A DNA stretch of 59,449 nt, the filler included, from Bipalium vagum (taxonomy: Eukaryota), in NCBI GenBank assembly GCA_037834085.1. It is 3 parts of 3 records of this genome, joined end to end, with 100 filler letters (N's around TTAATTAATTAA, not from the genome) between each part and the next. Parts side by side here need not be neighbours in the genome. Positions count along the whole stretch, not along the records: positions 18,506 to 40,538 come from JBBMKC010227983.1; 2 more parts are not named here. The stretch is one strand, 5' to 3'. Of the stretch, positions 1-59,449 are shown in pieces. The stretch's first letter is position 1; each line of letters starts with the position of its first letter. Position numbers and translations under genes: made by a program. Under the pieces are notes generated by a model. It had not been told where the DNA came from and did no database searches. It was given only the letters and a program-made list of their open reading frames with translations.

Positions 1-329
1 AATAATATATTTCATTAAATCCGATTAATCAAAAAAACTTTTCAAACTTGGCCCTCACCTTTTCTTAAAATTAAATTATTTATCTTTTTAAAATCAACTA
101 ACATTTATTTTAAATATTTATTTAAAAATTTAAAAATAACCGTAACATTATAATTTTTAAAAACTTTAAATTAAAAAACTTTTAATAATTGTTAATTTAG
201 GCGTGAGGTCCTCATTTAAAAAGATTCAAACAAACTAATTGTTCGAATCCCTCCTTATAACATTAAAATTAATTTTAAAAATATAGAATTTTAAATATCT
301 CTAAATAAAGACAAACCCTGAAGTTTTAA

Positions 330-330
<1 letters not shown>

Positions 331-393
<63 letters not shown>
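331..393. repeat. (TTA/ATT)n microsatellite
   Basis: About 20 perfect trinucleotide units read directly. Confidence 0.95.
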
Positions 394-464
394 GAATGCA
401 ATAATAAATAATATTTTAAATATTTTTCTACTAAATAAATATTGAAAAATAAAATTATTTTTAG

Positions 465-3400
465 TTATTGATTATCTTTTATCTGTAGTAGATCTTGGAT
501 CATATTGCAATGACTATGATATTATATGTCGGACGAAGATAGCAGAATGTACATATAGTAATATATTGAAATTCAAAATATGTTCATGTCCCAAAGATTA
601 TATAGCGGTTTATCAGAATTATTTAAAGTATTATGAATGCTGTAAGTGAAACAGTGTACATTATTATATTTATAATCTTATGAATTAGATCCGAAAATAG
701 AACGACTAACAAAATTCTGTGAACACTGTCAAAACAGCCAGGGTTCTTGCATTGATATCAATGGTGATGGGAATGAAGATTCCTGTTATTGTGGAAAATG
801 GAGGTCGATATCAAATCTGGAAGATGCAGAATATTCCCAACCAGTTTGTCGAGATGATTTACGTTAGCAGATTGTTTTTATAAAGAGTAAAGACCGTACA
901 CAATTATTAACATTATCCAATTTAAAGCAACTTAAAATATAAAAAACTGGTGAATTTTGTCAAGTAAATATATCATTAGTTTTACATTAATTACCAAAAA
1001 CCTAATTGGATAATGAATATTGTTAATAATGATTTTTGATTTTGTTAATTAACACTAAATTACAAGGTATATTAATAAAAACAATAATTCCGGAAATAAC
1101 AAGAACTAATGAAAATAGCAATATAATTATTGTTTTATGTTAATTACTGTAATTTAAAATTCAGTTTATACAAAAATAAAGATAAATCAAAATAATTAAA
1201 GAACTCATTAAAATATTTTGTAACAATAATAAGTAATAAAAACAATTAACAATACAATAATCTAAGAAAAATATATTTTTAAGAATACCATAAAATAGGA
1301 CAGATGAAAAATAACAAAAGCTCTTATTTTAATCTTTTTTGATCAATCCTATTTCACATGAAGTAATCAAGAAGTTTTGGAAATGTCGAAAAAGAAATTC
1401 GTTCAAATAACCTTAATTTTTAAAATGACACCTCAACCACAGATTGTGGCTTTTTTCTTGTTTGTATGAATAAATCAATGAATCATCACCAATGATAAAT
1501 GGCTCGATTTTCCTGTTTAGTATATATTAGATTATGTAGTATTCACTGTAAACAGAGATTTGTCCACCTACGTCATAATGAATAATGATTGAATTTCATA
1601 GCATGTTGTTCGACGATCTTAAAGAAAATTTATCAAATTTATCAAATTTTGATCAACAAAAGGCGAGGGACGCTATATTTTTTATTCATTGTACAGAGAT
1701 AGGAAAATATTTAAGCTCTTTAAATCACAAATAACCTGTATGTTTGATGGTGTCTTATCACCAAATAGCAATCTTAAAGGATTCAATTAATTTCCCTATC
1801 ATAATTTATAGCAGAACTCAGAAAATGATTATTTATCTTGCTTTTTCTGCTAGATTTATATTTCATCATGTATATTTTGTTTAGACTGAAATGATTGTTT
1901 TTTGATCTGACAAATGTTTTTCTCCAACAATTGTAAATTCGAATGGTTTTCTCAATAGCACTTTCTCGTTTTCATTACCTGAAGTATAATATTATATTAT
2001 ATATTATATTTTATAACATTTTCAAAAAAACTTACTAAAAATATTAAGATGTTCTCATTAGTGAAAGTAATATGGGTCTCAGAATTTCAACGATGTATCG
2101 AAGAACATTCAAATTACCACTGATAAATGTGATAACTGAAATCTAAAATATCTGGCATCACATATCTTAATTACAGATTTAATTCCCCTGTCATATGTAA
2201 ACATCAATCCAATATTTGCACGATAATGTCTCGTCCTCAAGCGTCTATTACTTTGTCATAAACATAATTTTGATTCATAACTAAAGATTATGCGATTCTA
2301 TTCCTAATTCCTGTGTTGTCTTTCTTGTTGATACCAACGAAGTCCCATAGTTTTATGGTATAATAGGAATGGTAAACATCGTTTTTTACGGTCTTAGCAA
2401 AGATCAATACTACTAAATCTTTGATGTGCAGTACTGATGAGATCTCTTATTCTGAGGTTTATTTTCCAATTTATTTCAATTTTGTGGTTGGCATAAATCT
2501 GTTTCTAACTTAGAGAAAAAGGTGTCTAACTTTTAGTTCATTTGTGTTTTGATGTTATCTGCTGCTAATGCGACGGCCCATGAAGTAGTAGAGTGATTTC
2601 TTCCCAAATTTCATACTACTCGACCTCTTTTAAAGTCAGATAGTTGAATGAAATGATTTTTTATTCCAGACGTATTGTCAAATGTAATATTATGCGTACA
2701 CTTATCATTCATGAATTATTTACTTACCTAATTAAATGAGACACATACAAAAAACTGATCAAATTTGATTGATTAACAGATGCGATAATTCAGATTCAAA
2801 ATAATAAGTGGTGCGTTTTTTTAAAAACTGAATAGATATTTACTACATTATTATCATATTATTATATATCCTATAATTATATTATATGTTTTGTGTTGAT
2901 ATTTTTCAGTTATCATCAAATGTTCGTCCGTTCACCTGGAAGTTTGCATCAACAACGATAAATATAATGCAAAGCAAAAGTCAACTATTAATGAATACGT
3001 TACAGGAATTTTCCATATCAATTTAGCGAAGAAACCCTCAAACTTTTGTGCTGTAACCGGAGTGAAGAAGTCGAAATTTTCCACTTGTTTTCAAATGAGT
3101 AAATCCATTCAGTCAAAATCATTTGAAAGTAATTGTTCTACAATTACATTTGGTCATGATGTAAGTTTTGCTAAATTAAAACAAATTAATTAACTAATTA
3201 AAATTTGATCTTCATTTTTCTTTTAATCAATAAAATTAATTAACATTTTTACAATATGATTAAAATCTTTCATTTCAGATATCTAATTAAATTAATTAAC
3301 TAATAATTTTAATCTTGTTGAAAAGGAGGCATGTAAATGATATATTTTTGTTTTAGATATTTTATTTTTAAATTATAAGAAAAAAATATCTTGTTTTGAC

Positions 3401-6400
3401 CATTTTTAATATAAATTTAGTATTGATTTTATTATTCAATCCGTCTCTGTGTTTTCTCAAACATGACATATGTTATTAGAGAAACCCTAATAAAACGAGC
3501 TTAAGGCACAAAAAATCTAATATAACATATTTTTCGAAAAAGTATATTAAAATAATTTTAAAAAAAGATTAAAATTGATTTAAAGTTTTATCTCTAAAAA
3601 ATAATTTCAAATCCGAAATGAGAATAACAGAATGAGAAAATAAAAAAGAAAAGATTTTAAAAGTTTGAAATAATAAATTTATGTTTAAATGGTTAATTTT
3701 TATTATTATTTAATAAGGAAACCTTTTAAATACCTTGTGCAAGTAGACGGTTTAAATAACTTAGGTCGGCAATACCGGACTCAAAAATGAATACGATTCT
3801 AAATGCGTATCAAAAATTGTTAATATTAAGTTGAAATCAATTATGGAAGCAGATTCAGGGAAAAACATTGGGAGTTTTAAACAGCATAAACATGGATCAT
3901 ACAACAGATTTTTGAAATTTGAAAAAAATAGGAAAGGTTAAAAAGCTGAACAAAATGAAGAGATGATTTTATTGAAAATCAAAGAAATCACATTATGAAG
4001 TCAATTCTAGTCTTCTACACACATACTATTCGAAATGGATGCTGTACGATAACCATCGACGATATGCTTGGATTCTTATGATTCCTACATAATTTTCAAT
4101 ACTAATGTCACACTCGAAAAAGATTATTATGACTATTTCAATTCCAGTGACACCATTAATGTCAATAAGTATGTCCAAGAAATAAATGTAATGCACGAAA
4201 ATTTAGACATCAACAGTCAGTGTTTGTCAATCGAAAAATCTCACGAGCCTATATAGCAAACATCACTCGGAAAAAATCTTATTTCCCTGACTTTGAAGCA
4301 CTTTATCATATTGACTCAACAAACCTAACGGCAAAGTTTTTTTCTTTTTTTCAAGCAACTATTTATATTTATGCTTGAGGAAAGTTTCAAAATTAAAAAG
4401 GATGTAAAATTGTTTGAGTTTTATTAATGTGCTTATTTTCCATTGGCAGAAGTGTCTGGATTCCAAAAGATTATATTTTGATTAATAAAGTTTTCTTTGA
4501 ACTGATTTCTTGAATTTAAAGTATTTTTGAACCAAAATAATATTTAAATTTTTGATTAAATCCAAATATTTTTCCTCGTGCTCTATCACAATGAATTAAT
4601 ATTTATATAAAAATTAGTACAGTGCGACACAAATTTGTTTACGCACTCAAAGAAATCAGTCAAATTAAATTTTTTTAAATGGTGATTTATATTTTATTAT
4701 GGGTTTAATATAAATACTATATCTGAGTACAATATTCAAAAAAAATTACAGGTAATTTATTAAGTGAAATCAAATTAAATACAGTTTTGTTAAAATAGTC
4801 CAATTTATATTGAGACATATTTATCTATTTATTATTGACCAACTTACCCTCCTATAATCAGACAAAGTTGCAAATTTTATTGGTGCGTAAATAAAATTGT
4901 GTCGCACTGTATATTAGACTAGTTAAAATGTTTGCAGCCTGACAAAGAAAAAGCACCTTTTAATGTATAAAAATAATTTTATTATTCAAAAACACATACC
5001 TTAAGATCAATATAGTTTTCCAAAGACTCAAAAACTGGAAAATTACATAATTTTTTTTCTTTCGGAGTGGATTACGGTGAATTCAGGTCTTCTCATCGAA
5101 CAAGGCCAACAAATGTATGTTTTATCTTTAATAGAATTAGTCAGGTTTTATCTATTAATAATACCATAAGCAAACATCTGTGTAATCTCTCTTGTATTGT
5201 TGGAGTTTCCGCAGCTGTTTTTAACTCAAACAGGTTTTATTCTTTTTTTCTTTGAAAATTTCCTTCGATTCTCCCCTCTTTCCTTTATTTATAACTGATT
5301 TACAAAAACATAGATCCATTAAGTTCAACAAACATGAGGGTTAAGAAGACAGACATTTTTTTATCATTCATTACAATTTTTAGATTATGAATTTCTGGGT
5401 CTTAAGTTTGGGACAGAACTCATGACAAGACCGTAATTATTTATTTTATTAATCTGCATTGAGAAAATTTTATTATTGTTACTTAAATTGAAGACAAATA
5501 AATAAATAAATGTATTATCCACCATTTTATATTAATGTATTAAATGGAGAAATTGAATTTTCTTTAATTTTTTTAATGATAAACTCTGACAATCTTGACA
5601 TGAGACCATTCATGAGAAATGTTGTCCAACTGAATGAAAAATAAATAACATTAAGCCATACGAACCATATCCATTATTAATTAAAAATAATGTTTAGTGA
5701 GACTGTTACATTTAATAAAAATGATTGTTTTAAATTAAAAAGGGATAAATGTATTTATTTTATAATATTATTTTATAATTATCAGATCATCCAATAAAAA
5801 GTGTTACTTTCTATTAGTTCTTATTAAGAAAATTATTATAAACTACATTATTCTTTATAATAAAAATGCTACTATATCTTCCTGGTTCACATTCATTGTT
5901 CTTCGGTTTACCCTTTTTGACAAATACCTTTCAAAGTTGTTTAGATCTTTTCTAGTTCTTTCAAATTATTTCTCATCAAGATTATTCTACTTTTTTATTG
6001 TAATATTTCTTTTAAAGGAAGCATGTGTGATTGGAAAGTAATGAAATTCAAACATTGGTTACCTGAAAACAATTATATAACTTTATCTTTTATCAAGATG
6101 AAGGTCAAATGTTACGAACATAATCTCCCTGCTGAATTAGCTGAATGAAAAGACATCGTCGATCAAAGTTCAGCTTTTAAAGATTGCAAAATTTGGTGAA
6201 AACATACTCTGACAAGACAATATTTTCGCCAATGTAGTGTAGTAAAATCAACAAATCGGTCTAATTATTCCAAATCAGAAAAAATTATCAAAAACTAATG
6301 AAAAGAAAAATTTTTTCTAAAACTCAGTAAAATGAAATTCAATTAAGGTGCAAAACCTTATGAAAATTGTTGTCATATTGTACCACAGTTTGGTTAATTG

Positions 6401-9285
6401 ATGATGAGAAGAACTTTATGTTTTCAAATAATCCCTTATCCGGGGAAATGTTAATTGATATAGTTCCATTACAGAAAAAAGTCTGCCCCAGATAAAAGTT
6501 GTTGAAACAAAGAAGTTTCGGTAGAAATAAATTGTCTGTTTGACTATCTTGAGACCTAGTACTTCAAAACCATTAATTTCTGAAACCAAGACCTATCAAT
6601 GCCGAAACGTATATTAATCATTATTTAAATAATTCTAGCCAGCGCTCATTACTATAAACACTGATTTTTTGGTTTGAGAAAGAATGTTTCATAGGTACCA
6701 AGCTCGTGCGACTCTCCCAACTTCTCTGAAGAAAGCCCAATTGAAGTATTTTTTATAATATTAGCGCTAAATTTACCAAAGATGATGGGAATCAAAATTG
6801 TTTCATTATTAAAGCGCAGAATCAAATTGAAGCTCAAGCAAATTAAGAATTATTTCATTGAAAGTATGATGAGCAGAATCAACATAATGTTTGATAAAAT
6901 TAGGTAAATTGTACCGCTTTCAATTTTGGAACCCATTTGTTTTTTTTATTATTTATTATTATTTATTTTGTTAAAATAAAAATTTTGATTTTACAAATTT
7001 TTCATTATTACTTTTCGATCACCCTTTGATGTTCTTTTAAGGCTGCTAAACACTTGTCAATAAAAGAAATAACATAATTAAATAAACATACAAGTAGAGC
7101 GAAAGATTATGTATTGATTAGCTATTGATTGTTAGTTATTGATTATTAATCATCAATTGGCACAATTATAATTTTATTTTAGCAATTTTGAATTTTAAAA
7201 ACCCGCACAAAATTAACCGCCGACAACCCAATAACATGAAAATTATTATGCAAATCGAGATTAAATATTATTGGAAGACACTGACAAGATACTCTTCAAC
7301 TTTCTCAAATATATATTATATTTTTACATATTTATGAATGTTTTTCTCCAAAATAATTGTTAAAGAGACGAAATAATCTACTTTTTAAACATGAATTATG
7401 TAAAAAATTGAAACTGGAAAAAAACTTCAATTATTTTTTATTTTAAAATTCGACATTCATTTTCTGAAAATAAAATTAATATTTTATATATATAATTATG
7501 ATTAATGAAATGTTACCTTTGTATTATTTTATAGAACAGCGTTTACTACAATGCATTTTTATTGATTCCAAAGGACAGATTTATCTTTGATCCCATTAAC
7601 GACTTTAATTACGATATATCTTGTAAAGCAGACTTCAAAAGGGGCAACCCGTCTTTCGGCCAAATAACTGACAAGTATGCTTTTTATACAATTAGATTTA
7701 TATTGAAATATCCAATGAATTTATGTTTATTTACCAATAAGGTCTTTGAATATCTTCAAGGTTTATTCAAAGATTATAGTTTTTAGCAACAAAACAAAGA
7801 AAATTTCAAAAGTAAGATCGAATCCTTCTACTTTGAAATTTTAAACCGTTTTTAAACATTTCTAAGATCATTATCCTTGTTTATTAAAATTCAATAAACT
7901 TAAATATTGATTAAAATATATTTATCGATATACTTTTTATTATATTTTATTATTATTATACATAAGTATTACACTATACATTGTATTATATATTAGAATA
8001 TAATATATACTTATATTATATTATATTCATAACAAAAATCTATGCGGGTCACTATGTTTAATGCAAACCTCATAAGACATAACCGAGATCTAGTTTGGTT
8101 AGCAGAAAAGGGGTTATTCTTCAGCGTGATAATACTAAACTCTGTATTAAAAGTGACACCAGAGAAGTAAAGTGAACTGTATTATGAAGTTTTATCACAT
8201 CCACCATATGGCCCAGTCATCGCAGCTACAGATTATCACTTTTTCCGCAAAATGGCTCACTTTCTTAAAGTAAATAATTATGAAAACATGGACGACCTAA
8301 GAAATGATTTACAAAAGTTTTTTATAACAAAAAACTACTGAATTATTTTCCAGTGCACTCATTCTTTGGTAGATTGATGGCAGAGAGTGATTGACACTGA
8401 TGGAGAATATTTAATCAATTAATGTTTGTATGTTGATAATAAAATTTATTTTGAAGATTTGTTCATTAGGGGTTCATAATTAAATTAGGAAAATAATATA
8501 TATGATATGATATTATATATAGTTTTAGTTAAACTTTTTTATTTTAATTCATAAATCAAAGGGTAAATATAATTTTCATAATTTCTGAGAATAAAATTTA
8601 ATAAATATTAAGTTTGTTCCACCAAAGCATTTGTTTTATAGATGCTTTTTATCAGTTATGTTCTTTATTCTAAGTTCAAAATGATTCCTGTAAATTACAT
8701 TGCATCATCATCGTTATAAAACTAAACAGATTCATTGAAAAATAAAATTTATAAAAATTTTTTATTCTTTCATAATATTTTGTTTTCTTTTGAATATCCC
8801 CTGAAAAAATGAACCACCTTGGTCGATCAACAATGTGGAGAGTTCTTGAAGAACGTAACCCGATCGTTATATCTAATTAATAATGACTACCTAATCAAGC
8901 TCATTTTTAATGTCTCATATTAATTGCCATATAATGGATTTAGTACGAGACCTAAGACAATTTTCTGAAATTGAAATTTGATATTTCAAATAAAAATGCT
9001 TTCTCAAAAACAATAAACAATCCTCGCATTAGAGCAAAGGAAAAAGGAAGAAGATTTAGACATAAAACAACTGACAACCACAATTTCATTTATTTTGTAG
9101 AATTCAAAGTAAACTGATCTCAGGTATCAGATTGGGTATTATTTGAAAAGGAATTAAACATTTATTGTTTTCATGAAGACTCACCCTTTTTCTGATGATA
9201 AATTTTTCATGTTGTTTTTTCTTTAGAATTCTTCAGTTCTGACATCTACAACAGAAACATGGTCTTGAATATATTGCATAAAAAT
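465..9285 (+). CDS. Multi-exon Cys-rich/EGF-like + ZP-N-like extracellular protein (5' end not seen). Exons 465-641, 689-862, 2910-3160, 7535-7674, probably 9101-9123 and 9227-9285
   Basis: Manual splicing at GT-AG sites with consistent phases (1,1,0,2,1) gives an open frame: LGSYCNDYDIICRTKIAEC..CSCPKDY..YEC / FCEHCQNSQGSCIDINGDGNEDSCYCG..PVCRDD / LIIKCSSVHLEVCI..FCAV..NCSTITFGHD / NSVYYNAFLLIPKDRFIFDPINDFNYDISCKADF. The Cys spacing and the YxN...(Y/F)xIxC pattern resemble ZP-N. Confidence 0.65.
1400..1780 (-). mobile_element. Degenerate mariner fragment
   Basis: Minus-strand translation gives LFGDKTPS and IIGDDSLIYSYKQE (cf. mariner VTGDESWIYxYDPE), with stops. Boundaries approximate. Confidence 0.5.
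2045..2680 (-). mobile_element. Degenerate Tc1-like transposase relic
   Basis: N-terminal QLSDFKRGRVV and catalytic-region FISGNLNVLRYIVEILRPILL, with frameshifts and stops. Confidence 0.65.
4620..4909. mobile_element. 290-bp Tc1-type MITE
   Basis: 27-bp TIRs CAGTGCGACACAAATTTGTTTACGCAC (2 mismatches), TA on both flanks. Confidence 0.9.
8040..8490 (+). mobile_element. Mariner 3' fragment
   Basis: YEVLSHPPYGPVIAATDYHFFR (YSPDLAPxD motif) and terminal WQRVIDTDGEYLIN*. Confidence 0.8.
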
Positions 9286-9449
9286 GTTAAATTCGTTTTT
9301 TAAGATATACATAATGATTGAAGATAAATGATGATCGGAAAGAATTTTTTGATCTACTTATATCAAATTAAGCTGGCCGGAAAATAATTTCCTATTATGA
9401 CATTCATCTTTAACCTTTTATGATTTAAGTCTAAATAAATTTATTAGTC

Positions 9450-9720
9450 ATTATTTTGAGTTTGCACCAACGGAAAACGAGTTTATTTATTCCAATTTCA
9501 TAGAATTCTGATATTATGGATTTGATAAATTTAAAGAAAGGATTTTCAGTAGCACCTTGGTTACCGAAGATTTTATAAATAATAATCGGTAGACATAAAA
9601 TTCGGAAAGTATGAAGGATTAACTGTCCCTAGTCGAATTCACCATTAATATTTTAACTGATCTCTGCGGCCCTATTACTTTTCTTGAATTCATGAATATA
9701 AATCGATATTAGGTGTATTT
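9450..9720 (-). mobile_element. Mariner 5' fragment
   Basis: Minus strand reads HEFKKSNRAAEIS..NINGEF..GTV, resembling the mariner N-terminal HTH. Boundaries approximate. Confidence 0.45.
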
Positions 9721-10059
9721 TATCTATATTTGAATTTGTCATAAAAATTTATACTTAAACGAATGTCATACTCTTGTAAAACAGTTATTTATATACTATC
9801 AATATTATATTTTTTATTTCATTTAAAAAACTTCATTTGAGCATAATTTGTTTGAGTTTACAGTTGAATGTCAAAATCAGAAATATAACTAATCTTGATA
9901 TAATTTTAAAATAAAATAATTTTCCGACCACTATAATAGTAATTATATGAATTGCTTTAGAGTTATAATAAGAAATATAATTAACTTACTAAAAGTATGA
10001 AACCACTAAAAATACATAAACCATTAATACTTTATTGAATAATATCTTGTTTAAAAATA

Positions 10060-11895
10060 TTCGGTGTAACAGTTAATTCTGCGGAATTTTTTATAAATAC
10101 AAAGTGCATTTATTTTAATGACACAACACATAATTATATTATACATATTTCTCATCGTTAACAATAACAATTGTCCAAATTTCTGGTAACTTGTGAATGC
10201 CATTGTAAAAGAAATTGTATCCAATTCATTGAGCCAAAATATTAGGTTGGTGCAAAAATAATGTCGTTCATTTGGCAAGTCAATAATTTCATTCATTTTA
10301 ATAAATGTTTTGTTTGAATATTCAATATATTTTGATAAATTTTTGAAAGTAAAATTTTTAAAAAGTAAATTTTATTATAAATTACATAAAATATTTCTTA
10401 ATTATCCTTTTTAGGCGATTTAACCGAATATGGAAAAATATCAATATCGCACCATTTTTTGTACGAATACAAATTGGCACAAATGCTACCGAAACGGCTG
10501 GCTACATTTGGTCTTGCAACTATCAATCAGTGTATGGTACAACGTTGGCTTAAACGGTTTTGTCAGGGAGATGATACCCTTGAAGATGAGGATGGTTGCG
10601 GTCGTTCACGTAAACTTGACAATGTTAAATTAAAGAAGATAATCGAAGCTGATTCATCAAAATTCACAAGGGAACTTGGAGCCTCCAAGAACAAAGACTT
10701 TTATTCCACAGGCATAAATAAGCTCATCACTCGTTGGCAGGAATGTATTGACTCGCATACAAATTATTTTGATTAATAAAGTTTATTTTCCATTGAGTTA
10801 TGACGTTTTCACTTTTATAGCTGTTAAAGGACATTATTTTTGCACCAACCTAATATGATTTGCGAAATAATATTTGCAAAAGCGCCGTTACGACAGTCTA
10901 TGTGTCATCGATCTGAATAAATGGAAATCAGATGGCGCCATGTCTGGCAAATATGGCGGATAACGTAAGACTTCCCATTCAAGTTCTTAACACGTATCCT
11001 GGACTGAATTTACTACATAAGATCAAGCATTATCATGTAACAGAATAACTTTCCCATGTATCTTGTCCCATTCCGGTCGTTTCTGCTTCAAGTTTAAAAT
11101 GATTGGCGTTGACCGTTACACCATTGTTTAATAACTCCTAGAAAACGATACATTTCTGGTCCCATCAGATGCACAACAAAGACTTCTTCGAATGAATATT
11201 TTGCTTGACAGTCAAAGTTGATGGTTGGGTTAGATCAACCAAGGATTTCTTGCGTTTTAGATTATCGAAATAAATCAATTTTTAATGACTTGTATCAATA
11301 CGCTGCAGAAACGACTTTCTCCGGTAATTTTTTATTAAAATTTCAGAGGTTGCTTTTCATTTTTTCATATTCCTTTCATTGAATTCATGAGGCATTCATT
11401 TTCCTTAGACTTGAATTTTTCTCATACCGTGTAGTCAATTGGAAATGACCTGTTGATACACATCAAGTTTGGTAACAAGTTATTTTTTGGTTTGCGTATT
11501 ATCCTCGGCTAATATGTCTCCTAATTCTGCACCTTTAATTATTTTTCCTTGATCTGGGCGATCCCTATCTTTGAGATCATGATCGTTGGTTCTGAATCGG
11601 TTAAACCAACGTTCACAAATTTCTACCGATGGAACATGATCGCCATAAGCTTCTCGAAATAGGATACAGCTATTGCAGCGGTTTTCTTTAAATCGAATAA
11701 TAACAGCATAGAATACCGCAAATGTTCTTTCGTTGGCTCATATTTTGACATCTAGATTATTAAATATTTTGAAATTTGAAAATGTTTTGACAATTTAAAT
11801 TTTACCTTTAGAAACCTTGATTAATAAAATGATAAAATCATTTTAAAAAAATAAAATCATTTTAAAATCATTTAAGAATTAACTGCTATACCTAA
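10060..11895 (-). mobile_element. Full-length degenerate Mos1/mauritiana-like mariner, interrupted by a nested mariner
   Basis: TIRs TTCGGTGTAACAGTTAATTCT / TTAGGTATAGCAGTTAATTCT with TA flanks. ATG at 11751 starts MSKYEPTKEHLRYSMLLLFDLKKTAA..CERWFNRF. WEVLRYPPYLPDMAPSDFHLFRSM follows, and the C-terminus FYNGIHKLPEIW resumes left of 10240. Confidence 0.85.
10242..10853 (+). mobile_element. Internally deleted Hsmar1/cecropia-like mariner
   Basis: TIRs TTAGGTTGGTGCAAAAATAATGTC with TA TSD. The ORF joins the N-terminus (YEYKL..VQRWLKRF..LEDEDGCGRS) directly to the C-terminus (FYSTGINKLITRWQECID). Confidence 0.9.
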
Positions 11896-12195
11896 TAAAA
11901 GAACAAGTTCGATATAATTTTTTAATTAAATAAATAAAAAAATAAAAATAAAAAATATTATCCGATAAAAAAATCGATAACTTAAATTGTAGTTTTGTAT
12001 TATCTGAAAAAAATATAATTAATATATAAATAATTTTTGAAAGTTGCTCAATTTTAACATATCTTGCTTTCAAAAAAACATTTTTTCATATTTAAGCATG
12101 TATTAGGGTTCAGCTTTAAGTTATAAAACTTATTTCAAACATAAATTCCTAAATAAAACAAAATATTTTGGTCATTATTTCTTACATCTTTTCAG

Positions 12196-15100
12196 AATCA
12201 ATATAAGGATACATTTATTAATGTTTACCCTTTTAAGCCAAGTGTTTTTAATTATTCTATTGAAAAGGAAGAATGTCTTAGAATTAGAGTTCTTATTTTA
12301 ATACTTTTGCAAAAAAAAATATGAAATTAGTTTAAATTGACAAATCCTTAAAAAGTTATTGATTTTTAACAATTAATCTAAAAATTCTCATACAAATGTA
12401 CAGATTAATAATTAGTGTTCATTAAAACTAAAATTGAAAATATGAATTGTTGCTTTATGTTTCTTATCTTTAATCCAGTTTGGTTAATTATAAAAACGCA
12501 CTCAGTTCTTGGGGAAATCAAATATAATTTAAAAGAAATTTTAGGAAACCCTACACAAGAAATTACATGGATTATATTTCTATCTGAGTATTTATACTAA
12601 AACATCCGAATATTTATTATTTTTAAATTATTTTATTTAAAAATAGAGGAAGAAATGAAATTATATATTTTATTATATATTTATTATTCATTTTAATATA
12701 CATTTCATATATATATTTAATATATATTTTTTTAATTTATATTTTATAAGACTTTTCTTATAAAAGATTTAATTGTTGCATCGTAAAATTAAATTAATAA
12801 AAAAACATCTTATCCGGTCTCTTATTAACTCCAAATCAATAATTAAGGTTGAGATAAATCGTTTTCTCTTTCACATGATATATAAGTAAAATATTACTTT
12901 ATTTTATTTCTTATCATCTTAATACTTTATTACATTCTGCAAGTAAATTGTTTCAGTCTGAATAGTGTTTTTATTCAAAATTAATTTATTTCTTCGACTG
13001 AGTACATCTTATTCTTACAATCAATCTGGAGATTTGTTAGAGTGAGAAGAAGAAATAATAAATTATATAAGTAATTCTGAGTTAATTAAAGAATTATTAA
13101 AAATTGGTACTTTTGTTCGTAAAGTAAAACGTAATGATTTTTAATGAATTATTGGATTGTTCGGAAAGTCACTTCGCTTTTTATACCTATCTTTAAATCT
13201 TAATTTAAAGCACTTAAGTCATTTTAAAGGTGGGGATATTCAAATTACCTGGTAGATTGCAGAAGCTCTTAAATCAAAAAGAACAATATATCATTGATTA
13301 AAATATTTATTACTAATAAAACTTTTGATCTTAATTTTTACTACAAAATGCGAAGTGACTTTTCGAAAAACCCAATATTGTGAATAAAGATGTTATGTAA
13401 TTGTTTCTTTTTTACTATTATTTTTACTTTTAAATATTGTAATTATGTGAAATGAACAAAAAGAATAATTGTAATTTAAACCAGTCTTAAATTGTCTTTG
13501 TGAACAATTTTGATCAAACTACCAAATCAAAAGGTTTAAATGAAAAATAATTAATTTTTATTACAACTGTAATTAAAAGAGATTGTTAATATAATTTTGA
13601 ACAAAAATAAATTTAATATATCCTTTTTTGTTGAATTGAATAAAGAGAATTTTGTATCTTAAGTACAAGTGAAAAGGGAGTTGTTCATAAAAAAATTATC
13701 AATTAATATATTAAATAATTTTAAGTTGTTTTATTAATGCCAAAAATATGTTGAGTTGTTTAACAATAATTTTAATTAAATCTTTCAACCACTTGGATTG
13801 TAAATATTGCAAAAACTTTTTATACAATAATTATATTGATTGTTATTTTAATATATAAAAACGCAATAAAAATTCTAAAAATAACACCGAAGTAAATTAT
13901 TAATTTTTCAGAATTATTTACAGGTCCAAATAAAAAATAATTCATTTTATTTAAAAATTAAATGAAAAGTATTTTAATTAAACATAATATATTAATATAG
14001 AGAATCTCTTATGAAGATTTTATTTTATTTTATCTTTATTTTAATTAACTGTGAATTATTTATGCGTGTACATAATTGTAAAACATTATTCGGATTTGTT
14101 TTGATTTAACTGTTGCTCTACTAATGACCAAGAGATGTTACCCGCTGCACATTGTTAGTAATGCGGAAGACCGGATGACGTTGGTGGTAGAGACCCATTT
14201 ATCAAATGACTGGCGGCCTCAATCCGACGATAGGTAACGAAACTATGGTGTACAAAAACTAACACAAAAACCAAAGGAATTTTTTATTCATCATACTAGG
14301 AACATCAACCTACAATAGCTCCGAACTCCATAATCCGATCCGGCTACCGAACGTACAAAACGCCACAGAATCGCTAGAGCTACCAGATGATATGCTAGTG
14401 GTCTTGATAGGTTACAGGCAAATGACTTCATGGGTCGCCAAAGTTTCCAGATTTTTAAAATTATAAAATACTTATAAATGCAACAGTTAGATCAAATTTC
14501 TACTCATTATTGTTTTAATAAAATCTAATATAATTTTCATGATTATCTGTTAAAACAAAAATACTTAAATATTGAATTAACCAAAATGTTACAAACAATC
14601 AATATTTTAAGGTCATGGAAAGGGGAATTAAATTCTATCGAACCTTTACCTCATGCTTTCGAGGATCTTCTCTCCTTCAGTATCATGGATATACATTCAA
14701 AGATTTTAAAAGAAGTAAAAACAGAGCAAATGTTTGCTATTGATGTTTTCATTAAGAAAAGAAACGGTAATTTTTGAAATAATATTTTTTCTTAATATTT
14801 TTTTATTGATCTTTTTTCAGTAAAATTTAAATATTTCCTTCCTGAGATATGCTCCATTCAAAACGGCAATGTGAATCAAATTATATATTCCAGAGTAAAA
14901 AGTATTTTAATTAGGTCAGTCTTGAAGCTGTTTTATTTTTGCCTGTTTTTTTTTTAAATATTATTTTATAAATGTCAAATTTCAATAATATATTCACTTT
15001 TGATCCGATCTTGTATTTCTATAAATATGCAGTTTTAGCTTTCTCTCGCTGGGTAAATATAAATTTAATTTTGGAAAACTTTCCCATTAAATCCAAAGAT

Positions 15101-17849
15101 GATCTGAATTTTTGATAAAGTTATCTGATTACACTGACTTTGGAAATATGATTTAAATAGATCTTATAAATAAAACTGTTGGAAATCGGGAAATATTCTG
15201 CATTTTATTTTATATATTCTCATTATATATATACATTATAGAAATAATTTGATACTCTTGAAGTGTCCGCAAATCGTAATGGTAATTTTGCAGTCGGTAA
15301 AATTGTTTTTCACACCGTTTATTTTTTAATTAATTATCACAATATTTAATTTAATACAAAATATATAAATATACAGAATTATGAAGTATTGGGTTCAAGT
15401 ATTGACAAAAAAGTTCCTATGCTTCTTAATAAAAATAAAAAATCACAGAAATTGATTAGTTAAATATTTTAATGAATTATATACTTAACAGTATTAAGAA
15501 TGACCTCCTTTCATCTTTTAATTATTGTCTTTATTATAATTTTTGAAAATATGGCAAAAAAATAGTCAATGTAGCGTCTAACGAACTCCTCGTCATGAAA
15601 AGTTTTGCATTCAAGGAATTTTGTGTCACCCGAAATCAATGGTAATCGGTAGGAGTCTAGGGCGGTCAATAAAGATGGTCAAAAAGCATTCTATTTAACT
15701 ATGAGACTGAATTTTGTCGTGTTAATAAACAATTACATTGCAATTATGATATTTAGAACCTTTTCGAGTACAAAACAGCTTATAAGATTCTATTACAGAT
15801 AACGTAAAATTGATATTATATCAAAAATGTCCTTATATGCAAAAGTAATGAAATTTCCAGGTCATTATTGATTTTTTAACAATATAAAAGCCAAACTGAA
15901 ATATCTTAGTTATACATTTCAGTGCCTACAGCACCTTTAACTCCTCATCTACAGGTATCACTGGCCTGGATTTATATAGATTGAAAACTTAAATAATGAT
16001 TAATGAATGAAAATTCTCATAAATCTGTGAACTTATCCACCAATTTCCAATTTTTTTTAATTTTTAAAATTTAAAAACATAACAGGTGCCCAAACTTGCT
16101 TTAAGCATGAACTGTTTCAAATAAGATAACAGAAAATGGCTGAAAAGCCCAAGAAGCTCATATTCACGAAAAACAGCGCATATTATGCTTCCTTATTGAA
16201 CATATTATCAGGTTTCATTAATTCTGGTCTAAAATTAAAATAAGCAATAACATTAGTTATATTTTTGATAAAGTCAAAATAACAATTTATTTTAAATATC
16301 TAATTTTGGTTGATATAGGTTTAGACATTTTAGACATGTACTAATGTTTTTATTCGATATGCGGAAATCAGAAGCGGAAGTACATCAAATTCTTGAGGAA
16401 ACATCTGGTGATGAGACTCCATTGCTGTCAAACAATAAATTCTCGTTTACCACACTTTAAATCAAACGAATTCAAACAATTTCAGCCAGAAAAGCTTAAA
16501 GATTTGCTTAATGTTTACCCCTCTCAAACAGAAAAAAGTGACTATAACGCAAACCCATAGATTAAAAATTTCCAGACGGCTACATGTGCTAGGAAAAATT
16601 CAAAGGGAGAAAAAATTGGTTTGAATGAAAATTTGAGTGAAAGTGTTATCTGTATTCTTTTACTTAAAGTCAGATCTTTACATGTTAGACAGAGTAAAGT
16701 TTTTTGTGAAAAAATTGTTACAAAGAATCAAAATAGATTTATTTTCTTAAACAAGGAAATTATCACATGATTTAAGACGAGCATCAACGTTCATTTCAAA
16801 GTGCAATAATTATATTAAGAAATTTATGCTTTGTATTGACGGAATATGAGAAGTGTTATGTTTCATGAACTTGTGAAATCGATGTAAACAATTTTGGGGA
16901 AACGATGTCAACATCAAATAATAAGGTTATAAATGATGAGTTTATTAAAACAAAACCTGCAATAAGATAATAATTTGTCGAAATCTTAGCAAAAGAATAA
17001 GTAAACTATTGCTGACATTTACATTTTCATAATATATTAATTCTGTATACACTACATATTTTTTCGTCTCTAAGACGCTCTTACCTTTTCCAAAGTAATA
17101 TAGGACTTACCTTTAATTCAAATAATATCAGAAAAAAGGGAGAAAATAAAATTTTTACCTTTAGCATTGTTAATTGAATTTTAGCAAAAACTATATATTA
17201 CCATTTAAACAAAAATTGAACAAATATTATGTGAAAAAAAATGTGTAGAAATTCCATTATTAAAAACTGCGCGAACTTACTGCCAAGAAAATGTTTCTTT
17301 AGCTGTTTTAAATAATAATTAATAATTAATAATATCTAATCAAGTTGTACTGTCATTTGAAAATAAAATTTTCAATTTTAAAATGGGATTTAATAAAATA
17401 TTTTTTTAATATTTTAAGGCTATTAGATTTTATTAAATTAAAAAATATATTTTATTTATTAAATATTTTAGCATCTTAAAAAACCATTCGTTAAAACCTG
17501 AAACAAAGAAAACTCAAAAATTCAATACGAATCATTTTATTGATGTTTTATTAATTTATTGTACTTCTATTTTTTATTTTAATGAAATCAGACTTTGTTC
17601 AAAAAATACGGTATAAGAAGACCGTTGAGATCCTCGTGAGCTGTACAACTCTTTCAAGAGATTTCATCTAAAATAGGCAAATTATTTTTTAAAAATAGTA
17701 AATATTAAGAGGTTACATATGAGAAGAATTTAGAAACTTTTTCTAAAAAGAAAGTTTCAGCTATTAAACAATTAAAAAATTACTTTACAATCTGGGAACA
17801 AATTAAATAAACCACATGGAATTGTCTACAGCATCATAACTGTATATGA
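12196..17849 (+). CDS. Candidate downstream (ZP-C-like) exons of the same gene: ~12196-12241, 14821-14901, 15799-15844, 17472-17610, 17832-17849
   Basis: Phase-compatible AG/GT-bounded segments encode KFKYFLPEICSIQNG.., VKLILYQKCPYMQ (cf. ZP-C LIxxxGCP), ..NEIRLCSKNT and HHNCI*. The exons are short and AT-rich, so chance matches are possible. Confidence 0.35.
13152..13375 (+). mobile_element. 224-bp mariner-derived MITE
   Basis: TIRs TTGG(A/G)TT(G/T)TTCG(G/A)AAAGTCACTTCGC, TA flanks, and internal remnant GIFKLPGRLQKLLNQKEQYIID*. Confidence 0.85.
16320..17290 (+). mobile_element. Degenerate mariner relic
   Basis: RHVLMFLFDMRKSEAEVHQILEETSGDETP and KFMLCI..SVMFHELVKS, with many stops. Confidence 0.65.
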
Positions 17850-18241
17850 ATCATATTTTTTACTTCTGAAAAATGAAATAATAATAAAATAAGTAATACA
17901 GGTAAAAATTATATTTTTAAATACTTAATTAAGATATTAATGAAATTTAAGTAATTAACAATAACCAATTAATATAATTTTTCTAACACAATACATATTA
18001 ATTATATTTATAAACAAAGAAAATTTCTCATTCAAATTTGATAGGAAATATTCACATAAGTAGATATGATAGAGACAGTTCGAACTTTATTACCAACTTC
18101 ATATAATTATCAAAGACTCCCACCATTTGTTAAAGACAACCCTGCAAAAGTTCATAGCACTAAATTAGAGGCAACACAAAAAAGGAGTATCAATCAAATG
18201 TAAGAGGAGATTAATGACTTAAGCATGGAAACAGTTATTAT

Positions 18242-18342
18242 TAGGGCCCCCAAAAAGTCAATAAAGCCAATAAAGTCAATAAATGCAATTTTTTTGATTA
18301 AATCGAATAAAGTCAATAAAGTCAATTAATAAAGTCAATAAC
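18242..18342. repeat. Cluster of 10-bp AAGTCAATAA repeats, possibly a DNA-transposon subterminal region cut by the gap
   Basis: About six imperfect copies following TAGGGCCCCC. Confidence 0.6.
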
Positions 18343-18405
18343 TACAATTTTTGTTTAAATATTACATAAGTTATATTGACTTTTAAACTATTTAAATTTA
18401 TCAAA

Positions 18406-18505
18406 NNNNNNNNNNNNNNNNNNNNNNNNNNNNNNNNNNNNNNNNNNNNTTAATTAATTAANNNNNNNNNNNNNNNNNNNNNNNNNNNNNNNNNNNNNNN
18501 NNNNN
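18406..18505. other. Artificial assembly spacer
   Basis: 44 N + TTAATTAATTAA (stops in all six frames) + 44 N. Confidence 0.97.
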
Positions 18506-19781
18506 AATTTTAAAAAAAATTGTTTACATTGATTAGAATTGACATTTTAAGGGTGGTCAAAAAATTTGCTCATCACTATATTTTATATATTATAAGTAAT
18601 AAAAATTATAATACTATATAATAATAACTTTAATTTATTATTTTTGATGTTATCATATTTATTATTTTATTTGTATATTATATATCATAAAATATTAAAA
18701 AATATTATCTAATAAAAATATTTATTACTTTTGTATCAAAAATTTAAAAAGTGTAGCGCCTTAATTTTTTATCTATCAAAACAGAATCAGCTTTCATAAG
18801 CCAAATAAAAGAAATTTAAAAATCCCTTTTGAAAAAAATCAATGAATAAAATTCCTCAATTATGTAAAAAATTATATAGGCTAAAGGAAAATTGATATTA
18901 CTGTGAAAAACCCAAAACAATACGTTATCTTGTTACACAATAGTTTGAAGTTAAGTCAGTGTGCTGATCAATGTATATCAAACTTTACGGTTATCTAATT
19001 TCATAAAAGAATACTAAACAACGTGTGTACTACAGATTAAAAGAAAAAGATTGGTTTATTTTAAATAAATAAAATCAAATTTTATAAAAAATATATTTAG
19101 CCAAAAATTCACATCCAGCTCTGTTTAATGAAAATTAAATTTAAATATAATTTGCAATCTTCCATAGAAACCACATTTAATGTTAAAAATTAAGGAATTA
19201 AAACAAAAATACGTTTAAATGACTCGATTCTCATAAAAAGTTTGAGAGAAATAAGTTTTACTTCTATTTCTTTATTTTTATAAATATTTACAAATCCTTC
19301 CAAACAAAAAAAAAAGTTTTATTTCTAAAAAATAATAATAAATCTTAATAAAATAAGATAATATAATATTAATCAATTTATGATTACGAAAATAAAGGCA
19401 CATAAGACAATCTGATACTCCAGCCTCAAAACGTCTCACTGCTTAATGTGACATCAAAAAAGGCACATGAAACGTTTGATAATAATAACACGGTTTTCTC
19501 ATAATTAATTTATCGATTAATTTTATCGATTTAATTTATCGATTATATATGCAAATATAAATTTTATTAATTATTTTGTCAATCAAAATAAAATATTATC
19601 GTTATATAATTATTTACAAAAAATGAAAACAATCGATATTAAAAAAATGAATCAATAATAGTTTAAATAGTGGATAAAAGTGAAATAAAATAATAAATAG
19701 AAATTAGTCATAAAACAGTTATCAAATTTTACATTAAATAAATCATATTTTCATTGGTTTAATTAAAATAATGATTTTTAC

Positions 19782-22700
19782 TTGAAAAGAATCGACAACC
19801 AAGGAGAAAGACGACTTGAAAACGTCTTTGACAACAAAAGAACACGTTCCAAATGCTAATTCAACAATGCCTTCATTTTCTAATGAAGCTCCACTGCCTG
19901 CTTTCATGAAAACCATGAAAACATTGCTCCAACCCGATCGGATATTGGTCCAATGGGATTGAACAAGTTGTGCAACACATCGGACAACCATGTCTTCAAC
20001 ATTCCTCGACAAGAAAGCTTTGGTTTCCATAATATTGACAAATGGCCTACACAAATACAAAGTTTTAGTGAGATCAATCTAACAAACCATAAATGAATCA
20101 ATAAATCGGAACCTGAGAAAGTCTTTCTGGAAATGGAAATTAGGAAATTCCCCTTTTTCGATAAATTTCACAGCCAGTTGACGCAATGAGTCTGTTGCGA
20201 ATATGGCAACATCCTCATTCGGTGAAAGGCCAGCATCTGTAAAATGTTCTCCGATCACTTGCCAGACTCGAGACCATTGTAATCTGATACGACCCATATT
20301 GTAATATGAAATTTCCACCAATTTCTGCAGACTAAATATCCGAGGTTGAGGTAATAAAAGCTCATCTCTGCTCACCTGGACATCAAAAATTGAATATTTA
20401 ATGTTAATTATAATATTAAATTATTTTTATTATCATATTTGACTCGTTTGTGTCTATCTGTTAATTGACATTGCCGTAAATTTCTCATTTTCTTAATAGA
20501 TGACAAAAATATAATAATCATTTTATAACAATCATTAAATATCGAAAGATTGATTCTGTTATAATAATCAAAACATGTTGAATGAATGATCAGTTTATTA
20601 TATGCGTAGTGATATTGAAAAAAATATTTTTATTGAAAGCTTAAGAATCTAAAATCAATAAGTCATATTATAATCAATAAATCAACTTCAGTACAACTAT
20701 AAATTTACTACCAATTATCTTAACTTGTTTTATCTTATTTTACTGATCAATTATCTGTGGCATTTAGAGAATATAAAAATATTCATTAAATTTACAAATA
20801 AAATTATAATAATAATAATTATTATATATAAATCATTACAAAGAAAAAAAATAATTATATTTTTAAATATTAGGTTGTCCAGTATGAAATGTCGTATTTT
20901 TAGTAGTCAATAAAATAAGTCATAAAAATCGGGCAAATAAAATTTATTAATTAAAATATTTTCCATTACAGTTTAAACACTTTTGCTAACGAGATAATAA
21001 TTTATTTATTCCATCCTCATAAAATTCCTGACTCTAATTAATATTTTTAAACTTTCTTTTGAAATATGAAAATATTTTAATCAGATAAAGTTAGAAAAAC
21101 TTTTTTGAAATGTCTATTAGAAGTAATTAAAATGATTAAAGCCTTTAAGAGAAACTTTAATATAGATAATTAATTAATATTATAATTAATAATTTGTAAA
21201 AAACTTATCTATATTTCGGGAAAATCATTAGTAGATAAAAAATAATATTACATAAACCTCATTTTGGTTATAAATTAATACGTCAAAAATTATTTATACA
21301 TTCTATGTAAAAAGTGTCTGTTGAATTTAAGTGTCAATTTGCATTGTGAAGAATCGATTTTTTTGTTTTTTAATGATATTCAATCATCTTAACGTTTTAA
21401 AGATCTTCCGACTTCAGTTTTCTTGAATATCTATCCTTTTGTCTTCAGGTATTCTCAAAAAAATAATAAACTTTTCTCAGGATTTTTTTTTCTCGTGATT
21501 AAATTATTTTTAGATTAAGTTTGTCTTGTAAAAACCATTTACTGGACAAAGGTAAAGCCACAAAGTTTTAATAAAAAGAAAAATGGAACATATAGAACTC
21601 ATATATCTTCTCTATATTTTCATAAAAATAAAAATTATTATAAAAATATAATTAATTATAATTAATAATGATATTATCTTTATAGAAGTGCTCTGAAAAT
21701 ATTTCATTGATTTATTAAGTCAATAGGAAAATGTGAAACTTACTTGACACAAAGCTCTCACAAAATCGACAATTGCATCACCATCCAATCTTACAGATCC
21801 AGTAAATACTTTATCAACAGCAACGACAACGCTTTGAGAACCGGTTTCACCCATAACTTCCTGTAAAATAGCTATATTTTTTTGCGTGTCAACCAACAAT
21901 GAGCTCATATTGATTCCAGATATAATGTCAGAATCTCCCCCACTTATACGAGTGTTTCGGTGGGTGTTAACTGGCGCATTAGGTAGATTTTCTGATTTCG
22001 TTAGAAATTTTTTATTTTCATTTGAGTTGATGAAAAGACTCATTTTTTTCGTGAAAATCGTTGATGAATTTTCTGTGGACATTACAAAAAATAGAAATAT
22101 TCCAATAAATTAATAATCAATAAAAGATCAGTGGATAATTTATTTTAATTCAAAAGCTATTTAGAACACACAATCGATCTGTGAATTTATTTTGTACAGA
22201 CATTAAATGTTTGGACTCCGTTTCTCTGACTTAGCATATAATTGCACATTTAAAATCAATATTTAACAAAAACTGAATTTCAATATAATCAATAGTAAAA
22301 AAAATAGTAGATAAATATTGATTATTTTAAAATAAATATTTATACAATTGTTATTAATATATCAATCAATATGGAATATGTCTTCATAAACAAAAATATC
22401 CACGAATTGTAAGAGAATTTCAGAAAATGTGAATGGAATGAGTTTTATTGCAATTGTTGTGAGTAATTTTCAGAAAATGTATCACTGTGACATTATTAAA
22501 AGAGAAAATTAGGTTCATCTACAGACAGCATACAAAAGGACAAATAAATAATTTAACTAATTATTGAGATAAATAAATAATTTATAAACGTTTTACGTTT
22601 TTTTAATTTCAATCAATAAAATTTCGTAAAAATAAAGTTTAAAGTAAAATAAACTATTTATCCATTCAAATTCGATAAATTAATTTTAATAAATTAATAA

Positions 22701-25700
22701 TTGATCACAATTATTATTTTTTAAATTATTTAAAAATTCAATATTTTGGAAAATAAATTAAAATTTGATATTTACAAAAAAATTAAAATATTATTAAATA
22801 TAAAAAATATAAAAATAATAATCTTTAAAAAATTATTTAAAAATGGATTACATTGTAAAAATTTTTAATTTAAATTAGTTGAATAATATAAAATTTAACA
22901 AAAATTTTTTTTTAATTTGAAATTTTTATGATATTTTAAAAAAAATATTTTAAAATGTATTACATTGAAAAAAATTTAATTATTTTTGAATAAGATTATA
23001 AAATAGCAAAAATCGAAATTAATCAAAATTTATTAAGCCTAAAATTAATAAAAAATTTAATAATTTTTAAAGCATAATTAACAAAAATTAAAATATTAAA
23101 GGTAATAAAATATTTTATAATAATAACTATTTACAAAAAATTATTTTTAATTTATTTAAAATTTGACTTTTTAAAAAAAAATTATAACTAAAAAAATCGC
23201 TATTTATCAATAATAGTAATACTTACCCGAAAGTCCTTTTGTATTAGGAGGTCCAGTCCCACCAATCAACTGAGCAGACTCTAATTGAGAGATACAACGA
23301 AGAATTTCAAGCCATGATGCACCAAGATAATTTCCATCAGTGTGAGCAACGGAAATCAATGTCTTGATGGTATCAACATTCTTTGGTTTGATTCCATTAC
23401 TTGAACTTCCAGTAATCAATAAAGTGAATCTTGAAAGTGCCTGTATATATGCATTTCTTTCCAAATCCATTTTGAATATGCAAGCAATTCTTATGGCACA
23501 TCGAATTCCTTCCAAACAGTAACGAGATATTTCCGTATCGTCACAGTCCTGTTAAAATATTGTTACGATCAAATTTCCTCTTTCCATATTGATTATTCCT
23601 TTTTATCAATCTTCACTTATTTTTCAGTTGAATTAATTTCAATTCATCATAAGCAGACTTAATTTATTCACATAAGTTTGTTTATAAATGAAATTAATAA
23701 TCTCCCATAATTACTTGATAAGAAAAAGAAAACTTTTTGAGAATAAATAATAAATTTCGTTCAGGAAAACCATTGGGAATATTTGATAATTCCAAAACTT
23801 GAGATTAAAAGACATTTAGGAAGTTACTTTTGATATTAGAAATTAATTTAATAAATCAATACTTAAGAAATATCAATAAATTAATAGTGACAATGTCTTA
23901 ATAATTATGTTCTTCAATTTTAATTAATTTGTAACAAATTATTTTTAATATATAAAAATAATAAAGCTCTTGTTTAAAATACCAAATATTAATAATAAAT
24001 TTTAATAATGAATCTTAGAAAATAAGAATAATTATTAATAAAAAATGTATAAATAGAAAAATAAAAAAATAATATAATAATTAATTGATACAATAAAATA
24101 GAAAACAGTGAACATTACATTAATTCAACTTGATTTAGAATGATGGAAAAACTACTGAGGTCAAATATTTTGTCTGTTTTATTCTTTTATTGAATATTAT
24201 TTACTCATCATTAATTAATAATAAAAATATAATAATTATTTTTTATTTTTACTTCCACTAAAAATTTAATTTAAAGCAATAATTAAGGATTAATATTGAT
24301 TTTACATTAAAATTACTGTTCATATATTTTTGTTGAAATATTTGGCGGAGGCTTTTATAATTTGAAAAACGAAAAATAGATTATAAATTCAAATAAATTA
24401 TTTTACTCTAAAGCCAAGAATACAAGAAAGCTGATAATTATTTAAAATATTGTTTTAATGTATATATCAAATTTTTATATATAACATTGATTAAAGTAGT
24501 ATTATTGTAAAATTAATCAAATAAGTTAATAATAAGTATCATAATAAAAATTAATTCCCCTGTAACTGCTGAGGAAGTCTGGTAATTCTTCATAATTTTG
24601 TAAAAAATTAGATATTTAGTTTAAATTTTTTGGTTCAAATTTATCAGTAAGAAATTTGAAAAATGATTTTTTTCAAAATAGTAGACTAGTTTAAGCTAAT
24701 CAATACTGTTTTCTTTTTATTTCTATTGATCTTTTTTGTTATACTATTTATTCAGACATTTATTTTTTATGAAATTCAATTTGACTTTATTGTACAAATA
24801 TAATTTTAAAAATGTTAAGATATCATAAAATTATGTAAGATTGACTATATAAATTATTATCAAAAATTAAAATTATCTATATTAAGTACTTATTCATTTA
24901 TTTAATAATAAACATTTTCATTAATTATCTAATATTATCAAATTAAACTATCAATCGTGATCATTATTGAGGAGCACAGGTAATCGTGATGTAAGAAAAT
25001 AATTTTTAATTCAAATATAATAAATCATAACTATTATTTAATAGTATTTTATTATTATTATTATTATTAATTATTATTATTAGTGGTTATTCAATAATAT
25101 TAATAGTAATAATTGATTTAATCAATATTTTAATCTGGTTGTCTGTTAAATTCGATTTAATGATCCAATTTATGATTTAAGAATTACAGAAATTATCTTA
25201 TCAGTTGTGCCAATTTTTTTCATGTTTATTCAAATATATAATCACAATGACTTAGAAATAAAAAAAAGAATAGAGAAAATGTGCTCAAATCATTGTGCAA
25301 CTTGTTAAATTATTTCTAATTTCATAATAAAAATATAAATTCATTATTCGATAATCAAATAAATTATTTTAATCTGAAATCAAAGATATAAAATTGTTTT
25401 TCTGATTTTAAAATCGACAATTATCTTCTAATAATTATTATTTAAAATGAAAATAATCATAAAAATATTAAATATAAATCAATTATGAAATTGTAAAATC
25501 ATTAAATTAATAAAATAATTATCAAAAAATCTATCAGAAATTAAAAATTAATTTATAATAATAATAATCCATAATGATAAATAACAAAGACTTGCCTGCA
25601 ATCCCACACTGAAAGCTGCTAGAAATGGTGTCCAGACAAGTTTGAACATTGGCCTGACGTGTTCGTGATGCGTAGCACTCGTAAAATCCGATTCTACATG

Positions 25701-28286
25701 ACTTATTGATTCGATTAATTCTTTGGCTGTTTTGGCCATTTCTTCCATCTCCATGTTAAACAGCTGCTTGCGCTGCTTTTCGGAAATAATAGATGCTTGC
25801 TTGGTTTCGATATAACTGTTGTGCTTTTTGTCCACAGTTGATTCTTTGATCTTGATCTCATTGCCAGCGATCTCGTCGTAAATGCTTCCCAAATATTCAA
25901 TGTCCAAATCGCCGCTCTCATTGATACCGCGATTCATCTTAATGTACTCTTCTTTGCGCATTCGATTGCGAGATTTGATTTGAGAACTATGCAGATCCGT
26001 TGTCAACATGATGATTGAATAGGCCAGCACGTAGGCTGTGTCGGCCGATTTGAACTGGGAATTTGTTGGATTACATTCACAATAACGAGACGCAAACTTT
26101 TCCATCAATCGATCAATTTTCTGAGCCTCTCCCGGTAATCGAAACCCGGACAGAAATTCCCTTAAGGACGAGACAAACTCACGTCCCGTGAACTCGAATT
26201 GATCCACGAAAGCATACATGACTTCGATGTTGTATTTCTCGTTTTCACCGAGGAAATCGCCGATCGCCGTTTTGTCCAATCTATCATCTTTGTGCAGGAA
26301 CTCCGCCACGTCCTCTACCGACGTTCCCAACAGACTTTGGCTTTGAAGATAGTTGAGTCCTCTTAATGGTTTCTTGTTGAACAAGTTGATTCCGTTTTCG
26401 TACATTTCCTTTTGCTGCTTTCGCGAAGCGAAATGTTCAGGATTATCTATCGAGTTCTGCTGATTTATATATCCCGCAGATGAAGAAGTGCTGCCCACCA
26501 TCACGTTTGTTGACGTCGTATTTGTCATGGAATTGGCCAACGACGATTGAGAGGAACTGTGTGAGTTGACACTGCTCGTACTGCCACCCACCTTTGACAA
26601 ATGATTGGACAATGACGAAGACTTCCCAACACCACCGGATTTTGGAGCAACTCCGCTACCAGTCACACCCTCGTGTCGCTCTTGCTCAACTCCGAAAAAT
26701 GAATGAAGCTCCGGCGGAATGTAAAGCTCACGTGACCATTCCACCATACACTGGAGAATGTGGAACAGGCAATCCAATGCTTTGACGCGAGCCGTTTTGT
26801 TCTGGATTTGATTGGGCGACTCATTCATCTGCCTACCCTGAGCGATTTTTGTCAAATCGTTGACGAGTCGCTCAAAAATATTGGCCGATGACAAATCGCA
26901 ATCGTAATTGACGTAAATATCCACGACGCATTGAGCATTCATACAAATCCGTTTCAAGGCTTCCAACACGAGGTCTTTGTGCACAAACGAGCTTCTCGGT
27001 GATTCAAGAATGTAGAGAAAGATCTCTTTGAAAAACACTTCAGTCTGGCGTTTCAAGTGCTGCTTGAAATTGGAAAGTAACGACAGGAAAATCGATAACG
27101 ATAACTCAAATACTTCCGGGATCGGAGAGACACCGTTTTTTGATAACGAGACGCACAGATACTGCTTAATGGCATTGATAAAAACCTCATTCTGTTTGAA
27201 GACCGGTCCGGAATTCTGCAGAATGTTCAACAGCAATTCCAGAGATAAGATCTTTGATCGTAAATCGTGGGACTTTGGATCAATTGTGCCCTCCGGTAAC
27301 GCTTTCATGGACAGTCGGCACAAACTTCGGAAAACGAGGAAAGCGTCCTTTTGCGTGACGTCGGCGAAACTTTTATTGGATGGCATTAATTGGCTTTCAA
27401 TCATGCTCGGATCCATGGAATATGTCTCCTCGTCAAGAACAGCTTCTCGATCGTCCAATTTACCATTAGTTCTGTCTTCGTTACTGTCCTCATTCAGCTT
27501 GGGTTCCTGATCGCCTCGATTTTGAATCACCTCATCAACCATGCACTGGATAATTGATTTGACCACTTCAATTGATGTTTCCTTGTCCACTTCATCCACA
27601 GCATCTTTAAACTTCTCTTGTTCCGATTCTTCGTCAATTGTCTCACAAACTGGCACTTCGTATTGCTCGATAGTCTTTATCGTTTCCATCTCCATTTTGT
27701 TGAAAATCGAATTGAGCATTTGGGTTAACGTGGCTTTGGCGGTCGTTTGATTGACAGTGTCTTTGCTTGCGAGAAATATGCTGTAGCATGTTCTGACCAT
27801 TGAAATCAATATATTGGAATGGACCTCAAGCTGAGGACTGATTACTATTGTCAAAATCGCTTTGATTATTTGCAATTGTACTGCATCTACTGAATGACCG
27901 TCCTGAAACGCTTCACATATAAAACTAATGATTTTGTCAATTAGCCTTTCATTGGAATCTTTATATAGAGCTGTATTGGAGATATGTCCATATGCAATTA
28001 GTTTTTGCAAACAATCCAATGCAATTACAATTATCGTTTGAGATTTCGATGAAAATGCAATTTCAAATGGCTTAAAATATCTGGGATTACTCATAAATTT
28101 ATCAATGTCAGATTTAACAGGTGGTAACACAGAACTGACACCATTTTCAACAATTTTCTCTTTCAATTCTGATAATACACTGTCACAACATTTTTTCAAT
28201 TCCTGATTATAAGCTTTCTTGATATCTTTATCTTGAAGTATCCTTTCAATTCCCCAAATTAAAAAATTATCTGTATTTGATTGCAT
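19782..28286 (-). CDS. ARFGEF1: Brefeldin A-inhibited ARF guanine-nucleotide exchange factor (BIG1/BIG2, Sec71-like), 3'-incomplete. Exons 28286-25596, 23548-23227, 21991-21744, 20375-20113, 20046-19782 (1263 codons)
   Basis: DCB region ([12 protein letters not shown]), HUS box (YVNYDCD), Sec7 motifs ([14 protein letters not shown]; [15 protein letters not shown]) and HDS motifs ([22 protein letters not shown]; [23 protein letters not shown]; NIRSGW). All splice phases are consistent. The symbol denotes the BIG1/2 co-ortholog. Confidence 0.95.
20870..21030 (-). mobile_element. Mariner 3' end remnant in a BIG intron
   Basis: TIR TTAGGTTGTCCAGTATGAAATGTCG and minus-strand [24 protein letters not shown]. 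Confidence 0.7.
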
Positions 28287-28589
28287 TATTATTAACTTGA
28301 TACTTGTATAAAATTAAGTTAATTTATTAATAAATAATAATTCTAATAGTTTGTTAACTTAATTATGAAAAAGCACAGGTATTAATAATTTGAATTATCT
28401 GCTAAAATTAAATTATCACATAACAAATTTATTTATTCTAAACAAAACTCATTAATCTACAAAATCTGTAAATTAATTTGATATTTAATTTTTGTATGAA
28501 AATTTAAAAATTTCTTTCATTATTTAATATTTATGTTAAAATTTTAATACATAATAATATTTTGCTTTTATTTTTTGTAAAAAATTATT

Positions 28590-28660
28590 AAGTACATAGT
28601 AGGTCTATTAAGTACAAAGTCGCTGGCAAAAAGGGTGTACTTAATACGGAGGTTTGACTG
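28590..28660. mobile_element. pogo/Tigger-type terminal remnant
   Basis: Ends GAGGTTTGACTG+TA (reverse complement CAGTCAAACCTC). No clear partner TIR. Confidence 0.45.
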
Positions 28661-28819
28661 TAATTTGAAATCAATTTAATGTTTAATAACAAATTTGAAT
28701 AGTTTTCCAAATATTAATCTACTTTATTCTGCTAGTAGTTAAATACGTGAATTATTTATAATAAATAAAAACGTTGATATTTTATTTTATATCTAAATAA
28801 TTAATAAAGTATTAATATC

Positions 28820-29705
28820 ACTTGTAGAAAACTGAAAATTTGAAAAATAATTTGGCTTTCACACAGTCTAAATAATAAAAAGTTATCCTTAACCTGAAAT
28901 AAGTAACTTTCGCTCGAAATCAATAGCTCCTCACTAATCGATATTGTGTTTGTTTTACTATTGTAGCTACACAAATTTAAACTCAAATTGAGGCAAAACT
29001 CCCACAATAAAAGCTTATTCGCACTCCAATTGAATCAAAATGGTCACAGCATAACTTATTAAAACCCAAAAATTAAACAAAAATCTCAATCAGTCAAAAA
29101 GTCAATATAGTCTAGAAATCACGAGATCAACTTCCCATATAACCATAATAAATAACAAGTCAAACCTTAATCGCAAATGATCACAATTGAATAAAACAAA
29201 ATATAATATACGCTAAAACAAATTATGATTATGAATTTCAGAAGAATGTAAATCAAATAATAATTAAAAATCACTAAAAATTAGATTAAATTTATAATAA
29301 CCTCATCAGGAGCGACAAGGGCTTCTCAGGTCCTTTTCAGGTCACCTAGGGATTCCTAAACTCTCAAGGTCTCCTTGTTAAATCCTTGCATCGTCATTTT
29401 TACTGGAAAAATTGAGATTGCTGGAGTAAATAACCTTCTCAAATATTTTTACCTTAGTCCTTACAGATAACCTTGATGAAATGTCTGGAGCCTTTGTAGT
29501 TGCAAATAAAATAAAAAAAATTTTCTCCTAAAGTTTTATTATGGGCTGCTTTCTGGGAATAGCCGTCTCTGTATATGGTTATAGAGATTGGTCTACGATC
29601 ACCAACCACTAAGATTTGAGATGGGTATTCATTCAATAGCCCATTACTCTAACTTTATCTCCACACCGAGATAAAGTTAGTGAAAACAAAATAATTTATT
29701 GCCAC
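28820..29705. mobile_element. Hairpin-rich non-coding repeat element (LTR-like or Helentron-like, unclassified)
   Basis: Perfect 13-bp stem at 29649-29680. Short motifs shared with 37094-37820 and 46185-46490. Boundaries uncertain. Confidence 0.5.
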
Positions 29706-30004
29706 TGCGACGGAACCTATTCCTTTGTAAATAATAATGAAGTAAGCAATATGTTGAGGTTCAACTGCTATCTAATAATCTCTGTAAATAAAATTTTGGC
29801 GAAAAAAACTTAATTAATACGATGGCTAATTTAAAATTATGTATTTTAATTATTAATTTAAAATTGATTAAATAAATTTTAAAAAATAAATGTTAAATAT
29901 TATTTTAGGAGCAACTAATGATTTTTAAGCAGTAGCATGTATTTATAATATATTATAATTTTCAATTTTTAGAAATTTATTTTATTTTTAGTAATAATTA
30001 AATA

Positions 30005-30305
30005 TACGAAAAATTAAAGATAATCGTTGAGTCTAACCCATGTCAGAGTGCACAGGAATTGTCTGTAAAGTTTGGTGTCACCAAAAAAACTATTTTAGAT
30101 CATATAAATCAAATGGGAAAGGTGAAAAAAATAGATAAATTGGTTCCTTATGAACTGAATGCAAAACAAAATGAAAATCGTTTGCAAGCCTGTTTGATGT
30201 TCCTTTCTCGTCAAAAACCTGATCAATTTCTAAATCGTATTGTCACTTGTGACGAAAAATGGATAAATATGACAACCGCAAACGTTCTTCACAGTGGTTG
30301 GAGTA
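30005..30305 (+). mobile_element. Mariner internal fragment
   Basis: GKVKKIDKLVPYEL (WVPHEL motif) and FLNRIVTCDEKWI (first catalytic D). Confidence 0.9.
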
Positions 30306-31110
30306 GTCTTTTCATTACCAATCCATCTCAAATTTTCACATTAGCATGTGTTTTGTTCTTAATTTGATTATTTTTGAAGTATCCTACATTTTTAATATCA
30401 AATTTGCAATCAATAGAATTTCTTTTCAATAATAATAACAAAAAGAAAAATGTCCCACCGGTCAATAAAAAACTAAATAAAATCTATGTATATAAATTGT
30501 GTATAAGTCTGCCTTTAAAATTTATTTATATTATATTATATATAATCATAGGGAAATGCAACCTTCAATGAGATATCTTTATGGCAGTCCCTTAAATAAA
30601 ATACAAAAACCATCACTGTAATTTTTATATGTACTTTATGAAATTTTTTCTCTATATATAATTATTATTATCTTCGTCCATTTTCATAGAAAAAATATAA
30701 TAAGTTATTAAATTAATATTTTAATTATTAAATTATTAAATACTTGTACTGATTCATAAGTACAAAGTTGTTGATGAAAATCGAATGAAATTTATCATCA
30801 ATATTTTAAAACATTACTGGTGCACTTTTATCAGAATGAAGTATAATTTGGCACAAAAACATTGCTACCGATATAGATGCAAGTTCGTTTCGGAAGAAGA
30901 TAAATAAACTGCTAACTTCGACCCACCTGATTTGTCCCCAAATTACACTATCCATGTGGTAGGAGGTTAAAGTTGAATCACTGTTTACTCTGATCGTAAT
31001 AATAATAAATAAGAACCGAAGCCCATTCACAGTGTCTGTCAGCAGATTATCAAAAATATTTATATTAGTCACTGACTTTTATTTTTGACACTTTCTGAAA
31101 AATCACAAAA

Positions 31111-34100
31111 ATGATCCGAATTCAACTATCCATTTATGTTAGTTTGATTTTTGCTATTTTATATCCCCTGGCTTGTTCTGTAGAATATTTTATTTACATG
31201 CCAAATACTATTGTTTCTCAAACAACATTTAACGTACCCATTTATTTTTCTCATCCTCCTGCCATTGTTCGGTTTTCCGTTCTGGGTCAAATCGATGCAG
31301 ACGTTCAAATGTTTCTCTTAAAGAACAGATTCAACGAAATTCCACTCCAAATAAACAATATGAACGAAACTTCACCGAAAAACCTGGTTGATATCGAAAT
31401 CAAATTATATTCTTGTAATGATATCGGTAATTGTTATCAAAATCAAAAGACAAAACTGCTTCTTGCAAAAACATATCAAATTCCCGTTTCAACGAAAAAC
31501 CATTTGGTTGTGTTATCTACGTCTCGAGGTTGTTATCAACCTAAGGATATCGTGGGTATTTCGGTTTTTATCAATGATATCTATGAAATTCTAAAAATTG
31601 ATCTGTCTAACAATTCCAGCTTCCAATGGAGAAAAGGCAGATTTCATCAAGGAATTACCAATTATGAAAAATATATTACAAATAATTATTTTTTGATAAT
31701 TGATTTATTTGATAGTAAATATAATCTGATAGCAAACTGGACTTTAAATACAAAGAAAAAATGGTCTTCAATTGAATACAAAATACCAAGTTATCCCAAT
31801 TTTGGAGTATGGAGAGTGGTTTATAGAATTCCAAACAGAAAGGAGAGGGATTATAAGGAATTTAAGGTTCTTTCCAATGAAAACAATCTAATTCATAGTG
31901 ATTCGAAAATCGAAATTAATATTAAATTCGATGATGATATAACAATAGATTCCACATTTGTTAAATTTTTAGTCTGTGCAGAATATTCTCGAACTCGTTC
32001 AATAAAGGGTCAATTTTCTGGCACTGTTTGTTTGAAGAATAATGAAGACGAGCTAAATACTTTAAGACCTTGTTTGAAGTTTGAAGGCTTTTTCAATGGT
32101 CATCATAAGTGTGTTTCAATGAATTTAAAAACGAATGATTTGGATTTAAAAAATGTCACGTATGTCCAAGAGACTAATCGACTAATTATAGAAGTCGAGG
32201 TTATTGATGAATTTTCAAAACAGAGACAAAACTTCCGTTATGTAGGTCCTGCATTGGAAAATAGTAAATATAAAATAGTTTTTTTATCACCTCTTTATTT
32301 TAAATCTATGTTACCTTATTATGGGAAAGTAAAAACTGTGATGCATAATGGAAGACCATTCAAAAATGCTTCCGTTATGATTCAGTGTAACACTGTCAAT
32401 TTTCGATTTAACTGGGGCCACAGTAGTAAGCATATTTCCGATCAAAATGGATTGGTTGAATTTGTTTTATCTTCGCCTCCAAAGGATTTGAGGGTAATAA
32501 CTTGTGATATTGAAGATCAATCGCATATTGAAGAAACATACGGAACACTGAGATCATACCGTCCATCAATAACTCAAACATTGGAGAAATGGAAGTCACA
32601 ATTTCCTCTTTACATTCAGTTAAAAGTTTTAAATCGCACTTTATTAAAAGACAATACCGAAGAGCTTGAACTGGAGTTGCACTCCAATAGGATATTGAAT
32701 GATGATTTAGTGATACTATTAGTTGGAAATGGTCAAATTATAAAATCAAAATACCTTGAGAATAATGAATTACAAAAGATCTCTTGTCAAAATAGAAATG
32801 ACGAATTGGGTCATTATACGTGCGACCCAAATACTGGAAAAATTCAGTGCATGAAAGGTTGGCAAGGTAGTAACTGTCTAATACCAAAATGCCAGGAAAA
32901 TTGTAATTCTGGAATTTGTGTAAATGTCAATTATTGTTTTTGCAAATATGGATGGACTGGAACGTTTTGTGATAAGTGTATTTCTTCAAAGACCTGTGTT
33001 AATGGTTATTGTGTGGAAGGACATGATTGTGTCTGTAAAGCTGGTTGGATTGGATCTAATTGTGACATTGAAGGAACTGAGAGTCATCATGGTAAAAAAG
33101 CAAAATTAAAGGTAAAAAAGTCGATCAAACTTGAAAAACCAAGAACAAAAGTTGTTCCAATTTTTATATCGAATTTTAAATTTAAAATTCCTTTGATGAT
33201 TATACAATCATCAATAATAATACACACAGTTTCTAAGTATCCATCTTCTCTGAAGTTTGATCTGACCCCTGTTCCAATGCACAAAAGATCCTCATTTGAA
33301 ACTAGTGACATCATGTTATCTTCCGCAGATTATATGAAATGTGTTCATATTTATTCTAAAAAATCTCTGGACGATTTAATCAATAATTTAATTACCATTG
33401 ATCCATTATATCTTTTCAATCAAACTAATTTATATAACAAAATAGTTTCAAATCAGTGCATCATGCCATTTCAAAATATAGATAAATTTCTACCCAGCCA
33501 TATAGGTCCAACCAACCTTTTAAATGACAACCAAATTGAAACCTATGACTTTTTGAATGTAATTAAGTCAGTCAATTTATTACCGATTTCAACAATGAAA
33601 ATTGTAAACAGAACGTGTTCCGTTTGGAAATTCCTTACCCAGTATAACAAAACGAACAATTTTCACAGAAACATATTAAAGAAAAAACTCAAAATCCTTG
33701 ATATTACTAATACTATCTCTCCTTTAAATATTTGTGGATGTAATGGAGAATGTGGATTGCAAATGATTAATAATATGAAAGAATTGCGTCCTTTAAATAA
33801 ACCTTATTTACTCTCATCTTTTTGTACCAAACTTTCATTCGTGAAAAATAATTCAATGTTTCTCAACACTCAAAAAGTCAAAGTTAATCCTTCATTTTTG
33901 GTAACAATAACAACAATAGATGAACTAAAGGTACACGAAATTCATCATCAGAAAATTACAATTTTCAATTTGTTAAAGTCAGATTTGGATATACAACTTA
34001 TAACGAAAGTAGAAGACTGTTGTTTGACCAAACCATTGCCGGAAAAAAATCTCATTTTGGTCAAGTCAAATCAGTCTACAGTATTCACTCAAAACATTCA

Positions 34101-36345
34101 ATTTAAGTACTCTGGGTTTTACAGATTATTTCTAATATTTAAAGCTAAACTCTCAAGTGATATCTACCCGGGTTTTGACAATAACAGTACGAATGAAATT
34201 ACACAAACTGAGTCCATCATTTACAATGTGGTGGAAGGAGTTTATCACGAAAAAGCTTTGACTTATCAATTTTGTCAAAACGAAGTCAATGATTCTTTGG
34301 TTAGATTAGATTTCAAAGAAACTGTTCAATCAAACAATTATATTAAGTTGAAGATTTATATTCAAAACAGTTTGGAAACTTTTATAAATTACTTAAAATA
34401 TATATACACAAATGAAAATATCGAAAAAATTGTGGCCTTGACAATTAAGATTTATGAAGTTAATTTAAACAAGTTAATAAAAAATAAAATATACCTTAAT
34501 CAGTCATTAATCAATATTAAAAAGTTCATCCAAACTGAATCCAAAATTCTCAAAAATATAACCAGATTTTTGACTTTGGAAGATGAAATTTCATTGATAA
34601 ATCTCTACTTAGACATTCCTCAATATTTATACAATTTTAAAAGAAAATTGTTCAATTTAATTCGACGAAAATTAACTCTTTCCAAATATAATGCCAGCAA
34701 TTGTTCGATGTATAAATTTAAGATGAACGAAGCAATATTGATAATGTCAATAACATTATCTGAAGAAACTGAACATCTTTATCAAATCAATAGGAAAAAG
34801 ATAGAGCAATTGAAATCATGTCTGTTGAATTTGAATGTTTTATCCAAAGATTATTTTTTTGAAAATATTAATAAAAGGTCTGAAAATATTGATTTACTTG
34901 AAAATTTGATTAAGGAAAAAAGACGCTCGTTGAATATCGATCAGTTGATCTTCTCTTATTTTATCCTTAAAACAAAACCTAATTCAACTTCGATTATTAG
35001 CACCATTTCTAAAATTCTTCTCGACAAATTGAGCAAAAGTCCACAAAACTTATCAAAAAGAAATGTTTTACTACTTTTAAAATTATTCAACGATTATGAA
35101 GAAAAATTTCAATCGAATAATATTCCGGAAAACAGTCAAGTAAAGACAAAGTTTTCAAAAATAATTTCATTACTGTCTCAATCAAAAAAAGTGGACATTG
35201 AATTACCAAAATTTTACGGATGCTCAAACGTTGATGTCAAGGCATGGTTTTATAGCAATAATGCTGGATCAGAAAGTAATGAATTCGATATCGTAGTAAA
35301 ACAAACCAAAACTTCTTGTAATTCAACGTCTTTAACATTGGTCTTTAAGCAAAGTCTAATCAACTACAAATCCTTGACAGTATCATTTCCAACCGGCTGG
35401 ATTTTTGATGAAACTTATAAAGATTCGTTTTCTGGAGAACTTTTAAAATGTAATATTCTCACAAACTTTAACGACAGATTTTTAAGCGTAAAATTAGATT
35501 TGTACCTTTTTACAGAAAAATGTAAATTGAACAAAATCAGTTTGACCATTAAACAATACCAACGAATATCGAATCTGCAACAAAGTTCCTTCATACTGCA
35601 AACAAGAAATAATTTATTTCTTTATAAAAAATTTCAAGTTGAAAGTTGTCCATTTAAGTCGCCATTAAAACAAATAAATAAATTAATTAATTCTCCGAAA
35701 ATCAATAATTTTTTTTGGCTAACAAAAAAATGTGACAATTTCAAATTGATAACAATTAAAATAAACCACACGAGGTTTGTAATCCATCCGAGTTTGGCCG
35801 TCTCTGTTGAAAAGGATGAAACAGGAGTCGAGAGTACAATTTCCGTGTTAAATTTGAGAAATGAAATGGTGGAACTTGATCTTAACAGATCTGTTTTGTG
35901 GTTTTTGAAAAACTTTTACCAACATTTATGTGTCAATGGAAGAATTATTTCCAATTTGTTATTTAAATACCACACTGAACATTCCAAACCGATATCATTT
36001 TGCCAATCTTCTACAACAAGAAAATCCTTAGGTTTCCAGGAATTAATTTGTCAAGGATTTGTTCAAGCTTATTTCATAAAATCAATTGACTTTTCTAAAA
36101 AGACAATAGTATTGAAAACTTTTTCAAACATTTGCTTATTAAATTCAGGATTTAAAGACGAATTTACAATGGATTTATTAGTGGAAAAGTCTTTTCTAAG
36201 CGATTGTCCATTTTTTACCACGATCTTGACAAAAAGGGAAAGTTTGATCTTATTTAGCCCTAGAATTATAAACAGTGAAAGTCTTTTAACCTTGAACGTG
36301 AATGGAGAATTTTTCATAACTAAAATTGGTAACTGGGATTATTAA
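31111..36345 (+). CDS. Secreted alpha-2-macroglobulin/TEP-like protein without thioester, with inserted DSL-EGF-EGF module; single exon, 1744 aa
   Basis: N-terminal hydrophobic signal. MG-domain-like motifs: YFIYMP; STSRGCYQPKDIV (cf. TDKPIYKPGQTV); PNFGVWRV; VCAEYS; YFKSMLPYYGKV..NGRP..SDQNGLVEF; ILLVGNGQII. RBD-like VSFPTGW near the C-terminus. Cys module at aa 559-652. No GCGEQ and no evident TM helix. Confidence 0.85.
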   Translation: MIRIQLSIYVSLIFAILYPLACSVEYFIYMPNTIVSQTTFNVPIYFSHPPAIVRFSVLGQIDADVQMFLLKNRFNEIPLQINNMNETSPKNLVDIEIKLYSCNDIGNCYQNQKTKLLLAKTYQIPVSTKNHLVVLSTSRGCYQPKDIVGISVFINDIYEILKIDLSNNSSFQWRKGRFHQGITNYEKYITNNYFLIIDLFDSKYNLIANWTLNTKKKWSSIEYKIPSYPNFGVWRVVYRIPNRKERDYKEFKVLSNENNLIHSDSKIEINIKFDDDITIDSTFVKFLVCAEYSRTRSIKGQFSGTVCLKNNEDELNTLRPCLKFEGFFNGHHKCVSMNLKTNDLDLKNVTYVQETNRLIIEVEVIDEFSKQRQNFRYVGPALENSKYKIVFLSPLYFKSMLPYYGKVKTVMHNGRPFKNASVMIQCNTVNFRFNWGHSSKHISDQNGLVEFVLSSPPKDLRVITCDIEDQSHIEETYGTLRSYRPSITQTLEKWKSQFPLYIQLKVLNRTLLKDNTEELELELHSNRILNDDLVILLVGNGQIIKSKYLENNELQKISCQNRNDELGHYTCDPNTGKIQCMKGWQGSNCLIPKCQENCNSGICVNVNYCFCKYGWTGTFCDKCISSKTCVNGYCVEGHDCVCKAGWIGSNCDIEGTESHHGKKAKLKVKKSIKLEKPRTKVVPIFISNFKFKIPLMIIQSSIIIHTVSKYPSSLKFDLTPVPMHKRSSFETSDIMLSSADYMKCVHIYSKKSLDDLINNLITIDPLYLFNQTNLYNKIVSNQCIMPFQNIDKFLPSHIGPTNLLNDNQIETYDFLNVIKSVNLLPISTMKIVNRTCSVWKFLTQYNKTNNFHRNILKKKLKILDITNTISPLNICGCNGECGLQMINNMKELRPLNKPYLLSSFCTKLSFVKNNSMFLNTQKVKVNPSFLVTITTIDELKVHEIHHQKITIFNLLKSDLDIQLITKVEDCCLTKPLPEKNLILVKSNQSTVFTQNIQFKYSGFYRLFLIFKAKLSSDIYPGFDNNSTNEITQTESIIYNVVEGVYHEKALTYQFCQNEVNDSLVRLDFKETVQSNNYIKLKIYIQNSLETFINYLKYIYTNENIEKIVALTIKIYEVNLNKLIKNKIYLNQSLINIKKFIQTESKILKNITRFLTLEDEISLINLYLDIPQYLYNFKRKLFNLIRRKLTLSKYNASNCSMYKFKMNEAILIMSITLSEETEHLYQINRKKIEQLKSCLLNLNVLSKDYFFENINKRSENIDLLENLIKEKRRSLNIDQLIFSYFILKTKPNSTSIISTISKILLDKLSKSPQNLSKRNVLLLLKLFNDYEEKFQSNNIPENSQVKTKFSKIISLLSQSKKVDIELPKFYGCSNVDVKAWFYSNNAGSESNEFDIVVKQTKTSCNSTSLTLVFKQSLINYKSLTVSFPTGWIFDETYKDSFSGELLKCNILTNFNDRFLSVKLDLYLFTEKCKLNKISLTIKQYQRISNLQQSSFILQTRNNLFLYKKFQVESCPFKSPLKQINKLINSPKINNFFWLTKKCDNFKLITIKINHTRFVIHPSLAVSVEKDETGVESTISVLNLRNEMVELDLNRSVLWFLKNFYQHLCVNGRIISNLLFKYHTEHSKPISFCQSSTTRKSLGFQELICQGFVQAYFIKSIDFSKKTIVLKTFSNICLLNSGFKDEFTMDLLVEKSFLSDCPFFTTILTKRESLILFSPRIINSESLLTLNVNGEFFITKIGNWDY

Positions 36346-36796
36346 TATTATTTAATTAATTTTTATTATTATTAATCTCATTATTTTTTCATTAATGTAC
36401 TTAATTGTTGAAGTTATCTGTAAATTTGTATGAAACCCATATTTTAATATTACATTTTTATTGTTACGATTTAATTTGTGTACATTGTATAAATTTTTGT
36501 GATTAGAATTTGTTTATCATTTTAATCTCGGTTTTCAGTACTTTATTTTCATTATTATTATTATAAATTTTGTTTCGGATCAGGATGTGTATTACACTTT
36601 AATCAACCATCGGCAATAGTTCATTGAATTTGAATTTGCATTGATTGAAGAAAGATAAATAAATATATTTCAAAAATTTAATAATTTGAGTAAATTTTTT
36701 CAGAAAATAATTGGTACTTGTACATAAGCTACCCCGATTTTATTTATTTAATATTTTATGTTTCAATAAATTTAATTATTGTGCTGCTAACATATA

Positions 36797-59449: not shown

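What the first reader, a model, noticed from the sequence alone, without database searches (positions are those of the whole stretch)
32785..33066. Notch-ligand DSL-EGF-EGF module grafted into a secreted alpha-2-macroglobulin/TEP scaffold
Seen: aa 559-652 read CQNRNDELGHYTCDPNTGKIQCMKGWQGSNC-LIPKCQENCNSGICVNVNYCFCKYGWTGTFC-DKCISSKTCVNGYCVEGHDCVCKAGWIGSNCD, right after an MG5-like strand (ILLVGNGQII). Known: Delta/Serrate ligands have CRPRDDxFGHYTC..G...C..GWxGxxC followed by two short EGF repeats (DOS motif), part of the Notch-binding region. Here the last four DSL cysteines (two intact disulfide pairs) are kept, the first pair and the C2/MNNL domain are absent, and there is no TM anchor. Canonical A2M/C3/TEP/CD109 proteins lack such a module. 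Inference: a soluble chimera that may act as a diffusible Notch modulator, decoy or DOS co-ligand on an immune-type scaffold. I cannot exclude that similar proteins are already annotated in flatworm databases.
Basis: partly seen in the sequence, partly recalled or inferred. Interest (0 to 1): 0.85.

Follow-up and report, generated by a model that had tools for sequence, protein, structure and literature searches.

The report
Flatworm-type macroglobulin with Notch-ligand-like arm
A real, intronless gene encodes a secreted alpha-2-macroglobulin/TEP-like protein that carries a truncated Delta/Jagged-type DSL-EGF-EGF module; the combination is not unique to this gene but marks a whole family of flatworm macroglobulins, apparently undescribed in papers, and whether the module touches Notch is untested.

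Summary
Window 31111..36345 (+) is one uninterrupted 1744-codon ORF: 144 stops are expected from its composition and none is seen. It has a signal peptide, no membrane anchor and an MG1-MG5 macroglobulin ring (Foldseek E 1e-28 to A2ML1, A2M, C3, C5, CD109).

At aa 557-653 sits a DSL(4 Cys)-EGF-EGF module. Its best matches are Jagged-1/2 and Delta-like DSL-EGF1-EGF2 (E 1e-19), well ahead of WIF1 and teneurin, and Pfam DSL passes its cut-off.

The "graft" is not unique to this gene. The same truncated module sits at the same place, between MG5 and MG6/bait, in macroglobulins of trematodes, cestodes and some unnamed assemblies. Those proteins keep the GCGEQNM thioester, TED and receptor-binding domains, and carry automatic names such as "Delta-like protein" or "CPAMD8". 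I found no paper describing the architecture.

The window's protein and its one close relative (41% identity) are fast-evolving members without a thioester. Their C-terminal 1100 aa is only weakly recognisable as MG7-CUB-TED-MG8. The module is the best-conserved part of the protein.

It cannot be a canonical activating Notch ligand: no C2/MNNL, no first DSL loop, no anchor. Notch binding remains an open minority possibility. No RNA data were available.

The parts
31111..36345 (+). Single-exon ORF of 1744 codons plus stop: secreted TEP/A2M-like protein
   Evidence: 0 stops against 144 expected; homologue P0001, 41% identity over 97% of the length.
31111..31179 (+). Signal peptide (about aa 1-23)
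   Evidence: The only Kyte-Doolittle window above 1.6. AF2 predicts a helix at aa 2-20 ahead of the first MG strand. The cleavage site was not predicted.
31183..32778 (+). MG1-MG5 macroglobulin domains (aa 25-556). Pfam MG3 at aa 268-347, MG4 at aa 393-459.
32779..32880 (+). Truncated DSL domain (aa 557-590): four Cys, corresponding to DSL Cys3-Cys6; holds the R-x-D-x-L-G-H-Y segment
   Evidence: Disulfide pattern and face residues are taken from PMC3415683.
32881..32973 (+). Short-loop EGF1 (aa 591-621), Delta/Jagged (DOS) type
32974..33069 (+). Short-loop EGF2 (aa 622-653), Delta/Jagged (DOS) type. It is the most conserved segment against P0001 (75%).
33070..33162 (+). Lys-rich flexible linker (aa 654-684), no furin motif
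   Evidence: AF2 pLDDT 32-41 at aa 656-678. No R-x-[KR]-R motif. Relatives have an acidic/Ser-Thr-rich linker at this place.
33163..33795 (+). MG6-like hairpin (aa 685-707), then a low-confidence stretch at the place of the bait region (aa 712-895)
   Evidence: The conserved FPEVW motif of the relatives is not recognisable here.
33796..34152 (+). A2M/MG7-like beta domain (aa 896-1014)
   Evidence: hhalign against relatives: E 0.0023, probability 13%. AF2 beta-sandwich, pLDDT 70-79.
34372..35115 (+). All-alpha region of about 250 aa (aa 1088-1335) at the place of the thioester domain; no thioester motif
   Evidence: The model is low-confidence.
35185..36342 (+). Beta region (aa 1359-1509, CUB/MG8-like) and a mixed C-terminal domain (aa 1519-1744)
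   Evidence: G1429-W1430 are invariant across the family.

Best explanation
The ORF is a functional, intronless gene for a secreted protein. It is a highly diverged, thioester-less member of a flatworm-type subfamily of alpha-2-macroglobulin/TEP proteins.

The hallmark of that subfamily is a truncated DSL plus two short Delta/Jagged-type EGF domains, inserted between MG5 and MG6 just upstream of the bait region.

Shown here:
- the gene is real;
- its N-terminal half is an MG ring;
- the module is Jagged/Delta-like;
- the insertion is shared by trematode and cestode macroglobulins that keep the thioester, TED and receptor-binding domains;
- in this lineage the thioester is gone;
- the module is the best-conserved part of the protein.

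Inferred:
- The three small disulfide domains form a rigid arm that projects from the MG ring. The flexible linker after EGF2 (23 disordered residues in the AF2 model) brings the chain back to MG6.
- This arm is the main functional surface, a protein-binding site.
- Without a thioester the protein acts non-covalently, as a binder or adaptor (as thioester-less TEPs such as C5 are understood to), rather than as a covalent trap.
- It cannot work as a canonical activating Notch ligand. Whether the arm's partner is a Notch-type EGF array is open; I put it at about one in four.
For: - The ORF is far beyond chance, with a signal peptide and no other hydrophobic segment.
- MG ring: Pfam MG4 above its cut-off; Foldseek E 1.4e-28 to A2ML1, plus A2M, C3, C5 and CD109.
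- Module: Pfam DSL 36 bits against a cut-off of 24.2; Jagged-1/2 are the top PDB matches at E 1e-19.
- Family: the exhaustive search finds contiguous MG-DSL-EGF matches in proteins of 1700-2130 aa. They are named in Schistosoma, Trichobilharzia, Opisthorchis, Paragonimus, Calicophoron, Dicrocoelium, Fasciolopsis, Rodentolepis, Taenia, Mesocestoides, Dibothriocephalus and Schistocephalus. In the five scanned, Pfam finds MG2, MG3, DSL, A2M, TED and A2M_recep; nine carry GCGEQNM or GCGEQNL.
- The insertion point and the 4-Cys truncation are identical throughout.
- Identity to P0001 is 57-75% across MG4 to EGF2, 40% overall and 26-38% in the C-terminal part.
- With Cys columns removed, the window is 32-45% identical to the family in the module and 12-21% everywhere else. 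Within the family the DSL is also the best-conserved segment, with MG7 close behind.
- The C-terminal half follows the TEP domain order: beta / beta / about 250 aa alpha / beta; Foldseek E 1e-17 to C3b, CD109 and A2M; language-model features of aa 1020-1744 alone score 0.92 to a TED + A2M_recep cluster.
Against: - No transcript evidence: no RNA run holds the stretch.
- The C-terminal model is poor (mean pLDDT 47.5) and its alignment contained TEPs, so the TED and MG8 assignments are soft. hhalign gives only E 0.0023 for MG7 and nothing for TED.
- High conservation of small disulfide-rich domains can reflect fold constraints rather than a binding partner.
- The arm geometry is inferred, not measured.
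- The organism is not identified. The flatworm assignment rests only on which named species carry this architecture. The scaffold tree puts the window on a very long branch outside the trematode and cestode clades.
Confidence: 0.7

Rival explanations
1. One reading: the DSL-EGF-EGF arm binds Notch (EGF11-12 and neighbours), and the secreted protein acts as a diffusible Notch modulator, a decoy/antagonist or a DOS-type co-ligand.
For: - The module's closest relatives by far are the Notch-binding DSL-EGF1-EGF2 of Jagged and Delta.
- The segment between DSL Cys3 and Cys4, which carries the Jagged-1 binding face F199/R201/R203/D205/F207 (PMC3415683), is retained. R562 and D564 are identical, and L566 is a hydrophobic replacement of F207. 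Leu is also seen at this position in two DSL proteins with the full six-Cys domain, one of them named delta-like.
- The module is the best-conserved part of the protein.
- I know of no partner of a DSL domain other than Notch (my own knowledge).
Against: - C2/MNNL is absent. In Jagged-1, calcium-site substitutions in the C2 domain abolished activation while leaving Notch binding intact (PMC3888931).
- The first DSL loop is missing.
- The F199 and R201 equivalents are Ser and Gln. R203 and D205 are not invariant in the family. F207A abolishes Jagged-1 binding, and the effect of Leu is unknown.
- EGF2 lacks the P-W pair that packs EGF1 against EGF2 in Jagged-1.
- Short Delta/Jagged-type EGFs also occur in teneurins, VWDE-like, WIF1 and HHIP proteins that are not Notch ligands.
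Confidence: 0.22
2. The module is only a structural insert. It would be a rigid spacer that shapes or shields the neighbouring bait region or mediates oligomerisation, comparable to other lineage-specific inserts in TEPs, with no external ligand.
For: - A bivalve TEP (P0040) carries an Ig-like insert at the same place, so this junction tolerates foreign domains.
- The invariant non-Cys residues of the module (G-H-Y, two G-W-x-G, several Gly) are typical fold-determining positions.
- Relatives keep a complete protease-trap toolkit.
Against: In the window's lineage the trap machinery decayed (no thioester, TED unrecognisable by sequence), yet the module stayed the most conserved part. That is hard to explain if it only served the bait or thioester mechanism.
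Confidence: 0.2
3. The gene is a decaying or non-functional copy, for example a processed retrocopy, since it is intronless beside an intron-bearing neighbour.
For: - It is a single 5.2-kb exon, while the neighbouring BIG/ARFGEF gene has introns.
- The thioester is lost and the C-terminal half is very diverged.
- No RNA data.
Against: - 1744 codons without a stop where 144 are expected.
- A full-length 41%-identical counterpart with the same architecture exists, so the divergence happened under an open frame.
- All 16 module cysteines are kept.
- No poly(A) trace after the stop codon.
Confidence: 0.03

Closest known systems
Flatworm macroglobulins in public databases (e.g. Rodentolepis nana A0A0R3T5V2 'Delta-like protein', Schistosoma haematobium XP_012800723.2 'CPAMD8', Opisthorchis viverrini OON18030.1, Paragonimus westermani KAA3677872.1 'alpha-2-macroglobulin')
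   Same: Same order: MG1-MG5, a 4-Cys DSL, two short EGFs, a flexible linker, then MG6/bait, MG7, TED, MG8/RBD. The insertion point and the truncation are the same.
   Different: They are 1900-2130 aa, keep GCGEQNM, and have Pfam-detectable A2M, TED and A2M_recep domains. The window's protein is 1744 aa, has no thioester and has no Pfam hit after aa 657. It is only 16-19% identical to them overall.
Jagged/Serrate and Delta/Delta-like Notch ligands (DSL-EGF1-EGF2; PDB 2VJ2, 5BO1, 5MW5, 4XBM)
   Same: Sequence-level homology of the DSL Cys3-Cys6 part and of the two short-loop EGFs (E 1e-19). R203, D205 and G-H-Y of Jagged-1 are kept.
   Different: No C2/MNNL, no DSL Cys1-Cys2 loop, no further EGFs, no transmembrane segment, and two of the five face residues changed. 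In the module tree the TEP modules lie outside the clade of 65 non-TEP (Delta/Jagged-type) modules.
Thioester-containing protein superfamily (A2M, A2ML1, CD109, C3/C4/C5, insect TEPs)
   Same: MG ring fold and overall domain order. Like C5, it lacks the thioester (my own knowledge for C5).
   Different: None of the solved members has a DSL-EGF insert. C3, C4 and C5 carry LNK/ANA inside MG6, and A2M carries the bait inside MG6. Here a foreign module sits between MG5 and MG6.
C. elegans DOS-motif proteins (OSM-11 family) and secreted DSL ligands
   Same: Secreted proteins that carry only part of the Notch-ligand toolkit. The first two EGFs of Jagged and Delta resemble the DOS motif (PMC3415683).
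   Different: Those are small proteins. No homology beyond the EGF type was tested here, and no functional link is shown.

Membership tests
TEP / alpha-2-macroglobulin superfamily | N-terminal ring of macroglobulin (MG) domains | tested here: met
   Pfam MG4 34 bits (cut-off 24.7) and MG3 21.3 bits (cut-off 23.1). A2M matches at E 6e-7. Foldseek E 1.4e-28 to A2ML1 over 553 columns.
TEP / alpha-2-macroglobulin superfamily | A2M (MG7) domain | tested here: inconclusive
   No Pfam hit. hhalign gives E 0.0023, probability 13%, at aa ~896-950. AF2 predicts a beta-sandwich with pLDDT 70-79.
TEP / alpha-2-macroglobulin superfamily | Thioester motif G-C-G-E-Q | tested here: not met
   No C-[GA]-E-Q anywhere in the window's protein or in P0001, while nine relatives have it. 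The aligned position carries neither Cys nor Gln. Some accepted family members also lack it.
TEP / alpha-2-macroglobulin superfamily | Thioester domain (alpha/alpha toroid) flanked by CUB, then MG8 and a receptor-binding domain | tested here: inconclusive
   The secondary-structure order fits, but pLDDT is 47.5. Foldseek E 1e-17 to C3b alpha' chain, CD109 and A2M, with low TM-scores. Language-model features score 0.92 to a TED + A2M_recep cluster. No Pfam or hhalign support.
TEP / alpha-2-macroglobulin superfamily | Bait region cleaved by proteases, followed by conformational trapping | not testable with these tools
   A low-confidence stretch at aa 712-895 occupies the place of the bait region. 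Its function is unknown.
DSL-family Notch ligands (Delta/Serrate/Jagged/LAG-2) | Complete DSL domain with six cysteines | tested here: not met
   Four Cys only. The Pfam DSL match covers positions 13-44 of 46. Aligned with full-length ligands, Cys1 and Cys2 are replaced by the MG5 strand.
DSL-family Notch ligands (Delta/Serrate/Jagged/LAG-2) | N-terminal C2/MNNL domain | tested here: not met
   No MNNL hit at E up to 1. The sequence upstream of the module is MG1-MG5.
DSL-family Notch ligands (Delta/Serrate/Jagged/LAG-2) | Two short-loop (DOS-type) EGFs directly after the DSL | tested here: met
   EGF_DL_JAG 31 bits (cut-off 27) on the isolated module. Collinear alignment with Jagged-1 EGF1-EGF2.
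DSL-family Notch ligands (Delta/Serrate/Jagged/LAG-2) | Conserved Notch-binding face (human Jagged-1 F199, R201, R203, D205, F207) | tested here: inconclusive
   The window has S558, Q560, R562, D564 and L566: two identical, one conservative, two changed.
DSL-family Notch ligands (Delta/Serrate/Jagged/LAG-2) | Membrane anchor that allows a pulling force on Notch | tested here: not met
   No hydrophobic window above 1.6 after the signal peptide; the maximum is 1.38.
DSL-family Notch ligands (Delta/Serrate/Jagged/LAG-2) | Binding to Notch EGF11-12 | not testable with these tools
Flatworm DSL-bearing macroglobulins (database family, no published name found) | 4-Cys DSL plus two EGFs inserted between MG5 and MG6 | tested here: met
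   Same columns in the family alignment.
Flatworm DSL-bearing macroglobulins (database family, no published name found) | Branches within the family on a tree of the MG scaffold | tested here: inconclusive
   The window and P0001 sit on a stem of 2.5 changes per site, outside the trematode and cestode clades. They group with unnamed Logan/ENA sequences and near the mollusc outgroup, so long-branch effects are likely.

The most novel reading that the evidence does not exclude
Flatworm macroglobulins are a second, non-membrane class of Notch-ligand-like molecules, with a DSL-DOS arm displayed on a TEP scaffold. In the thioester-bearing relatives, covalent deposition on a cell or parasite/host surface could immobilise the arm and so supply the anchoring that soluble ligands lack. 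The thioester-less protein of this window would then be the soluble, competitive (decoy) form. In parasitic species the target could be host Notch.
Probability: 0.12. Interest if true: 0.9.

Novelty: new variant of a known kind. Interest (0 to 1): 0.58.

Why it matters
TEPs and Notch ligands are two of the best-studied extracellular protein families, and no solved or described TEP carries a DSL module. Here the combination is a conserved family trait, not an accident of one gene model. It is found across trematodes and cestodes, including Schistosoma, Opisthorchis, Paragonimus and Taenia, and the module is the most conserved part of the protein. In this lineage it even outlasted the thioester machinery.

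That makes a concrete question testable: what does a DSL-EGF-EGF arm bind when it is shown on a macroglobulin? If the answer is Notch, of the worm or of its host, it would be a new way of presenting a Notch ligand, and relevant to parasite-host signalling. If it is something else, it would be the first non-Notch partner of a DSL domain that I know of.

The practical caveat is that these proteins are already in sequence databases under misleading automatic names such as "Delta-like protein" and "CPAMD8".

Tried and rejected
- **Profile search.** A search with the family alignment added only one generic TEP; the words apparently came from the first sequence alone.
- **Exact-sequence look-ups.** Neither the window's protein nor P0001 is on record, so there is no genomic context for the closest relative.
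- **Taxonomy from the neighbouring BIG/ARFGEF gene.** All bilaterians score about 45-55% identity. The organism stays unidentified, and "flatworm" is an inference from who carries the architecture.
- **RNA evidence.** No RNA run holds the stretch. The one holder is a set of contigs of unknown kind.
- **Read laying.** At 90% likeness it gave only short AT-rich matches and spurious "joints" with about 21 letters on the shorter side. It is uninformative and not evidence of splicing.
- **hhalign of the C-terminal 1100 aa against relatives.** Only the MG7 motif matched, weakly.
- **A thioester candidate.** The stretch 'G-E-C-G-L-Q-M' at aa 877-883 is rejected: it lies before MG7 and is not conserved in P0001.
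- **Complex prediction was not run.** Notch binding is therefore untested, not refuted.
- **Cordle et al. 2008 (PMC2669539)** is not held. Face residues were taken from the review PMC3415683 instead.
- **Literature searches.** No paper describing the DSL + A2M architecture was found. The 2017 preprint of the helminth comparative-genomics study only notes an A2M (I39) family present in all platyhelminths and expanded in tapeworms.
- **A mariner-like ORF at 30059-30367** gave no Pfam hit.
Full report
**What is there**

The finding's coordinates (nt 32785-33066) are aa 559-652 of a single ORF, window 31111..36345 on the + strand, 1744 codons.
- At 29% G+C, 144 stop codons are expected in this frame and none occurs. 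The other two frames carry 150 and 180.
- The only strongly hydrophobic segment is the N-terminus, a signal peptide. There is no transmembrane or GPI-like tail and no furin-type R-x-[KR]-R site.
- The gene has no intron, whereas its neighbour on the minus strand does. That neighbour is a BIG/ARFGEF Sec7 gene with DCB, HUS and Sec7 domains.

**The module**
- Pfam scores the stretch as DSL: 36.3 bits on the whole protein and 39.6 on the isolated piece, against a cut-off of 24.2. Only profile positions 13-44 of 46 are covered. Delta/Jagged-type short EGFs follow.
- Against all PDB sequences the isolated 107 aa match Jagged-1 and Jagged-2 DSL-EGF1-EGF2 best (E 1e-19 to 5e-18). DLL4, DLL1, Drosophila Delta and Serrate follow. 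WIF1 (2e-12), teneurin-2 (2e-10) and HHIP come later.
- Aligned with full-length ligands from the exhaustive search, the module begins at DSL Cys3. Cys1 and Cys2 are absent, and the last MG5 hairpin takes their place.
- According to the review PMC3415683, DSL disulfides join consecutive cysteines.
- The same review names the Jagged-1 Notch-binding face as F199, R201, R203, D205 and F207. The window has S558, Q560, R562, D564 and L566.
- F207A abolishes Jagged-1 binding, and calcium-site substitutions in the C2 domain abolished activation while leaving binding intact (PMC3888931).

**The scaffold**
- Pfam finds MG4 above its cut-off and MG3 just under it. Human A2M aligns to aa 190-455 at E 6e-7.
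- An AF2 model of aa 1-880, built on 27 family sequences, has mean pLDDT 68.6. MG1-MG5 and the module are mostly at 70-90, aa 656-678 are disordered, a confident hairpin lies at aa 685-707, and aa 712-880 are low.
- Foldseek matches this model to A2ML1, A2M, C3/C3b/C3c, C5, cobra venom factor and CD109 at E 1e-28 to 1e-24 over about 550 columns.
- After aa 657 there is no Pfam hit at all.
- A profile-profile comparison of the C-terminal 1100 aa (window plus P0001) with nine relatives finds only the MG7 motif, at E 0.0023 and probability 13%.
- The AF2 model of aa 860-1744 is poor (pLDDT 47.5), but its secondary-structure order is that of a TEP: beta (aa 919-1014, pLDDT 70-79), beta, about 250 aa all-alpha (aa 1088-1335), beta (aa 1359-1509), then a mixed domain.
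- Foldseek aligns that model collinearly with the C3b alpha' chain, CD109, A2M and C5 at E 1e-17 to 1e-14, with low TM-scores.
- Language-model features of aa 1020-1744 alone point to a TED + A2M_recep (+NTR) cluster at 0.92. The whole protein points to CD109-like, C5, C3 and A2M clusters at 0.91.
- I take the C-terminal half to be a degenerate MG7-CUB-TED-MG8-C-terminal array, with moderate confidence.
- No thioester motif exists in the window's protein or in P0001. The position aligned with G-C-G-E-Q-N-M of relatives has neither the Cys nor the Gln.

**Not a one-off chimera**

The word-based search found a single close homologue, P0001 (1734 aa, 41% identity over 97% of the length, UniParc only), with the same architecture.

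The exhaustive search found many proteins of 1700-2130 aa whose match runs without a break from the MG domains through the module.

Their records name these genera:
- trematodes: Calicophoron, Opisthorchis, Schistosoma (several species), Trichobilharzia, Paragonimus, Dicrocoelium, Fasciolopsis;
- cestodes: Rodentolepis, Taenia, Mesocestoides, Dibothriocephalus, Schistocephalus.

Their names are automatic: "EGF-like domain-containing protein", "Delta-like protein", "alpha-2-macroglobulin", "CPAMD8", "Alpha-1-inhibitor 3".

Further points:
- Five of these proteins were scanned. Pfam shows MG2, MG3, DSL, EGFs, A2M, TED_complement (E 1e-55 to 1e-67) and A2M_recep in all five, and a weak A2M_BRD hit in two.
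- Nine carry G-C-G-E-Q-N-M or -L.
- In the family alignment the 4-Cys DSL, the two EGFs and a following low-complexity linker occupy the same columns in all, right after MG5 and before MG6/bait.
- A bivalve TEP (P0040, Sinanodonta) has an Ig-like insert at that place instead.
- Unnamed Logan/ENA sequences also carry the MG5-DSL junction (P0005, P0013, P0041, P0051), as does the unlabelled UniParc fragment P0010.

**Trees**
- On a tree of the module alone (98 columns, so weakly resolved), 65 non-TEP modules, the named ones being Delta- or Jagged-type, form a clade that excludes every TEP module. A single origin of the TEP module is not excluded.
- On a tree of the MG scaffold with the module left out, cestodes and trematodes each form a supported clade.
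- The window plus P0001 sit on a very long stem in a third group, with unnamed sequences and near the mollusc. Placement there is unsafe.
- The neighbouring BIG gene did not resolve the organism. I therefore call the gene "flatworm-type" by its architecture, not by proven taxonomy.

**Conservation pattern**

| Comparison | Module | Elsewhere |
|---|---|---|
| Window vs P0001 | DSL 59%, EGF1 65%, EGF2 75% | MG4 66%, MG5 57%, overall 40%, after aa 654 26-38% |
| Window vs eight trematode/cestode proteins (Cys-Cys columns removed) | 45 / 32 / 40% | 12-21% in every other segment, TED included |
| Among those eight (Cys-Cys columns removed) | DSL 52%, EGF1 39%, EGF2 47% | MG7 50%, TED 41%, MG4 27%, MG5 24% |

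In this lineage the trap machinery decayed while the arm was kept. A caveat applies: small disulfide domains are conserved partly for fold reasons. The invariant non-Cys positions (G-H-Y, two G-W-x-G, several Gly) are of that kind, whereas R562 and D564 are not invariant in the family.

**How it most likely works**

Shown: a secreted MG-ring protein with a Jagged/Delta-like three-domain module, followed by a flexible linker, and no thioester.

Inferred:
- DSL-EGF1-EGF2 of Jagged-1 is a near-linear rod (PMC3415683). The flexible linker after EGF2 (23 disordered residues in the model) is what a projecting rod needs for the chain to return to MG6 beside MG5.
- The arm therefore probably sticks out of the ring next to the bait region and acts as a binding site.
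- Without a thioester the protein would bind non-covalently.
- It cannot be a canonical activating ligand: it lacks C2/MNNL, the first DSL loop and an anchor.
- Whether the partner is Notch is open. The surviving segment is the one that carries the Jagged-1 face, but only two of five face residues are identical and one is conservatively replaced.
- I put Notch binding at about 0.2-0.25 and a purely structural role at about 0.2. The remainder goes to an as yet unknown partner.

**Literature**

I found no paper that describes a macroglobulin with a DSL domain.
- The 2017 preprint of the comparative genomics of parasitic worms notes an A2M (I39) inhibitor family present in all platyhelminths and expanded in tapeworms. 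It mentions flatworm-specific domain combinations, but not DSL or EGF.
- A survey of Notch genes in Lophotrochozoa defined Delta by MNLL + DSL + EGF and left Platyhelminthes out of its ligand tree (PMC8166818).
- A C3 study reports C3-like genes lost in Platyhelminthes (PMC8960428).

The library is incomplete, so absence of a paper is not proof.

**Limits and compliance**
- No RNA run was available, and the read-laying was uninformative.
- Nothing outside 18506-40538 was used, and no N stretch was touched.
- The gene is a single exon, so no spliced model had to be joined.

**Verdict**

This is a new, thioester-less variant of a TEP subfamily that sits in databases but is apparently undescribed. 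Interest is moderate to high because the DSL arm is conserved across medically important flatworms and its partner is directly testable.

Noticed in passing
window 19743-28286 (-): A BIG/ARFGEF-type Sec7 guanine-nucleotide exchange factor gene. Its first exon of 912 codons (25548-28286) carries DCB, HUS and Sec7 domains. Further exon-like ORFs lie at 23207-23515, 21720-22082, 20079-20375 and 19743-20060, separated by introns of 17-20% G+C. It is about 45-55% identical to BIG1/2 of all bilaterians, so it does not place the organism.
   Followed up: partly
window 30059-30367 (+): A short ORF whose sequence reminded me of a mariner/Tc1 transposase fragment (a D-E-K-W-type motif). Pfam gave no hit at E up to 0.01, so this stays an unverified resemblance.
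   Followed up: partly
window 31111-36345 (+) versus 19743-28286 (-): The 5.2-kb macroglobulin gene has no intron, while its neighbour has several. No poly(A) trace follows the stop codon. Whether the gene arose as a retrocopy is open.
   Followed up: partly
P0040 (Sinanodonta woodiana TEP), aa ~590-700: This bivalve thioester protein carries an Ig-like domain, preceded by a low-complexity stretch, at the same MG5/MG6 junction where flatworm proteins carry DSL-EGF-EGF. The junction seems to be a hot spot for domain insertion.
   Followed up: no
P0005 (Logan ERR14224704, 1330 aa): An Arg-rich relative with MG domains, the DSL-EGF-EGF module, A2M and a weak A2M_recep hit, but no TED and no thioester. 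It appears to be another thioester-less form of the family, from an unnamed source.
   Followed up: no
Relatives P0008, P0009, P0014, P0017, P0018, P0023: C-terminal ~200 aa after A2M_recep: The flatworm macroglobulins have a Cys-containing C-terminal extension with no Pfam hit. The language-model search of the window's C-terminal part pointed to a cluster with NTR/C345C domains. Whether this extension is NTR-like was not tested.
   Followed up: no
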